64,000 nucleotides of DNA from a virus. Its lineage: Duplodnaviria; Caudoviricetes. Location: IMG/VR virus record IMGVR_UViG_3300043473_000169, positions 624-64,623 of that record, one strand, 5' to 3'. Below, one piece after another: positions 1 through 64,000 of this stretch. Under the pieces are notes generated by a model. It saw only the letters and a program-made list of their open reading frames with translations. It had not been told where the DNA came from and searched no databases. Both the position numbers and the translations under genes were made by a program. Positions within the stretch are counted from its first letter, which is position 1, and each line of letters starts with the position of its first letter.

Positions 1-233
1 TAGGCATTGAACCCGGGAATAGCGACATTGTTCGACGCCCCGGCTGGTGTGGCCATCGTTACGAAACCCACGGCCCCGGTGCCTCCGGGCAGGTCGGTGG
101 CCGCTACTTGCTTGGACAGGCCATCTTGCACCAGCATGAAGGTTTCAGTTCCGGTCAGTGGCGTGGTGGCTATCGGGAGATCGGTAACCTTGATCCCGGC
201 GTTGTTGAGGTTCTGGCGGACCGAAGCACTCAT
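1..233 (-). CDS. Tail fibre/virion protein, N-terminal part only (runs off the window start)
   Basis: My translation from ATG at 233: MSASVRQNLNNAGIKVTDLPIATTPLTGTETFMLVQDGLSKQVAA...; a fibre-like start. ATGA overlap with the upstream gene and no stop before the edge. Confidence 0.6.
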   Translation of the reverse strand, partial: MSASVRQNLNNAGIKVTDLPIATTPLTGTETFMLVQDGLSKQVAATDLPGGTGAVGFVTMATPAGASNNVAIPGFNA

Positions 234-568
234 AAGGCTATCTCCGTTTGCAAAAATTTCCCATCCTCGGTCAGTATGTACCACCCCGTGTCCTGCGTCC
301 AGAAGTATTGGGAGTACAGCGCCCAGCCATAATCCATCTGGCGACCAGTAACGGGTTCATCAGGCCGTACAAACGGCAGGTTGATGCGCTCCGATTGCCG
401 CGCTGGCAGCCTGTAGGGATCGTACTGGTCCCGGTCATCGACGCACACCATCAACCCGGGTGAATTCGGGTCCGGCCACAGTTGCGCCAGCGGAAACTTC
501 TTCCGGCAACGGTCACACAGCGCAATGCCTAGGGTCGGCTGGCCGGTGGTGTCGAGGTAGTAGCTCAT
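230..568 (-). CDS. Small Cys-rich virion-module protein (CDRC...VC)
   Basis: 112 aa ORF coupled by 4-nt overlaps to both neighbours; CxxC motif. Confidence 0.7.
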   Translation of the reverse strand: MSYYLDTTGQPTLGIALCDRCRKKFPLAQLWPDPNSPGLMVCVDDRDQYDPYRLPARQSERINLPFVRPDEPVTGRQMDYGWALYSQYFWTQDTGWYILTEDGKFLQTEIAL

Positions 569-1626
569 CGCGTGTACGGCGACAGATCAATGACGATGTT
601 AATCGGCGAACGATCCCGCTCTTCGGCCCACGCCAACGACAACGAGGACGAAGCCTCACCGGCTGTAATAGCTAGCATTTCGGGTTTGACCTCCGGCGTG
701 ATAATCGCCAGTCGCTTGGCCAGATTCCAGACCGTTGCCTCATACCAGCGCTGCGGCACTTCGAGTTCCTGCTGGAGCGTCCCCACGTCCATAATGTGCC
801 GCATACCCATGAAAGCCAGCTGCCGATAACGGGACGCGTTGTCTGGGGCTGGCCAGATGTTCATGATGCAATTCTCTCGCTGGCGGTCCAACCAATACTG
901 CACCGGGCGTCCGCGCACATTCTTGTCAGGGAGGTAGAAGTAGTCGTCGCGGTTAAGACGCGCCAGATTGATCTCGTTGATCCGGTTCGCAAACACCAGT
1001 TCGCGCACTGAGAACGGAAGCGAGTCAAGTCCTACTTCAAGTCTGTAGAATGCGACGGCAGGGACGCCCTGCGCATCGAACCAAAGCCATTGGAGATTCG
1101 TTACATCAGCGACACCTGTCACAGCCACCGTCCAAACTATCCCGTCTTCGGAATACTGGAAGCTGTACTCAAGCGACCCAGTCGTTGCCGGGAGCACCCC
1201 GACCGTGGTAACCACGGCGGTCTCATTCAACTCCAGCGTGATGGATTGATCGACGAGGCCGACCAGATCACAGGTGGTAGCAAAATCATCATCGAACGCG
1301 TTACCGGCAACGCCGGAAGTCGCGGAGGCGTTGCCCTCGGTCAACCGGTTCGTGTCCCGAATATTGGCATCGAGCACGTCGATCACACCTCGCGGCAACA
1401 CCACCGAGTATAGGCCCTCGGTGAACCCCAAGATGTACTTTGTCTGGCACCACAGGGGCCAACCCTGATTGAGCCATGCTGACATCATCAAGAATAACTG
1501 CTCTTTGGCAGTTTCGATCATCTCACCCGTGATCGACTGCGCGGGCAGCCGACAGCCACGATAGGCGCTGTCGATAACCTTACGAGTATTGAAAACTGTC
1601 GTCGAAATCGTACCGGACGTGGCCAC
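565..1626 (-). CDS. Head-tail adaptor/connector-type protein with an inserted discoidin (F5/8-C)-like domain
   Basis: 353 aa. MATSGT start and 'WLNQGWPLW...RP..YW.DR...WP.PD...P.RWY...LA' adaptor-like pattern. Central 'GNAFDDD.ATTC...FQYSEDG..W...FYRL' is discoidin-like. RBS GGAGA upstream. Confidence 0.6.
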   Translation of the reverse strand: MATSGTISTTVFNTRKVIDSAYRGCRLPAQSITGEMIETAKEQLFLMMSAWLNQGWPLWCQTKYILGFTEGLYSVVLPRGVIDVLDANIRDTNRLTEGNASATSGVAGNAFDDDFATTCDLVGLVDQSITLELNETAVVTTVGVLPATTGSLEYSFQYSEDGIVWTVAVTGVADVTNLQWLWFDAQGVPAVAFYRLEVGLDSLPFSVRELVFANRINEINLARLNRDDYFYLPDKNVRGRPVQYWLDRQRENCIMNIWPAPDNASRYRQLAFMGMRHIMDVGTLQQELEVPQRWYEATVWNLAKRLAIITPEVKPEMLAITAGEASSSLSLAWAEERDRSPINIVIDLSPYTR

Positions 1627-1700
1627 TTGAAGTCTCCTTAAAGATCTTACAAGTAGCCCCTCGGTACGAGGGGCACACCTGAACTAACATCGCCCTGTTT

Positions 1701-2546
1701 CTACTTTTTACCGAACATCGGCAATTTGTTGAAACCTTTGTGGCCCTTGGGCGCAGGAGCCGCCACATGCTTGGCAACTTCCCGCTTGGCTGCCTGAACA
1801 GCACCACCACCAGCCTTTTTCACCTTGAGGCGCTCTTTCAAGGCTCGTTCCACGGTGGCATCGGAATCACCCCCGAAGTAACTACCTTCTTCATCGCCCC
1901 GCGAAAACTTCTTCAAGTCTTCGGCGACGGGCTTTACACGAGTACCCCCAACAGCCCCGGGGTTGCGCTCGATAACTTTTTCAAGAGCTTCGCCCTGATC
2001 CCCTGCGCCTTTAAAGTCGACGTCACGAGAACGCTTGATGAATTTGGCCATATCTTTGCCAAACCTTTTGTTGGCCTTCTTAACCAACTTCCCCATGCCC
2101 GGGATCTTGCCGCCCTTGGCGTAGCCCGTTCGCAACGGACCCGAACCGCCGTACTCCACGTCAGCCTCGGTAATGAACGGCTTGCCGCGCTTGACGACCG
2201 AGTTACCCTGATCACCGATTGTGTCGGTTGTCATGGTCCCATCGCCCATACGCTTGACAGCACCCCCTTCTGCGAAGGAAAGCGCCCCACGACCCGGGGG
2301 ACGGCCCAAACCCGGACCCGGGCGGCCAGCAAAACCCGGACGCATGGGGGCCGCCATCGGCGGGGCAATCATTGGCCGAGCCGGTGGTAACATTTTCGGC
2401 CCCGAAGTAGGGGCAGCCAACGGCATTGACCCCCCAATAGCCTTGTGAACGGGTTTGGACCTTGTGTATCCTTTCACGCTCTGAGTTTTCCCGGTCGAGT
2501 TGGTAAAGCCAGCGCTCGATGGGAAAGAATGTCCTGACTTTGCCAT
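1701..2546 (-). CDS. Basic (Lys/Arg/Pro-rich) putative internal virion protein with AxGG motifs
   Basis: 281 aa containing FAEGGAV, YAKGGKI and KAGGGAV; RBS GGAGG upstream. Confidence 0.7.
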   Translation of the reverse strand: MAKSGHSFPSSAGFTNSTGKTQSVKGYTRSKPVHKAIGGSMPLAAPTSGPKMLPPARPMIAPPMAAPMRPGFAGRPGPGLGRPPGRGALSFAEGGAVKRMGDGTMTTDTIGDQGNSVVKRGKPFITEADVEYGGSGPLRTGYAKGGKIPGMGKLVKKANKRFGKDMAKFIKRSRDVDFKGAGDQGEALEKVIERNPGAVGGTRVKPVAEDLKKFSRGDEEGSYFGGDSDATVERALKERLKVKKAGGGAVQAAKREVAKHVAAPAPKGHKGFNKLPMFGKK

Positions 2547-2547
2547 T

Positions 2548-2868
2548 TTAACCTCCTCCCGACATGGTCACAGCATACCGGACGACACCATTGCCCGCTG
2601 TGCTGCGGACGCGTACGGCTGTTGCGGCTTCGGGGACATTGTAATACTTGCCGACGCCCACGAGGTTGTTCGCGGGCAACTCGATCCATGTTGGCGACGT
2701 ATCCGTAAACGGATTCGTGATCATGAAATCCGCCGTATAGTTCAAGTTACCGGAAACCTCCCGGACAACTATCTTCGCCTGCCCCCCGCCCTTGTTGTAC
2801 CAATCAAGAACAATCGGCACGTCAGCGAAAGGCTGCGTGGAGATTTCACGTGGGCCTACGGTGCGCAT
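2548..2868 (-). CDS. Hypothetical virion-module protein
   Basis: 106 aa beta-rich ORF packed in the late operon. Confidence 0.65.
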   Translation of the reverse strand: MRTVGPREISTQPFADVPIVLDWYNKGGGQAKIVVREVSGNLNYTADFMITNPFTDTSPTWIELPANNLVGVGKYYNVPEAATAVRVRSTAGNGVVRYAVTMSGGG

Positions 2869-2877
2869 AACGCCCCC

Positions 2878-3621
2878 TTAGGCTTGTGTGACGCCGAAGG
2901 CACCTACGCGGGTGGCATTCGGGCCGGACGCGATGCCGGGTGCAGCAATAAGCATGACCAGTCGTCGTGCTCCATTGGCTGCCAACGACAGCGTATAGGT
3001 GCCGCGAACGTCACCCGTAGCGCCGGTAGCCGGGGAAGTCTGGTCAGCAACCACCGGGGTGCCCGCGTCATCGGGGAGCAGGCCACCGTACTTGACGGCC
3101 AGAATGTAGCCAATGTCGATCACGCGGAGCGGCAGCCCCAGCGTATCGTTGAAGCCAACCGAAACGTTGGTGCCAAGTGCAGCGCTCGCCGAAACCGACA
3201 CGATTTCTTTGAAGGCCTTGAGCGTGGCAACTGTGTTGGCCGCAGGGCCGGTGCGGGTAACCGTCATGCGCTGGCCGTAGATATCGTAGCCAGTGATCGT
3301 GAAGTTGACGGCACCAAACGCGCCGCCAGAAGTGAGCGTGACGCAGCGCGCGTAGTCGAGCACGTACCGGATTTCACCGTTGACGTTGCGTGTCGTAACG
3401 CCCACGCCCGCGGTAAGAACAAGGTTGCCAGCGGCGAGAATCTGCTGCGCCGCGGCAATTCCGGCGTTGTTCAGGGCCGCAGGTACTGCTTCAAACAGAT
3501 AGACGCGACCCAACGGGCCGACACCTGTGGAAATGGGGGAACCGCCATCGGAAGCACCGGGCATACCGGAGCCACCGGGGACAGCAATACCGAGGAAAAG
3601 ATCGTCGCTAAATTGCGGCAT
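2878..3621 (-). CDS. Putative minor structural protein (Ala/Gly/Thr/Val-rich)
   Basis: Likely start MPQFSDD at 3621 after AAGGAG; directly downstream of the capsid gene. Confidence 0.7.
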   Translation of the reverse strand: MPQFSDDLFLGIAVPGGSGMPGASDGGSPISTGVGPLGRVYLFEAVPAALNNAGIAAAQQILAAGNLVLTAGVGVTTRNVNGEIRYVLDYARCVTLTSGGAFGAVNFTITGYDIYGQRMTVTRTGPAANTVATLKAFKEIVSVSASAALGTNVSVGFNDTLGLPLRVIDIGYILAVKYGGLLPDDAGTPVVADQTSPATGATGDVRGTYTLSLAANGARRLVMLIAAPGIASGPNATRVGAFGVTQA

Positions 3622-3669
3622 TTGAATCTCCTTGAAAAGAATCAGGGCCATGAAGCCCTATGCCAGTTG

Positions 3670-3700
3670 AGAAAAAGGGGCCGGAATTACCCGGCCCCGA
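3670..3700 (-). terminator. Rho-independent terminator downstream of the major capsid gene
   Basis: GGGGCCGG-6 nt-CCGGCCCC stem followed on the minus strand by TTTTTCT. Confidence 0.75.
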
Positions 3701-3720
3701 ACCTGTCATCACTCCACCGA

Positions 3721-4635
3721 TCAAACTCCGGGCGTGCCGTAAAGGGCGCGGGGGTCGGTCCATCCGGGGATGTAACGCTCCGTGCTCTTGTACTTCATGC
3801 TGTCCGTCTCGAAGTCGCCTTCCATCGACTTTTCGAGCTTGCGGCGCATCGCCATCTTCATACCCTGCGGCGCGTCGGTCTGCACCCACCATGCGGTGGT
3901 GCTCGTAATACGCGCGAGGTTGGCCTGCCCCTTCGGCAACATCCCCATCGATTTCACGGGGTTGATATCGTTGTTGGCCGTGCCGGTCCGCAGGACGCTC
4001 TTGAGGAGCACCTCGGCCTGAAACACGTTGGACGGGCCGCACACGATCTGCGTCGGGTTGAGGCGGATACGCTTGCCGTTGTTGTCAACAGCGTTGCGGA
4101 TCTGGATCAACATCTGCTCCAGCGACGTTTGCGACAGAACTGCCGCTGCGGTCAACAGGTTGCTGAACGTGCCGTTCGCGATCGGGTGATTGGTCACGTT
4201 GAGCGCCACGCCGTCACCACCGACAAACGCGCCGTTAAAGGCACGGTTGAGGATGTTGGCGCAAAGCGTCTCTTTGGTTTCGATCATCGACTGCGCGAGA
4301 TGTTCCGCATAGGTCTTGCCGATCGAAATGTGGTCACCATCTTCCACGAGGACCTTGGTCAGCGCGAACGCGAGACCGTAGACCTTGTAGTTGTAGCGCT
4401 GAATGAACAGCACACCGCCTGACTGGTAGGTGACCGGCGAACCGTCCGGAAGCTCCGGCGCGGCTCCCATGCCGTAAAGGACCGGCTCTTCGTGATAGGC
4501 ACGCGGGGTGCCGTTGAATTCACGAAAAACCTGCTTCCACTCATCTGCACGCTGCGTGTAGATGCCGTCGAATACCTGATTCAGAATCGGCTCGACGATG
4601 GAGCGGAAGTCTGTACTTCTCATTGGGACTGCCAT
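3721..4635 (-). CDS. Major capsid protein (HK97 fold, Mu gpT-like family)
   Basis: 304 aa with 'GDGVAL..TNHP', 'GKRI...P..IVC.P', 'TAWWVQTD', 'GDFETD..KYK..ERY..GW.DPR..YG.PG'; AAGGAG RBS; synteny. Confidence 0.9.
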   Translation of the reverse strand: MAVPMRSTDFRSIVEPILNQVFDGIYTQRADEWKQVFREFNGTPRAYHEEPVLYGMGAAPELPDGSPVTYQSGGVLFIQRYNYKVYGLAFALTKVLVEDGDHISIGKTYAEHLAQSMIETKETLCANILNRAFNGAFVGGDGVALNVTNHPIANGTFSNLLTAAAVLSQTSLEQMLIQIRNAVDNNGKRIRLNPTQIVCGPSNVFQAEVLLKSVLRTGTANNDINPVKSMGMLPKGQANLARITSTTAWWVQTDAPQGMKMAMRRKLEKSMEGDFETDSMKYKSTERYIPGWTDPRALYGTPGV

Positions 4636-4647
4636 GACTTTGCTCCT

Positions 4648-5211
4648 TTAGAATGGCGTGCTGTCCGCAACCAGCTGATGCTCAGCGATGCGAACTTCGA
4701 CGATGGTGAAAGCGTCACCCCACGCATTGTCGATATAGGGCATCAGGCCGAGTACCTGCAAGCCCGCAATCGCCGCAGCAGTCGGCACCGTCAACGCGAC
4801 GTTTGAAAGTCCCGTTGTGGTATTGCCTGCCGTGGTATCGTTGAGTGACCAGTCGGCACACTCCCCGATATCATCCTGTAACACCGGGCCCGTGGCTTGG
4901 ATCTCGTACGTGATGTAGATATCACGCGTGATGTAGGCCACGATCTCGGTTGCGACCTGATTTGCAGGCCACGTGTTGGAGTAACGGCGTCTGCCGTCGC
5001 TTGGGGTGTATTCCACACCCATGAAGACACCAATGGCTCGCGCGCCCACGGCAGCAAGGGCGATCGTGCCCGTGGCTGCCACGTACTGGACTGGCGAGTA
5101 TTGGAAGATGTTGGTATTCAGCGCGGAGGCGACTTGCACAGCGACCGGTCGGATTGAACCTGACGGATGGTACACGGGCCTCAGGCCGAAAGGGGCAGCT
5201 ACAGCTGACAT
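4648..5211 (-). CDS. Capsid decoration/cement-type protein
   Basis: 187 aa with a 'PFGLRPV' start, immediately upstream of the capsid gene. Confidence 0.6.
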   Translation of the reverse strand: MSAVAAPFGLRPVYHPSGSIRPVAVQVASALNTNIFQYSPVQYVAATGTIALAAVGARAIGVFMGVEYTPSDGRRRYSNTWPANQVATEIVAYITRDIYITYEIQATGPVLQDDIGECADWSLNDTTAGNTTTGLSNVALTVPTAAAIAGLQVLGLMPYIDNAWGDAFTIVEVRIAEHQLVADSTPF

Positions 5212-5249
5212 TTTCTTTGGCTCCTGAAGTTAAAAGGCCGTCTGCCCGA

Positions 5250-5795
5250 CTAATGCTCAAAAATCGGGCGAGACTTGTTTTTGCCCAACTCTTCGTTGCC
5301 TTCCTCTGCGATCACCTCGGCCTTCTGTGCTCGTGCGTTCTGCTGAATGGTCTCAAGGACTGCACTCAACTTTTCTTCCTCGGCATTAGGCGCGTTATGA
5401 TGCGCCTCCGTCATGTACATTTCGTACAGGTCGAGGGGAAGTTTTGCAAGAAGCATCTCGTTGACGCCGATACAACCTGCGTAATCGCCTGACTTCAAGG
5501 TCACAGCCTCAAAGCCCGGGAAATCAGATGCTTTGAGAAGCTCATAGCCGAGCCGCTGGCGCATCATGATGGAATCACGCGGGTTTGTCGTCGTCAACCA
5601 GCACAAATGGTAGCCGGGTATCTCTGCAAGGGTCGGTAAAGCAGAATTGAACAATTGATCCTTGAAGAACTTCAGCCTTTCGTCGTTGGTCACCCTGTTC
5701 TGCGTCACGGACCTTTCGTCCTGCGTGCGGGAAGGGCGATTCTCATTTTGGCCTCGGTTGCTCAAGCGTACATCACGTTCGGTTTCACTTGCCAT
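5250..5795 (-). CDS. Conserved head-module protein of unknown function
   Basis: 181 aa with 'IPGYHLCW......LGYE..GD..G.IGV.EMLL.K.P'; between scaffold and decoration genes. Confidence 0.7.
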   Translation of the reverse strand: MASETERDVRLSNRGQNENRPSRTQDERSVTQNRVTNDERLKFFKDQLFNSALPTLAEIPGYHLCWLTTTNPRDSIMMRQRLGYELLKASDFPGFEAVTLKSGDYAGCIGVNEMLLAKLPLDLYEMYMTEAHHNAPNAEEEKLSAVLETIQQNARAQKAEVIAEEGNEELGKNKSRPIFEH

Positions 5796-5823
5796 CGTAG
5801 CTTACTCCTACTAAGCTCGGTTA

Positions 5824-6918
5824 TTAGCGCCCAGCGCCCTGCGGGTGTTCTTTGTCCCACTTCGCATAAGACTGGACGTACTTGTCGCGCAGTTCGGGGT
5901 CATCCCAAACTCCCGCCTCAATCATCGCCTGTTTCCGCTCACTTGATAGGAGAAATTGTTTGCCACTCCCCCTCGTCTGTGAACCTGACGACATACGAGG
6001 ACCACCGCCCCCACCATTGGGTTTTGCTGCACCATTACGGCGCGCGGGCGCGGGCGCTTCCTCTTCGTCGTCATCGTCGTCGTTCTCGGCTTGTCTACCT
6101 CCGAAAGCCTTCATGCGCTCCGGTAACCGCCGCTGCATGCGCTCTTCCAGTTCGACCCAGTAGTCCTTGGTGGCGGGGTCGAAGCCCTCGTCCTTGACAG
6201 CGGCATCCAACGCCAGCACAACCCGCGATTCCTCATCAGATCCGGTCGGGTCAAACCACTTGTGGCGTGCCCCAAAGACCTGCAGATTGCGGATAACGCT
6301 TGGCGATGGGCGCTGCTGTGCAGGAGCATCGGTCTGCTCCTCGGTAGCTTCTTCCTCTTCCCCAGCCTCTTCACGATTGGCCAACTGCTGGCGATAGCCT
6401 GCTAGGCGATTGATGCCAGCTTCCAATTCACGGATCGTCCGGTTCAGCTTGACAACGTCGCCACCGTTATTGGCCTCGATGGCCTGCGCAAGCACCTCTT
6501 CTGCCTCATTACGGGCATTCTTGAGTTGCTCAAGTCGGCTATCGACCTGCGACACCTCGTTCTTGCTCATCCGCTGGTCGAGGGATCCTACAGCCCTTTC
6601 AAGCTGTTCGTTCCGCGTCCGTAGGAAATGCATTTCACGAGAGTCGCGATCACGGGCAGCCTGTTGCCGCGCTTTCTGGGCCCTACGCTCACGCCGCCGG
6701 CGTTCGCGCTTCGCTTCAATTTCCTCCGCAGACCCGGTGTCAGGTTCAGGCGATGCTTCATCGTCCTCTTCCTCGGTACGCTGCGAAGCGGACAGGCGCT
6801 CGTCGTCCCCATATTTACCGGCTTTATCAGCCGGTGTCTTGTCCGTGGACTCCTCGCCTTCCTCTACAATCTCGAACTCGGGCTTATACCCGGGGTCCTT
6901 TTCATCTTTCTCGGCCAT
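5824..6918 (-). CDS. Putative capsid scaffolding protein
   Basis: Acidic and coiled-coil rich, with C-terminal 'LSSERKQAMIEAGVWDD...YAK'. Start MAEKDE at 6918 after AAGGAG. Confidence 0.65.
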   Translation of the reverse strand: MAEKDEKDPGYKPEFEIVEEGEESTDKTPADKAGKYGDDERLSASQRTEEEDDEASPEPDTGSAEEIEAKRERRRRERRAQKARQQAARDRDSREMHFLRTRNEQLERAVGSLDQRMSKNEVSQVDSRLEQLKNARNEAEEVLAQAIEANNGGDVVKLNRTIRELEAGINRLAGYRQQLANREEAGEEEEATEEQTDAPAQQRPSPSVIRNLQVFGARHKWFDPTGSDEESRVVLALDAAVKDEGFDPATKDYWVELEERMQRRLPERMKAFGGRQAENDDDDDEEEAPAPARRNGAAKPNGGGGGPRMSSGSQTRGSGKQFLLSSERKQAMIEAGVWDDPELRDKYVQSYAKWDKEHPQGAGR

Positions 6919-6936
6919 GTGCACAGCTCCTTACAG

Positions 6937-7380
6937 CTATACGAACGCTACGTCGGCTAGGGGCTTGGGCACCCTGCCGAGTAGATACAGGTGGTCCACT
7001 AGCGTGAACAGGGCAACGTCACCGTCGTCCGCGTCCCGCCCGGGGATCTTGACTTCAAACTTGTCGGCATTGTGCTTCGGTATGCGCACATAATCACCAA
7101 CCTTGCACCATGACCCTTCCGGCCACGGCTCCAAGGTTTTCTGATCTTTGAACGCGGTGGGACCAATGGCACGAACAACGCCCACTTGGTTATTCCAAGT
7201 GATGGTGTCCTTCGTCTCATCGGCCAGCACAATGCCACCTTTCGTCACTTTCTTGGGTGTCCTCATTTGCACAAGGACGCGGGAGCCATATGGCTCCAGA
7301 TTGTAGTCTACTATCGGAAACGCTTGTTCAAGCGTCTGGTCGAATTCGACTCGGGGTGCGAAACTTACTGAACGAGTCAC
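6937..7380 (-). CDS. groES: GroES-like co-chaperonin
   Basis: 'LEPYGSRVLVQ...KKVTKGGIVL.DETK...VGVVRAIGP...WCKVGDYVRIPKH' matches the Cpn10 pattern. Confidence 0.85.
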   Translation of the reverse strand: MTRSVSFAPRVEFDQTLEQAFPIVDYNLEPYGSRVLVQMRTPKKVTKGGIVLADETKDTITWNNQVGVVRAIGPTAFKDQKTLEPWPEGSWCKVGDYVRIPKHNADKFEVKIPGRDADDGDVALFTLVDHLYLLGRVPKPLADVAFV

Positions 7381-7589
7381 TAGAGATTTTCCTCTCGTTT
7401 CTTTTCTTTCTGCTTGTCCTCAGCTAGCAGACCCTCGATATCTTGCAACATCGTTTCGTATGCTAAGTGAGTCCCACACGCCACGCCGTAGTCAAACCCT
7501 TTCTTGCCTTGCGGAACGCTTAAGTTCGCTACGGCAAACTCGAGTTGCCTACGACGCAGCATGTCGATTACTTGATTTACACTAGCCAC
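7380..7589 (-). CDS. Small conserved head-module protein
   Basis: 69 aa with 'FDYGVACG...Y'; overlaps the groES start. Confidence 0.6.
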   Translation of the reverse strand: MASVNQVIDMLRRRQLEFAVANLSVPQGKKGFDYGVACGTHLAYETMLQDIEGLLAEDKQKEKKREENL

Positions 7590-7636
7590 TGGGAGAATCC
7601 CCCGCGAGGGTCGAGTATATCACGCGAGCCGGGTCC

Positions 7637-7819
7637 TCAGGAAGATTTCCCCGCGAACGGCTTCGAGTGACCGTACTTTCCCGCCTTGTTCTGGGCACCC
7701 TTTTTGAATGGATTGACTTTTCCACCCTTTTTGAAGCCCGGCTGACCGGCGGTTGACGGCGGGGACGCCAGTGGCTCCCCGGTGGCTAACTGGTAATGCT
7801 GACGACACATCGTGCTCAT
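7637..7819 (-). CDS. Small basic protein with an FKKGGKV motif
   Basis: 60 aa; AAGGAG RBS before ATG at 7819. Confidence 0.6.
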   Translation of the reverse strand: MSTMCRQHYQLATGEPLASPPSTAGQPGFKKGGKVNPFKKGAQNKAGKYGHSKPFAGKSS

Positions 7820-7829
7820 TGCAATCTCC

Positions 7830-9368
7830 TTAACGACCTAGAGTATAGAAATATTGGTTGATGACCCAAGCGCGCAGTCGGCTGTAGCCCGCCATGGGGC
7901 TGCCATCGAAGAAAAACCCTTCGGTCAGCACTTCATCGCGCTCGGGGCCAAATGGAAAGGGAGCCCACCACGTAAGCCCGGGGTTGTCGGGATCCACACT
8001 TGCAAAGGGGACGTCCGGCCAGCCACCCTGCTCTTCCACCGTGTTGATCCACTGTGACGAGGATTCAACGCCACGGATCGCGTTGTCAACCTCGTCGAAC
8101 ACCCGGTTGAGGCTGTTGTCACCGATCAGGTAGCGCCGCGAAGGCATCATTCCGACCGTGGTCCGCATCAACTGGGTAAATGCGAGACCTTCCTGACGCA
8201 GCGGGTGCAACAGGGCGATGGCGGGGCGCAGCACGCCGCTGTAGTCAGCCCCGAGACCGTCCGGCCACGCCTCAAACTGGATCGTGGGCTGCATGTAATC
8301 TGCCGGCTTGTTGGTGAAGAACCCATCCTGATCGGGGGGTTGTGTCCAACCGAACTCGCAATTGAGCGCCGAGTGTGCGGCGGATCCAACAGGGATCGTG
8401 CCAGTAACCTTGGCGAGCACCAACGAATCATTGTTGTTGGGCCCGCGCACCGCGATGCACCCAACAAGATTGCACTTCATTTTGAAGCCGAGAGCCGCAT
8501 TGAAACCGCCGTTGTCGGAGATGTTCAAGCCTGCGCCCGCCGCGTAATTGATACGCCCATGGTCGTAATGCAGGTTGTTAACCTGCGCGTGGTTGGTGGC
8601 CGACGACAGCGGATTGCGGTCAGTGGTGTGGGCATACACGGACTGCATCGACAGTGAACGGAGCACCGGATCCGAACCCCCGATCAGGTGGCCGTAACCA
8701 TGATCCTGCCCCGGTTCGTGGTTGGTGATATTCTCGTCACCGAACTCTGGTGGCACGTGCAGCGGATCGTAGACCGCGCCCCGGATCCAGCTGATACCGT
8801 TGACCGCATAAAACACCTGCACGCCCTCATCCATCGTGTAGCGGGCCTCGCAGTTGATGAATGCGACGTCGTGGGGGTGGAAGCCGTCGGCGGAGGCCTG
8901 CAAAGCGTCGCGATTGCCCGCATGCAAATTTGTGACCCCCTCGGCTGCAGGGCCGTCGCCCATCCACGATGCCATGTTCCACACCCGCATGTTGGACCCG
9001 CCCCTGAGCAAGGGCACACATGCCTGCAGCACAAGACCCGCGCCGGGGGCCGCATGCCCGACGTAGTCAAAATTCCCACGTCCGGCGGGGGAGTTGACTG
9101 ACCTGCCGACATACAGGTAACCCCCAATGAACGCACAGATCCACTTGGAGAACGCTTCACCCTGATCGGCCTCCCAACAATACCGGAAGGTCCCCTCGAA
9201 GATGTTGGGGCCACGTTCGGACGGGCCACCATTCTTGGTGTCGGCATAATCCGAAATGATATAGATCTTGGAGGGTAGGTCACCTGCGGTGACGTCCAGC
9301 CCGGGACCCACGACCCCGGGCAGGGCTGAGCGGTACCCGCCTGACTGATTCGGCCATTGTGCAATCAT
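7830..9368 (-). CDS. Pectate-lyase-like (parallel beta-helix) protein
   Basis: 512 aa. 'GTFRYC...GH.APG.GLVL' N-terminus and 'DAL...DE...HGYG.LIG...YAH..DRNP' resemble PL1 family lyases. Confidence 0.6.
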   Translation of the reverse strand: MIAQWPNQSGGYRSALPGVVGPGLDVTAGDLPSKIYIISDYADTKNGGPSERGPNIFEGTFRYCWEADQGEAFSKWICAFIGGYLYVGRSVNSPAGRGNFDYVGHAAPGAGLVLQACVPLLRGGSNMRVWNMASWMGDGPAAEGVTNLHAGNRDALQASADGFHPHDVAFINCEARYTMDEGVQVFYAVNGISWIRGAVYDPLHVPPEFGDENITNHEPGQDHGYGHLIGGSDPVLRSLSMQSVYAHTTDRNPLSSATNHAQVNNLHYDHGRINYAAGAGLNISDNGGFNAALGFKMKCNLVGCIAVRGPNNNDSLVLAKVTGTIPVGSAAHSALNCEFGWTQPPDQDGFFTNKPADYMQPTIQFEAWPDGLGADYSGVLRPAIALLHPLRQEGLAFTQLMRTTVGMMPSRRYLIGDNSLNRVFDEVDNAIRGVESSSQWINTVEEQGGWPDVPFASVDPDNPGLTWWAPFPFGPERDEVLTEGFFFDGSPMAGYSRLRAWVINQYFYTLGR

Positions 9369-11995
9369 TGGTTAGTTCCGGGGTTGATCCCCGCTCCTGT
9401 GGATAGGTCGGTGGGTTCTTGGTTCTCGATTTCGGCCTTGGCGATCGACAGCGCGGTCATGTTGTCATCGCGATTGGCCTGCAGCTTGGCGGCGTTGGTC
9501 TGCTCGGTGCGGCGATTGTTCGCCTGCTCTTTCAACTGGAGACGCGCGGCCTCGGACAGGTTGTCAGCATGCGACAGTTCAACCTGTGTCTGTGCGCGCA
9601 TCTGCTCGCGCCCAAGGTCGGCCTGAATCTTCTTCTGGCCCTGAATCAACGTCATGTTCGCAGCTTCCTTACGCTGCTGTAGCTCCTGCGTCTTGAGCGA
9701 ATTCTTCTGCTGGTTGTCCTGCGCCGTCATCTGGTTCTTCTCGTGCATGACCTGTGCGGGATCCATCGGCTGCGATGCCTGCTGGTACTGCTGCACCATC
9801 TGCGCGGCTTTCTGGATGATCGGCGGCAGCTTGGTCAGCGCCTTGGTATCTTCACTCAGTACGTCAGCGGACACCATGGCGAGGGTCTTGTCAAACTCGG
9901 CGGCGACTTGCTGATCCTTAATCTTCATGAATTCCGAGGGATCGCGGCCCTGCAACGCTTCCTTGGCTTTCTCGAACACCGACGTGACGTACCACAATGA
10001 CAGATGCTCGGTGAGATGCTGAACCATAATGGGCAAGAACTTGGGAGCAATCGATATCAACTGACCGAAGAATGGCGACTCCATGTACCCCACGTGCGTG
10101 TGGATGTGGGCCATCTGGTCCTGTTCCGGGAAGGCCGAAATGGGTCGCCCGAGGGTTGCCGCGGCATTCTCGTTGACCGCGTTCATGCGCTGGGGCGTCG
10201 GAACGGGGGTAAGGAGCTCGTCAATCTCCTCGTCCGGCATATTGAGCATTTTCTTCAAGAACAGCTTCTCAACATTGTGCATGTTGTATAGCTGCGGGAC
10301 TTGCGCGGCGCGGGAAGTGACCGCCTGAATTTTTGCGTGCCGGTGGGCATCCGAAGGAGTAGACGGATCGGCAACGGGAATACAATCCAGCGGTCCTTGA
10401 AAATCCGCACGCCGCGCAAGTAGGGTGCCGGTGGCATCACGGATTTCCTCGTCCGTAATGTACATCTTATTGATGCGATGGAGGACTGCGAGGTTACGCT
10501 CCATCGAGAAGTAGTAGCGCCCGATGATCGCCCCCACGACATTCAAGCCTTGCTCGATTGCCGCGTACATCGTGCCCACCGGCATATTTGGATTGTCCTG
10601 CGCGAGCCGGTCGAGGGCTACGCGCACCATTGACTCGCCCGACTGAACCAAGAACTCGAGCAAACGAAACAGAACCTCGGACGGCGGATTGTAGGTAACG
10701 GGGAGGACCCGCTTGCGCACGTCGTCGGCCCCGATCCCACCGTCGATTTCGGTCGTTTCGGTTGCGCGCAGCTGCTTCGACTGGCCAGAGGTGCCCGAGC
10801 CTTTGAGCATGGCAGCTGTCGGCATGTTGTTGACATGGGCGGAATCGAGCAGGGCACGTAAAGCTCCCGTGGCAGCACCGGAAAGGCTGCCGATCATGTG
10901 CATGAACCCGATGGGATAGGCACCGGTCCACGGGATAAAGGGCCATTCAACTATCCAGTGCATGCGCTCTAGTTTCTCATCGGATTCCTCCCAGTTGCGT
11001 ACAATCGACAGAACTTTGCGCGAGGTGTCATCGACGCACACGATATAGGGCAGGGCGCGACCATCGCCTTCATCGATGCCCTCCAAAAAGGTGGACACTT
11101 CGTAAATTCTACGGATGCCGTCATCGTTCATCGGGTCGGACGACGACTTGCCTTCTACCTTGTGCTGGGCTTCCGCCACCTTGGAAGGCGAGGGAGCCAG
11201 CGAGGACGGGGTCAGTTCAGCGTCTACATACTGGCCGGTGCGCACCCTTTCTTTATACTCAAGATGCGTGATATCATCAACGTAAGTGATGCGCTCGGCG
11301 GTGTAGAAGGAAGTGGCGGCGTAGGGGATGAGAACCTGATCGGAAGTGCACGAGTGCGTCGTGGGGCGCTTGAGATTTTCTGACCAGATCCAGCGCAGGT
11401 ACGCGACACCCCCGAGCGGCGACTGGGTCAGGACCTTTTCCAACTCGGGGCGAAACTCCTCGACAGAATATCGCAGCTGCCAGTTCAGGAACTTGGCCTT
11501 GCGCTCCGCTTTGCGCCAACGCGCCTTGGGGATCTCGTCCCCGGCCACATACATCTTTACCGGGCCGGAAGCGGGGAAGATTTCCTTGATGACGCGGGAC
11601 TCGAACTCCACTGTAGCTTGAGTAAGCATCGGGTGCACGACACGGGATGCCCCGATGAATTGCGCACCGCCCGGAGCATCATCTCCAAGGCCTGTGCGTC
11701 GGATACCTTCAGCGTACATTTTGTCACGTTTTTCCCGGGCTTTCTTGTCCCACTCTACCTTCTGGATAAGATCCAGTGCGATACCCGAAAGTTCAGTCGC
11801 ATCAACAGTAAATACAAGGTTGTCATAAAAGCCTGACTCCTCTGCTGTCGGGGTATTCTTTTCGAGGTCGATGATGGTGTTGCCGTGCTCATCGGTTTCC
11901 ATATCCCCCTGCTCGGAGTACTCGGTAGACTCGGGACCGTCGTCGCCGGGGGCTCCTTCCTCTTCGGGGACTTCTTCATCATCGGGGGCAGCCAT
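9365..11995 (-). CDS. Portal protein (P22-like, long C-terminal barrel)
   Basis: 876 aa with 'FIGASRVVHPMLTQA.VEF', 'YGFMH.IG.L..AATG.LR.LLD.A...N.P' and a Gln-rich coiled C-terminus; directly after terL. Confidence 0.9.
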   Translation of the reverse strand: MAAPDDEEVPEEEGAPGDDGPESTEYSEQGDMETDEHGNTIIDLEKNTPTAEESGFYDNLVFTVDATELSGIALDLIQKVEWDKKAREKRDKMYAEGIRRTGLGDDAPGGAQFIGASRVVHPMLTQATVEFESRVIKEIFPASGPVKMYVAGDEIPKARWRKAERKAKFLNWQLRYSVEEFRPELEKVLTQSPLGGVAYLRWIWSENLKRPTTHSCTSDQVLIPYAATSFYTAERITYVDDITHLEYKERVRTGQYVDAELTPSSLAPSPSKVAEAQHKVEGKSSSDPMNDDGIRRIYEVSTFLEGIDEGDGRALPYIVCVDDTSRKVLSIVRNWEESDEKLERMHWIVEWPFIPWTGAYPIGFMHMIGSLSGAATGALRALLDSAHVNNMPTAAMLKGSGTSGQSKQLRATETTEIDGGIGADDVRKRVLPVTYNPPSEVLFRLLEFLVQSGESMVRVALDRLAQDNPNMPVGTMYAAIEQGLNVVGAIIGRYYFSMERNLAVLHRINKMYITDEEIRDATGTLLARRADFQGPLDCIPVADPSTPSDAHRHAKIQAVTSRAAQVPQLYNMHNVEKLFLKKMLNMPDEEIDELLTPVPTPQRMNAVNENAAATLGRPISAFPEQDQMAHIHTHVGYMESPFFGQLISIAPKFLPIMVQHLTEHLSLWYVTSVFEKAKEALQGRDPSEFMKIKDQQVAAEFDKTLAMVSADVLSEDTKALTKLPPIIQKAAQMVQQYQQASQPMDPAQVMHEKNQMTAQDNQQKNSLKTQELQQRKEAANMTLIQGQKKIQADLGREQMRAQTQVELSHADNLSEAARLQLKEQANNRRTEQTNAAKLQANRDDNMTALSIAKAEIENQEPTDLSTGAGINPGTNQ

Positions 11996-12004
11996 AGAAA
12001 ACTC

Positions 12005-13546
12005 CTAGCACGCGTACGGGTTGGTGCCCGTCGGGAAAATTATGATGTTGGGATCGTCGAAGCCCATGGCTCGCTTGGCTTCCTCAGGCAACTTCTCGTC
12101 CTTGTTGGGCTTGACCCACGAGTCGATGTAGTTGCGCATGAAGTAGTTGAGCGCCTGCGACATGCAGTCGATATAGTCGTCGTTGTCCACGGTGCCGGGG
12201 CCGTGGTAGGAGCAGATCTGGGAAATTACTTTCTCTGCCCAAGACTTGAACGTGCCCGGACGTTTCTCGCTCTCGACGGCCCATACACGCCCGTGCGCAA
12301 ACATCGGCGTAATCTGGTGGACGCGGGCGAGCTTGTCAGCACGTCCGGGGTTGTAGGGGTCGAGAAGGAGGTTTTCGAGGGCGAGTGTCTGACGGAGCGA
12401 AATGCCTGAGCCTTTATCCTCGACAATAGCGAGGTCAATAGTTTTGCCAGTGGCGACCCCGGGGAGGTCGTAACGGGAGGGGATAAGTGCCCCGCCAATA
12501 ACGGGTCGGTCGATTTCGCCATACGTTACCTTCATTTCGTCGCGGACGCGGGTGACTAAGGCCGGGAGGCCGAGATAGTCATCCCACGCGTCCAGCAACA
12601 TGACGTGAAGCTCGGTCTTAATGTAGAACAATCCCCAGACTTCCGACGCGCTGGGGTCAGCTTCGCGCGACTTGGGATCGTAGGTCTTTTCCGTGAAGGC
12701 CGTATCCAGCGACATGACGACAGCTACAAACCGCGGCAGGGGAGCATCGTACTTCCACATGCGCCACTGGCTGCGCTTGATGATACCATCCTCTTCCGGA
12801 TCGATCAGTTTACCGAGTAGCTCCTGATCGCCCAGCCGGGTGCCCTCATACTTGGCCACGTCGTCGTAGAAGCTTGGGGCGAGGTTCTCGCGATTCTCGT
12901 AAGTCGTGCCGCGAACCAAGAACTTGCGGCGCGGGCGGCCAGTCAGCAAAGCCTCTTTCTCGTCGTCTTCACACTCTTTCACCAGTTCGCGGATCAACGG
13001 CATGGGCTTCGGGGTTGTGGTCACGGCGAACTGCGGATTCTTGCCGAGGCGCAAACCAAACTTCATCATGTCGTGGGTCTGCCGCATGTTCTGCCAAGCA
13101 GCTACCTCGTCGCCCCAAACACGGTGATGTTGAGGACCTCGTAGCCGTTCCGGCTTCTCACTTCCAAACCCGCGAATGATCGACCCATTAGTGAGGTATA
13201 TAATGAGCGATGATTTGTTGTAATCGGCGATGAGACAATTGGGAATGTAAGACAGGATGCCAGTGACACCCTCAAAGCAAGTGTATCGCACGTCGTCAAG
13301 AGTTGGGGCGATGACGCCGCTAAAGCTTCCGGGATCATCAATTGCCCCCTCCCCTACCCAGTTCGCCCCGGTCATCGTCTTACCGAAGCCGCGACCGGCC
13401 ATGATCAACCAGAGTGAGAAATCGGGCGAAGGCGGGGCCTGCTTGTCGCGCCGAATGCTCTTCCAGTTGAGCCGCCATTCGAGCATGGAAAGCTCGTCGT
13501 CGGACAGTGCCTCCAAACTCTGCTCGGTTATGGAATCCAGACTCAC
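12005..13546 (-). CDS. terL: Terminase large subunit
   Basis: Walker A AGRGFGKT, 'LRGPQHH..WGDE' Walker B, TTTP coupling motif, nuclease 'SLDTA...' and 'DDYID'. Confidence 0.95.
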   Translation of the reverse strand: MSLDSITEQSLEALSDDELSMLEWRLNWKSIRRDKQAPPSPDFSLWLIMAGRGFGKTMTGANWVGEGAIDDPGSFSGVIAPTLDDVRYTCFEGVTGILSYIPNCLIADYNKSSLIIYLTNGSIIRGFGSEKPERLRGPQHHRVWGDEVAAWQNMRQTHDMMKFGLRLGKNPQFAVTTTPKPMPLIRELVKECEDDEKEALLTGRPRRKFLVRGTTYENRENLAPSFYDDVAKYEGTRLGDQELLGKLIDPEEDGIIKRSQWRMWKYDAPLPRFVAVVMSLDTAFTEKTYDPKSREADPSASEVWGLFYIKTELHVMLLDAWDDYLGLPALVTRVRDEMKVTYGEIDRPVIGGALIPSRYDLPGVATGKTIDLAIVEDKGSGISLRQTLALENLLLDPYNPGRADKLARVHQITPMFAHGRVWAVESEKRPGTFKSWAEKVISQICSYHGPGTVDNDDYIDCMSQALNYFMRNYIDSWVKPNKDEKLPEEAKRAMGFDDPNIIIFPTGTNPYAC

Positions 13547-13752
13547 GCGGGGGCCGGAGAGTAAGGTTCAACAACGGGCAGGTCCACATTCAGTATCAGT
13601 GCGACCGTCTTCACGTAATTCTCATGGGCCATCCTCAGGAGCCGGCATTGGTCATCCGTCGCGTACAGAATGTAAGCAGGATCACTACCGACACCGCTAG
13701 CAGGAAATGCCAGTGCTTCTTGGACATGCTCAAGGTACTCGGCGGGGGTCAT
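13543..13752 (-). CDS. Hypothetical protein
   Basis: 69 aa; 4-nt overlap with the terL start. Confidence 0.5.
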   Translation of the reverse strand: MTPAEYLEHVQEALAFPASGVGSDPAYILYATDDQCRLLRMAHENYVKTVALILNVDLPVVEPYSPAPA

Positions 13753-13757
13753 GGCAA

Positions 13758-14108
13758 CTACTTCTTCTTTTTAGCCTTGGCTTTCGCCTTCATCGGGTGG
13801 GGCTTGTCGTCGTCGTCATCATCCGGGGCGAGGGTTACGTCATCCTCCGTCACGTCGTCCTCTTCAACCTCCTCCTCAGCAGGGGTTTCAACAGGCTCGG
13901 GGTCAACCGGCGTGGGAGCCTGCGGAGCTTCATCCTCGGGAACCTGAGCAAGAAACTCGGCGATGCCATCCTGCAAAGCCTGACAGGCGGCGCGGGACAG
14001 GTGAGGGGCAGCGGAAAAATCGATGTAGATTGACTCGCCAATGACGGAAGGATCGTAGGTCAGGGTCGCCACGACCGAGGCCGATAGCGGAATTTGAGTT
14101 TTCGTCAT
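13758..14108 (-). CDS. Hypothetical protein with an acidic then basic tail
   Basis: 116 aa in tandem with its neighbours. Confidence 0.55.
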   Translation of the reverse strand: MTKTQIPLSASVVATLTYDPSVIGESIYIDFSAAPHLSRAACQALQDGIAEFLAQVPEDEAPQAPTPVDPEPVETPAEEEVEEDDVTEDDVTLAPDDDDDDKPHPMKAKAKAKKKK

Positions 14109-14344
14109 GGGGCTTCCCCTGTGGGTGCTTCTGTGGGGGGCGATGTGGGGAGGGACCCTGCACTCGTCTGCGAAAGCAAATCACGTACCTGAATCAGGTA
14201 GTTGTCGAAGACCATGTGAAAATCCTCAGCCTCAGCGACGGTGAGGTAACAAGGAGCGGAGAAATCGACGAGGACGGTTTGCTGATCGGGGTCATAGTTG
14301 AGTGAAATCGTGCCGTTGGCGTGGGTGAAAACGACTTTTTCCAT
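14105..14344 (-). CDS. Hypothetical protein
   Basis: 79 aa; ATGA overlap with the next gene; its 'L.YDP....V..DFSA' N-terminus resembles the neighbour. Confidence 0.55.
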   Translation of the reverse strand: MEKVVFTHANGTISLNYDPDQQTVLVDFSAPCYLTVAEAEDFHMVFDNYLIQVRDLLSQTSAGSLPTSPPTEAPTGEAP

Positions 14345-14394
14345 TTGTGAAGTACCTTATTGTAGGAGGACCCGGGGAAGGGACCCGTTGAGGA

Positions 14395-14583
14395 TCAGGG
14401 CTTGATATGGAGGCCTAGACCCCCGCCCACAAACATATTGTAGATGACGACGAGGATTACCACACCAAACACGACGGTGAGGACTGTCTTGACTACCGGG
14501 GGGAGTGGCAACTGACCCATGCCCCACCAGAGCAAAGCAGCGATGGCAAGGATGATGAATAAGGTTATTAGGGTTGATACCAT
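14395..14583 (-). CDS. Small two-TM membrane protein (holin candidate)
   Basis: 62 aa with two hydrophobic helices around 'QLPLPP'; AGGAG RBS. Confidence 0.6.
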   Translation of the reverse strand: MVSTLITLFIILAIAALLWWGMGQLPLPPVVKTVLTVVFGVVILVVIYNMFVGGGLGLHIKP

Positions 14584-14695
14584 GGGAGTCTCCTGATTGA
14601 GTTACAGAACGAATTTGGTCGGACTCGGGATCCACCCATTGATGGGACCCAGCTTTTTTCGCGCGTTCGCGGTGTCGATAAACGGCTTGCTCTTC

Positions 14696-15486
14696 CTAAC
14701 AAATTTTGTTAGGACCTAACAAACTTAATGCCTAACAAATTTTAATAGGGCCTAACTATTCGCCCCTAACAAATGTTGTTAGTCCCCCATCCCACGTCGC
14801 GCCTAACAAGGTTTGTTAGTGTCTAACTGTTTCTGTTTCTGTTTTGTCCCCTTCCTGTTTCTCTTCCGGTTTGTTAGGCCTAACAACGTTGTTGGATGCG
14901 AGTGCGAGGACACGAGCCACCAGCGCTCGTCTATGCTCCACTTCCACCGGCCCACCGTCGCGCCCTGTTAGCTCCACGTGTTGCGGTATCGTCCACTTGG
15001 CGCGGCTCTGCAGCCAGAAGCGCGAAGCGTTCACGTCGCCACGCAGAGCCTGCTTCAACAGCGCAGCGCCCACCAACGCTGTAACAGCAGCGGTGCCGTG
15101 AATCAGCTCTTCCGAATAGTTAGACCGCACCTCGTGTTCCATGCAGCCTAACACAAACGCGATCTGCTCGATGGTTAGGCCACATGCGACAAGCCTAACA
15201 ACCTGTTCCCGTTTCTGTTTCGTTGGAACGTGAAGCTCTTCCACGATGCGAACCGTCTTTCCACTCACGTTTGTTAGCCCCTAGCAAACCTTGTTAGTTA
15301 CACGGCATGGGCCGCTCGTCCCACGCCACGTGTGGATGAGAACACGTCGGGGCACGCGCCGTCAATCCCCATTAGTGACTAACAAACCACACACGCCCCA
15401 CGACGAGAGGGCACAGGGGGCACGGGGGGCACACGTGAACTGAAAAGCACTAACAAAATGTGTTAGCCACTAACAAGGGTTGTTAG
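14696..15486. repeat. Cluster of CTAACAA-N3-TTGTTAG palindromes flanking terS
   Basis: Copies at 14696, 14732 (degenerate), 14766, 14803, 15281 (1 mismatch), 15450 (1 mismatch) and 15470, plus many half-sites. Confidence 0.85.
14816..15268 (-). CDS. terS: Terminase small subunit
   Basis: 150 aa. N-terminal HTH 'GLTIEQIAFVLG', 'GDVNASRFWLQSRAKW' and 'VELTGRDGGPVEVE' are typical of TerS; upstream of terL. Confidence 0.75.
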   Translation of the reverse strand: MSGKTVRIVEELHVPTKQKREQVVRLVACGLTIEQIAFVLGCMEHEVRSNYSEELIHGTAAVTALVGAALLKQALRGDVNASRFWLQSRAKWTIPQHVELTGRDGGPVEVEHRRALVARVLALASNNVVRPNKPEEKQEGDKTETETVRH

Positions 15487-15960
15487 GCTTGCGACCCACG
15501 ACGAGAGGCAGAGAAAGCGCGACCCGGTGCAGCTTGGCCGCGTCGCGTGCCCCCTCGGGGGGGGGGTCGGCTCGCGTGTTCGGTTGAGTCAGTCCCTCCC
15601 TTCTCTCCCCTCGACCGCGTCAGTCACCCTCCCCCTCTCGGGACGGGGGGCACACGGACCCCCTCCCCCGCAGAATGGCACGCGTCTTGCACAGCCTCTC
15701 CCGTGTATGGAGTCTTGCGCACTGGCACGCTTCTTGCCGAGTACCCGGGGGGTGGCCGATGAAAGCGCTTTCAGTGGTGGCCGGCAAACCGTGTGCCCCC
15801 TGTGCCCTCTCGGTACAAGCGGTACACCGTTTTCACAGCCGTGTAAGGCCCGTAAAACATGCAAGCGCCGTGCCAGCTAACCCACGCCCCAATCGAGGCC
15901 CTCCTTTGTAACCCATGCGCGAGCCGGATTTTCGCCTTCTCGTGTCCCCCCTGTGCCCTC
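15407..15960. repeat. GTGCCCCCTGTGCCCTC repeat, three copies
   Basis: Inverted copy at 15407-15423, direct copy at 15793-15809, near-copy at ~15942-15960. Confidence 0.7.
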
Positions 15961-16646
15961 AGTCGTGCCCTCCCTCGTAGGGGCCACCCATGGGCCCCGT
16001 CGAGCGTAAGCGAGGGGGCACACGAATCGAGGCCCTCCTCGCCCTGTCAAGTACGCAAGCCCCGTGCCACGCCCACTGGGAGTATACGCAAACAACGTGC
16101 CAATGGGCCTGTTGCTGTCAGTGCACCAGAATAGTGCGTTTTTCCCGTGACACGGGTGCCACGTAAGCATATGCCCGAATACGTTAGTGGCGACCCCATC
16201 TTGCGCCGCTCCCAGAGCCTCCCGTTCGGTAACGCAAGCAGCGTGCCACCTCGAGCAACCCGACCGTGGTCGTTTGTTGCTTTGCACCATTCCTTGGCAC
16301 GCCCTTTGCCCGTTCTGTTGGCACGTTGTTTGCCACCTTGCAAAGCCCGTGCCACTTCACTGGCACGTCTTTTGCCGATGCTGCGTAGCACCACACCTCT
16401 TGGCATGTAGCGTGCCAGCCTCTTTGCACCATCGTGGTGCAGCTTTGCACCAGCGTAGTGCGTGTCTCCCGTGTCACGGGCTGGCTTCGAGCATATGCCC
16501 GAATATGTCGGTAGCGACCCCCTGCAGCGCCTCACCGTGAGCCTCCCCGTGTCTCCCGTAGCATGGCACGATCTTTGCCCGTGCTGACCCCACTTACACG
16601 CAAACGCCGTGCCACGCAGACACCTCGCCGATGGCACGCTCTTTGC
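15676..16646. promoter_or_regulatory. Array of 13 sigma54 (RpoN) -24/-12 consensus sites
   Basis: TGGCACG-N4-TTGC on + at 15676, 15723, 16295, 16319, 16361, 16564, 16632. GCAA-N4-CGTGCCA (minus-strand sites) at 15861, 16055, 16088, 16234, 16340, 16600. Confidence 0.85.
16141..16521. repeat. Imperfect ~57 bp direct repeat, two copies
   Basis: 16141-16197 and 16465-16521: CCCGTG-N-CACGGG palindrome followed by AGCATATGCCCGAATA...GCGACCCC. Confidence 0.75.
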
Positions 16647-16847
16647 GTACAACGAAGAACATCTTGACACCGCACTGCACCATGTGTTTTACGCGTGCGC
16701 GCGGTCCTCTCTCTGTCGCGTCGCGGGTCGCCGCACCCGTTCGCCCCTCGACGCTGCGCCCGCCCGAAGCCCTCCGGTGCGCTCGCGTGACCCCCCGCGA
16801 CCCCCGCCCTCGCGCCGATCGGGGCCTCGCCCTGCGTGTGCAACATC

Positions 16848-16876
16848 TTGTGTAGCGCTGCGCCCTGTGTTCTAAT
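16848..16876 (+). promoter_or_regulatory. Possible sigma70 early promoter
   Basis: TTGTGT-17 nt-TCTAAT with extended -10 TG, ~60 nt before the first early ORF. Confidence 0.4.
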
Positions 16877-16938
16877 GGGCTTCGGGTGGAGGGAGAGGGT
16901 CGCACACCGTGACCCCCCGCCACCCCCGGAGAGACGAC

Positions 16939-17268
16939 ATGACGAACACGACCACGAAGACCAAGACCCCCCGCGTGCGCAAGCCCAAGAACGCCCCGAT
17001 CGGCCTCAAGCGTGTCGGCGATAAGGACCACAAGGTTGACCTGTCGCACTACGCCCGCGTCAAGTCGGCGTCGGGCAACGCCAGCCTCGACAACGGCGAT
17101 GCCGTCGCGAAGCAGCTGCGCGAGTTGACCATCGACGACGTCTACAGCCGCGCCAGCAAGGTGCTCAAGGAGCCCGTCACCGCCCTCAAGGCGCGTTACA
17201 AGCACCTCAACGTCGGCATGCAGCGCATGAACCTCGGCAACCGGATCCGGGGCGCTCAGGCGGAGTAA
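16939..17268 (+). CDS. Basic putative DNA-binding protein, 'HLN' paralogue 1
   Basis: First early gene, GGAG RBS; C-terminal RYKHLNVGMQRMNLGNRIR. Confidence 0.8.
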   Translation: MTNTTTKTKTPRVRKPKNAPIGLKRVGDKDHKVDLSHYARVKSASGNASLDNGDAVAKQLRELTIDDVYSRASKVLKEPVTALKARYKHLNVGMQRMNLGNRIRGAQAE

Positions 17269-17281
17269 GGCCCCTCCCCCG

Positions 17282-17301
17282 CCCTCGGCGCAAGCCGGGG
17301 G
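17282..17301 (+). terminator. GCAA-tetraloop hairpin after the first early gene
   Basis: CCCTCGGC-GCAA-GCCGGGGG; no clear U-tract. Confidence 0.35.
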
Positions 17302-17366
17302 TCGGGGGTGGTTTCCCGTGTGCCCTCCTGCGAGGGTCCACCAGCAACCAACACAGGAGCAACACC

Positions 17367-17639
17367 GTGACCAATCGACCGCGTTTCCGCAGCGCCCGCG
17401 ACCCCGCGTGGCCTGTTCACTCAACCGAGATGCTTGCGCTTCTCGGCGTCGTTGGGGGGCGCATCCCCCCGGAGGGCCTGCCCGTGCAGATCGTGCAAGG
17501 CATCCCCGTGTGGGCGGAGGCCCTCGAACCGGCCAAGCCCGGACAGCGCAAGCGCTCCACGCATCGCGTGTTGTGCCGATGCCCGAACTGCGGCAAGACG
17601 CTCTCGGCGGGGAGGCTCAACCAGCACACCTGCGGTTGA
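17367..17639 (+). CDS. Zinc-finger protein
   Basis: C-terminal CPNCGKTLSAGRLNQHTC; AGGAG RBS and GTG start. Confidence 0.7.
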   Translation: MTNRPRFRSARDPAWPVHSTEMLALLGVVGGRIPPEGLPVQIVQGIPVWAEALEPAKPGQRKRSTHRVLCRCPNCGKTLSAGRLNQHTCG

Positions 17640-17698
17640 CGTCTGCTGTTGTCCCCTCGCGGGAGGGGGCAACGTTGGACACCAACGAGGAGAGCAAC

Positions 17699-17914
17699 AT
17701 GGCGATGGCTGTTTCGAAGGCGCGCAAGGCCGCTTGCGACGCGCTACTGGAAGCGCTTGGTACGGGGGGCGTGGCCGATTGCAAGGCGAGCGAAATGCTC
17801 GACGAGGGCAATCCGCGCGGGGCCAGCAAGGCCGAGATTGCGGCCCTGAACGAGGTGGGGTACTTGCTCTGCATCTTGCGCTGCCGGGTGCGCGAGATCC
17901 GCAACGGGGGTTGA
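17699..17914 (+). CDS. Hypothetical early protein
   Basis: ATG at 17699 after GAGGAG; 71 aa. Confidence 0.6.
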   Translation: MAMAVSKARKAACDALLEALGTGGVADCKASEMLDEGNPRGASKAEIAALNEVGYLLCILRCRVREIRNGG

Positions 17915-17915
17915 C

Positions 17916-18143
17916 ATGGCACGCATAACGCTGGAAGAGTGCTCGGTGTTGAGCGTCGTGGTCGCGCTTGCCCCCTACGGGAACGCCTACTGCCCGCGAC
18001 CGCGCGACGTGTCGGCCAAGCGGATCTTGCGCGAGATGGCGCGCAAGGGCTGGGTGGAAGACGTCGGCGACGACGAGTGGGAGTTGCGCGAGCCGGGATT
18101 GATCGCGTGGGAGGACCGCAATAACAATCGCGACGGGTTCTGA
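17916..18143 (+). CDS. Hypothetical early protein (winged-helix-like C-terminus)
   Basis: 75 aa with 'LREMARKGWVE...WEL..PG'. Confidence 0.55.
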   Translation: MARITLEECSVLSVVVALAPYGNAYCPRPRDVSAKRILREMARKGWVEDVGDDEWELREPGLIAWEDRNNNRDGF

Positions 18144-18208
18144 TGCCCGACCGGGGAAGCGCCTCTTACGGGGCGTTTGTCCAGTACGGCAACAACGAGG
18201 AGAACAAC

Positions 18209-18433
18209 ATGGACTTGCAACAACCACCCAACGCGGTGATTGCGGCCCTGCGGACTTACCGCATCCGCACGACTTTCGACCGCCGCTTCGCCTCCGCCCT
18301 GTTTGTGCGCATGGCGTACGGGGAAGACGGCCAGCGCCGCCTCAACGCCCTGTTACGCGCCGTGATCGAGCAGCAAGCCGCCGACAGGGCTTACTGGGAC
18401 GCGACCGCCAATAACTGCTCACGGGAGGGCTGA
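18209..18433 (+). CDS. Hypothetical early protein
   Basis: ATG at 18209 after GAGGAG. Confidence 0.6.
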   Translation: MDLQQPPNAVIAALRTYRIRTTFDRRFASALFVRMAYGEDGQRRLNALLRAVIEQQAADRAYWDATANNCSREG

Positions 18434-18436
18434 AAC

Positions 18437-18784
18437 ATGCCGACCGACGAAATGGGCAATTGGTTTCCGAACCTGCGGACCCCCACACAGCAAGAACCCC
18501 CCACGGCGTCCTTCCCGTGGGTGCCGCTGCCAGCCCACGTCGACCCGGTGCGGGCGCGTTGGGTCCGTGCGGCTTACGAGGAGGTGGCGTGGGCTCGCCA
18601 CAACTGGATGGCCGCGCACCACCGCTTCCGATTCAGCACGCACGCGCAAGTGCAGGTTGAGTGGGACAGGTTGATGGCGGCTGAACGCAACTATAAACGC
18701 GTGCGGGCAACAGCACGCAAGCACGGGGCGGCGTTGCTAGCCGACCTGCGCGACGACGACCCGCCCCCGGGGGTGGGCCGCTGA
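18437..18784 (+). CDS. Hypothetical early protein
   Basis: 115 aa; GGAGG RBS. Confidence 0.55.
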   Translation: MPTDEMGNWFPNLRTPTQQEPPTASFPWVPLPAHVDPVRARWVRAAYEEVAWARHNWMAAHHRFRFSTHAQVQVEWDRLMAAERNYKRVRATARKHGAALLADLRDDDPPPGVGR

Positions 18785-18785
18785 C

Positions 18786-18821
18786 AACGACTGGACCCCG
18801 GACCCCCTCGCGTGCTACGAT
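18786..18821 (+). promoter_or_regulatory. Putative promoter with an AACGACTGGAC upstream box (copy 1)
   Basis: AACGACTGGACC-18 nt-TACGAT, with TG before the -10. Confidence 0.55.
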
Positions 18822-18862
18822 GGGGGGTCGCGGGGCGTGTGCCCCTTACCGGAGGACTGGCG

Positions 18863-19036
18863 ATGACCGTAATCGAGCTGATCAAGGCCCTGCAAGAGCA
18901 GGTGGACAATGGAAACGAGGGCGTGTTGGTGTATTTCGAGGGGCGCGACCGCGTGTTGCGCTCAGTTGACAAGGTGGTCGTTTCGTTCGACGCCGACACC
19001 AAGGACCTCGAAATCTGGTTGAGAGCGAAAGTCTAA
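18863..19036 (+). CDS. Small 'MTVxELIxxL' family protein
   Basis: ATG at 18863 after GGAGG. Confidence 0.65.
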   Translation: MTVIELIKALQEQVDNGNEGVLVYFEGRDRVLRSVDKVVVSFDADTKDLEIWLRAKV

Positions 19037-19061
19037 ACTGACGGCACTGGGAGGTGCAATC

Positions 19062-19337
19062 ATGAAGTCATTTATGTTACCGATTGGGAGTGACCGCCGC
19101 TTGGTCACCGTTGCCAACCCCGGCTTCCGCACGGGGCATCAAGCCGCAGTTGTGCGGCGTTGGGTCGAAACGGGGCAAGTGGCCTTTGCCTGCAACGACC
19201 CGTTCGCGGTCGGTCGTTACGACCGCAAGCCACGCAAGCCCCGCACGTTCGCGTTCATCTTCTACACGCCAGCGGACCAGCTCGTTGTGCGTGTGTTGTC
19301 CCCCACGGGGCGCGTGGTCCGGGAGGTGCGGGCGTGA
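19062..19337 (+). CDS. Hypothetical early protein
   Basis: 91 aa; GGAGGT RBS. Confidence 0.6.
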   Translation: MKSFMLPIGSDRRLVTVANPGFRTGHQAAVVRRWVETGQVAFACNDPFAVGRYDRKPRKPRTFAFIFYTPADQLVVRVLSPTGRVVREVRA

Positions 19338-19537
19338 GTTATCGCGGCACACAACCACAACCCGACAGCCCTTGCGTGTGTTGTGGGCGGTGGGTCAAGA
19401 AGCGCCCGCGACGGGGCCGCTTGCGCTGGCCGCACAAATGTCCCCACGGGACGCCTTGCCCCGGGGGCGACACGCTGTTAGGAATTCACAACAACCACAA
19501 CCCGTGGTGTTCATCTTGCGAGAGGAGAGATAAATGA
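19334..19537 (+). CDS. Cys/His-rich small protein
   Basis: GTG start overlapping the previous stop; CVCC...HKCPHG.PC...CSSC. Confidence 0.55.
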   Translation: MSYRGTQPQPDSPCVCCGRWVKKRPRRGRLRWPHKCPHGTPCPGGDTLLGIHNNHNPWCSSCERRDK

Positions 19538-19661
19538 AATGCACTTGGAAGGAGACCGTGTGTTTGACGGTGTTGGCGTGGGGCATGGTGCTCGCAATGC
19601 ACGTCCCGTTGCAGGCCTTGCGGGACGGTGTTCACTGGCTGTTGGGCCTTGTGGGGGTCGC

Positions 19662-19922
19662 ATGAAAGAACGAATGCGCGGCGCATTTCAGGCGCAGTTG
19701 GGGGCATGCCGCCTCGACGGGGAGTACGAAGTGGTAACAACGCCTCCGGAAGCCAAGGCTGCTTGCGAGGCACTGGGGGTGAAATACGTCGGGGACGAAT
19801 GCGCGGAAGAGGGCTTGTGGTTGGTGGCGCTCAACCAGCGTGATTTCAAGCGGGCGCAGACCAACGAGCGCGGGATCGAACGCAAGCGCAAGGGCTTCAT
19901 GATTGTGATTGAGTACCCGTAA
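19662..19922 (+). CDS. Hypothetical early protein
   Basis: 3' part of ORF 19539-19922; start uncertain. Confidence 0.5.
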   Translation: MKERMRGAFQAQLGACRLDGEYEVVTTPPEAKAACEALGVKYVGDECAEEGLWLVALNQRDFKRAQTNERGIERKRKGFMIVIEYP

Positions 19923-19931
19923 GGAGGGCAC

Positions 19932-20099
19932 ATGAGAGTAAGTGATTTGGTCAAAGAACTGCAGAAGCTGCCACAAGACAAGGAAGTCGTCATGGGCGGT
20001 GTGGAAGACGACACGCACCCGATTGTTCAGAGCGTGCTTCTGGACTGGAGCGACGTGCGACAGAAGAGTGTGGTTTTGATTCTGCCTCATAAGTTTTAA
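19932..20099 (+). CDS. Small 'MxVxDLVxxL' family protein (not in the ORF track)
   Basis: My translation: MRVSDLVKELQKLPQDKEVVMGG...ILPHKF, 55 aa; AAGGAGG RBS. Confidence 0.7.
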   Translation: MRVSDLVKELQKLPQDKEVVMGGVEDDTHPIVQSVLLDWSDVRQKSVVLILPHKF

Positions 20100-20157
20100 A
20101 CGACAATGCATCGGGAGGTGCACAATGGACACGATTAGTCATGGTAAAGGTGGGACG

Positions 20158-20379
20158 ATGTTTGAGGGACGCCAAGCGGTGGAAGTGTACCGCCTCAACG
20201 TCCTGATCAAGGCGCTCGAACTCCACAAACTAGGAATTCAGGCCTTCCGGGGCTGCTCGGCCTTGCAGGCGGCACGGGTCACAACGGGCCTGCGGTCCCG
20301 CAAGGCGGACGACCACATTGCGCGTTTGCGCGTGATGCTCAACAACGCGCTGGCCCAAACCGTACAGGTGCAAGAATGA
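20158..20379 (+). CDS. Hypothetical early protein
   Basis: 3' part of ORF 20125-20379; ATGA overlap with the next gene. Confidence 0.6.
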   Translation: MFEGRQAVEVYRLNVLIKALELHKLGIQAFRGCSALQAARVTTGLRSRKADDHIARLRVMLNNALAQTVQVQE

Positions 20380-20564
20380 CCGTTCGCGAGCTTCAAGCCG
20401 CGCTTGATGCGCTGGCTGATCAAGGGCACGGGCAGATGGAAATTGAACTGTTTGGTACGGGGCGCCTGACCAAGCTGTTCACAATCAGCAAGACCAAGCG
20501 TGTCATCCTTTGTGACCGCGATACGGAAGATTCAGTTGGCCCCAACGGCGAGGTAATCCTATGA
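20376..20564 (+). CDS. Small 'MTVxELxxxL' family protein
   Basis: 62 aa, coupled on both sides. Confidence 0.6.
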   Translation: MTVRELQAALDALADQGHGQMEIELFGTGRLTKLFTISKTKRVILCDRDTEDSVGPNGEVIL

Positions 20565-20839
20565 AAACGAAAGAGAAAATCCAGCAAGAGTTCGTGCCGA
20601 CCGAGGCGCTGTCGCACGCAATCCGTCATTGCTCGTACCTCCACGAACGCTGGAAGGACGAGGAGGATTACGAGGACTTCAACGAGTACCGCAAGTCAAT
20701 GCGGGCCAACTTGCCCCCGGGCTCGAGCTTGATGCGCATGACGCAACGACCGTTCAGGGTGCTGTTTACGTGCGACGGGTTCAAGTTCGTCATGCTGGCG
20801 ATGGGCAACAAGGTCACAATCACGAGGACCGAAAAATGA
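20561..20839 (+). CDS. Hypothetical early protein
   Basis: 92 aa with 'WKDEEDYEDFNEY'. Confidence 0.65.
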   Translation: MKTKEKIQQEFVPTEALSHAIRHCSYLHERWKDEEDYEDFNEYRKSMRANLPPGSSLMRMTQRPFRVLFTCDGFKFVMLAMGNKVTITRTEK

Positions 20840-21201
20840 AAACATCAGGTCTCAAGGCTGCGAATGCGGACCGCATCAAGCCCACGCTGCCGCGCATTAC
20901 CACGTGGCGGCAGGCGCTCGCGTGGATGCGCAAGCATCCCGATTACAAGTACGACAATCCAGCCTTGGTGCGGCAGGCCCTGTTGAAATTCTACGTGTTC
21001 TGGATCACGGACGGATTGCAGGACAGCAAGGCGTGGGAGTTGAGGGAGGATTACGCCGACTTGCTACTCAACGGCTGCAAGCCCGCGAGTCCGAAGGATT
21101 TCGACCGTGACTGCAAGGAGCGGGTGGGCGACGACAAGGAAGAGACAAACCCCGATTATTGGTTTGACCTGCGGGGCGAATTGGAAGACTACTTTAGATA
21201 G
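20836..21201 (+). CDS. Hypothetical early protein
   Basis: Start MKTSGL at 20836; ATGA overlap. Confidence 0.65.
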   Translation: MKTSGLKAANADRIKPTLPRITTWRQALAWMRKHPDYKYDNPALVRQALLKFYVFWITDGLQDSKAWELREDYADLLLNGCKPASPKDFDRDCKERVGDDKEETNPDYWFDLRGELEDYFR

Positions 21202-21204
21202 GGG

Positions 21205-21471
21205 ATGAACATGAAGAAAGAATTACGCGCAGGCATGGGCACCAACGAATTGATGACGCCCGCACGGCTCGTCAAGCTCGACGCGATCGTCGAACAGGCA
21301 ATCGACGAGTTTGGACTGAAACGAGTGGTGGACGCCGTTGCACGGATCTGCTACGAGAAAGCACAGCACGTGCTCGAAAACTGGCAAGACCGACCGCTTG
21401 CGGGTTGGTGGTCGCGACGCGGGGTCGTGCTTGACCGGGCAGCCACCAAAATCGGAATGGAGAACACATGA
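21205..21471 (+). CDS. Hypothetical early protein
   Basis: 88 aa with 'VVDAVARICYEKAQHV.ENWQD'. Confidence 0.65.
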   Translation: MNMKKELRAGMGTNELMTPARLVKLDAIVEQAIDEFGLKRVVDAVARICYEKAQHVLENWQDRPLAGWWSRRGVVLDRAATKIGMENT

Positions 21472-21623
21472 ACGCAGGCGCAATAGCAGAAAGACTGGGT
21501 TGGCTGTGGGGCGTGGCCATGCGTGAAACGTGGGACCGCTTCCGCATCTGGGCTGTTTACCGTGTGGGCCGCAGTTTCAAGACCGGCGTCCGCAATGGCC
21601 GTTACCCGGAGGGGACCGACTAA
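21468..21623 (+). CDS. Small hypothetical protein (not in the ORF track)
   Basis: My translation: MNAGAIAERLGWLWGVAMRETWDRF...EGTD, 51 aa; GGAG RBS and ATGA overlap. Confidence 0.5.
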   Translation: MNAGAIAERLGWLWGVAMRETWDRFRIWAVYRVGRSFKTGVRNGRYPEGTD

Positions 21624-21697
21624 CCATGGTGCGGTGCAGCATATTTTCTCCCCGGGGGCCGCCCTGTGGGCCGATCGAGGCCCCGACTGATGCCCCT

Positions 21698-21764
21698 CCG
21701 ACCGCACGAGAGGCCCACCGTCGGGCACGATCGTGTGGGGGTCGGTATGGGGGTACGGACCCCC
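21698..21764 (+). repeat. Intergenic element, copy 1 (19-bp box plus G/C hairpin)
   Basis: CCGACCGCACGAGAGGCCC...GGGGGTCGGTA-TGGGGG-TACGGACCCCC; copy 2 at 23499-23565. Confidence 0.8.
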
Positions 21765-21809
21765 TGCAGCCGGTGACCGAGCGCCCCGGGTTCGAGCAAC
21801 CTCGAGGGC

Positions 21810-21844
21810 AACGACTGGACGCGAGCCGCGAGCTGTGCTTGAAT
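21810..21844 (+). promoter_or_regulatory. Putative promoter with an AACGACTGGAC box (copy 2)
   Basis: AACGACTGGACG-17 nt-TTGAAT with extended -10 TG. Confidence 0.55.
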
Positions 21845-21912
21845 CGTCGAGCCGCGCCCTGCCTCGCTCGGAGGAATCGCGCGGTGGTTTGGACGGCACA
21901 CAGGAGAATGAA

Positions 21913-22266
21913 ATGGCTGATGACAACGAGACCCCGCTGCTGGGGAAGATCACTGATGAAGAGCTTGAGAGTGAAGAGTGGAATACGGAGCGGGACAGGT
22001 TGGAGGTTGCTGCACGGGAGGCCACGCTGGCCTTGCTGGTACACACCAAATGCCGCGCCTGTGCCTTACCGTTCATCTACAACGGGATGGCAATGATCGT
22101 GGCGGTGGGCTTACCTGTGGACGTTCTGTCCACGACGATTGAGTCGATGAAGATGTTCGTGAAGAAGCATGAGAACGACATGATTGGCGCGTTGTCAGTC
22201 CTCACGGGAGACATCATTGCACGTGATGACGATAACGATGAGGAGGAAGTTGAAACAGCCCATTAA
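21913..22266 (+). CDS. Acidic hypothetical protein
   Basis: Start MADDNE at 21913 after AGGAG. Confidence 0.65.
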   Translation: MADDNETPLLGKITDEELESEEWNTERDRLEVAAREATLALLVHTKCRACALPFIYNGMAMIVAVGLPVDVLSTTIESMKMFVKKHENDMIGALSVLTGDIIARDDDNDEEEVETAH

Positions 22267-22476
22267 GGCACCAACGACTGGACACGGGACCCCCGGCTGT
22301 GGTCCACTGTCCTCCCGGCCCTCGCCCTGCCCCCACGGGGCGGGTGGCCTGCCGTCGACATGTGGGGGTGTGCAGGCACACCACGAACACCTGCGTATTA
22401 CGGGTAGTCCAAAAGTCCCCCCGGGGTCGTGCCCGGGGGGCATTGACTGAGTGTTAAACATAACGGAGATACGACA

Positions 22477-22671
22477 ATGCAGAACATCGACATGAAGATT
22501 GAGAAGAACAAGCTGATCCTGACCGTGGACCTGACCAAGCGTCTGAAAGACTCGACGTCAGGCAAGACGGTGATCGTGGCGTCCACCGAGGGCAATGCCA
22601 AGATTGAGGGGCACGCGGGCCTGCAGTTCGGTCTGAACGTGTTCGCCAAGAAGAACGGCGACGGGAAATAA
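22477..22671 (+). CDS. Small conserved protein ('SxSGKTxIVASTxGN...GLNVF')
   Basis: 64 aa beta-rich motif recurrent in prokaryotic and phage hypotheticals; GGAG RBS. Confidence 0.75.
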   Translation: MQNIDMKIEKNKLILTVDLTKRLKDSTSGKTVIVASTEGNAKIEGHAGLQFGLNVFAKKNGDGK

Positions 22672-22726
22672 CCTTTGAGGGGGCGAGCGGGGTTTACCCG
22701 CTCCGCTCGTGCCCCGGGAGGCTGCG

Positions 22727-23131
22727 ATGTTTGAGTTCACCGCCGAGGGCGTACAACATGCGACCCTTGGCATCGTCATATTTGTGAGTTGTGTATACGC
22801 CACGGGGCTTATTGCCCTTGAAATCAAATACGGGAGAAAGGACATGCGCGACGGACGGGAGGGTTCATTGGGCGAGGCCATGGAAAAGGCCGAGGTTGAG
22901 GTTACGGAGAGCATGGCCAAAACGTGCCGCCAACCCGGGGATTACGCCCTGTGGGGGCTGGTTGGGCGTGAGGCGGTGGGGGCCACGAAAGGCATGACAC
23001 TTGACCAACGCAGCGTGTTCGTGGCGCTGGTGGCCGAGGGGATCGAAAACGCCCGTCAACGGGCACGCGAGGGCGGGGGGCGCCTGCAGCACGCGTTGGA
23101 GTTCAAGCCGGGGAGGCAGTATGAAAACTGA
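22727..23131 (+). CDS. Hypothetical protein with an N-terminal TM helix
   Basis: GGAGG RBS; hydrophobic 'LGIVIFVSCVYATGLIAL'. Confidence 0.55.
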   Translation: MFEFTAEGVQHATLGIVIFVSCVYATGLIALEIKYGRKDMRDGREGSLGEAMEKAEVEVTESMAKTCRQPGDYALWGLVGREAVGATKGMTLDQRSVFVALVAEGIENARQRAREGGGRLQHALEFKPGRQYEN

Positions 23132-23363
23132 GGATCAAGCACAAAGTTCGCGTGAGACGCGTATCTTTTCCATTTTTGGCCAGATAGAACTGGTGGTGGC
23201 ACAACAAATGGCTAAGGAAGGGAAAGGGAAAATAATTCCCCAGATCGAAATCCCCATGTCGGCCCGTTACAATGAGGAGGGGCAGCTGGCGTATTGCGCC
23301 TACTTGTGCCCGGGGCCACACATGGACGAGTTCGAAAACCGTATCTTTGACTTGAGGGCGTAA
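23121..23363 (+). CDS. Hypothetical protein
   Basis: ATG at 23121 after GGAGG. Confidence 0.6.
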   Translation: MKTEDQAQSSRETRIFSIFGQIELVVAQQMAKEGKGKIIPQIEIPMSARYNEEGQLAYCAYLCPGPHMDEFENRIFDLRA

Positions 23364-23498
23364 TGTGACGAACAATGATAATGAAATGACGAGGGAGTGG
23401 GTCGTATTTATACTCACGGCGGTGTTGTGCTCGGCGGGGGTCGTGCTGGCCGCTGTCCTGCTCGCGGCGCTGGTGGGGTGGACCGCGTGACCCCCTGC

Positions 23499-23565
23499 CC
23501 GACCGCACGAGAGGCCCGCCACGGGGCGCTGCACAGGGGGGTCCGTATGGGGGTACCGACCCCCC
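23499..23565 (+). repeat. Intergenic element, copy 2
   Basis: CCGACCGCACGAGAGGCCC...GGGGGTCCGTA-TGGGGG-TACCGACCCCC. Confidence 0.8.
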
Positions 23566-23631
23566 TACACGCCCGACCGGGGGCCTCGTCTGAGGCCTGC
23601 CCGGACACCACCACACACCGAGGATAAAGAA

Positions 23632-23895
23632 ATGAAGCCATGTAAGATCGTGGGCTGCGACCACGAAGTGAAGAACGAGTCCCGCACCGGCATCTGTCAG
23701 CAATGCCGGTCATCCCTGTATTACTGGTCCAAGAAGCGTCCGGCACAGGTGTTGATCCGCCGCGGCAAGCTGCACAAGTACACCAACCGTCTCAAGGAGT
23801 TCTTCGATGAAAAAGGTCATCAGCAAAAAGCCAAACCTGCCAAGCCAAGAAAGCCAAGAGCAGAAGGTCGGCCCGCTAACACAACTCTTAATTAA
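23632..23895 (+). CDS. Basic zinc-finger protein
   Basis: CKIVGC...GICQQC. Confidence 0.65.
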   Translation: MKPCKIVGCDHEVKNESRTGICQQCRSSLYYWSKKRPAQVLIRRGKLHKYTNRLKEFFDEKGHQQKAKPAKPRKPRAEGRPANTTLN

Positions 23896-24244
23896 GTCAC
23901 GGGCACGGATCGTGGACAAAAATCATTGGGCCCGGGGTGCTTATGCACGGAACGCCAAGGGAGGGGCGGTTTCCGTGCTGGACCCGGACGCTGTTTGCTG
24001 GTGTGCGGTGGGCACCCTCGAACGGGAATGTGGCCGCCACACCCCAAGCTGGATTGATGGCCCCAAAGGCGTAGCAAAGGACATGCTCCTGTTGCAAAAG
24101 AAGGGGAATCCACTATACATGAGCGCCCACGCCCTGCTTGAGAGGGCGGCGGGCACCAGCATTACGGCAGTCAACGACGGGGAGGGGCACGCGCGAGTGA
24201 TCAAGATGTACAATCAAGCCATTGCGATGGCAAAGGGGAAGTGA
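23807..24244 (+). CDS. Conserved phage protein ('W.RGAYAR......V......AV.WC..G')
   Basis: Recurrent phage hypothetical motif; AAGGAG upstream of ATG at 23807. Confidence 0.65.
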   Translation: MKKVISKKPNLPSQESQEQKVGPLTQLLIKSRARIVDKNHWARGAYARNAKGGAVSVLDPDAVCWCAVGTLERECGRHTPSWIDGPKGVAKDMLLLQKKGNPLYMSAHALLERAAGTSITAVNDGEGHARVIKMYNQAIAMAKGK

Positions 24245-24245
24245 G

Positions 24246-24749
24246 ATGAAGAAATTTATACGGGACGCATGGTTGGCAGCCTTGCGGTCGGGGGATTACG
24301 CACAGACCAGCGGGGCCTTGCAATGTGAGGAAGCGTATTGCTGTCTGGGGGTGTTGTGCATGGTGGCGGCTGACCTTGGTTATTACGAGCCCACCTATGA
24401 ACCACATGTCAAACGCTCGGAGTTGGCCGGGGGCCTGCTGCGGGACCAGCTTGCCATACGCGAACTGATGCGTAGGCAGGACACGCTGCTTGGGCGCGAC
24501 GGGGGTGACGAACCGTGGATCGAGGTGAAGCTGGCCGAGATGAACGATGCTGGCTTCACATTCACAAGAATCGCAGAGTACATTGAAGAAACCATACCTG
24601 AGGAGAACAACGATGAAGCGCAAGTGGTCGAAGGAGCAGCGGGCGAAGTTCTTGGCCACGATGAAGGCGCGGGGGCACCACAAGAAGCGTCACTACAGCA
24701 AGAAGGTGCTGCCGGAGTTAGTGGATCAGAATCCACAGAACCTGCGTGA
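24246..24749 (+). CDS. Conserved phage protein ('W..ALRSG.Y.Q..G.L....CCLGVLC')
   Basis: Recurrent phage hypothetical motif; start at 24246. Confidence 0.7.
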   Translation: MKKFIRDAWLAALRSGDYAQTSGALQCEEAYCCLGVLCMVAADLGYYEPTYEPHVKRSELAGGLLRDQLAIRELMRRQDTLLGRDGGDEPWIEVKLAEMNDAGFTFTRIAEYIEETIPEENNDEAQVVEGAAGEVLGHDEGAGAPQEASLQQEGAAGVSGSESTEPA

Positions 24750-24876
24750 CGCGATCGTGTTCTTGAAGCACGCCCGCACTAACGTGGTGGCACATTTAGC
24801 CGATGGGTCGTTGAAGACGCCTGACACGGCCCACTTGTATGCCTTCTTGGCGCTGGCCCTGTTGACGGGGGAGTGA
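24613..24876 (+). CDS. Basic hypothetical protein
   Basis: ATG at 24613 after AGGAG; MKRKWSKEQRAKF start. Confidence 0.6.
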   Translation: MKRKWSKEQRAKFLATMKARGHHKKRHYSKKVLPELVDQNPQNLRDAIVFLKHARTNVVAHLADGSLKTPDTAHLYAFLALALLTGE

Positions 24877-25115
24877 TGGACAAAATTCAAGTGTTCGTCT
24901 TCATTTACCCGGCTGACGCAGTTGAGACCTGCGCAAAGATCAAGGAGTGGTGCCCGGAGATTATTCCGGGCATTTTTAGCATCGAGCAAAAGGACTTCAA
25001 GTGTACCGTTTGGTATCGGGACACGCACGACCGCTGGGCGTTAATGATCGAGCGGCACATGGCCGAGCAGAAAAAGGAGTATGACAAACGGGGAGAAAGT
25101 CACAGTGAACGCTAA
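24876..25115 (+). CDS. Hypothetical protein
   Basis: Coupled to the previous stop; GGAG RBS. Confidence 0.55.
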   Translation: MDKIQVFVFIYPADAVETCAKIKEWCPEIIPGIFSIEQKDFKCTVWYRDTHDRWALMIERHMAEQKKEYDKRGESHSER

Positions 25116-25326
25116 GGACCAGATTCTGGAGTTTTTTAGACTTCGCTACCCCGGGTGGTTTTATGCCGTGGACGTGGCTAATCTCACCGGGGTGTCGCAA
25201 GGCCGGACCTATCAGCACATCAAGGCGCTGTTCAACGAGGGGAAGCTACGGGTCAAGGCGGGCAAGCTGTCGGCGACCCGCCAGCCCATGACTTTGTATC
25301 AGGCCAAATTGCCGGAGGACGTATGA
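25081..25326 (+). CDS. Winged-helix DNA-binding protein
   Basis: 'ILEFF......F.A.DVANLTGVSQGRTYQHIKALFNEGKL' fits a wHTH. Confidence 0.7.
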   Translation: MTNGEKVTVNAKDQILEFFRLRYPGWFYAVDVANLTGVSQGRTYQHIKALFNEGKLRVKAGKLSATRQPMTLYQAKLPEDV

Positions 25327-25580
25327 ACAAGATTGCTGTGATTATCAACCTGTGCGATGTTGATTATCTCATCGCGCTGGTGGGCCTCGACCTCACCGAA
25401 ATGCAGATGAGCAGGGAGGAAGCCGATGCGGCTAACCGGGTGGGGGACGCCATTCATCTGGCCATGGCCGAGCAGCAGGCATTTGATCTGCTCAAGCGGT
25501 TGGAAAGCTGGCGGGACCAGATGAAGGCGCGGATCGAGGCGGAGAAAGTTGGGAAACTTGACGACGCCGAAATCTCTTGA
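25323..25580 (+). CDS. Hypothetical protein
   Basis: 85 aa; ATGA overlap. Confidence 0.55.
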   Translation: MNKIAVIINLCDVDYLIALVGLDLTEMQMSREEADAANRVGDAIHLAMAEQQAFDLLKRLESWRDQMKARIEAEKVGKLDDAEIS

Positions 25581-25606
25581 CAGGGGGACCCCCCGCGTGC
25601 TTGAAT
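25577..25606 (+). promoter_or_regulatory. Putative sigma70 promoter
   Basis: TTGACA-18 nt-TTGAAT with extended -10 TG; spacer GGACCCCCCGCGTGC resembles the 18792 promoter spacer. Confidence 0.6.
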
Positions 25607-25626
25607 GATCGATCGGGAGGCGAGCG

Positions 25627-26181
25627 ATGACGAAATCAGCAACGTCGCAAGGTGTGAGGGTTATTACAACCCCACGGGCGCTGATGTTTTACCACATGGG
25701 AGGGGAATACGCACATTGGGAGGTGGGCTTGGGGTGGTTCGAACTGCATCAATACCCACCCAAACGGGGTAAAAAGCCGGAGCCACCACAGATACGGCAC
25801 TTGCACTTCATTCACTCCGACATTCTGTGTGGGGCAATCTACCACCGGTACCCGGGAAGTGAGAAAAAGCACGTGAAGGCCATGCCCGAGACGGTGATCA
25901 CAACATCGGAAGAGTTCGAGGATTACCTGAGACGGAAAGTGTGGTGCATGAAGACGGCCAGTGCCGAGGTGTTCAAACTACTAGGACTCAAGAAGCCAGC
26001 ACAGGCACCCACAGCGGCATCGGCGGAGGTGGGTGAACACCTCAACGAATTGTACGCCCGCGTGGCGGTGTTGATGGAAATAGATGAACAAGACGTACGA
26101 AAAAGGTACGCGCATTTGAACCCCGGTCTACAAGCAATGAATCTACGAAATCGCCTTAGAGCGAAGGGACAAGCCATATGA
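25627..26181 (+). CDS. Protein with a C-terminal 'HLN' domain, paralogue 2
   Basis: C-terminal RYAHLNPGLQAMNLRNRLR; GGAGG RBS. Confidence 0.75.
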   Translation: MTKSATSQGVRVITTPRALMFYHMGGEYAHWEVGLGWFELHQYPPKRGKKPEPPQIRHLHFIHSDILCGAIYHRYPGSEKKHVKAMPETVITTSEEFEDYLRRKVWCMKTASAEVFKLLGLKKPAQAPTAASAEVGEHLNELYARVAVLMEIDEQDVRKRYAHLNPGLQAMNLRNRLRAKGQAI

Positions 26182-26492
26182 GCGTATCAATAGCAGTATT
26201 GGGAGCAGCGGGGTGCATATTGGTGGCCGCTGCCGCTTATGCGTTTTCACGCCCATGGCGAGACACGCCCCTTGACAAGGGCGTTCTGCGTACGTCGTGG
26301 ATCCCGATTGACGAGGTGCTGGCCGTGATCCGTGACCGCAATTGGGTATGGTTTCGCAATAATCGCTGCAAGTACATCAGCGTGCGGATTGATACCCGTT
26401 CACGCTTCCACATGTGCGTGATTTTTGACCGGTACGGGGCGCCTATCACGCTTGATGATCTCAAATTGCAGCATAATGGGAAGCAGCCGTGA
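26178..26492 (+). CDS. Hypothetical protein with an N-terminal TM helix
   Basis: 104 aa; ATGA overlap. Confidence 0.6.
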   Translation: MSVSIAVLGAAGCILVAAAAYAFSRPWRDTPLDKGVLRTSWIPIDEVLAVIRDRNWVWFRNNRCKYISVRIDTRSRFHMCVIFDRYGAPITLDDLKLQHNGKQP

Positions 26493-26728
26493 CTGAAAAG
26501 GTCGTATTCTTGGCGTACATCAACCGGGAGCGGTTGGAAAAGGACGCCCGTGACCTGCTGGCCTGCAAACTGTGTCGCAACAAGACTTTCCTGATGGTGT
26601 TTCAAGGAGAACAATCATTCCCCCTGCTCCAGTGCACGGCCTGTGGCAACCACGCCGGGTTCTGGGGTTTTGCGGGTGAGGACCAGCCCGATCTTGACCC
26701 CCCAACAGAAAGCGCCCCGCCAGAATGA
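26489..26728 (+). CDS. Zinc-ribbon protein
   Basis: CKLC...CTACG. Confidence 0.65.
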   Translation: MTEKVVFLAYINRERLEKDARDLLACKLCRNKTFLMVFQGEQSFPLLQCTACGNHAGFWGFAGEDQPDLDPPTESAPPE

Positions 26729-26790
26729 AGCTAAAACTTACTAACGGTCTGAGTCTTGGTGTGGGGTCTGCATGCCCCTGCATTCAAGAG

Positions 26791-26870
26791 GGCCGGGAAT
26801 GGCTGCTGGCATACATGGGGCGCTTTCTATTGGATGGGTCAAGTGGGTTCGAGTCCCACTCCTGCCGCCC
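26791..26870 (+). pseudogene. Degenerate tRNA-like element
   Basis: Perfect T-arm GTGGG-TTCGAGT-CCCAC at 26843-26859 and acceptor stem 6/7 paired, but no foldable anticodon arm. Confidence 0.3.
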
Positions 26871-26955
26871 GGTGCAGGGAGACGCTGCTGGTAGCAGCAT
26901 ATGGGGTTTGACAGTCCCCAATCCGGGCACTTTTCAACACATCTGGGAGAGGCTA

Positions 26956-27525
26956 ATGGCAACTGACGACAATAAGAACAAGAAGTTGAACCTGATCCGG
27001 GTTCAGGACGGTGGGCGCGTCTGGCTGAGGGAGCACACCAAAAGCAGTTTTGCTTTCGATATCGTGGCCCCGCTATTCATACTGCGAATGTGGCCGGGGA
27101 GGCAGGTCAAGGGTCAGTTCGACCTCACCACGGGTTTCAACATCCCCGACAACGACGGGCTGTGGGGACCCAACGACGAGTTCATACGCTTTAACAAGAC
27201 CGCGGTCCGTAACATCTTCCGCGACCACATGTTGGTGTCACGCCGAACGTTTGATCAGCTGATTGATATGGGCGTGGCATGGGAGGTAGCTTACAATGTT
27301 CTGCCACTGGCCACATACAGCCAGCGCATGATCGCCATGAAGCCACCGGATGTTTACGAATTAGCCAAGCTCAGCAGCCGTGAACCCCCACAGGCACCCC
27401 TGCGAGTGTACGCCAAGGCCACGTTGCAGTTGGCGTGGGAGACGATGCCCAACACCATTGACGAATTTGTAAAGGAGATATGGCCGAGGGGCGACTGGCC
27501 CGTGTTCGACCTGATCGTAGAATGA
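26956..27525 (+). CDS. Degenerate ThyX (Thy1)-like protein
   Basis: 'FAFDIVAPLFILR' and 'LIDMGVAWEVAYNVLPLATYS...PQAPLRVYAKA......P' follow the ThyX layout, but the RHR-x7-S motif is absent. Start at 26956 after GGAG. Confidence 0.55.
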   Translation: MATDDNKNKKLNLIRVQDGGRVWLREHTKSSFAFDIVAPLFILRMWPGRQVKGQFDLTTGFNIPDNDGLWGPNDEFIRFNKTAVRNIFRDHMLVSRRTFDQLIDMGVAWEVAYNVLPLATYSQRMIAMKPPDVYELAKLSSREPPQAPLRVYAKATLQLAWETMPNTIDEFVKEIWPRGDWPVFDLIVE

Positions 27526-27980
27526 AAAAGTCCAACGCAGTCAAACGGCTAGAAGCCTTGTTCAAGGACGAGCGCAACCCGCGCTGGAAAATGGACCTGA
27601 GCTACTTTCAGCCGGTGTCTGCGGGGCGCTGCGTCTGCCACTTGTCGCCGGTGGCCACCAAATTTCTGATTGACAACCTGTGCGGGCGGCACTCGAAGAA
27701 CCCGGCTTTCATCCTGATCGAGCCTGAGGGGGACGTGAGACTTGGTGGCATTCAAGTGTTTGAGGATTGGCTGCTGGCTGTCAAGGTCGCGCTCGACGAA
27801 GGCGTGTACATCTACAACGCCCGCTCCAAGCGGTGCTGCCGCCCGGTCTGGTCCGTGGTCGATATTGAAGACCGCAGCTTTGTTAACATGACGTACGAGG
27901 CCGTTCGTCTCATACCCGATCAAGATACCTACGACAAAGAATTGCCGACAGTTCGCACCCGGCTGTTCGCACTGGAGTAA
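27522..27980 (+). CDS. Hypothetical protein
   Basis: Start MKKSNA at 27522; ATGA overlap. Confidence 0.65.
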   Translation: MKKSNAVKRLEALFKDERNPRWKMDLSYFQPVSAGRCVCHLSPVATKFLIDNLCGRHSKNPAFILIEPEGDVRLGGIQVFEDWLLAVKVALDEGVYIYNARSKRCCRPVWSVVDIEDRSFVNMTYEAVRLIPDQDTYDKELPTVRTRLFALE

Positions 27981-27982
27981 CA

Positions 27983-28156
27983 ATGGAAGTTCAAGTATTA
28001 GTGCCCTATCGAGTGGGCATGAATGAAGAGAAAGAGGTGCTGCTTGACCTCGGCATCTCGACCCGGTACATGGTGTTGAGGCCTGAGGAGGCGATCCAAC
28101 TTGCGGAGTGGTTGATCAAGTATGCCAAGAAGGCTTTAGGCCAGAAGGATAACTAA
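27983..28156 (+). CDS. Small hypothetical protein (not in the ORF track)
   Basis: My translation: MEVQVLVPYRVG...LRPEEAIQLAEWLIKYAKKALGQKDN, 57 aa; GGAG RBS. Confidence 0.6.
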   Translation: MEVQVLVPYRVGMNEEKEVLLDLGISTRYMVLRPEEAIQLAEWLIKYAKKALGQKDN

Positions 28157-28157
28157 A

Positions 28158-28394
28158 ATGAGCGCGACACTGATGGCGATGATGGACAAGCGGCGCAAAC
28201 ACCTCGAGGATGAACTGGTGCGGGTGGCACAAGAACTGGCTGAATGCACCAACTGTGGAGCTTACATCGTCCCATACAAGCGGCCCGAGGACCGGGGCTT
28301 TCATACACGGTTCATCGCGGTGGGCTCCGTCAATTCAATCATGGGCCTGTTGACTCAGGCCAATCAAGACGTAGTAAAAGGAAAATTCCGATGA
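28158..28394 (+). CDS. Hypothetical protein with CxxC
   Basis: 78 aa in tandem. Confidence 0.55.
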   Translation: MSATLMAMMDKRRKHLEDELVRVAQELAECTNCGAYIVPYKRPEDRGFHTRFIAVGSVNSIMGLLTQANQDVVKGKFR

Positions 28395-28567
28395 CCGCTG
28401 AAAGACTTATGGTCCTCGCGGCGTTCATCCGTTCACAGGCCAACCTCACCGATAAGCACCCGCACACGCCGGGACCCGGTGAGGTGAAGCTTAACCACGA
28501 CGAGGCGATCGAAGTAGCTGATTGCCTTGACCAACTTTACGATCTTTTCTATAGGGATAATTCATGA
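28391..28567 (+). CDS. Hypothetical protein
   Basis: ATGA overlaps on both sides. Confidence 0.5.
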   Translation: MTAERLMVLAAFIRSQANLTDKHPHTPGPGEVKLNHDEAIEVADCLDQLYDLFYRDNS

Positions 28568-29277
28568 ATCCAGTAGTGTTAGACACCGAGACCACCGGCT
28601 TTGTGAAGCCAGTCGTGCCGGTGCAAGTGTGCATGATCGAGCTTGAAGGCGACGATCCCCGCAGCTTCTTGGTCGGTGAAATGTGGGAACGTGATTTCAA
28701 CCCGGGGAAGGAGATTGAGTATGGGGCTATGTCGACGCATTTTATTTCCAACGAAGTCGCGGCCACATATCCGGATTGGGACCCCGCTGTATTACCGGAT
28801 GTTGATATGTACATCGGTCACTCGATTGACTATGATTGGGAAGCTGTCGGCTCGCCCCCAAACGTGCGGCGCGTGTGCACTTACGCCATGTCGAAAAGGG
28901 CTTGGCCGGATCTTGACTCACATAAGCTGGGAGCCATACTTGTATATTTGCTGGGGGCTGACAAAGCTTTCCCCATGCTCAAGAACGCGCATCAGGCCAA
29001 CGTCGACGCAACCAACACGCTGGAGCTAGTGAAAGCACTGGCCCGGGAGTGGGCAATCTCGTCGTGGGATGAGTTATGGGAGATCTCGGAAGTGTGCCGC
29101 ATGCCCGAGACCATGCAATTCGGGAAGTATGGCCCCGACAAGAACAAGGGCTACAAAGGCATGCCGCTGGACGAGATGATCAAGAAGGACTCTTCTTACG
29201 TCAAGTGGGTCCTGAACCTCGACGATCTGGACCCATACCTGCGCAAGGCGATCGTGGCTGCACAGGAGGCCGCATGA
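28564..29277 (+). CDS. DEDDh 3'-5' exonuclease (DnaQ/ExoX-like)
   Basis: ExoI 'VLDTETTG', ExoII 'GHSIDYD', ExoIII 'AHQANVD'; C-terminal 'MQFGKY..KG'. Confidence 0.85.
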   Translation: MNPVVLDTETTGFVKPVVPVQVCMIELEGDDPRSFLVGEMWERDFNPGKEIEYGAMSTHFISNEVAATYPDWDPAVLPDVDMYIGHSIDYDWEAVGSPPNVRRVCTYAMSKRAWPDLDSHKLGAILVYLLGADKAFPMLKNAHQANVDATNTLELVKALAREWAISSWDELWEISEVCRMPETMQFGKYGPDKNKGYKGMPLDEMIKKDSSYVKWVLNLDDLDPYLRKAIVAAQEAA

Positions 29278-29474
29278 AAGAAGTGTGGCCGGGAATGTAT
29301 CAGGCGGATCTTAAACCGGGCATGCGACCCGAAACGGGCATGCAGTTTTGCTACTACTGCCGCACGGGGCAGCGCCGAGCGGGGCCCTATGGTTACTGCG
29401 GCTGCTGCAATCCCCGGTGCCCCTATCCGGTTGGGATGAGTAACGCTGAGGAGAAGGCACTTGAAAGGTTTTAG
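29274..29474 (+). CDS. Cys-rich small protein
   Basis: CYYC...CGCCNPRCP; GGAGG RBS. Confidence 0.55.
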   Translation: MKEVWPGMYQADLKPGMRPETGMQFCYYCRTGQRRAGPYGYCGCCNPRCPYPVGMSNAEEKALERF

Positions 29475-29706
29475 GTTTGTATCATTCGGGGCTGATGGGC
29501 AGGAAAACCCGATCGACGATAAGGATATCGAAGACGCTATAGCTGTGGTGCTGCGCGCCCAAGGGGTGCCCTTGAACCGGGCTAGCGGCGGCTTCGTGAC
29601 CATCACGGGAGGCCCGATCGCGCTCGCCGTGGTACACCAGCTTAGTACACTCCCACGGTACCGGGGGATCCGGATCGACGCAATCGAGTCGGACGAAATC
29701 CATTGA
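29461..29706 (+). CDS. Hypothetical protein
   Basis: 81 aa overlapping the previous gene. Confidence 0.5.
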   Translation: MKGFRFVSFGADGQENPIDDKDIEDAIAVVLRAQGVPLNRASGGFVTITGGPIALAVVHQLSTLPRYRGIRIDAIESDEIH

Positions 29707-29733
29707 CAGAGGGAGACTCAGGTGTGCTATAAT
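29703..29733 (+). promoter_or_regulatory. Sigma70 promoter
   Basis: TTGACA-19 nt-TATAAT with extended -10 TG. Confidence 0.65.
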
Positions 29734-29740
29734 CGCGCCC

Positions 29741-29950
29741 ATGAAGGCACTCATGGTCCATTGCGGCACTTGCAGCACGGCTCGCCCGTTAAAGGCGATC
29801 CTTGTCCGCTGGTTGGACGAAGACCGGGGTTGGCGGAGCTTGGTTGTTGCAGCCGTTTCCGAGGAAGCGGCACGCGACAGCGTGGAGGAGATCCTTGGAT
29901 TCGTCCCATTTGAAACCCGGACCGTTGGTACAGCCGTACACGCGATCTGA
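29741..29950 (+). CDS. Hypothetical protein with CxxC
   Basis: 69 aa directly after the promoter (nearly leaderless). Confidence 0.45.
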   Translation: MKALMVHCGTCSTARPLKAILVRWLDEDRGWRSLVVAAVSEEAARDSVEEILGFVPFETRTVGTAVHAI

Positions 29951-30323
29951 GGCGGAGTTCAATGCCGATCTGCGTGAGACTCTGAAAGTACAGGGCCTCG
30001 GGGCACTTCATATCCGCGAGACGGATAACCCCGGGGCCTTTGACTTACTCATAACCTTGGCCCGCCCCGGCTGGCCCCCCACAACGCTGTGGGCAGAATT
30101 AAAAGTCCTCGATGAAGAACTGCGTACCTCACAGCGCACCTTCAATAACGAGCGCTTAAAATTGAGTGAAATGACGCTGGTCATGCGCTTACGCGGTGAT
30201 CGTGCCGTTGAGATTCGTAGTGGCTCTGACTTCAAGAGCTACAAGACGATAGCTGATTTCCGCAAACACAAGTGGGCGGATACGTTGGAGAAGTTGTTAG
30301 AAGAGTTCTACAGTGAATTATAA
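29802..30323 (+). CDS. VRR-NUC / PD-(D/E)xK nuclease (resolvase-like); true start probably near 29925
   Basis: 'EAEFN.DL...L......IRET.NPG.FDL......WAELK....LR.SQ'. Confidence 0.75.
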   Translation: MSAGWTKTGVGGAWLLQPFPRKRHATAWRRSLDSSHLKPGPLVQPYTRSEAEFNADLRETLKVQGLGALHIRETDNPGAFDLLITLARPGWPPTTLWAELKVLDEELRTSQRTFNNERLKLSEMTLVMRLRGDRAVEIRSGSDFKSYKTIADFRKHKWADTLEKLLEEFYSEL

Positions 30324-30335
30324 CGGAGATCTATA

Positions 30336-30974
30336 ATGGCCTTGAAAACAAAAGTAAGATCCGATCAGATTGTGTCCAGAGAGGATGGCGTGATTGAGTG
30401 GATAACCGATGCGGGCAAAATGATGAAAACGCCCGAAGCGGCTGTTCAGGTTGTGGAGACGGCCCCTGCGGAGGAAGAAGCCCCCGCAGAAGAACCGGCC
30501 CCTGAACCTGTCCCCCCTCCACCGAAAAAGGAAAAAGCCGTAAAGACGGCAACTAAGGCCGTAAAGGCGGCCCCCACCCCCGCTGCACCGGTCAGCACAG
30601 TTCAGAAAACCCCGAAGGCTGTTCAGCCTTCAAAACCCGTGAAGGAGAAGATTGTGGCGAAGGCAAAAGCAAAAGCGACGAAAGTGGCCGGTGTTCGTAC
30701 CATCGGTGGCAAGGAAGTGGACCTGTCGAAGTACAACAAGGTGAAGGCTGCCGGTGGCGGCGTGTCGTACAATAACGGCGACGCGACGGCCAAGAAGCTC
30801 GAAGGCAAGACCCTTGACGATGTGTACAAGATCGTGGCCAAGGACACCAAGCAGGACGAGAAGGAGCTTCGTGCCAAGTACAAGCACCTGAATGTCGGCA
30901 TGCAGCGCATGGCGCTGGGCAACATGCACCGCAAGGGCCCGCGTACTGAAAAGGAGAAGAAAAAGGCGGCCTGA
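30336..30974 (+). CDS. Lys/Ala/Pro-rich protein with a C-terminal 'HLN' domain, paralogue 3
   Basis: 'VDLSKY..VK......NNGD..AK.L...TLDDVY...KYKHLNVGMQRMALGN' is very close to 16939-17268. Confidence 0.8.
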   Translation: MALKTKVRSDQIVSREDGVIEWITDAGKMMKTPEAAVQVVETAPAEEEAPAEEPAPEPVPPPPKKEKAVKTATKAVKAAPTPAAPVSTVQKTPKAVQPSKPVKEKIVAKAKAKATKVAGVRTIGGKEVDLSKYNKVKAAGGGVSYNNGDATAKKLEGKTLDDVYKIVAKDTKQDEKELRAKYKHLNVGMQRMALGNMHRKGPRTEKEKKKAA

Positions 30975-31055
30975 ACCCCACCCATTGATGCGATCAATTC
31001 ACCCTCGTCGCTGGGACTAACGGCGGCGGGGGCGATTCTATAAAGGATAACTGTC

Positions 31056-31394
31056 ATGAAAGTTCGATACCAGAGACGTAACAACGTCATCTTAGATGTA
31101 CGCTCAGTGCAGGACCGCACGAACGGCGAAACCGTGGACCCGATCGAACCCCCACGTGTGTTTAAGTCAATTAACGGAGCCAAGCGGGAGTCGGTTCTGT
31201 TGCAGAAGAAGTATGGTGCGGGATGCCTGCGGGTTGACAAGGATGCCCCGCCCCTCTACCCCTCAAGACTGGCCTACCACAAGAAGACGGACGTGACCAA
31301 AAAACCCTCCGTAACAGCCAGTCCCCGCAAGATGCGGTTAGGTGATGCTCTGGCGATGGTGGCAGCGGCGATCGTCGAGAGCCATGGACAGTGA
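31056..31394 (+). CDS. Basic hypothetical protein
   Basis: 112 aa with 'VFKSINGAKRES'. Confidence 0.65.
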   Translation: MKVRYQRRNNVILDVRSVQDRTNGETVDPIEPPRVFKSINGAKRESVLLQKKYGAGCLRVDKDAPPLYPSRLAYHKKTDVTKKPSVTASPRKMRLGDALAMVAAAIVESHGQ

Positions 31395-32992
31395 GCGTCG
31401 AACAAGAAGATATTGACCGGTTTTTAACGCTGTACAGGGGGAACCCGCGCTCATTCGGCGTGTTCAACCCCAATTCACGTACGCGAATGACAACGGTAAA
31501 GACTCAATATACCGATGAACACGTGCGGTCCCATCTGGAAGGTGAGTTGGGTCTCGGGATGGTTCCCATCCTCGACGACGCTACTTGCTGGTGGGCTGCG
31601 CTGGACATTGACGTTCATGGACCCAACAAGGCGGAGGTGGATTTAATAGCGATCGAGCAGAAGGTGACACGGTCCTCGTTGCCGCTGGTCGTGTGCCGCA
31701 GCAAGTCGGGCGGGGCCCATTGCTACCTGTTCTTGAAGGAAGCAACGGCGGTGGTCACGGTGCGGGCAATGCTCACCCGGTGGGCCGCAGCCCTTGGCCA
31801 CCCTCAGTGCGAAATCTTTCCCAAGCAAGTGACGCTGGACCCACCCAAGGGGGAGGCGGAGCGCCCGTTAGGCAACTGGATCAACCTGCCCTATTACGAC
31901 GCTGAGAAAACCGAGCGGTGGGCCATCGACGGCGGCAAGCAGGTGACGTTTGAGTATTTCTTGGAGCTTGCCGAGGGGCGACGCACCACCATCGAGGATT
32001 TTGCTGATCAGGCGATTGATGACTACATGAACGGGCCGCCCTGCCTACAACGCATGCTCGATGAGAAGGTGGAAGAGGGCAGCCGCAATACGGCCATGTA
32101 TCAAGCCGCGGTATACCTTAAGCGTGCCTTCCCCGAAGGCTGGCGCGAGAAGGCGGGGGAGTTCAATCGCGGGGCCATGACCACCCCGCTCGACAACCGT
32201 GAATTCCGGATCATCTGCAATTCGGTCAACAAGAAGGATTATCAGTACAAGTGCCGGGAAGAGCCGTGCCGGACCATGTGCAATCGGGAGCTTTGCAAGA
32301 CCCGTGAGTTTGGCATCACCGACGGCGACAGCGCGGCGAACGAGATACCCCTGTTCGAGAACGTGCAGAAAGTGATTGCGACCCCCATCCGCTGGGTACT
32401 GACCGTAAAAGGTAAAGTTATCGAGGTGACCACCCCTGAACTCTTTAACTATGAGATAGTTCGCCAGCGGGTGGGGGAGAAGCTGCACATAGTCCTGCCC
32501 CGCATCAAGAACCCGGAGTGGGATCAATACCTGCGCGAAATCATGAAAAAGGTGGAGACGCGCCATGAAACAACGCTCGAAGACCAAGTCTACTCCAAGC
32601 TCTGTGAATTCCTCAGGCGCAGTCGCACGGATAAGAAACGTCCCGAAAATGACAGGCGCGACGACCTCAGAAGAGGCGTTGCAACGATTATCTCTATCGA
32701 TCGTGCGCCAACTTTTGAAGGAGGCACGCTCAAGAGACCGGAAAAGGGGAACGAAACTTGGTTTTACGCCTTCCGAATGGACAACTTTACTGAGTATCTT
32801 CGGAAAAAGAAAGCCCTCCCGTGCCCGGAACACCAGATCCCTACAATACTGTACCGTGTGTTGGGGGAGGATGCAAAGCGGGACAAGATACGTGTGGGGG
32901 ACGGAAAACGTATCGGGAATGTGTGGTGCGTGCCAGAAGAGAATGTCGAGAGTGAAGAAGTCCCAGTCAAAATCTTCCAACAGGAGTACTAA
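31391..32992 (+). CDS. Archaeo-eukaryotic primase (TOTE-associated AEP type) with a PriCT-like domain
   Basis: Motif I 'ALDID', motif II 'RSKSGGAH', 'EIFPKQ', 'GNWINLPY'; then 'CLQ....EG.RN', 'YKC.EEPC...CNRELC'. Confidence 0.85.
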   Translation: MSVEQEDIDRFLTLYRGNPRSFGVFNPNSRTRMTTVKTQYTDEHVRSHLEGELGLGMVPILDDATCWWAALDIDVHGPNKAEVDLIAIEQKVTRSSLPLVVCRSKSGGAHCYLFLKEATAVVTVRAMLTRWAAALGHPQCEIFPKQVTLDPPKGEAERPLGNWINLPYYDAEKTERWAIDGGKQVTFEYFLELAEGRRTTIEDFADQAIDDYMNGPPCLQRMLDEKVEEGSRNTAMYQAAVYLKRAFPEGWREKAGEFNRGAMTTPLDNREFRIICNSVNKKDYQYKCREEPCRTMCNRELCKTREFGITDGDSAANEIPLFENVQKVIATPIRWVLTVKGKVIEVTTPELFNYEIVRQRVGEKLHIVLPRIKNPEWDQYLREIMKKVETRHETTLEDQVYSKLCEFLRRSRTDKKRPENDRRDDLRRGVATIISIDRAPTFEGGTLKRPEKGNETWFYAFRMDNFTEYLRKKKALPCPEHQIPTILYRVLGEDAKRDKIRVGDGKRIGNVWCVPEENVESEEVPVKIFQQEY

Positions 32993-33205
32993 ATGATCCC
33001 GCCCAAAATCAGCCGCGATGAATACAAACGACGGTACGCGGACCGCGTGACCGAAGTGACCGGCATGGACCGCAAAGAGGCTGAATTGTTATTTGATGAC
33101 GGCGACAGCTACGAAAACTACGAAGCAGGCAACTGTTCGATGGAGCCGGAAGAGTCAGCGGACGAGGAAATGTCCTACTGGGATTCTGACGAGGATCCTG
33201 ATTAA
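32993..33205 (+). CDS. Small acidic protein
   Basis: 70 aa with 'PEESADEEMSYW'. Confidence 0.6.
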   Translation: MIPPKISRDEYKRRYADRVTEVTGMDRKEAELLFDDGDSYENYEAGNCSMEPEESADEEMSYWDSDEDPD

Positions 33206-34941
33206 TGGTCAGTACGCAAGTAGATATGGAAAAGCGCAGACTGATCTGCGCCACGACGTCGCGGGAGGAAGGAGCGGTATTGCTCAAGCTTCCGTCGCGG
33301 CGCTGGATGCCTGCTCGCCGGGTATTCATCGTGCCCATGGTCAAGCTTAACATGGTGATGTTGAAGGAGGCCATCGCTGCCAAACGCATCCAGTTTGAGG
33401 AGAGCGTGGTAGCCACAATCCGCCAACTGGCGGTGGACAAGAAAGGTGACCGTCAGTTTCCCAAGTGGTATGTCCACAAGTTGCAGCCCTTTCAGGTTCA
33501 GCGTGAGGCACTGGCCAAGTCGTACAAGAACGACGAGTTCGCGCTGTTCATGAAAATGGGCCGGGGCAAATCGAAGGCGTTCATCGACCTGATGACGGCA
33601 CACTTCTACGAAAAGCGCATTCAGCTGGTCGTGGCAGTCATGCCGCTGTCGGTAACCACGGTGTGGGGCGGGGAGCAGGGGGAGCTAGCCAAACATTCGT
33701 CGATCCCCACCGACGTCATTTATGCCGACTCCAAGTTTGACGCCAGCAAGATCAAGCTCAAGCAGGACCGGTTGTTGTGGATCATGGTTGGGATCGAAAG
33801 CCTGTCGCAGGGCCGCGCCCCGGAGCGCATCATGCCGGTGTTCGACAATTACAAGGTGGGGATGCTGATTGACGAGGCCTCGAGAATTGCTAATCATAAG
33901 ACGATCCGCACCGAGGTGGTCGTGGAAATGGGCCGCAAAGCCGTGATCCGGGGCATTGGCACCGGGACCCCGGCCAAGAAGCGCCTGACCGACCTGTATT
34001 CCCTATTCAACTTCCTGAGTCCCAACATCATCGGCTGCGGCGACTTCTACCCCTTCCGCAATCGTTACTGCATCATGGGAGGATACAAGCGTAAAGAGAT
34101 CGTGGGCTATGACAACGTCGACGAACTGATGCGGCTGATCGAGCCATACACCTACACTTGCGGCAAGGACGAGACCCTGCCCAAGCAGATTTTCATGCAC
34201 CGGGAGGTGGACCTAACCGATGAACAAAGAGAAATCTACCGCAAAATCCGTAAAGCCGAGATTGAGGGGCTCACCATTAAGAACGCTCTATCGAAGGTGC
34301 TGCGGTTGCAACAGGTGGTTGGCGGCTTTTACTCCCTCGACCCCAAGAAAAAAGTCAACCCGATTACAGGCAAAGTTCGTAGCGAAAAGGGCGACGAGGT
34401 GCACTTCCTCCCCGCCCACAAGAACCCGAAGATCTTGGATTTGCACCAAATGCTTGACGAACACGACGGGTCCCCGGTCATTATCTGGGCCCGGTTTTTG
34501 AAGGAGATAGACGACCTGCAGAAGGCCATGTCGGATCACGGCAAGGTGGTGCGGGTCACGGGAGGTTTGACAGGTGACGAACGAATCCGCATTCGGGACG
34601 ACTTCCAAGAGGGCAAATACGACTTTCTGGTTGGTAACGCACAGTCCGGTGGTCTTGGTCTCACCCTCACCCGGTCCCACACCACGGTTTACTATTCAAA
34701 TACTCAATCCGGGGAGGATCGCCTGCAGTCAGAAGACCGGACCCACCGCCACGGGCAGGAAGAGCCTTGCCTGTATATTGATATGATTGCCCGCAAGACC
34801 GTGGACGTGCCAATCTTCGCATCGATGCTGGAAAAGAAAGATCTGGACGTCTACGTGCGCGAAAAGATACGTGCCGCCGGGGGCCAGCCCACCGACGCCG
34901 CAGTTATGGAATACCTCGAACAACTAATGGGTGAAGTATGA
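33205..34941 (+). CDS. SNF2-family (SF2) helicase
   Basis: 'MKMGRGKS' Walker A, 'IDEAS' Walker B, 'TGTP', 'SGGLGLTL', 'QSEDRTHRHGQ'. Confidence 0.9.
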   Translation: MVSTQVDMEKRRLICATTSREEGAVLLKLPSRRWMPARRVFIVPMVKLNMVMLKEAIAAKRIQFEESVVATIRQLAVDKKGDRQFPKWYVHKLQPFQVQREALAKSYKNDEFALFMKMGRGKSKAFIDLMTAHFYEKRIQLVVAVMPLSVTTVWGGEQGELAKHSSIPTDVIYADSKFDASKIKLKQDRLLWIMVGIESLSQGRAPERIMPVFDNYKVGMLIDEASRIANHKTIRTEVVVEMGRKAVIRGIGTGTPAKKRLTDLYSLFNFLSPNIIGCGDFYPFRNRYCIMGGYKRKEIVGYDNVDELMRLIEPYTYTCGKDETLPKQIFMHREVDLTDEQREIYRKIRKAEIEGLTIKNALSKVLRLQQVVGGFYSLDPKKKVNPITGKVRSEKGDEVHFLPAHKNPKILDLHQMLDEHDGSPVIIWARFLKEIDDLQKAMSDHGKVVRVTGGLTGDERIRIRDDFQEGKYDFLVGNAQSGGLGLTLTRSHTTVYYSNTQSGEDRLQSEDRTHRHGQEEPCLYIDMIARKTVDVPIFASMLEKKDLDVYVREKIRAAGGQPTDAAVMEYLEQLMGEV

Positions 34942-35540
34942 CGTGTGGAATGTGTGGCCAAGAACTGTTCAACAAGATGGCGGGCAGCGCTGGGCTCGGT
35001 CAGCTATGGGTATGTATCAACACAAAATGCCCAGACTATTTCGAAAAGGCATTGAGACAGGACACGGCGAAGGCGGCCCCAGCCTACACCTTCACCAACG
35101 ACGGCGAGGCTGCTTTCCCCAACGCCGACGAAGTGCGGTTCGCGACAAGTGGCATAGGCCGTGCCCCGGGAGTGAAGCTGGATAAAGGCAAACCCCCGGT
35201 CTTCACAGAGTTCCTCATGCAGTTTCCGCGCGCAATCAGGATGATAACGCGGGTCGGGGCGAAAGGTACCGAAGCCCCGGGGCACGTGCGCTCGGGCTGG
35301 AAGGCCGTTATTGACGGCTACTTGCGATACTCGGATGCGCAGGCACGGCACCTGATTGACGAAGCGATTTTGGGCGGCGAGGCCCGCCTGCTGGATGAAA
35401 CCGAGGAGGGCACCGACCCAGTTGAAGACTTGATTTGGCAGGCGGCAACGGTCGCATGGAATGATCTTGCGCGGCTTGAACTCCTGATTCGCGAAAACCG
35501 TGCAGCGGCGGAACGACTGGACCCGAGAGCCGCGCCGTGA
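34938..35540 (+). CDS. DUF5664-type dATP/dGTP diphosphohydrolase with an N-terminal zinc ribbon
   Basis: 'GVKLDKGKP...FPRAI......KG....GW......RY.DA..RHL...H/QAA..AWN.LA.LEL'; CGMC...CINTKC at the N-terminus. Confidence 0.75.
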   Translation: MTCGMCGQELFNKMAGSAGLGQLWVCINTKCPDYFEKALRQDTAKAAPAYTFTNDGEAAFPNADEVRFATSGIGRAPGVKLDKGKPPVFTEFLMQFPRAIRMITRVGAKGTEAPGHVRSGWKAVIDGYLRYSDAQARHLIDEAILGGEARLLDETEEGTDPVEDLIWQAATVAWNDLARLELLIRENRAAAERLDPRAAP

Positions 35541-35546
35541 TAAAAT
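35512..35546 (+). promoter_or_regulatory. Putative promoter with an AACGACTGGAC box (copy 4)
   Basis: AACGACTGGACC-17 nt-TAAAAT with extended -10 TG. Confidence 0.6.
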
Positions 35547-35585
35547 GAGCGAGTCGATCTCGATTCTATAAAGGATATCTATAAC

Positions 35586-35927
35586 ATGCAGGATGAAGTT
35601 CAAACTAAACCTAGGGTGTACGTCGTGGAGCAGCAGCCCTTCGACTATTCTCCCGCGCAGGTTTTCGGGGACCCCATCTTTATGGAGGTTCAGAAGCTTG
35701 CACCGGACTCCCCGGGGGCGGGGACGACTTGGAATTCGAAGATCATGCAGCAGATCCGAAGGGAACTCAACCAATACGTCCCGGGGCTGGATTACGTGGT
35801 GCCGACCGGGGCACCCGCCAAACTCGTAGCGGTGGGCGCAGTTCTCAAGGAAAAGGGGCCGACCCACAACATCTTGGGATGGGACGCCAAAACTCAACGT
35901 TATCTCCACTACATACTGGTGCTCTGA
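35586..35927 (+). CDS. Conserved phage replication-module protein
   Basis: 113 aa with 'DYSPA..FG...DYVVPTG.P...W'. Confidence 0.7.
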   Translation: MQDEVQTKPRVYVVEQQPFDYSPAQVFGDPIFMEVQKLAPDSPGAGTTWNSKIMQQIRRELNQYVPGLDYVVPTGAPAKLVAVGAVLKEKGPTHNILGWDAKTQRYLHYILVL

Positions 35928-36517
35928 TGGCAGCAAAAACGAAAACGGCGGCCAAGCCGGTCAAGCCTGTGGCGAAGCCCGCAGCCCCCGCCCCTAAAAA
36001 GACCAACTTCAAGGTCCACCCCGATGACGTGCAGCGGGCCATGAACCTGATCGAGGCGTACATTACTGAAAGGGTGGAGGCGATCAAGGACCGAAGCGTG
36101 CTCAACACCGCTGTGGCAGCCATCAAGGTGATGGATAACTTTTTCAAGTTGAAGGAGAGTATTGGCAGTCGGCTCAAGACGCCACTGGAAGAGGCCTACA
36201 ACACGCTGCGGTTCACCACGGTGCCCACCCTGATGGACGATGAAGAAATCACCACCATCGGCGTTGACGACGTGGGGCGCGTCAACATTCAGGATGACCT
36301 GTCGCTGTCGGTCAAGGACAAGGACGCCCTGCATGACTGGCTCACTGAACAAGACCTCGAAGACATGATAATCCCGTCCGTCAATGCCCAGACCTTGACA
36401 GCCTTCTTCCGGGGGCGCATCAAGGAGGGCAAGAAGCAGGATGGCACGGGATTGCCGAATCCGGAAATCGTAGAAGTTACCCCGTTCGTACGGGCATCAA
36501 TCACTCGCAGTAAATAA
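35927..36517 (+). CDS. Conserved phage protein upstream of the SSB-like gene
   Basis: 'LRF..VP.LMD......DWL.E......I.PSVNAQTL.AF'; start MAAKTK at 35927. Confidence 0.7.
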   Translation: MAAKTKTAAKPVKPVAKPAAPAPKKTNFKVHPDDVQRAMNLIEAYITERVEAIKDRSVLNTAVAAIKVMDNFFKLKESIGSRLKTPLEEAYNTLRFTTVPTLMDDEEITTIGVDDVGRVNIQDDLSLSVKDKDALHDWLTEQDLEDMIIPSVNAQTLTAFFRGRIKEGKKQDGTGLPNPEIVEVTPFVRASITRSK

Positions 36518-36529
36518 AGGAGATCATCA

Positions 36530-37354
36530 ATGGCATCTGCCAAACCTGTCACAAAACCCGCCCCGAAGGCCGCTGCAAAGCCCGCTTCGAAGGCGGTCAC
36601 GTCACCCAAACCGACACCGGCTGTCAAGCGGGACGAGAACATGCCTGCTTACATCAAGCAGGGTGGTCCGGCCCGTGGCAACGAGAATGTAGGCACTTCG
36701 GATCTGGTCATTCCCCGGCTTGAGATTGTTCAGGCGCTGAGCCCGTGCATCAAGAAGAACGACGCCGCCTACATTGAAGGGGCCGAGATGGGCGACGTGT
36801 TCAACACCATCACGCGCGAACTGTACAAGGCCGACACCGGCGTGCTGGTCATCCCGATCACGTACAAGAAAGAGTACCTCGTGTGGAAGGACCGCAAAGA
36901 GGGCGGGGGCTTCCGGGGTTCCTTCGACAGCATCGACGAGGCCAACGCCCGCATTGCCGGTGAGCGGGACGCCGAGCACCTGCAGGCCATGGAAACGGGC
37001 CAGCAGTTGGTGTTGGTGGTCGACGAGGATGGGGCCACCGACGAGTCGAAGATGGCGATGGTGTCAATGTCCCGGACCAAGTTGAAGGTCAGCAAAAATT
37101 GGAATTCGCTGATCCGGCTCAATGGCGGGGACCGCTTTTCACGGGTCTACCGGTTGATCACCGCCGACGAGCAGAACAACAACGGCGACGACTACAAAAA
37201 CTTCAGCGTGATGGCGGCGGGCTTCCCGGAAGAAGACGCGTACCATCAGGCCGAGGAAATCTACAAGTCGGTCACGTCGGGGGCCTTGAAGTACAAGGTC
37301 GACACCACGCAGGAAGGGGACGAGAGCGAGACCAAGGGAAAGAGCGAGTACTAA
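36530..37354 (+). CDS. Putative single-stranded DNA-binding/annealing protein
   Basis: 'G.ENV...DL.IPRL..VQALSP', 'EY..W.DR..GGG' and an acidic tail; AAGGAG RBS. Confidence 0.6.
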   Translation: MASAKPVTKPAPKAAAKPASKAVTSPKPTPAVKRDENMPAYIKQGGPARGNENVGTSDLVIPRLEIVQALSPCIKKNDAAYIEGAEMGDVFNTITRELYKADTGVLVIPITYKKEYLVWKDRKEGGGFRGSFDSIDEANARIAGERDAEHLQAMETGQQLVLVVDEDGATDESKMAMVSMSRTKLKVSKNWNSLIRLNGGDRFSRVYRLITADEQNNNGDDYKNFSVMAAGFPEEDAYHQAEEIYKSVTSGALKYKVDTTQEGDESETKGKSEY

Positions 37355-37360
37355 GAACGT

Positions 37361-37422
37361 GGGCCGGGGTGCATAGGACTGTCTCTCCGGCTGGTGGTTT
37401 GACTCCACCCCCTCGGCCCACC
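37361..37422 (+). other. tRNA-half-like (acceptor plus T-arm) hairpin
   Basis: GGGCCGGGG pairs with CCTCGGCCC, followed by A-CC; internal GGTGG-TTTGACT-CCACC arm. Confidence 0.3.
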
Positions 37423-37435
37423 CTTTGAGGACAAC

Positions 37436-37714
37436 ATGGCATACACAGACGTCGAAAAGTTAGCATCGCTCCGGGTCAGCAAGAAGTCGGATAACACCGA
37501 CGTCAAGCCTGTTGATTTGTTGCGTGCCGCGGTATACGCAATCGAGACCGGGGCCGATGCCCCCACGTCAGTAATCATTCTTACGAGGGAGATTGGCGAA
37601 GACAACTCAATAATCACGGGATCGTGGCGCTGTGGGATCCGGCGCGAAGAAGAGCTATGCCTGTACATTTTTGCACAGGACCACTTGATACAAAAAATGA
37701 GGAAAGGTCAATGA
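37436..37714 (+). CDS. Hypothetical protein
   Basis: 92 aa; GAGG RBS. Confidence 0.6.
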   Translation: MAYTDVEKLASLRVSKKSDNTDVKPVDLLRAAVYAIETGADAPTSVIILTREIGEDNSIITGSWRCGIRREEELCLYIFAQDHLIQKMRKGQ

Positions 37715-37986
37715 AAGTCTCGATGCAACAGGTGATGGACGAGATTTATGACGTGTCCTATCACAGACTTGGCGATAGCACGGTCACGGTCTGCCTGATC
37801 AAGCTCAAGAACGGCTTCACGGTCACGGGTCAGTCGGCCTGCGTCGATCCCGCCGAGTACAACAAGGAAATCGGGGAGCAGATCGCCTACAAACGGGCCG
37901 AGGACGCAATCTGGAGCTTCTTGGGCTTCCGGCTGGCTGACAACATGATGGCGGCCCACTACAAGGAGTTGGAGGGCGGGGTATGA
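37711..37986 (+). CDS. N4 gp49/Sf6 gp66 family protein (Acb4-like sponge candidate)
   Basis: 'TVTVC...LKNGFTVTGQSACVDPAEYNKEIGEQIAY..A...IW..LGF.L' family signature; start at 37711. Confidence 0.8.
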   Translation: MKVSMQQVMDEIYDVSYHRLGDSTVTVCLIKLKNGFTVTGQSACVDPAEYNKEIGEQIAYKRAEDAIWSFLGFRLADNMMAAHYKELEGGV

Positions 37987-38291
37987 CCGAACTCAAACCG
38001 GGCGAAAAACCCGAACCGGTCAAGATCGTGATGCCGGGCGGGCAACCCGCGCCCACCAACGTGGTCTACACGAACGCGATGGGGCACCAGAAGCTCCCGA
38101 TCAACCACAAGCATGAGGAACTGATCCAGCGCATCCGGGACGCGGGTCTGGAGTTGTACGTCCTGCTGCATGAGGCGGGCGGCACCAACCCCAATGAGGA
38201 ACGGTTCGCTAACCGCAGCCTCGCGATCGCGGCCACCGACCTGCAGACGGTTATCATGTGGGCCGTACGTGGCGTCTGCGACCGCAAATGA
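37983..38291 (+). CDS. Acb2/Tad1-like nucleotide-sponge candidate
   Basis: Helical hairpin ending 'RSLAIAATDLQTVIMWAVRGV'. Confidence 0.55.
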   Translation: MTELKPGEKPEPVKIVMPGGQPAPTNVVYTNAMGHQKLPINHKHEELIQRIRDAGLELYVLLHEAGGTNPNEERFANRSLAIAATDLQTVIMWAVRGVCDRK

Positions 38292-39688
38292 AGCGGACGG
38301 TGATTTTTGGGCCCCCGGGTTGTGGTAAGACGCATGAACTTGCCAGCATTACCGCTGCGTACCTGTCAGCGCGCACTGGTCGCGTGCTGTTCACGTCCCA
38401 CACCCGGGCTGCGGCCCAAACCGCGCTGGAACGCGTCGGAATCAGCCCGCGCATTGATACCTCGACCCTGCATTCGTTCTGTTTCAAGCAGTTGAAGTTG
38501 TCGCGGGCACAGACCGTGGACGACGCCAAGCTGGTTGAAATCTTCGACGAGTTTGGGCTGGATTCCGAGGACGGCGGGCAGGGGCGGCAATATCAGGAAG
38601 TCATGTCCTATTCCGCGTGCACCGGCAAGCCGCTGATGGAGGCTTACGAGCAGCTGGGGTCCCCCGGCACCCGGCACCACTTCGAGTCGTTCGAGCGCAG
38701 CTACCGCCAGTGGAAAATGTCCAACGGCTTCATGGATTTTGATGACATGCTGCTCAGGTACCTGCAAACCAAAACGTCGTCGGGGCACGGGCTACTCCTG
38801 ATCGATGAAGCGCAGGACATGACGCCGCTCCACTGGAAAGTGGTCAAGTGGTTCATCAAGCTCAACCCCACTTGTTCGATCGTGATTGCCGGCGATGACG
38901 ATCAATGTTTATACTCGTACGCGGGGGCCGACCCCCACGGCATGATTCAGTTTGCGGAGGATCACAAAGCTAAACAGCGGGTGTTGACGCAGTCACACCG
39001 AGTTCCTCGAATACCCCACGCGCTGGCGCAGAAGATAGCAGCACGAATGTCACAACGAGTGGAGAAGAAATATGAACCAACCGATCAAGACGGAACCATA
39101 TCAGGCTTTGGAAGCTTTGATACGGACGGCCTCATGGAAACGAGACGAGACACGCTCATTCTCTATAACGATAAGTTTGTCAGGAAAGAAATCGAGTCAG
39201 AGCTTATCGACGCAGGAATTCCTTTCACCGCCACCGGAGGATTTCCAGCCCCCCTCCAGTCCAAAGGGGCCAAAGCCGTCTACTCGGCGCTGGGAAACAC
39301 TCCAGACGCTAATACCATTCGAAAAGGACTTAACGAGCGAGGAATTGACCTCTTTAATTCGGCGGGTCTCGAACCAGTTATCAGCAAGATTCGACGCGGC
39401 GACCACTCTGTTGTTAATTTCGGGGGCAATGAATGGCTTGTTGGGGACTATTACGCACGCGTCGACTGGACGCGACCCCCCGTTATAAGGATCTCAACAA
39501 TCCACGGTGCAAAGGGTATGGAAGCTGACGACGTGCACCTGATGTTGGACCAGTCGCAAGCGGCGCTGGACTATCATTTCACGGATCCGGACGCGGTGCA
39601 CCGCCTGTTCTATGTGGGCGTCACCCGCGCCCGCCACAACCTATACGTTTACGAAGGCGAGAATGGCTACGACCTTCCCGAATACTGA
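38288..39688 (+). CDS. UvrD/Rep-like (SF1) helicase
   Basis: 'FGPPGCGKT', 'IDEAQD', 'AGDDDQCLY', 'LTQSHR', 'STIHGAKGME', 'LFYVGVTRA'. Confidence 0.92.
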   Translation: MKRTVIFGPPGCGKTHELASITAAYLSARTGRVLFTSHTRAAAQTALERVGISPRIDTSTLHSFCFKQLKLSRAQTVDDAKLVEIFDEFGLDSEDGGQGRQYQEVMSYSACTGKPLMEAYEQLGSPGTRHHFESFERSYRQWKMSNGFMDFDDMLLRYLQTKTSSGHGLLLIDEAQDMTPLHWKVVKWFIKLNPTCSIVIAGDDDQCLYSYAGADPHGMIQFAEDHKAKQRVLTQSHRVPRIPHALAQKIAARMSQRVEKKYEPTDQDGTISGFGSFDTDGLMETRRDTLILYNDKFVRKEIESELIDAGIPFTATGGFPAPLQSKGAKAVYSALGNTPDANTIRKGLNERGIDLFNSAGLEPVISKIRRGDHSVVNFGGNEWLVGDYYARVDWTRPPVIRISTIHGAKGMEADDVHLMLDQSQAALDYHFTDPDAVHRLFYVGVTRARHNLYVYEGENGYDLPEY

Positions 39689-41600
39689 GTTACTCCTCAG
39701 CCGGGATCTGGTGGCCTGCGACACCGAGACCACCGGGCTTGAATGGTGGAAGGGCGACAAAATCTTCGGTATTTCCCTGTCGTGGAGGAATGATGACGGA
39801 GCCTATCGGTCCTTTTACGGTGACGTGCGGGAGGCAGGGGTGCTTAGGTGGGCTCGTGACGTTATCCCAAGACTTCGCCGCATCACAAACCACCACAGTA
39901 AATTTGACATTCACATGCTGCGGGGAAGTAAGATCATACTCGATCCGCGCCGTATCCACTGTACCCTCATACGAGAAACAATCCTCGACGAGGATCAATA
40001 CGAGTATAGCCTCGATCGACTTAGCCGTAAGTACCTTGGAAGAGGCAAGGAAGAGATCTGGGGGGAACTGGCGCGACTTTTCGGAGGTGCTCCCGATAAG
40101 GACACGCAGATTCTCAACCTTAAGCGGGCCCCTACGCCCCTCGTCGCGCGCTACGCGAACGTGGACTCACTCAATGCCCTGCAGATACATGAGAAGCAGG
40201 AGCCGCTGATTGACAAGGAAGACCTGCAGCGGATCGCGGCGCTGGAACAGGCGCTGATGCGCGAGGTTGTTGACATGGAGGCGGGCGGGGTGCCGGTCAA
40301 CATCCCTGCCGCGGAACAGGCCAGCGAGCACCTCGGGAAGGAAGTCAGGCGATTGCAGCGTGTCATTGACCGGATGACCAAGATTAAGGGGTTCAATGTC
40401 AACTCCCACATTCAGGTGAAGAAGCTGCTGGGGGTGCATCAGGACGCCAACGGGATCTGGTGGACAAAGGACATGGTCAAGCTGGAGCCGACCGAGTCTG
40501 GCAAGACCGGGAGCTTGAAGACCGAGAAGCTGTACCAATGCACCCTGCCTGAGGCCACCGTGATCGCGGACCTGCGCTCCATGATGAAGGCCAAGGACAC
40601 GTTCATTGATAAATACATTCTCACCATGTCGCATAAAGGGCTCGTGCATGCCAGCATCAATCAAACGAAAACCGAAGAAGGCGACGGGACCTACACTGGT
40701 CGCTTCTCTATCACTGAACCTGCGCTCCAGCAGATCCATAAACGCAACAAGAAAATGGCTGCGATTGTCCGGTCCTGCTTTATCCCCGATGATGGCTGTG
40801 TGTGGACTTGTTACGACTGGGCGCAAAAAGACTTCCGTATCTTTGGTCATTACGTCAATGACCCTAAAATCAATGCAATCTTTGCAGGAAACCCGAGGGC
40901 TGACTTTCACCGGGTCACTTCGGACATTACTGGACTGCCACGCGATCGTGATCAGAAGACAGGAGGGGCGAATGCGAAACAAATGAATCTCGGCCTGATC
41001 TTTGGCATGTCGGCGGGGCGCATGGCCAAGGAAATGATGCTGCCGTACAGCATGCGGGGTTCGTGCCGCAATGAAGACTGCGGCATGCACGGGGCCAGCG
41101 TGGCTGTGTCCCCCTGCCCCACCTGCGGCAAAAAGATCGAACTGTACTTTGAGGCGGGGGAGGAGGCGCAGGGTCTGTTCTCCAAGTACCATAAGAACAT
41201 CCCCGGGGCGGAAAAACTGAAAAAGAAAGTAGCGTCGATCGCCCGCGACCGGGGCTACATAACGACCCAGCTTGGACGCCGGATCCGCTTCCCCAACCGT
41301 AACATGGCGTACAAGGCCGCTGGATTGTTATTTCAATCTCAGGCGGCGGAGTCCATGAAGGTCAAAATCGTCGAACTGGGGGAATACCAGCGGAGCCTCC
41401 CGCGTGATATGATGCGCCTGATGGTGGTGGTCCACGACGAATATGACATAAGTTTACGAGAGGGACGGAACCCCAAGATCGACGGCGAGATTAAACACAT
41501 TTTAGAGCGGTTTGATGGAGACATAACGCCCCTGTCGTACCGCATACCTATTTTGGCCGATTTTGGAATCGGCCCTAACTGGTGGGAGGCAAGTAAATGA
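39663..41600 (+). CDS. dpoZ: Family A DNA polymerase with 3'-5' exonuclease; DpoZ candidate
   Basis: Exo 'CDTETTGL' and 'HSKFDIH'; 'TGRFS..EP.LQQI'; motif A DWAQKDFR; motif B NAKQMNLGLIFG; motif C VVHDE. Polymerase call is strong; dpoZ is inferred from linkage to purZ. Confidence 0.85.
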   Translation: MATTFPNTELLLSRDLVACDTETTGLEWWKGDKIFGISLSWRNDDGAYRSFYGDVREAGVLRWARDVIPRLRRITNHHSKFDIHMLRGSKIILDPRRIHCTLIRETILDEDQYEYSLDRLSRKYLGRGKEEIWGELARLFGGAPDKDTQILNLKRAPTPLVARYANVDSLNALQIHEKQEPLIDKEDLQRIAALEQALMREVVDMEAGGVPVNIPAAEQASEHLGKEVRRLQRVIDRMTKIKGFNVNSHIQVKKLLGVHQDANGIWWTKDMVKLEPTESGKTGSLKTEKLYQCTLPEATVIADLRSMMKAKDTFIDKYILTMSHKGLVHASINQTKTEEGDGTYTGRFSITEPALQQIHKRNKKMAAIVRSCFIPDDGCVWTCYDWAQKDFRIFGHYVNDPKINAIFAGNPRADFHRVTSDITGLPRDRDQKTGGANAKQMNLGLIFGMSAGRMAKEMMLPYSMRGSCRNEDCGMHGASVAVSPCPTCGKKIELYFEAGEEAQGLFSKYHKNIPGAEKLKKKVASIARDRGYITTQLGRRIRFPNRNMAYKAAGLLFQSQAAESMKVKIVELGEYQRSLPRDMMRLMVVVHDEYDISLREGRNPKIDGEIKHILERFDGDITPLSYRIPILADFGIGPNWWEASK

Positions 41601-41800
41601 CGTCTTGCAGGCCTAAGTATTTAGACAACCCGATTACCGAGTATTGGCTCAGGCACTATCTCCACGACCTGTGCACCTTATGTGGCAACTCAGGTCGCAT
41701 CGACACGACCGGGGTAAAGTCTGCGGCGGGAGTGGAGGTGGGCCGAATTAACTTTTGCATATGCCCGAATGGGCAGGTTTTGAGGGAGGCATCGAAATGA
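41597..41800 (+). CDS. Zinc-finger protein
   Basis: CTLCGNSG...CICPNG; ATGA overlap. Confidence 0.6.
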   Translation: MTSCRPKYLDNPITEYWLRHYLHDLCTLCGNSGRIDTTGVKSAAGVEVGRINFCICPNGQVLREASK

Positions 41801-42051
41801 GTAGTTATTGGTATTATCATGAGTGGGACAACGAAGCTGGAAAGTGCAAGGTCTGCGGCAAGACCAGTGCCGAGATTGGTCCGGCCCCGGACGCGCAGAT
41901 GCACTTACCCGGCAAGAAGTGGCGGATTGGCAGCGTTAGGTGTCGGCCCATTGCCGACCACCCTGTGACGCAGCCGGTGAAGGAGCCGGTCGTCGAGGAA
42001 GGGCCGGAAGACGAGCCGGACAAGCCCAAACGCAAACGATTCTTTATATAG
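41797..42051 (+). CDS. Cys-containing hypothetical protein
   Basis: Start at 41797 after GGAGG; CKVC. Confidence 0.55.
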   Translation: MSSYWYYHEWDNEAGKCKVCGKTSAEIGPAPDAQMHLPGKKWRIGSVRCRPIADHPVTQPVKEPVVEEGPEDEPDKPKRKRFFI

Positions 42052-42060
42052 GGAGACGAT

Positions 42061-43209
42061 ATGCAAAAGATTGTCATGATTCAGGGCCTGCAATTCGGGT
42101 CCGAAGCCAAGGGGTCCATTGCAGCGGGGGTCGCGAAAGACTGGAAGCCGGACACTACCGTCACCGCGTGGGGTCCAAACGCGGGGCACACGGTCCGGGA
42201 CGGGGACTTCAAGTTCGTGTCCAGCATGCTCGCGACCGGCTCCCTGTACCCCGACGTCCACACCGTTTTGATCGGGCCGGGGTCAGTGGTCGACTTCAAG
42301 AAGCTGACAGCGGAGGTGCTCGAAGCCGGGGAGCGGCTTCGCGGTAAACGCATCCTGATCCACCCGCAGGCGGCATACCTGAAACCCGGCAATGCCGAGA
42401 AGGAAGCGTCCACGTTGCTGCGCATCGGCTCCACGATGAAGGGCACCATGGAAGCGGTCTACGACAAGATGCGGCGGGTGGAAATAGCCACCGTCGGGGG
42501 CGTGTTGGTCAGCCTGCGGGATGAACTGCTGGAGGCCGCGGAGAAAGTTGAACTGTTCGTGTCGTTCAATGAGGACAAGTACGACAAAGCGGTCGACGAC
42601 AGTGAGCGCATGCTGATCGAGGGCGCGCAGGGGTTCAGCCTCGGAATCCACGGGCAGTTCTACCCCTATTGCACCTCCCGCGACGTGTCCACCGTGCAGA
42701 CCTTGGCCGACTGCCGAATCCCTTACCCTGCTGGCCCGCAAGAGCAGATGGCAATAATCGGGGTGCTCCGCACTTATCCGATAAGAGTGGCTAACCGCAT
42801 GGGGGAGCATGGGCAGAAATACACCTCCGGGGGCATTTATGAAGATCAGGTAGAACTCGACTGGCAGAAAGATTTAGGTCGGGAGCCTGAACTCACGACC
42901 GTGACAAAACTCCCACGCCGCGTGTTCTCGTTTTCTTATGAACAGATTCGCCAAGCGGTGCGCATCGTCCGGCCCACCCAACTAGCGCTCACCTTCTGCG
43001 ACTACCTTGAGGACAAGCCGGTGTTCAACAAGGATGAAGTGGGGGAGATGGGTCCCCGGGTTCGCAACATGATCCGCGCCATCCGTGAAGCGACCGATAA
43101 AGCGGGGCACGGGGTCAACGTGGAGACCGTGAGCTACGGGCCGGATCTGGCGGACACCTTCGAAATGGCCCCGGGTTATGGCGTCAAACAAAACGCATTC
43201 AAAGAATAG
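42061..43209 (+). CDS. purZ: PurZ, N6-succino-2-amino-2'-deoxyadenylate synthase (PurA paralogue)
   Basis: P-loop QFGSEAKG has Ser where PurA has the catalytic Asp (GDEGKG). Also NAGHT, IGST, EGAQGFSL, YPYCTSRD, YPIRV and ELTTVTK..RRVFSFS. Short archaeal-like length. Confidence 0.92.
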   Translation: MQKIVMIQGLQFGSEAKGSIAAGVAKDWKPDTTVTAWGPNAGHTVRDGDFKFVSSMLATGSLYPDVHTVLIGPGSVVDFKKLTAEVLEAGERLRGKRILIHPQAAYLKPGNAEKEASTLLRIGSTMKGTMEAVYDKMRRVEIATVGGVLVSLRDELLEAAEKVELFVSFNEDKYDKAVDDSERMLIEGAQGFSLGIHGQFYPYCTSRDVSTVQTLADCRIPYPAGPQEQMAIIGVLRTYPIRVANRMGEHGQKYTSGGIYEDQVELDWQKDLGREPELTTVTKLPRRVFSFSYEQIRQAVRIVRPTQLALTFCDYLEDKPVFNKDEVGEMGPRVRNMIRAIREATDKAGHGVNVETVSYGPDLADTFEMAPGYGVKQNAFKE

Positions 43210-43218
43210 GAGACGACG

Positions 43219-43662
43219 ATGACGGAAGAAGAATCTGTTAACTGGGACTCGATGGAGGAAGCCTCGATTGCCATCAGTGATTGGGCCGACCGCACCTTCC
43301 CGGGGCGGTCCCCCAAGGCGTCCCTGCTCAAGCTCAACATGGAGGAAATCCCTGAACTGCTCACGCACCTGAAAACGCGGGGCACCAGCAAGATCGGCGA
43401 CGAACTGGCCGACTGCTTCATCCTGCTGCTCGACCTGTCAGTGATCTGGAATGTCGATCTCAAGAAGGCCATTGCGCACAAGATGCAAATCAACAACCAT
43501 CGCATGTGGGTGAAAGATAATGAAACCGGGTTCTTCAATCATGTCGTCATTACCCAAACCGTCGACCAGTCAGGAGCCGATGCCGCTCGTGGACGCCCTG
43601 CGGGTTTCGATCAAGCGGGTCCGGGGCCGGAAACGCTGGATCAAAAGGTGGACGAGAGGTAA
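43219..43662 (+). CDS. mazZ: MazZ / DUF550-type dGTP/dATP pyrophosphohydrolase
   Basis: 'W.DRTFP......L.K..EE..E...DELAD..ILLLD......K..IN..R.W' all-alpha MazG pattern; directly after purZ. Confidence 0.85.
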   Translation: MTEEESVNWDSMEEASIAISDWADRTFPGRSPKASLLKLNMEEIPELLTHLKTRGTSKIGDELADCFILLLDLSVIWNVDLKKAIAHKMQINNHRMWVKDNETGFFNHVVITQTVDQSGADAARGRPAGFDQAGPGPETLDQKVDER

Positions 43663-43668
43663 CAAGAA

Positions 43669-44316
43669 ATGACTTCCGATGAAGTACAACTACTGGCCGA
43701 GACCGGCTACCGGCTGCAACTGGCCGGGATTCCACGCTGGACGATCATTGACATGCGCCGCAGGCAGAACGTCGCGGAACATTCATTCAACGTCCTGATC
43801 CTGAGCATTTCGCTCTATGAGTACATGCAGAACGACGTCAGCCACAACAAGTTTGACCGCGAGTCATTGATGCTGTGGGCAATTGACCACGACATGGACG
43901 AAATCGAAACCGGCGACATGCCCACACCATTTAAAGCCGAAATAGAAAAGCTGGCCCCCGGGGTCACGCACGAGGCCCTTGACAACCTGATGATCAACCG
44001 GCTGCCGTCGTTTGTGTCGCGTCGACGCGGGATGAAAGGCTCCTACCCCTACGACGTGGTCAAGATCGCGGACAAACTGGAAGAGGTGCTGTACAACAAG
44101 ACCCACGGGTACACGTTGCGGGCGCAATATGCACTGGTCGAGGGTTTGCGGTTGATTCGGTCTCGCCTGTTGCAGGCGGAGAAAGCCCACCCCCGTTACG
44201 ATTGGGGGCGGGCGCGCGACTGGCTGGAATATTTTCTAGGCAGCATCACGGGGGATTCCCCGGGCTGGGTGGCCTCTGGAATGCCGGCGATCCGTGAATT
44301 GCTGGCACCGGCTTAA
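43669..44316 (+). CDS. datZ: DatZ, HD-domain dATP triphosphohydrolase
   Basis: 'PRW..I...QNVAEHSFNV', 'HDMDE..TGD.PTPFK', 'VKIAD.LE'; third gene of the Z cluster. Confidence 0.88.
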   Translation: MTSDEVQLLAETGYRLQLAGIPRWTIIDMRRRQNVAEHSFNVLILSISLYEYMQNDVSHNKFDRESLMLWAIDHDMDEIETGDMPTPFKAEIEKLAPGVTHEALDNLMINRLPSFVSRRRGMKGSYPYDVVKIADKLEEVLYNKTHGYTLRAQYALVEGLRLIRSRLLQAEKAHPRYDWGRARDWLEYFLGSITGDSPGWVASGMPAIRELLAPA

Positions 44317-47300
44317 TCATCATATAAGTCATCGTCCGAGTGACCGGGAGAATCATAACGCTTCGCAGCCTCCTCGGCTTTCTTCTTGTCGCTGGTAATG
44401 GTCCAGCGGAATCGACGATCGCCGGGGAGTCTGTATTCCTTATGGGTCGGGCTGCTGGTCAGGACCTTGTCGGCCCGATCGGCAGGCCGGAAATCGCGGC
44501 TGTTCTTCAACAACTGTTTCTCGATTTCGTTCTTGGCGGCTGTCGGAGTGGCGGCTTTCAGTTTGGTGGTCACCACCTCGGGAGAAGCACTTGAAACGTG
44601 ATACCACGTCTTGGGCTTGCCAGCGGCTGTCAACAGCACCCTTCCGGCTTTAGCATAGCCCGGGACGGAGCCGCCCTTGGCTTTCGGAACCTTCTTCCCT
44701 ACCTTGGCCACCCGGTCCATTGCCCCGTGCAGGGTTTTGAGTTCCCCACGGGCCGCTTCCCAGTTGTCGACGGAGCCTTCCGCACCTTCGTACATGTCAT
44801 CGAGTAAATCCCCCGCGATCTGGTGGTGGCGCTCAATACGTCTCGCCGCTCCGCTTTCAGGTTTACGGCTGCGCAGGGCCTTGAGCAAGCGATTCACGTC
44901 TGTGTCGCTGTAGTCGGTTACGTTCCGGGTGACTCCCTTCTTCAAAGCCATCCGCGCAATGTTGGCGATCTGGTTAACCTTACCGCCCTTAGCCAGTTTC
45001 ACTGGGTCGATCCTCTCGGCCTTATCCATTGCTTTCGATTTGGCGCTATTGAACCAAGGATCGACACCAAGAACCTTGTGGTCAGAATTCTGTGCCTCCA
45101 GCCTTACTCTCGCGTCCTTGGGAGATATTGCCCGGACTATGCGGGCCCCTCCGCCCCCCGGTTGAGACTTCAAGGAGTAACTTACCATGTAGGTTTTTAG
45201 GGCCGAAAGCTTCCCACCTTTGGCGAACTTTTGCATGTTGCCGAGAGCCGCTTGGATCCCCGGGTCTTGCATCGCCTGTGGCGAACGCTGCAGCGCTTGG
45301 AGGGCAGCGCTTGAATCGCCCTGATCGAGGTGGGCCAAGGCGTCGGTGATCGCCTGCACCGGATCGCCGCCTTTCGTCTGGCCACCCGCCGCGTATTTAC
45401 GCTTCATGGAGCTTATGGTAGCCATGCCACCCTCACAATGATCTTTCACAGAACCTCCTTCCTGCATGTTGGTACGACGCGGCGGCCTCCGCCGTTTAGA
45501 AATCAAAACTTCCGCAGCTTTGGCGGGCACGTCCGGGTTGCCCCAGTTGAAACCGAAAAATCTGTCTCCAATCAGTTTGTCCCAAGGGTCGGACGTTCGG
45601 GTCATTTTGTGGCCCGGGGGGTAGATAACCTCATTTGCGATGCCCGGGACATTGGGAAAAATATTGACCCCCGGTTCCGGCTTAATCTTTAAGATGTTGG
45701 GGTGCCCCGTTACGACGATATCTGCGTATTCCGTGGGGGACATGTGCCGGGCCGCGGGATGTAACGCGTAACCGTGGGTACCTTCCTCGGTCAAATCGGT
45801 GTAGGCCGGGTGCTCACCAGTGGTGGTCTTGAGGTAATCGTCAATCGTCGCGTTTTTCGGTAAACGCACCCCACGCCACGTGGTAATATCACCAGCAACG
45901 CTGTCCGGGACCGGGACTGCGTACCTATGAAGAATGTCTAACCACTCGTCATATTCCGACTGTGATAGGTGGGGGCTGCCAACGTCCGCCTGATACTCCA
46001 ACAGGTTGTATTCCGAGGGCCTCATGCGGGGGTTGAAGCCCACTTTCTGAGCGAGACGATACTTACCTGCGTCCCCTATGGTCAGGTTCGAACTGGCCCA
46101 GTCCGACAGCAATTTGCCGACTTTACCAGCCTTGGCGAAGTGCTGAACCGGGCCGCCATCGGCTAGCTGGTCATAGTCGATATCGACGTCCCAAAGATCG
46201 TGGGATGTATTAGTAGGTTTTTTTACACCCTTCACCACCGTCGAATCTGGCCGAGTCAGCACCCACTCGTCCTGCCCACTCTGCATCAGGGGAAACCCCC
46301 GTATGGGCTTTTTGCGGTTGAGTTTTAAGACAGCGTTGGTCGGATGATCCCCCAGCATTGAGGCAAAATCTGTCGCCATACCCAAATTGTTGGTGACGGG
46401 CAGTACGGGCAACGTTGACGTATTGACCGACTTGTTCATCAGGCCTTTCCAGTCAATTTCGAAATTCCTTTGAGGATCTGCCCAATCCGCTATCATATTG
46501 GCCCCAAGGCCGGACACTCCCCGATACAGCGGCAGGTCGGGTGGTAGCGGCACAGCGTGTTCATTCACGATCTGTTTCAAGGCGTGCTGCTCACTCGGAC
46601 TCCAGCCCCATGGAGCCTCAGCGTAGTCTTCAAGCATATGCAAATGTTCAGGTTCCTGCGGCACCGACTTGAGGTGCTTGCGGACGTATTCTAGATATTT
46701 CTTATTATTGCCGATGTATACGCCATCGCCATGCTGCTTCATATAGGAGTCAAGCAAGTTTTGAATTTTGCCGCCCTTGGCGAAGTGCTGAACCGGGCCG
46801 CCATCTTCATACACGGCAAGGGGGTTTTGATCCCTCCCCTCGTCTATGGCGGACTTAATCCGGTCCTTAGCAAATTTGGCTGCTTTCTTTGACCCAACCG
46901 CATCATCAGTGTACCCCCATTTCTGACTTAGACGGTCTGCTCTTAACATATCTGCTTTAATTCTATTTTGACCGGGGCCAACAACAAGAGGTTTCAAAGA
47001 TTCGTCATACAACGCTCCGGGATAGGCTTCACTCGGTTTCCTGAGCACCTGCTTCTTAGCCGGTCGAAACTTTTTCACCCCCTCCCCGAAAAGGAATACT
47101 TTGCCGCCCTTAGCGTGGTTCTGGGCTACCTGAGGTTCCTCCTCGTCTTCCGGATCCTGAGTAACGTAATCGGGCCTTGAATCGTCGTAGATGAAGTCGG
47201 GGCCGGGTCGCTCGACGTAGCCATCCTCAGGCTTCAAAACTCCCCAGCCCTCGGGGGTATTTTCCAAATCCCACTGTTCCTGAGCCTTCCTTTCCTCCTC

Positions 47301-48041
47301 TTCCTGTGCGGGGGTTAGGACGTAGTCTTCATAGGCCCCGAGACCCCCGACCAAAGCAGAATTTGCTAGTACCCCCTTGAGGGAGGGTTCGATAACCGGG
47401 GTGAGCAAATCCAAGGCCCCCGCCCCCGCCTTAGTCAGGTATTTCCCCGCCTTTGCCCAACCTCCCGGCACCATGAATTGGGATAAGGCGTCCCCGGCCC
47501 CCGCCTCCATGTTGGGAAAAAAGCCCATAGGCTCGGGGATGTTCATGTCCTCGCGCACGGCGTTATTGATAAGTGCTGGCTTCGCAGAAGCTTCCGTAGC
47601 CCACTCGGGAGGGGTGAATACCTCGTCAGCTGCTTTCCGGTATCCGGGTTCATCAACTATGTCTTCATCGCCCGTAAAGGCTTTAGCCATCGTGTTGGAC
47701 ATGAACCGGCCAGCCAAAGCTGGAAGCTCCCCGAGGAAGCCTTTGGTACCTAGCACAAACCCGGGGGTTTCGTCGCCAAAAGTGGGATTACCCTTGTCAT
47801 CAATTCCATACCAGTTACGGACGATCCCATACACCACGTTGGACAGGTGGTGCCCCGGTATCATTTCTGTCAGCTGGCCTAAAGCACCCAAGTTTGACCT
47901 GCTCGGATCCCGGTCCGCTGGAATACCTTTGTAGTAGGTGGTGCCGCCGTTCTGGGTCTTTTCAACCGTGCCCCCCGGCCCTGCATTGGCTAACGCAGCG
48001 GCGTACCGCTGTTCGGGGGTTTGTCCGGGTACGCCAGCCAT
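44313..48041 (-). CDS. Large modular internal-virion/ejection polyprotein with two ADP-ribosyltransferase-like domains
   Basis: 1242 aa with at least 10 AxGG/AxAG linkers. Module 1 'PLYRG...QDEWVL'; module 2 'TWRG...LKI...NEVIYPPG'. Last gene of the ejection cluster. Confidence 0.75.
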   Translation of the reverse strand: MAGVPGQTPEQRYAAALANAGPGGTVEKTQNGGTTYYKGIPADRDPSRSNLGALGQLTEMIPGHHLSNVVYGIVRNWYGIDDKGNPTFGDETPGFVLGTKGFLGELPALAGRFMSNTMAKAFTGDEDIVDEPGYRKAADEVFTPPEWATEASAKPALINNAVREDMNIPEPMGFFPNMEAGAGDALSQFMVPGGWAKAGKYLTKAGAGALDLLTPVIEPSLKGVLANSALVGGLGAYEDYVLTPAQEEEERKAQEQWDLENTPEGWGVLKPEDGYVERPGPDFIYDDSRPDYVTQDPEDEEEPQVAQNHAKGGKVFLFGEGVKKFRPAKKQVLRKPSEAYPGALYDESLKPLVVGPGQNRIKADMLRADRLSQKWGYTDDAVGSKKAAKFAKDRIKSAIDEGRDQNPLAVYEDGGPVQHFAKGGKIQNLLDSYMKQHGDGVYIGNNKKYLEYVRKHLKSVPQEPEHLHMLEDYAEAPWGWSPSEQHALKQIVNEHAVPLPPDLPLYRGVSGLGANMIADWADPQRNFEIDWKGLMNKSVNTSTLPVLPVTNNLGMATDFASMLGDHPTNAVLKLNRKKPIRGFPLMQSGQDEWVLTRPDSTVVKGVKKPTNTSHDLWDVDIDYDQLADGGPVQHFAKAGKVGKLLSDWASSNLTIGDAGKYRLAQKVGFNPRMRPSEYNLLEYQADVGSPHLSQSEYDEWLDILHRYAVPVPDSVAGDITTWRGVRLPKNATIDDYLKTTTGEHPAYTDLTEEGTHGYALHPAARHMSPTEYADIVVTGHPNILKIKPEPGVNIFPNVPGIANEVIYPPGHKMTRTSDPWDKLIGDRFFGFNWGNPDVPAKAAEVLISKRRRPPRRTNMQEGGSVKDHCEGGMATISSMKRKYAAGGQTKGGDPVQAITDALAHLDQGDSSAALQALQRSPQAMQDPGIQAALGNMQKFAKGGKLSALKTYMVSYSLKSQPGGGGARIVRAISPKDARVRLEAQNSDHKVLGVDPWFNSAKSKAMDKAERIDPVKLAKGGKVNQIANIARMALKKGVTRNVTDYSDTDVNRLLKALRSRKPESGAARRIERHHQIAGDLLDDMYEGAEGSVDNWEAARGELKTLHGAMDRVAKVGKKVPKAKGGSVPGYAKAGRVLLTAAGKPKTWYHVSSASPEVVTTKLKAATPTAAKNEIEKQLLKNSRDFRPADRADKVLTSSPTHKEYRLPGDRRFRWTITSDKKKAEEAAKRYDSPGHSDDDLYDD
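46131..46805. repeat. Exact 30-bp direct repeat bracketing ART module 1
   Basis: CTTGGCGAAGTGCTGAACCGGGCCGCCATC at 46131-46160 and 46776-46805, encoding DGGPVQHFAK. Confidence 0.9.
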
Positions 48042-51000
48042 TTATTGACCCTCCACTACAGGACCCGCCTTCGGCGGGGGTTCACCCCGGGGCGTGGGTT
48101 GACTCATGGCCGCCCCCAATACCGCTGCAATGGCCCCGAGCTTTCCAGCCCGCTTACCACGAATCTTGAGTCGTGACTGACCCTGCGCCAACCGCTTCAT
48201 GGTTTCGTCAAACACCCGCACGTCGCCCCGGTTAATGGCTTTCAGAATGCCGTCCGCGGTTGCCTCGCTCATCGGCATCGGGAACCTCAGCCAGTTATAG
48301 ACTCGGTTGGTCCACGAGATACCTCCCATGCCGGGAACATTCGACATGCCCTGATCGAGCGCCCCGGACAGGATCGACTCTTCCTTGCCAAGGGCCTGTG
48401 CTTTTTTACCCTCGACCCGGCTTGTCATCTTCCGGGTGCGGTCGTACATCGCGGCTTCCTTATCCATAGCCGCCTCGAAGATCTTCCACTTCTTGGGATC
48501 GTCGAACGTTGCCTCAAGCTTGGCGCGCATCGATTCGGACCCCAAGATGCGCTGCGCGGCGTTGAAGTCGGTTGTCGGCTTGCCGAGAATCTCGAACAAA
48601 TGCTGCGACACACCGGACTTGAACACGTCCTTTTCAGCCCACGTCATCCCTGCTACCTTCTTGCGGATTTCCTCGGGCTGCATGGAGGCGAAGTCTTCGC
48701 GGCCCATCTTCAAAGCGTCACGCATTTCAAGATCGCCGGCATACTGCTCGCGGGCTTTCTTGTAGTCGGGGACGGCATTATCCAGTTCATCACGTAATCG
48801 GTTCCTCGCCTGTCGCAGCGAGTGTCCGAGCGTGGTAGGACCGGCAGCCTCCTCAGTCTTGATCAGCTGGTCGAGACCGCGCTTGTAGTAGTCCAAGAAT
48901 TCCAATGACGGCTTCTGCACGATGCCCGCGATGTTAGCCTTCCCGATCGGCTTGCCATCGAGATCCATCAGGCGCTTGGCCATGTCGAAGGCCCGCTTGC
49001 CATCCTTGGTATCCATCAGCTTCATGAACTCATTTGACTTGACGCCGGGATTCTTCTTGTAGGCCGCGTTATACAGCGGCTTGGATGCCGTATAAAGCTC
49101 CTTGTTGAGCTTCTCGAACTCCCCGAAGTATTCCGACGGAGCCATGCCTTTATGGATCTGGTCCTCGACCCGCGAGTAGGACTTGCCCTGCTTCGCCGCC
49201 TCCTCTTCCAAGAACCGCTCCGATTCGGGGCCGCCCCGGGTGGCCGCCCTCTCAATGAGCGCCCGAGTCCGTCGGCCCCCCGCGTCCGCGACCCCCTCCG
49301 GGACCCCCATTCGGTCGGACGCCCGAAGGTCCGAAGCCACCTGTGACAGGTCGATGTTATCCTTGTTGGCCGCCAGAACCAGCTTTTCTTCTGCCGACGA
49401 CAGCGCCTTCCCGGTCACCTTATCATATAGCCGACCGGCCTGATTGTAGACGTAGCGGGTGCCGAGCATGGCGGCAGGGGCAACAACCGCGCCTTCGAGG
49501 CCGCCCACCAGTGCTTCCTTACCACGTTCGCCTTCACCCGCGCCAGCCGCCCCGGTTTCCGCCCCGGACAGAACCCCGAGCAGCGCCGCGTTCGCCAAGC
49601 CCCCGGCAGGAGCGAGGGCCGCAATAGGAGCCATACCCGCCGCAAACGCCGCAGCTTTCTCGTACGGGTGCTGTTCATAGTATTTCGAATACCCCGCCCT
49701 ATCCTCGGCGGCCCCCTTAGGGTCCACGGTAGACCGGATTTCATCAGCGGTGCCGCCAGTGATGCCTTGAAGCGCAGCGTACAGGGCGTTGCGAAGTTCA
49801 TCGTCAGGGTGCACCTCGACGTCGGGGAGTTCCTCGGCGCCCTCTTGCCCCGCGACGATATCGGCCAACTCTTCCGGCACCTCGTCTTCCACCGGCCCTC
49901 CCTTGGCGTAAACACGACCACCACCCGCTTTGGCGGGGATATCCTCACCCGGGAAGTGCCCCGGCAGGTTGTCGTCGGCCGATAGAACACTGGGGTCGAC
50001 AGCGTTTTCATCCGCTGCAGCAGCTTCATCCCGACTGCTCTTGATCTTGCTGCGGAAGTAATCCTTGTAGGTCGGGCGCTTGGTATTGACCACGATCACG
50101 CCGGGTTTAGTCGGATGGGGGATGAAGATCGGATTGGACTCGATGTAATCGCGCCATTCGGCATCGGCTCCACGCAAATGGCCATTGACGGCGGCGAAAT
50201 CCTGCAGGAAGGAGATCCGGTCGATTTCGTTACGACGCATGATCTTGTAGGCTTCGGCGATGTTCTTGTTAGCCCCGTAGCCCTTGGTGCGGGCCACGGT
50301 CGCGTTGATAAACATCCGGGCATCGAAGTCGGACACCGAGCCTTCACCCGGCTGCTTCATCTTGCGCGATACCTCCGCCGTGATCGCATCCATTTCCTGC
50401 TCAGCTGCAGTAAGAGCGGGCAGTCGACCCTTGAAAGCTCCAGAATCAACCCGCTCATTCAGTTTCATAAACCGGTTCATCTTGGTAATGCCATCGCGAG
50501 CGTCCGATTGCGCCTTGGCCATGTCCCCGAGACGCTGCTCTATATTCCGTTGCTCGATGGGCATGGCCGCGTTTTTCTGTTTGGTGCTCATGCCTCGGTA
50601 GGGGTCGATGACTGCAATCGGCACACCCCGGTCCATGGCCACCGCTTGCAAGTTCTCGGCATCTTCCGCCGTCTCTCCCGGGGCGTCGGTGCCTGCGGTA
50701 GCTGACTTGTTGCGGGCGTCGGCCTTTTCCAGTTCGTCGACTTTCTTCGCGAATTCAACGGTCCCCGGCATGTAGCCCAAGTCCTTCGCAATCTTGCCAA
50801 AGGGCGACATAGAGTTACTACCGCCGCCGCCCCCGGGGCGTACTTCCTTGGCGAAGTTCTTCATTGTCTGCTCAAGGAGCCGTGCGTTGGATTCGCGCCG
50901 CACCTTGGCAATCAACCGGCGGCGCTCCTGTAGCCCCGCGTCGATCTTGGCGATATCCTGCCCGTAGCCCAGCGCCCCGGTCTCCTGATCGTCAAGGAAT

Positions 51001-51401
51001 TTCTGGCGATCGGCCCGGTATTCATCCTGCCCGTGGGCAACATTACCAACAACTTCACCGAAGGTCCCGGTCTTGGTGGGTTTGCCTAGGCCCTCCGCCA
51101 GCTTGAACCACTTCTCGGACTCGTCGGCTTTGCGGGCCAGCAGCCGGTCGCGGGCCTGCCGTAACTGTGCCTTGGCTTCCTCCGCCGTCCGTTTCATGTC
51201 CTCGGAGACTTCATCTTCTTCGAGCGTTATGTCAGTCCGCTCCTTCTGCAGCTGCTCATAAGCTGTCTTCGACAGATCGTGAGCCTCTTTCGAGGTGTAA
51301 TTACTGCCGAGAGTCGCAAGCACGGCCAGTGGACCTGCGCCCTCCTGCATGGGGTCTGCCGTCGCGTCCGGCTGGCCGTCGCCGTATTCTTCGTCTTCCA
51401 T
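48042..51401 (-). CDS. Large ejection / DNA-transfer protein
   Basis: Helical, Ala/Glu/Lys-rich; start MEDEEY at 51401; central KAGGGRVYAKGGPV; synteny. Confidence 0.7.
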   Translation of the reverse strand: MEDEEYGDGQPDATADPMQEGAGPLAVLATLGSNYTSKEAHDLSKTAYEQLQKERTDITLEEDEVSEDMKRTAEEAKAQLRQARDRLLARKADESEKWFKLAEGLGKPTKTGTFGEVVGNVAHGQDEYRADRQKFLDDQETGALGYGQDIAKIDAGLQERRRLIAKVRRESNARLLEQTMKNFAKEVRPGGGGGSNSMSPFGKIAKDLGYMPGTVEFAKKVDELEKADARNKSATAGTDAPGETAEDAENLQAVAMDRGVPIAVIDPYRGMSTKQKNAAMPIEQRNIEQRLGDMAKAQSDARDGITKMNRFMKLNERVDSGAFKGRLPALTAAEQEMDAITAEVSRKMKQPGEGSVSDFDARMFINATVARTKGYGANKNIAEAYKIMRRNEIDRISFLQDFAAVNGHLRGADAEWRDYIESNPIFIPHPTKPGVIVVNTKRPTYKDYFRSKIKSSRDEAAAADENAVDPSVLSADDNLPGHFPGEDIPAKAGGGRVYAKGGPVEDEVPEELADIVAGQEGAEELPDVEVHPDDELRNALYAALQGITGGTADEIRSTVDPKGAAEDRAGYSKYYEQHPYEKAAAFAAGMAPIAALAPAGGLANAALLGVLSGAETGAAGAGEGERGKEALVGGLEGAVVAPAAMLGTRYVYNQAGRLYDKVTGKALSSAEEKLVLAANKDNIDLSQVASDLRASDRMGVPEGVADAGGRRTRALIERAATRGGPESERFLEEEAAKQGKSYSRVEDQIHKGMAPSEYFGEFEKLNKELYTASKPLYNAAYKKNPGVKSNEFMKLMDTKDGKRAFDMAKRLMDLDGKPIGKANIAGIVQKPSLEFLDYYKRGLDQLIKTEEAAGPTTLGHSLRQARNRLRDELDNAVPDYKKAREQYAGDLEMRDALKMGREDFASMQPEEIRKKVAGMTWAEKDVFKSGVSQHLFEILGKPTTDFNAAQRILGSESMRAKLEATFDDPKKWKIFEAAMDKEAAMYDRTRKMTSRVEGKKAQALGKEESILSGALDQGMSNVPGMGGISWTNRVYNWLRFPMPMSEATADGILKAINRGDVRVFDETMKRLAQGQSRLKIRGKRAGKLGAIAAVLGAAMSQPTPRGEPPPKAGPVVEGQ

Positions 51402-51402
51402 T

Positions 51403-52701
51403 TTAGTAGCCCCCTGCGCGATATTGCGGACGCCGTGCCCTGCCGCCCCGGGCAAACTCGGCCAGTTCATTCAGACCTAGTGGACGCGGCGGCATGCTGC
51501 TGCGGGCGCGCAACTGTGCCAGCATCTCGTCAATCGCGCCAGTGTCCACCCGACCCCCATCAGCATAAACATAACCCCCGTGGGACATGGGAATATCTAT
51601 TGGAGGGGCTTGACCGGGAAGATCTGGAAAATTGTTTGGAATGCTTGAAGGATCCACATGAGTGCCGCCCCCACCCCCACCCAGAATATTGCCCCAAGCA
51701 AAATCACCGTTAGCACCAGTGCCCATGCCTTTAATAGTAGCCAATAGGCTTGCGATCGACTCGCCCCCGGACGGCCCGTAATCAAGGTTGGCCATGGGTC
51801 CAGTATTGGTGTGGGTCGTTGATTGATCATATGGCACGTTCTTGACTAGATTGCTCATCCAGTCAACCTGTTCACGTGGATAGTCACGCTGCTCTTCAAA
51901 ATCCTTATGAGCAAGATCAAGATTCGCCTGATCAAGGGCCCGTTCCTGCTGGCCCACAGCCCCTATAGCGGTCGCATCTGCGGCCCCCAATTCATGTTGC
52001 TGTTGAGCCAGCGCCGACAGATCCCGGCCAGCCTGACTCTTGATACCTGCATCAGCTATTGACAGCTGACCCGCCGTTTCGCCCAAGCCCGCCTGACGCG
52101 TGGCATCGGCCCCGAACAGCTTGCCCGCTTCATCGTAGGCCCCGGCCCGTGCCTGCTGCGACGACGTCTGCAAGCCTTCGGTCAGTTCTCGCGCAGCCCG
52201 TGCAGCCTCACGCATGTGTGCGGTCGAACCGTACTGGCCAGCAGCCGTGAACTGATTCTGAATCTTGGGGGCGAACACCTCATCGTAACTACGACGGGCA
52301 TCAAGCTCGGCCTTCTTGACCACGTCGTCAATGTAGGGGTTCATGTACTCGTCGCGGGCTTCGTTGAACGAACGCCCCGCGCGATCGAGATAGGGCTGAG
52401 CAGCGCCAAGCGTCGACGTATTGCCCGCCTGCTCTTCGAAGCTGCGCGCCATATCCATGCCGGGTTGATAGGACCCGACGTTCTGTCGCGTCAGATCGAA
52501 ACCCTGCTGCTGGGTGGGCGAAAAGTCGGCGATGCGCGGGCCGCCATAGGCCTGATAACCCTCACCGGCTACGGCATTGCCGCGAGCGATGACGCCCTGC
52601 GTGTAATCCGATAGCCATTTCGGGATCGACGTCGTGCTGCCACCGTAAGTGGTGACAGACGCAGGCGGCGTGCCCTCGAACAAAAAGTCTAGGACACCCA
52701 T
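51403..52701 (-). CDS. Ejection / pilot (DNA-transfer) protein
   Basis: Gln/Ala-rich, 'Y.GPRIADFSPTQQQGF'; C-terminal SHGG/YADGG/FARGG/RAGG motifs. Confidence 0.7.
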   Translation of the reverse strand: MGVLDFLFEGTPPASVTTYGGSTTSIPKWLSDYTQGVIARGNAVAGEGYQAYGGPRIADFSPTQQQGFDLTRQNVGSYQPGMDMARSFEEQAGNTSTLGAAQPYLDRAGRSFNEARDEYMNPYIDDVVKKAELDARRSYDEVFAPKIQNQFTAAGQYGSTAHMREAARAARELTEGLQTSSQQARAGAYDEAGKLFGADATRQAGLGETAGQLSIADAGIKSQAGRDLSALAQQQHELGAADATAIGAVGQQERALDQANLDLAHKDFEEQRDYPREQVDWMSNLVKNVPYDQSTTHTNTGPMANLDYGPSGGESIASLLATIKGMGTGANGDFAWGNILGGGGGGTHVDPSSIPNNFPDLPGQAPPIDIPMSHGGYVYADGGRVDTGAIDEMLAQLRARSSMPPRPLGLNELAEFARGGRARRPQYRAGGY

Positions 52702-54671
52702 TATAGTCTCCCTCCCTTAGCTTTCTTCGGTACAAGGGGCGTCGTACTACCCCCCTGTGGGCCCACTTCTTTACGTAATTGTTCAACATCAGCCTCAAGC
52801 TCTTCCGCAGTAGGCGTGTGCGGAATAGGACGCGGAGGCCGCACCAACGCCTTATCGAGATCATCACGAATCTTTTTCAATCCCGCGTTGGGGTCAACTC
52901 GCGGCTTCATCTTCATCATCTTGGCCACTTGACTCAAGACCCCTCCGCCCTTGGCAAATTTCTTTTTAGCCTTACGTGCTGCGAGGTTCGCCCGCCCGGT
53001 CTCATTCAGATCGGGATGCTTTGCCATAACCTCGTCGAGAACCCCGGGGTGAGAGAATGCGAGAATCTCTACGTCCCCGTGCTTATCCTTGACCAACTGC
53101 CGAGCCTCGTCCTTTGACTTAGCCGATACGAGCATCGAATTTAAAGACATGGTCTTACGATTCAAGAAATGGACCTCGGTGTCCTTCTTAAACTCGAACT
53201 CGCCCGCATCTATGACCTTCTGGACAGATTTCCCATAAGCCTTACCGGCTTTACTCAACGTGCCAACCTTACCGCCCTTGGCTAGATACGCAAGAGGACT
53301 ATCCTTGGCATTCGGTGAGATTTTCCCATTGGCGAGGGCTTTTCCCTTGTGTGAGCGAATTTGCTTACGCATGGTATCGAGTTTTTTCGCCCCGGCCTCC
53401 GGACTTCCATCCCCAAGCAACGCCACCGTCTCCGCGTCGATAACGTACTCGTTTTCAGATAATTTAGCATCAATGTTGTCCTCGCGGCCTCCTGCAGCGG
53501 TGCCGCCTGATACGAATTGAGGGATGGTGCCGCTGTGTGCGGATCCTTTCCCATGAAAAGTGCGAACATCATTTAATGCACCTCCCGAGTTCATCGGGAC
53601 CCTAACCGGTGGCGCAACACCTATCTGTGGTGCTGCTACTGCAGGTGTATTCTCAAAGAAATTGTGTTCAGGACCCATGCCATAACGATGGGGATCCCCG
53701 GCATAGGCGACCTGTTGACGATTGAAAGTAGGCATTGCTCTTATCTCCGTTCCCACGGTCCCCGGGGCACCAACACCGCTGCCGCCCGCTATACGGGCAG
53801 CTAGCTCATTTAAAATACTGTTAGAAGATTTACCCTTGGAGCTTGACTTTCCCCCGATCAGCCCGGTGGCCTTTCCAACCCCATACGCCGTCTTAGCCAG
53901 CTTGTAGGCTTTCGTAGCCTTGTCGACATAGGGGGAGGCCTTGGCGATCCACGGGGCCGCCTTCGGGAATATCTTGCCTATTGCATCCAGCCAGCCGCCC
54001 CCGGCCAGCGGCACAGGGATCCGGTCAGGTGGCGCAACAGCCGTGGTGGCCGCTCCCGGGGTCTGGTAAAACTTGTGTTCAGGGCCCATACCGTACCTAT
54101 GAATGTTGCCCGTGTACGCCGCGCGCTCGCGGGCCGGTAAAGCGGGTGAAGAAGGAGGGGCGACCCCCGCCGGAGTCAGGGCACCACCAGTAACAGGGGC
54201 ACCCGCGCTTGCGCCCGCGACGCCAGCCCCGCCCCCGGTAAAGGTGCCGGTGGCCAAGGCGTTCTCGATCCGTTCCTGTGGGGTCTTCTGCAGGGCCATG
54301 TTGGCCGCATCGGCAGCCATACGCATGTAGCCGAGAGGGGGTAGCGCCATCCCCGCAATGTCGAGCACGGTTCCCGCGATCTTTGAAATGCCCGTCTGCT
54401 TGCGGAAGGGGTCAGTGAAAGAACTGAGATTGTTGCGGAAGGCCGCCATCTCCTTCTGCTTTTCAGGCCCTATGTCCTTGGCTGTCTGGCGATTCTTCCA
54501 GTCGCCGTTGGACATGTCGTAAATGCCCCACGAATCCCGACCGCGGCCAATAGTCTTGCCCTTCAACCAATCGGGGATAGTCAGCGCCTGACCGGGCAGG
54601 CCGGTCTCGGCCCACCACTGATTCAGTTCGTCCTGATTGTAGCCCTTGGTGAACTTGAGTTCTTTGGGCAT
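52701..54671 (-). CDS. Modular internal virion protein with AxGG motifs
   Basis: Start MPKELK at 54671; 'EDNIDAKLSENEYVIDAETVALLGDGSPEAGAKKL' domain; at least 6 GG motifs. Confidence 0.7.
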   Translation of the reverse strand: MPKELKFTKGYNQDELNQWWAETGLPGQALTIPDWLKGKTIGRGRDSWGIYDMSNGDWKNRQTAKDIGPEKQKEMAAFRNNLSSFTDPFRKQTGISKIAGTVLDIAGMALPPLGYMRMAADAANMALQKTPQERIENALATGTFTGGGAGVAGASAGAPVTGGALTPAGVAPPSSPALPARERAAYTGNIHRYGMGPEHKFYQTPGAATTAVAPPDRIPVPLAGGGWLDAIGKIFPKAAPWIAKASPYVDKATKAYKLAKTAYGVGKATGLIGGKSSSKGKSSNSILNELAARIAGGSGVGAPGTVGTEIRAMPTFNRQQVAYAGDPHRYGMGPEHNFFENTPAVAAPQIGVAPPVRVPMNSGGALNDVRTFHGKGSAHSGTIPQFVSGGTAAGGREDNIDAKLSENEYVIDAETVALLGDGSPEAGAKKLDTMRKQIRSHKGKALANGKISPNAKDSPLAYLAKGGKVGTLSKAGKAYGKSVQKVIDAGEFEFKKDTEVHFLNRKTMSLNSMLVSAKSKDEARQLVKDKHGDVEILAFSHPGVLDEVMAKHPDLNETGRANLAARKAKKKFAKGGGVLSQVAKMMKMKPRVDPNAGLKKIRDDLDKALVRPPRPIPHTPTAEELEADVEQLRKEVGPQGGSTTPLVPKKAKGGRL

Positions 54672-54672
54672 C

Positions 54673-54894
54673 TTATGGCTCCACTGTCTGGTTGAATCGC
54701 TCGGCCCACGTGCGCCAGTCTTCAAACTGCTCAGGATCGGGCGGATTGAAAGTCGAAATCTGCGGATACTGAATCAGGTTGCGGGCCCACTTACGCCAGT
54801 CGGCAGGATCCATCAACTTATATGGCGGGAACGGTAACGTCGACGCCATCATGTCCGTCCATTCAATCACACCCATGAATCTCGGGTCAATCAT
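54673..54894 (-). CDS. Small Trp-rich virion-module protein
   Basis: MIDPRF...WRKWA...PDP.QF.DWRTWAERF; overlaps the upstream stop. Confidence 0.65.
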   Translation of the reverse strand: MIDPRFMGVIEWTDMMASTLPFPPYKLMDPADWRKWARNLIQYPQISTFNPPDPEQFEDWRTWAERFNQTVEP

Positions 54895-56390
54895 TGGGTG
54901 ACCCTCTGCTCCACCGGCTCCACCTGTGCGATACACTTCCCCATGAAAAAATCACCACCGAGAGTATTCGACGAGAAACGGAAGCGAAGCTGGCGGCGCG
55001 ACGTCTTGAACATCACCGTCTGATCGCCCGCGCCCGTAGCGGTATCGGGAAAGGTGCGGATATCGGAAGAGACGTTGGGCGAGCGGGCGTTGGCGTTGCC
55101 AACAATCTGTACCTGCAGGTCCCCGGTCTGTACAAAATCAGGCTCGATGCGCGCGACCCGCAACGCATTATTCTCAGGCTCTTCGGATTCGAGCAACGAG
55201 AAGTCCGCGGTCTCAAAGAATGCGGGTACCGGCTCCACCGACGTGCCCTTCACCTGATCCTTGCCGGTCTCATGCTGCCACAGCGTGAACCCCGCGCTGG
55301 TCAGATTCTTGTCGGTCATGAACGGCTTGCCGTAGACCGAAGCATGGACACCGGAAGTGCGGCCCTTGCCGGGGATCAGCGTGTCGTACCAGATATGCTG
55401 GCGCACGTTGTAAATCACCGCCTGAAAGTCGTCGCCGACCGGGAACACCCACCAGATTTCGCCCCATCGCGGGATCTTGAACCCGAATACCTCTTGGCGA
55501 CGCGCAAAATCGAAGTTATCGAGAAAGAAGTCGATATTGAAGGTATTCGGCACTTCCTGAACGATACCATTAAACATCATCGGGCGATCGATGCCCCACC
55601 AATACTGAATGCCGTCGTATTCCACGACCGAGCGCGACGACATGATGGTGATTTCAGCCAGCGTATCAAACGCAAAAACCTCGTCCACCACCCCGGTAAA
55701 CGTAGCGCGAATCAGTGAATCCAGTGACCAGAACAGGGCCGAGGGGCCTGCACCGCCGCCACGGATCGACCGGCCATACACAAACTTTTGTGCGGTAACA
55801 CGCGCCAGCACATCCGGAGTTGTCGGATCATTGGGCGCGGTGAACGCTACAAATCCCGCATTACCGTAGGAGAACAGGTAAGGACCCACCACCGCGATGC
55901 CGCCCGACACCGGATCCAGTCCCGTATCTACCAGAATGGAGGTGTCCGTAATGTCCGGGTTGTAGAAGATCGGAGTTTCAGTCGAATCCGTGATATCGTC
56001 CAGATTTGGAGCCGCATGCGCAATGATGCTGGAAGTAGTGGCGACCGCATTAGGTAACGCATCAAGCTGCCAGTTATTATTGGGATCGGCCACAAGACCC
56101 GCCGGGGTGCGGTCATTGAGACCAGCAAAAGACCCCGAATTGTTGACAAGAATCTGGGTAAGCAGGGATTCGGATCCAAGATGTAGGTACTGCAACAGGT
56201 TCTGCGCGAAAACGTGCATCCCGTAGACGACTTCCGGCAGGCTCGAGGTAACTGCACGGTATCCTCCCATCTTACGCGGGCGACCACGATCAAACCGGGT
56301 CCAGATAGCCGACCGATAAGAGTCGGAGTCAAACCGCGTCCCGTCCCGTTGGACCCCGGGCTTGGAGCGAAGTATGATAGGCTTTTCCAT
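54891..56390 (-). CDS. Tail nozzle / packaged-DNA stabilisation protein (P22 gp10/T7 gp12-like)
   Basis: 499 aa beta-propeller-like, 'PG..RDGT...GRPRKMGGY', 'WGEIWW.FP'; synteny. Confidence 0.7.
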   Translation of the reverse strand: MEKPIILRSKPGVQRDGTRFDSDSYRSAIWTRFDRGRPRKMGGYRAVTSSLPEVVYGMHVFAQNLLQYLHLGSESLLTQILVNNSGSFAGLNDRTPAGLVADPNNNWQLDALPNAVATTSSIIAHAAPNLDDITDSTETPIFYNPDITDTSILVDTGLDPVSGGIAVVGPYLFSYGNAGFVAFTAPNDPTTPDVLARVTAQKFVYGRSIRGGGAGPSALFWSLDSLIRATFTGVVDEVFAFDTLAEITIMSSRSVVEYDGIQYWWGIDRPMMFNGIVQEVPNTFNIDFFLDNFDFARRQEVFGFKIPRWGEIWWVFPVGDDFQAVIYNVRQHIWYDTLIPGKGRTSGVHASVYGKPFMTDKNLTSAGFTLWQHETGKDQVKGTSVEPVPAFFETADFSLLESEEPENNALRVARIEPDFVQTGDLQVQIVGNANARSPNVSSDIRTFPDTATGAGDQTVMFKTSRRQLRFRFSSNTLGGDFFMGKCIAQVEPVEQRVTQ

Positions 56391-56391
56391 A

Positions 56392-58365
56392 TTAATTCAT
56401 CTGCGTGACTTCAAGCCATGAACCGTTGCGAAGCGTCGCTGCCGCCACGTCAGTGACCGACTGCGCCCATTGAAGATCGAGCGAACCCCCGGTCACTGCA
56501 TTGGCCTGAAAGGTCATCTCAACCTGCCAATAATTATCCTGCGCGGTCCCCACGCCGAAATTCTGAGGGCCCACGTTGCTGAGATCACGGGCAACGGCAA
56601 TATTGGCATCAGTCGGCCCCACCATCCCTCCCCACCTGAACTGCGGGGCATTGGAGAACGTAAAGGAGATCTTGAACCCCGATATCGTCCCGGCAATGGT
56701 GAGCGCGAGAAGACCGCTCAACTTGTACCACTTACCAAGGGTCAGGGCCCAGCCGAGCAATTCAGGATCGTTGGCCAGTGTGTTATTGGTACGGGCCGTG
56801 GATGCAGTCTTGAATTTACGGACCCCACCCGAACCACCGCCCCCGGCAGCTTGCCAACCGCGAGCACCACCAGCATCCGTTCCGTAGACCTTGAGGGGTC
56901 CCGGGGCAGGAGTATCGTTGAGTAACTGGATAGTGCGATCTGCCGATAGGTCACCACCACCGGTAAGCGAATTCGTGGTATCGACAAGGCGGGTAGTCGG
57001 CACCGCCCCGATGCCCGCCACAACGGCTGCACCATTGGCGGCAGTAAAGATAGCGTCGCCGATCGCCGTTGCTCCCAACACGGCCCTAGCCGCAGCAGCA
57101 GAGGGCGCGGTGAACAGCAAAGCACCAGTGGCCGTGGCCCCCAACGCGGTCAGTGCGGCAGCAATCGAGGCGGCAATAAATACCGCATCACCAACCACCG
57201 ACGAGCCCAACGCGGCCCGACCCGCTGCCTGACTAACCGCGGTAAATACGGCATCGCCAACTGCGGTCGCGCCCAAGTTGATGCGGGCCTGTGCTGCGGT
57301 CGTGGCCCCAGTTCCTCCCGATCCCACGGGGAGCGGCGGAGTAAAGGCTGCGGAAACGGCATCCACCACATTTGCGCCATCGCAGTAGAAGATGTTGCGA
57401 TTGTTCTGCGCGATCGTCTTACCGGGATCGAGCCCACCGGCACACTTGATCGTCAGCGTGAACGCCCCAGTCGTTTCATTATCGACCCAGTATTGCTGGA
57501 CCGAGGCCGGGACGATGACGCTGCGATTGCCGGTCAGCACGCCCGTGAATTTGTAGGAGATCCGGTTGAGTTCGACCCCCGACAGCACGTAGTCGCCAGC
57601 GCCCGCAATGTTGATCGAGATGAAGTCGAAGACCGAGTTCACCTCCTGCCCGAAGCCGATCGTGAAGAAGTTCGTGCCGTCAGTGTAGAAGAAGGCCGAT
57701 TCGTCTGCCCCCAGCACCAGTGACCCCGATCCGTCAATCGTCCCGGCTGTCGGGACCACGGTGAGCGATCCCGTGCCCGCGTTCTTGATCGGCACATACC
57801 AGTCAGAGCCGACCACGGTGGGATCGGGTAAAGTGAATACGCCCACACCCCCGGTCCACATGATAGCCGTTGCCCGGTCAGCTTCCACAATGGTATAGCT
57901 CAAGCCCTGTGGGCTCACCGCCATTTTGGTATTGAGCGTGGTGGCGATCGCTTTCAAGCCTGCCCCGGCCAATGACGCAGCGTTGGCAACCGACACGCCC
58001 GCACCTTGCTGGAATGAATACCAGACGCCCGCAACCGTCAGGTTCGAGCGCAAGTAAGTGGTCCACGACAGCCCGGACGCAACCGTGAGAACCGTGGCAC
58101 CAAGATTGTCAGCGACAATGAAGGTGTCGGCCCCATGATTCGTAAACGTGACCGCATACCCGGGGGTGCCCTGCTTGGCATCGGGAAGCGTGATCGTAAG
58201 CCCGGGGCCGGAAGGGGTGACGTCGATGATCGTAGCGAGAATGTTGGTGCCCTCGATCGTTTCCAGCGGCCAGTCCAGTTCCACGTCAGCGACTAGCGCC
58301 AACTCAAGAAGCGATGGCTGCGCTGAGAAGATGGGCTGGGCCCCAAAAACTGAGGTATAGGGCAT
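56392..58365 (-). CDS. Tail structural / short fibre protein
   Basis: 657 aa, Gly/Ala/Thr-rich, with 'GGTGATTAAQAR.NLG' and 'LTGGGDLSADRT' fibre-shaft motifs. Confidence 0.7.
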   Translation of the reverse strand: MPYTSVFGAQPIFSAQPSLLELALVADVELDWPLETIEGTNILATIIDVTPSGPGLTITLPDAKQGTPGYAVTFTNHGADTFIVADNLGATVLTVASGLSWTTYLRSNLTVAGVWYSFQQGAGVSVANAASLAGAGLKAIATTLNTKMAVSPQGLSYTIVEADRATAIMWTGGVGVFTLPDPTVVGSDWYVPIKNAGTGSLTVVPTAGTIDGSGSLVLGADESAFFYTDGTNFFTIGFGQEVNSVFDFISINIAGAGDYVLSGVELNRISYKFTGVLTGNRSVIVPASVQQYWVDNETTGAFTLTIKCAGGLDPGKTIAQNNRNIFYCDGANVVDAVSAAFTPPLPVGSGGTGATTAAQARINLGATAVGDAVFTAVSQAAGRAALGSSVVGDAVFIAASIAAALTALGATATGALLFTAPSAAAARAVLGATAIGDAIFTAANGAAVVAGIGAVPTTRLVDTTNSLTGGGDLSADRTIQLLNDTPAPGPLKVYGTDAGGARGWQAAGGGGSGGVRKFKTASTARTNNTLANDPELLGWALTLGKWYKLSGLLALTIAGTISGFKISFTFSNAPQFRWGGMVGPTDANIAVARDLSNVGPQNFGVGTAQDNYWQVEMTFQANAVTGGSLDLQWAQSVTDVAAATLRNGSWLEVTQMN

Positions 58366-58369
58366 GGTC

Positions 58370-59002
58370 TTATGCTCCCTGACGGGTGGTGTTGCGGTCC
58401 ACCACCTTGCGAATGTTGTTGACGTCCAGCTTTCCGAGTTCGTCCCGGTAGAAGCCTTCCCACACCGGGATGCGCTCGTCGTTCTTCAAGAACGGCGTAG
58501 CCTCCAGCAGGCTCCGGTACAGCAGCACATTGGGCGCGTACTCCGTGAGCCAGTTGGATTGGTTGACCGTATCGAGCAGCGGCGGCAGCTGGTAATACAG
58601 GATTTCCCACGGGATCGTGATTATCGGGGTCGGCACGATCAGCCAATGGAGATAGTCGTAATCGGCGTAGAACTCGGGCGTTGCGGTATCGGCCTCGTCG
58701 GGCCAGTAGGTGCGGCAATACTCGTAGCCCCGGGCAAAGATCTGGCGACGCGGGACACCCGCCGCCATCGACACCGTTTCACGCCAGCGGTCCGGCTTGG
58801 GGTAGACCGAGACCCCGGCGAACAGGTCCGAGGTAACGGCCTCGAGCATGCCGAGTATCTTCAACTGGTTGGTGATAGCCCGTTCCGCGGCATTGATCAG
58901 GCGGGGAATCTGGGCCACTACCTCCGCATCCTCGGGGTAGCCCCGCTCCAGATACCTCTTGAGGTCTTCCTTGAGCGAGTTGAATGTCGTAGTTTCAGCC
59001 AT
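58370..59002 (-). CDS. Head-tail adaptor protein
   Basis: 'T...L......YLER....IP..I..AE.....G.P.FYA....VPTP...NW....AP..LLY.SL.EA..FLK'. Confidence 0.75.
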   Translation of the reverse strand: MAETTTFNSLKEDLKRYLERGYPEDAEVVAQIPRLINAAERAITNQLKILGMLEAVTSDLFAGVSVYPKPDRWRETVSMAAGVPRRQIFARGYEYCRTYWPDEADTATPEFYADYDYLHWLIVPTPIITIPWEILYYQLPPLLDTVNQSNWLTEYAPNVLLYRSLLEATPFLKNDERIPVWEGFYRDELGKLDVNNIRKVVDRNTTRQGA

Positions 59003-59005
59003 GTG

Positions 59006-59155
59006 TCACCGCTTCTTCCTCAGGATACCCGTGCCTTGGTCGGCTTGATTGAACTCCTTGCCCACGTACTGCGGGACCCCAGCCTTCTTGGCAAACTTCG
59101 GGTTATGAGCCACCGCAGCCATGAAGCGCGCCTGCTTTTTGGATTTACTTGGCAT
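59006..59155 (-). CDS. Small basic conserved phage protein (not in the ORF track)
   Basis: My translation: MPSKSKKQARFMAAVAHNPKFAKKAGVPQYVGKEFNQADQGTGILRKKR; GAGG RBS. Confidence 0.75.
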   Translation of the reverse strand: MPSKSKKQARFMAAVAHNPKFAKKAGVPQYVGKEFNQADQGTGILRKKR

Positions 59156-59161
59156 ATGTCC

Positions 59162-59830
59162 TCACGTGTATGCAAAACGCACTTGGCCAGCGGCACCGTT
59201 GCCGCCCTGACCGGACCCATTGGAAATACCGCCCGCACCACCGCCACCGGGGGCAACACCCGGGCCGCCGTCGCCCGTTCCGCCTGCAGCACCACCAGCA
59301 CTGGCTCCACCTTGGCCGGTAGCCAGTCCCGCCGTTCCGGTTGTGTTGGTGTCGCCACCAGTGCCCGTACCGCCATTACCTCCCGTAGGTGTAAACGTAC
59401 CGAAAGCACCCCCATTGGCCGTGAGCGATACCGAAGGGGCCGCACTACTTACCGACGATAATTTTCCACTCGTACCGCTAGTACCTTGTGTCAGTGCACC
59501 TAGAGCGAGCGCACCAACAGTATAGGTAAAGGTCTGGCCACCCGACACCGCTGTAGTTTTGACAACTAACCCACCACCGCCACCGCCACCGCCGGTAGAG
59601 GATAGCTTCATACCGCCGCCGCCACCGCCGCCCCAAACCGTAATTACGCAGGTGGTCGCGCCAGCAGGTACGGTTTCGGTCGCACCAGTAACCGCCGTGC
59701 TATAAGTGCGGGTAACCGGGGTGAACGGAGCCGCCCCGTAGCCGAGCATTATCTGTTGCGGGCTACCAGCACTCCCGGCGACCGCGAGGGCCAGCCCGGC
59801 AAGTAGACCTAGGAAAGTTCGACGAATCAT
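59162..59830 (-). CDS. Glycine-rich tail-associated protein with a twin-arginine-like N-terminus
   Basis: 'TVPAGAT...ITVWGGGGGGG...GAAGQVRFAY' glycine-rich domain; N-terminus MIRRTFLGLLAGLALAVAG. Confidence 0.7.
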   Translation of the reverse strand: MIRRTFLGLLAGLALAVAGSAGSPQQIMLGYGAAPFTPVTRTYSTAVTGATETVPAGATTCVITVWGGGGGGGMKLSSTGGGGGGGGLVVKTTAVSGGQTFTYTVGALALGALTQGTSGTSGKLSSVSSAAPSVSLTANGGAFGTFTPTGGNGGTGTGGDTNTTGTAGLATGQGGASAGGAAGGTGDGGPGVAPGGGGAGGISNGSGQGGNGAAGQVRFAYT

Positions 59831-59831
59831 G

Positions 59832-62800
59832 TCAGGTTAACCCCGTGCCAGTGATGATCCAGACCGTGGCTTCCACCTTGATCGCGGTGGCCACGCCATT
59901 TGCCCCCAACGTGCGGGTGCCGGTAGTCGCCGTGCCGCCCAAGATCAGGGTATCAGTCGTAATCGCTATTGATACTGCACTCGAATCCCGGTTCACGAAC
60001 GTAATGGTAGTACCGAGCGGATAGGCAACCGACCCATTGGCCGGGATAGTAAAAACATCGCCCGCGCCACCACCGTTGGGGTGGAAGAGGTGCTTACCCG
60101 AATCCGCGAGTACCGCCGTATAGTTCGCCGACTGGCTGTTCTGCGGGATTTCACGGAATCCGACCGTCTGCGCCGTGCCCCCGAAATCGGCGACTTTTGC
60201 GCCACCCGATACCGCGGCAAGCGTCTGGAATACAAGGGCGTTGTCGGCGCTGAACCCCACATTCCCAGACCCGATGCGGTACAGCCCCGTGTCGGTGTCG
60301 TTCGTAAACGAAAATCCCGCCGTTCCTGTCGACCCATCGGAGGTTCTAAACACCCCCGACCCCTGCATCGTCTCGCCACCCGAGCTAAGGATACTTACAA
60401 CCGACCCCGCTGCGGCGAAGCCAAGGGTATTAGCCCCGAATGAGTATAGGCCGGTATCGGGGTCGGAAGTAAACGAATAGCTAGGCGCACCCGCCGCCCC
60501 ATCGGGTTGCCAAAAAGGTAAAATAGAACTAATAGCTGGTGTACCAGCAAGATTGCCAATAGTAAATTGAACTGTTCCATCTGTCGTGAAACCAATTCGG
60601 CCAGAGGAAAGACGATAAATACCTGTATCTGGGTCATTAGCAAAGAACAATGAGGGAGTGCCAGACGCCCCATCGAGAATTCCAAACCCCTGAGTATTCC
60701 AAAGTGCACTTAAGGCCGCCCCAGCCCCCATCCGTCCTTCATTTGCAGCAATCCGATAAATGCCGGTATCGCGATCCCCATCAAAGGTGATGCCGGGAGT
60801 TGCAACGGCTCCATCGACTGCGCCAAACTGAGGATTTACACCTGTATTAACAAAAGAACCCGCAAATGCCCCACCAACTGAGGCAGCGAAATAATCAGAG
60901 CTTAAACGGTAAAAACCGGTATTCTGGTCCCCTGTAAAAGTCAAGCCCGGGAGAGTTACAGAGCCATCCGGGATGTAGACGTTACCGGTGTCAACAACCA
61001 ACCCACCTGAGTAGATAGCCGCGCGACGAGTGCCACCTGCGGTAAATCCGATAACATCGGCAGCTGAATCATACATGCCGGTGTCGATATCCCCTGAGAA
61101 GGAGTAAGTCGGACCCGTTATGCTGCCATTGGGGCCCCGGATTACACCACCGGTGGCGATGGCCCCGGTGCCTAGGAAGCTGAACACCGGATTATCTGTA
61201 GCATTACCAAAATCCACTCCTGCAACCGCAAGCCCCGAACGGGTAGCTTGTAAATAGCTACGTGCTAATGTGAATGCATCATTTACTGTACGATGCTGTA
61301 AAATTCCTCCCGAGACCACAGTATCCCATAGACGAGTATCGGCAGCAGCGGCAGTTTCATTAAATGCAATGGAGGGATTTACTGCAGATATTTTGATCGA
61401 AGAGTTAGGGCCAGCGCCGGTGGCTGTAAAAATGTGTTGACTGGTCCACGTCGGCGCTATCGCCTGTGACAGTGCTGGTGCTCCGTCGGACCTTATTGCC
61501 GTCGTTGCCGAGCCAGCGATAGCCGACAAACCGATCGAAGCCGTGGGGGTTGCAAATCCCGTAACGCCTCCACCAACCGACGTCCACGTCGGTGACGTCG
61601 CGTTGCCCTGTGAGGTTAAAACCTGCCCGGCAGTACCGAAGTTGGCCCCCGACAGGCCCCACGCACCAGTGGCATCAAACCGCAGGCGCTCCGTGGAGTT
61701 GGTGGAAAACGCCAGCTGGTCGATGCCAATATCGTACATGCCGGTGTTAGAGTCACCGGAAAAGGCATAGGTCGGAGCGGAAACCGCGCCATTAGGACCC
61801 TGATGAACACCACCGGAAGTAACGGTGCCGGTACCAAGAAAATTGTAAGTAGGATTGTCAGCAGCATTGCCAAGACCCACATTAACTACAGTATTTGCGC
61901 TCCTTTGTGCAACAAAGGCTGAATGGCCATTGAGCCCTGAGTCATCCAACGTCTGGATCTGCATAAATCCACCGTTGCTATTCAAACCCCAACGCTTGCC
62001 ATTAACTCCCTGATCGGTTTCCTCAAGAGTAAGTACCGGTGCAGCGGTACTCCAAATATGATTGCCGGTCCACGTCGGAATAATGCCCTGATTTAGTGCC
62101 GGCGCAGCGTCCGAGCGCATCGCCGTGGTCGCCGCACCATTGGCCTGCGTCAACCCTATAGTAGCTGTGGGGTTAGCTAAGCCTGTGACACCACCACCGA
62201 CAGTAGACCAGATCGGGGGAGCACCGGCCTGTGAAGTTAGAACCTGACCAGACGTGCCAACCGTGGCTGCGGCCCCGAGACCCCACGAACCGTTAGAATT
62301 GATAAACAGGCGGTCAGTAGTCGTGGCCCCAGTACGAAGCAAAATATTGCCGGGCGTGCCAGAGGGAGAAGAGCCGCTTTGAATAGTAACTTGCCCACCA
62401 GTACCGGTACCATTCGCGCTTCCGCCAAAAAGTTGAGCAATACCTCCGGATCCGTTAGTCCCAGCACCATTTCCTCCCCTAGCAAACGCACCACCAGCCG
62501 TTAATCCATCGCCCCCCGTTAAGAAAGCATTGCCGCCGGTACCAGTGGTTGTACCACTGCCTGCAACAAGTGAGGCTTGACCCCCCGTACCGGTACCGAT
62601 AGCGGCACCGGCGGTTATGTTTGTTTGCCCCCCGCCGTTATTACCAGACACAGCAGCCGTGCCAGTAATATTGACCGTACCTCCAGAAGTAGTGGCCGGG
62701 CCACCCTTAATAAGAAAATTCTGCGCCGCCGACGTCCCCTGAATCGTCCCGGAAGTAACTGCAGAGCCCAAAGATAAAACATTATTTGTTAAATCCCAAG

Positions 62801-64000
62801 CGAAATCGGCATCACCGCCAAAGGCACCTGCATTGTTGAACTGTACTTGCGTCGTCGACCCACCGGGACTACCCCCGCCGCCCGCTGCGTTCAAAGTGGT
62901 ACCTGTAAAGCTCAGGTTTGTCCCGAGGGTTATTTCCTCGATCGGTCCCGCTCCTGCCGTGGCCCGACCCAGCAGTCGGTTGTTGGTGCTAACGTTCTGA
63001 ATCTTGGCATAGGTCCACGAGGAGTTGGGCACCACCGGCGTGAGGCTGAAAGTGTGGGTCCCGGTCCACGTCGGAATGATCGCCTGATCAAGCGCTGGGG
63101 CACCATCAGAGCGAATGCCGGAAGTCGAGATGCCGTTGACCGGCGTCAGTCCTACCAGTGCCGTCGGATTTGCTAAGTTGGACGAGGACACCGACAGAAT
63201 GAACACGCAGTTCATATCGGCGTTGTTGGGGAAAATCGTACCGCGCGAATCGATAAACGTAACCGGGATATTCCACCAGCCAACATTGTTGGTACCTACC
63301 CCGGTTACCTGATACACCGCCGCCTTGGTCGCGTCATTGCGCTGCTGGCAGTAGATGCGGTTGCCGGTGTTGAGCAGCGACAGAATCGTGTTGGCGTCGA
63401 AATTGGTGAAGGCCAGCGAGTTGAACGTCATGAAGGTGACAGCAGCATAGGCCGCGCTGTTCATCGACATTTTCTGGCTGCCGGGATTAGCTAAGCTAAC
63501 AGAAGACGAGAAGTTCCAGCCGAGTTCAATTGACCCGCCCGACGACGTACGCCAGATTGCGGGGACCCCGGGGCCTTGGCTCGACAGCACCTGCCCGCTG
63601 ATGCCCTCGACACCGGTCGCTTTCAGGGGTCCGGCAAGATCAACCGTACCATTGAAAATATGCGTCCCGGACCATGTCGGATTGATCGCCTGATCGAGTG
63701 GCGGAGCAGCGTCCGAGCGCATGAAAGTTGGGGCCACACCATTGATTGCGGTGAGACCTAGCGTTGCTGTCGGATTTGCCCCCACCGACCCGGGGCCGGT
63801 GCTTACTGCCACGCCATTAACGAACAATCCAGTCGCATTAACAGTGCCCGCACCCTGCGCGCCCCCGGTCGCGGCACCCACCACGATCGACGATGAAAAG
63901 TTATGTGGACCCGTCCACGTGGGCGCGATTGACTGGTCAAGTGCCGGGGCAGCGTCCGAGCGCATCGCAGAGGTGGCGACACCGTTGACCGGCGTCAAGC
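59832..64000 (-). CDS. Long repeat-rich tail fibre (5' end lies outside the window)
   Basis: Over 1388 aa open to the window edge; five 'ANPTA..GL...NG....RSD.APAL.Q.I.PTW' repeats and seven 'G....P...F..D.DTG.Y' repeats. Confidence 0.8.
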   Translation of the reverse strand, partial: LTPVNGVATSAMRSDAAPALDQSIAPTWTGPHNFSSSIVVGAATGGAQGAGTVNATGLFVNGVAVSTGPGSVGANPTATLGLTAINGVAPTFMRSDAAPPLDQAINPTWSGTHIFNGTVDLAGPLKATGVEGISGQVLSSQGPGVPAIWRTSSGGSIELGWNFSSSVSLANPGSQKMSMNSAAYAAVTFMTFNSLAFTNFDANTILSLLNTGNRIYCQQRNDATKAAVYQVTGVGTNNVGWWNIPVTFIDSRGTIFPNNADMNCVFILSVSSSNLANPTALVGLTPVNGISTSGIRSDGAPALDQAIIPTWTGTHTFSLTPVVPNSSWTYAKIQNVSTNNRLLGRATAGAGPIEEITLGTNLSFTGTTLNAAGGGGSPGGSTTQVQFNNAGAFGGDADFAWDLTNNVLSLGSAVTSGTIQGTSAAQNFLIKGGPATTSGGTVNITGTAAVSGNNGGGQTNITAGAAIGTGTGGQASLVAGSGTTTGTGGNAFLTGGDGLTAGGAFARGGNGAGTNGSGGIAQLFGGSANGTGTGGQVTIQSGSSPSGTPGNILLRTGATTTDRLFINSNGSWGLGAAATVGTSGQVLTSQAGAPPIWSTVGGGVTGLANPTATIGLTQANGAATTAMRSDAAPALNQGIIPTWTGNHIWSTAAPVLTLEETDQGVNGKRWGLNSNGGFMQIQTLDDSGLNGHSAFVAQRSANTVVNVGLGNAADNPTYNFLGTGTVTSGGVHQGPNGAVSAPTYAFSGDSNTGMYDIGIDQLAFSTNSTERLRFDATGAWGLSGANFGTAGQVLTSQGNATSPTWTSVGGGVTGFATPTASIGLSAIAGSATTAIRSDGAPALSQAIAPTWTSQHIFTATGAGPNSSIKISAVNPSIAFNETAAAADTRLWDTVVSGGILQHRTVNDAFTLARSYLQATRSGLAVAGVDFGNATDNPVFSFLGTGAIATGGVIRGPNGSITGPTYSFSGDIDTGMYDSAADVIGFTAGGTRRAAIYSGGLVVDTGNVYIPDGSVTLPGLTFTGDQNTGFYRLSSDYFAASVGGAFAGSFVNTGVNPQFGAVDGAVATPGITFDGDRDTGIYRIAANEGRMGAGAALSALWNTQGFGILDGASGTPSLFFANDPDTGIYRLSSGRIGFTTDGTVQFTIGNLAGTPAISSILPFWQPDGAAGAPSYSFTSDPDTGLYSFGANTLGFAAAGSVVSILSSGGETMQGSGVFRTSDGSTGTAGFSFTNDTDTGLYRIGSGNVGFSADNALVFQTLAAVSGGAKVADFGGTAQTVGFREIPQNSQSANYTAVLADSGKHLFHPNGGGAGDVFTIPANGSVAYPLGTTITFVNRDSSAVSIAITTDTLILGGTATTGTRTLGANGVATAIKVEATVWIITGTGLT

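Follow-up and report, generated by a model that had tools for sequence, protein, structure and literature searches.

The only divergent gene junction of this phage genome carries 13 exact copies of the sigma-54 -24/-12 consensus, and we judge it about an even chance (roughly 50%) that these are sites of the host sigma-54 holoenzyme, which together would provide the whole phage genome with an enhancer-dependent promoter region. The window analysed here is a stretch of 64,000 nucleotides (positions 624 to 64,623 of IMG/VR record IMGVR_UViG_3300043473_000169). The pattern scored was TGGCACG-N4-TTGC, which has 11 fixed bases rather than the 10 counted in a preliminary description of this DNA made from its sequence. 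A pattern search recovered exactly, in position and strand, all 13 sites listed in that description, seven on the plus and six on the minus strand within 971 bp (Table 1), and every one of them shows the -24 GG and the -12 GC at constant spacing within TGGCAC-N5-TTGC. Shuffled versions of the window predict 0.06 exact sites, and a count of 13 was not reached in any of 100 shuffles. No exact site was found outside 15676-16646, and no 1-mismatch site outside the gap, in the whole 64,623-bp genome. For comparison, the whole E. coli K-12 chromosome (4.6 Mb) contains four exact sites, while the phage array has 13, all with the full core. Some details of the preliminary description needed correction. 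The site at 15784, on the minus strand, was given as a 1-mismatch copy; it differs at two positions from the 11-base pattern and at one from TGGCAC-N5-TTGC, whereas the 1-mismatch site at 16403 on the minus strand had been overlooked. In addition, the N4 spacers were said to differ throughout, but sites 16088 and 16319 are an identical 15-mer.

Table 1. Features of the early/late junction and the PurZ gene, in coordinates of the window.
Feature	Coordinates	Strand	Basis or remark
terS, small terminase, first gene of the leftward arm, beside the gap	14816..15268	-	phrog_309; weak HTH_23
Non-coding gap, 1,671 bp, the genome's only divergent junction	15269..16939	both	
Separate repeat family adjoining terS, TTGTTAG / CTAACAA palindromes	15269..15487	both	repeat search
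Sigma-54 -24/-12 consensus array, 13 exact TGGCACG-N4-TTGC sites	15676..16646	both	exact pattern match; starts on +: 15676, 15723, 16295, 16319, 16361, 16564, 16632; starts on -: 15861, 16055, 16088, 16234, 16340, 16600
Two rightward sites facing the early arm (15676-15690, 15723-15737)	15676..15737	+	far left of the gap
Four leftward sites facing terS and the late arm (15861, 16055, 16088, 16234)	15861..16248	-	
Composite module, copy 1	16085..16250	-	repeat comparison
Third NtrC-type box, 2 mismatches, core kept	16122..16138	both	19 nt upstream of leftward site 16088
Tight block, four sites 21-24 bp apart (16295 +, 16319 +, 16340 -, 16361 +)	16295..16375	both	
Composite module, copy 2	16400..16580	-	324-bp-offset duplicate
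1-mismatch site TGGCACGCTACATGC, T12>A, GG and GC retained	16403..16417	-	
NtrC-type box, perfect match to TGCACCAnnnTGGTGCA (TGCACCA-N3-TGGTGCA)	16425..16441	both	
NtrC-type box, 2 mismatches, core GCAnnA-N3-TnnTGC kept	16446..16462	both	
Final three sites (16564 +, 16600 -, 16632 +)	16564..16646	both	
Block conserved in L139 and L142, containing TTGACA-N17-TTTTAC	16662..16722	+	comparison with relatives
First early gene, ATG at 16940	16909..17268	+	GC3 0.93, strongly coding
PurZ, 2-aminoadenine pathway, GSEAKG P-loop	42061..43209	+	phrog_1211

As previously described, the array lies between terS and the first early gene in non-coding DNA, and the gap holds no ORF conserved in relatives; the only candidates were short multi-frame matches reflecting the DNA repeats. 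The leftward late arm (packaging and structural genes, ~36 kb) begins at terS, the rightward early/replication arm (27 kb) begins at 16909/16940, and the two converge at ~44.3 kb. The first early gene had no family match and is conserved in all lineage relatives. With no other divergent junction in the genome, each site faces into one or other gene arm and both orientations would be productive as promoters, which is what suggests an enhancer-dependent promoter cluster. Specifically, the seven plus-strand sites would fire into the early/replication arm and the six minus-strand sites into the packaging/structural arm, with opening driven by a host AAA+ activator, since the phage has none of its own. 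Transcripts from the predicted promoters at 15676 and 15723 would traverse the entire array, and site 16632 is the closest to the early genes. The many near-perfect copies may help a single incoming genome to capture scarce sigma-54 holoenzyme, and some titration of host sigma-54 would be a side effect.

A promoter scan of 14700-17300 gave no canonical sigma-70 promoter. The conserved block containing TTGACA-N17-TTTTAC may be a sigma-70-type early promoter, with a second hexamer lacking the canonical A at position 2. A TTGCGTA flank is conserved at sites 16055 and 16088, and at 16055 it is followed by CTTGACA. No Rfam family was matched at E<=1 in 14700-17400, and a structured RNA in the conserved module was rejected as the covariation term was unfavourable. 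The gap DNA had no similarity match among 50,697 phage records, and the region is present as contigs in four public soil/sediment DNA runs, without differences and hence without microdiversity; no public RNA run was listed as containing it.

We examined the array for NtrC-type boxes with the 17-bp palindromic consensus TGCACCAnnnTGGTGCA (core GCAnnA-N3-TnnTGC), which was taken from PMC8743547. Three boxes lie within the array, one of them perfect, and two of them (16425 and 16446) are 21 bp apart; three of the four core matches in the window fall within the 1.67-kb gap. The preliminary description had reported no activator in the window. This stands insofar as the phage encodes no AAA+ activator, but these boxes for a putative host activator had escaped notice. 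One box belongs to a composite module, in which site A (16234) is followed by ~95 nt with the conserved motifs GGGAGGC..GAGGCGC..GGGGGTCGC, then the box, 19 nt and site B (16088). In the second copy of the module, site A is lost, the box is doubled and site B has one mismatch. The module was also found in the two closest relatives, L137 (two copies) and L139 (one copy), where all core matches (two and one, respectively) lie in the gap, each with a sigma-54 site at a constant distance of 19 nt. This fixed spacing in three phages may reflect duplication of the module rather than function. The activator in this sub-lineage would most likely be NtrC, acting on the three boxes, and phage expression would thereby be coupled to host nitrogen status. 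Binding of sigma-54 and NtrC is putative here, and the virion DNA may carry Z (2-aminoadenine) for A.

The promoter reading also has difficulties. With starts predicted ~12 nt downstream of the GC of each site, the distances from NtrC-type boxes to starts are about 54 to 225 bp, and the box is only ~54 bp upstream of the start predicted for site B, which is nearer than classical enhancers at -100 to -150. No enrichment of NtrC boxes was seen near the arrays of other phages (4 in 101 kb near arrays vs 21 in 951 kb elsewhere). Furthermore, the interleaved orientations would produce colliding transcripts with leaders of 0.3-1.3 kb, and sites that are convergent or 21-24 bp apart could not all be occupied or fire independently. 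The tight block, whose spacing and mixed orientation are as claimed earlier, comprises one convergent pair (16319/16340) and one back-to-back pair.

Relatives of the lineage were found via TerL alignment (a single-protein TerL scan of IMG/VR found none), and their exact and 1-mismatch sites were counted in the homologous gap. Down to 56% TerL identity, relatives keep sites in the same early/late gap, with almost none elsewhere. The counts (exact + 1-mismatch) were 9+4 in L137 and 5+3 in L139 (both 80% TerL identity), 1+2 in L141 (70%), 4+2 in L142 and 1+4 in L144 (both 65%), 1+4 in L145 (62%), 4+1 in L146 (59%) and 1+1 in L148 (56%). The gaps align in short blocks only and yet retain sites; the sites are thus conserved with turnover, in agreement with the earlier proposal that selection acts on them and not on the surrounding DNA. 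Sites of both orientations are intermingled in the window and in L137 and L139, while in the more distant L142, L146 and L148 the sites mostly face outward, toward genes. The nearest named relatives infect Caulobacter, and Caulobacter phage RLK has no array.

Outside this lineage, tandem copies of the motif occur in at least 120 IMG/VR loci on unrelated viral contigs with GC contents of 36-67%, many with 4-11 sites. Of 165 1-mismatch copies inside these arrays, mostly C6>T (71) and G7>A (33), only 11 are altered in GG or GC (p 4e-19), and in the present lineage one of 24 mismatches falls on GG or GC (p 3e-4). The positions that differ among degenerate copies are 6 (C>T), 7 (G>A), 1 and 12, and E. 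coli sigma-54 ChIP-seq sites vary at the same ones (PMC4591121). The likeness to sigma-54 sites noted in the preliminary description is thus strengthened by recurrence in unrelated phages and by degenerate copies that spare GG and GC as the E. coli sites do. Thirty-five of the 120 loci lie 0.9-2.5 kb upstream of a Terminase_6-type TerL, and at these 35 the sites point away from TerL to small early genes (128 vs 52). In a further lineage of nine loci, two sites are located ~650 bp upstream of a GpA-type TerL, and the identical motif is also found in loci having neither TerL type. No protein of the window was common to the array loci, the most widespread being TerL (11/120).

No AAA+ activator (PF00158) was detected in this phage genome or in 50 other array-bearing records, and this phage encodes no sigma-54 DNA-binding domain. 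Nor was a phage sigma factor found; the only trace was a 12-bit sub-threshold Sigma70_r2 match inside a 1242-aa ejection protein. T7-type RNA polymerase (PF00940) gave no match here and none in the control genomes either. Because the motif occurs in unrelated phages, GG and GC are spared and no phage protein is shared, the reader of the motif is most likely host sigma-54 and not a private phage factor recognising its own repeat. The outward, gene-facing geometry in relatives and other phages argues for promoters, as do the lack of a canonical sigma-70 promoter and of a detected phage sigma factor or enhancer-binding protein. Judged by these patterns, host-activated promoters for both arms are the most likely role, rather than a pure decoy.

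The preliminary description had put forward an RNA polymerase decoy or roadblock, a weaker alternative that ranks below the promoter cluster and that we regard as unlikely. According to this explanation, the array would be a sink or landing pad where sigma-54 or its holoenzyme is held in closed complexes, few of which would ever fire. With ~13 perfect sites on each copy as the genome replicates, scarce sigma-54 would be titrated and the host sigma-54 regulons silenced, or bound complexes would insulate early from late units. The observation behind it stands, as sites of the two orientations are intermixed at distances too short for all to be occupied at once, but the analysis yielded nothing in favour of a decoy. 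It stays in play because interleaved, convergent sites 21-24 bp apart make little sense as independent promoters, and alternating convergent arrays occur in other phages (L064, L070 and L072). The capacity, 13 full-core sites per genome copy against four per E. coli K-12 chromosome, the absence of a phage activator here and in the other array-bearing records, and the finding that bound sigma-54 sites in E. coli are mostly transcriptionally inactive (PMC4591121) also speak for it. On the other hand, a pure sink needs no enhancer, and NtrC-type boxes are found inside the array and in the gaps of two relatives. The gene-ward orientation bias and short leaders in other phages are likewise unexpected for a sink, and L148 and L141, with just 1-2 sites, would be poor sinks and yet keep the location. 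As for a roadblock, intragenic sigma-54 binding in E. coli did not act as one (PMC4591121).

We consider it very unlikely that the sites belong to a phage protein, as cosB/pac-type terS sites, origin iterons or operators, with a coincidental likeness to sigma-54 sites. Terminase and initiator sites typically come as repeats in both directions. The array is also close to terS, 0.4-1.4 kb upstream of it, and many loci elsewhere are near TerL genes of the Terminase_6 type (35/120) or the GpA type (the nine-locus lineage). However, the same 11-base core and the sigma-54 tolerance pattern persist across GC contents of 36-67%, no small protein is common to all loci, and the identical motif stands beside two unrelated TerL families, so that it is not specific to its own terminase. 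At terS itself, the adjoining CTAACAA/TTGTTAG palindromes are a different family and a better candidate for terS or operator sites than the sigma-54 motif. Least probable of all, in our view, is that the array marks or protects a physical end of the genome, or the edge of a long terminal repeat, with bound holoenzyme aiding DNA entry, end protection or packaging and not RNA synthesis. The boundary of the 2,940-bp terminal repeat of RLK does fall in the homologous early/late gap, and many arrays are located at contig ends; yet RLK, the nearest named relative, has no array. The repetitive nature of the array is enough to interrupt assemblies, and the Logan contigs are indeed broken at 16392-16423, 16578-16593 and 16700-16716; contig ends are therefore no evidence for physical ends. 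In addition, the 127-bp terminal repeat of the record has the appearance of an assembler overlap, and contig depths of 13.3 and 11.2 give no sign of a collapsed long repeat.

The presence of PurZ marks this soil phage as a Z-DNA phage, in which adenine would be replaced by 2-aminoadenine (Z). At least two exact sites were found in 13 of 50 uncultured PurZ phages and in none of 29 PurZ-negative relatives. A second set of PurZ phages, unrelated to the present lineage, also has its sites at the divergent junction and facing genes, with leaders of ~35 nt (G046) and ~59 nt (G004). A-to-Z substitution affects recognition of the -10 element by sigma-70, and Z:T pairs melt less readily, while the sigma-54 holoenzyme is opened by an ATP-driven activator. 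On these premises, some Z-DNA phages might have shifted host-dependent transcription onto sigma-54 promoters, and sigma-54 clusters at a single divergent junction would be an adaptation that lets injected Z-DNA be transcribed, although we hold this to be rather improbable. None of 16 records of cultured PurZ phages has a sigma-54 array, indicating that the link to Z-DNA is not general. No array was seen in the actinophage PurZ clade, which comprises 16 rows of the PurZ tree; Actinobacteria are not known to carry rpoN, in keeping with a conserved host factor as the reader of the motif.

Sigma-54 promoters are viewed as a tightly controlled bacterial device, and textbook phage transcription relies on sigma-70, phage sigma factors or phage polymerases. 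If the promoter cluster is real, the success of infection would be gated by host physiology, for example nitrogen status, and the recurrence of the layout across hundreds of uncultured phages points to a widespread, unstudied strategy. The Z-DNA link, should it survive phylogenetic controls, would bear on how the host polymerase starts on adenine-free DNA. A sink, if that were true, would give phages a new, protein-free means of shutting down host sigma-54 programmes.

Among known systems, NtrC-activated sigma-54 promoters such as E. coli glnAp2 share with the phage array the -24 GG and -12 GC boxes with exact spacing and full core, NtrC-consensus palindromes nearby (two of the phage boxes being 21 bp apart) and the expectation of no activity without an AAA+ activator. 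They differ in that the phage has 13 sites in 971 bp, in both orientations and some only 21-24 bp apart, and in that its box is ~54 bp from one predicted start, compared with the usual 100-150 bp. The A1, A2 and A3 promoters of T7 are similarly strong host-polymerase promoters stacked where the early region begins, but they are of the sigma-70 type, in a single orientation and activator-free. The R sites of lambda cosB, where the small terminase binds, are likewise short repeats, present in both orientations and placed immediately upstream of the terminase genes; they are specific to their own terminase, whereas the phage motif does not change between unrelated terminase families and is identical to the sigma-54 consensus. 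A literature search gave only single sigma-54-like promoters, in Pseudomonas phage YuA, in line with the earlier statement that no phage array of this kind had been described. YuA, in which the sigma-54-like promoter P015 has a mapped start (Ceyssens et al. 2008, as cited in bioRxiv 10.1101/2023.10.13.562163), offers a precedent, being a phage that uses a host sigma-54-type promoter. By the description given in that source, its promoters are single rather than densely arrayed in both directions, and NtrC boxes are not mentioned. In E. coli, the holoenzyme can occupy consensus-like sites without firing, and occupancy tracks the motif score (Bonocora et al. 2015, PMC4591121). These silent sites are the basis of the sink explanation; they are, however, scattered, mostly intragenic and imperfect, whereas the phage sites are perfect, clustered and intergenic.

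A pattern search of the window for the sigma-54 -24/-12 consensus TGGCACG-N4-TTGC recovered the same 13 exact sites (7 on the + strand and 6 on the - strand) that the preliminary description had listed, versus 0.06 expected from shuffles of the window. The motif density was also compared with the rest of the genome: no further exact site occurs in the whole 64,623-bp IMG/VR record, and no one-mismatch site lies outside the gap within the window. Several details were corrected. The pattern has 11 fixed bases rather than 10, a supposed one-mismatch site at 15784 carries two mismatches, one spacer is common to two sites although all had been said to differ, and a one-mismatch site on the - strand had been overlooked.

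The genome encodes TerL, portal, capsid, primase, helicases and DNA polymerase, indicating a tailed phage, and a predicted PurZ with a GSEAKG P-loop marks it as a putative 2-aminoadenine (Z-DNA) genome. Its closest named relatives are the Caulobacter phages RLK, KcrB, RW and GB2A (TerL identity 50%), and identical DNA is contained in four soil or sediment metagenomes. Gene orientation and skew define a leftward packaging/structural arm starting from terS and a rightward early/replication arm starting from ~16.9 kb, which converge at ~44.3 kb. This makes the gap the genome's sole divergent junction, where either site orientation aims into genes. No ORF conserved among relatives, no Rfam match and no canonical sigma-70 promoter were detected in the gap. 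Across all lineage relatives, no early gene is better conserved than the first one, which is also present in locus L065. Note that the palindromes adjoining terS are distinct from the sigma-54 motif and are plausible candidates for terS (pac) or operator sites. The G-rich repeats (17-21 nt) are inverted and direct, with complementarity up to 100%, and one copy is conserved in the relatives L139 and L146.

Features in and around the early/late gap (window positions)
Feature	Position	Strand	Remarks
terS	14816-15268	-	flanks gap
Gap	15269-16939		1,671 bp; between terS and first strongly coding + gene; holds array
TTGTTAG/CTAACAA palindrome family	15269-15487		flanks terS
G-rich repeats GGGGGCAC.. 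/ GTGCCCCCTGTGCCCTC	15404-15435, 15640-15657, 15790-15812, 15941-15960		left half of gap
Array of exact sites	15676-16646	+/-	
One-mismatch site	16403	-	
Perfect NtrC consensus TGCACCATCGTGGTGCA	16425-16441		inside array
Further NtrC-type boxes	16446, 16122		core GCAnnA-N3-TnnTGC intact
Duplication	16122-16223 / 16446-16547		offset 324 bp; 79-86% identity
Breaks of Logan contigs	16392-16423, 16578-16593, 16700-16716		inside array
First early gene	16909-17268	+	no family match; GC3 0.93; basic N-terminus

Among relatives, fetched as contigs encoding TerL homologues, sigma-54-type sites were present in the homologous early/late gap in every case and almost nowhere else. Exact and one-mismatch sites numbered 9 and 4 in L137 and 5 and 3 in L139 (TerL identity 80% for both), 1 and 2 in L141 (70%), 4 and 2 in L142 (65%), 1 and 4 in L144 (65%), 1 and 4 in L145 (62%), 4 and 1 in L146 (59%), and 1 and 1 in L148 (56%); RLK (50%) had zero. 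The first early gene flanking the gap shows ~78% DNA identity, and the gap itself is alignable in short blocks only, indicating that sites persist although they change in number, place and orientation.

That the motif is read by a conserved host factor of sigma-54 specificity is indicated by four lines of sequence evidence. An IMG/VR scan for two motif copies within 30 bp matched at least 120 loci, versus ~0.2 expected by a rough estimate; among these matches, the listed array loci range from 36 to 67% GC and many have 4-11 sites. GG or GC was altered in 11 of the 165 one-mismatch copies inside the listed arrays (p = 4e-19), where the commonest changes were C6>T (71) and G7>A (33), followed by positions 1 and 12, a pattern shared by the lineage of the window phage (1 of 24). 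Positions 6, 7, 1 and 12 are also the variable ones among sigma-54 sites mapped by ChIP-seq in E. coli (PMC4591121). No protein of the window phage was common to the listed array loci; when proteins encoded near arrays were compared all against all, nothing but terminases and their neighbours recurred. An actinophage clade on the PurZ tree, whose hosts are not known to have rpoN, has no arrays.

Neither a sigma-54 DNA-binding domain nor an AAA+ activator was found in the window phage, and the activator was absent from 50 other array-bearing records too. The earlier statement that no activator is visible holds for phage proteins, but it missed the NtrC-type boxes inside the array, which were searched for with the consensus and conserved core of PMC8743547. 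Three of the four core matches in the window fall inside the gap, as do all those of L137 (2/2) and L139 (1/1) in their own gaps. These boxes make the host's activator of the nitrogen response a concrete candidate for the activator that the phage lacks, although arrays in other phages are not generally accompanied by them. The NtrC-type boxes here form part of a composite module (site A, ~95 nt with conserved G-rich blocks, NtrC-type box, 19 nt, and site B flanked by TTGCGTA(CTTGACA)), of which the window and L137 have two copies each and L139 one. Within the duplication in the window lie an NtrC-type box and a stretch of conserved G-rich sequence, and the gap appears to have grown by module duplication.

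PurZ was encoded in 3 of 50 array-bearing records; only 193 PurZ stretches were found among 2.9 million IMG/VR contigs. Conversely, 18 of 50 PurZ contigs (records behind L154-L233, including G004, G029, G046, G051, G057, G061, G064, G071 and others) had at least one exact site and 13 at least two, mostly clustered, amounting to 57 sites versus 4 for a reversed control pattern. In a control set of 30 IMG/VR records from the window phage's own TerL clade, the array occurred in just one, the sole PurZ-positive record; the other 29 held one site in total and none had two or more (Fisher p = 0.0015). RLK has neither PurZ nor array. Judging from PurZ homologues on contigs of matching length, L142 and L144-L148, relatives that do have arrays, appear to be PurZ-positive. 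On the PurZ tree, the array-bearing rows, 14 in number, imply a minimum of 4-6 changes, and in one clade all eight members have arrays. Arrays were found in none of 16 cultured PurZ phages, 12 of which presumably have hosts with rpoN. Independent origins behind the association are few, and host taxon may be a confounder; that some Z-DNA phages moved host-dependent transcription onto sigma-54 promoters is rather doubtful.

We favour, with a probability of about 0.5, reading the array as a promoter-enhancer cluster, in which many site copies would help to capture scarce sigma-54 holoenzyme and titration of sigma-54 would be a possible side effect. Site orientation and a precedent speak for promoters. 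Sites point outward to both arms in L142, L146 and L148, which are more distant relatives, and in a second, unrelated PurZ phage group, clusters at the divergent junction are aimed at genes, with predicted leaders of ~35 nt (G046) and ~59 nt (G004). In 35 of 120 listed IMG/VR loci (at least 120 in total), the array is located 0.9-2.5 kb upstream of TerL; 128 of their sites are directed away from TerL, to small early genes, versus 52 (~22 versus 3 by locus, among the 35 listed). A sigma-54-like promoter has been published for phage YuA (as cited in bioRxiv 10.1101/2023.10.13.562163). However, simple promoters do not readily account for the interleaved orientations in the window, L137 and L139, the convergent or 21-24-bp-spaced sites, the long leaders predicted from window sites, or an NtrC box with one of the predicted starts just ~54 bp away. 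All this would suit a sink or landing pad for sigma-54 or its holoenzyme, as would the perfection of all 13 sites, versus 4 exact sites in the entire E. coli K-12 chromosome, and the alternating arrays seen in further phages. We consider that role unlikely. The close, interleaved sites would also be in keeping with the decoy or roadblock proposed in the preliminary description, but a published E. coli experiment found no roadblock effect of bound sigma-54 (PMC4591121), and the promoter cluster is preferred. In L064, L070 (G029), L072, L083, L118 and L132, TGGCACG-N4-TTGC is followed after a few bases by its reverse complement, forming strictly alternating convergent pairs with a period of ~45 bp, repeated 3-5 times; these are hard to explain as promoters.

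A terminase site (cosB/pac-like) would agree with the position of the array upstream of terS and with the frequent neighbourhood of TerL, but the same motif adjoins two unrelated TerL families and a separate palindrome family adjoins terS in the window, making this quite improbable. The case for a genome-end role comes from RLK (OQ135106.1), whose 2,940-bp terminal repeat has its boundary inside the positionally homologous 353-bp early/late gap. It is very unlikely, since RLK has no array and broken assemblies at the array have a trivial explanation: in two independent metagenomes the Logan contigs stop there, indicating that contig ends at such arrays are assembly problems, not genome termini. 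The 'direct terminal repeat' of the record is exactly 127 bp at both genome ends (G000:C1), which suggests a k-mer overlap left by the assembler in a circular assembly and not a physical repeat.

As the preliminary description had supposed, our literature search turned up no publication that describes phage arrays of sigma-54 sites. New here are the lineage-wide conservation of sites with turnover, the NtrC boxes embedded in the array, the systematic absence of phage activators, the site orientation statistics relative to TerL, and the association with PurZ. In a lineage of 62-63% GC with a lambda GpA-type large terminase (L040, L047, L056, L058, L076, L079, L100, L128 and L136), two tandem sigma-54-type sites, 24 bp apart, lie ~650 bp upstream of TerL and are directed towards it, a position that roughly matches that of lambda cosB.
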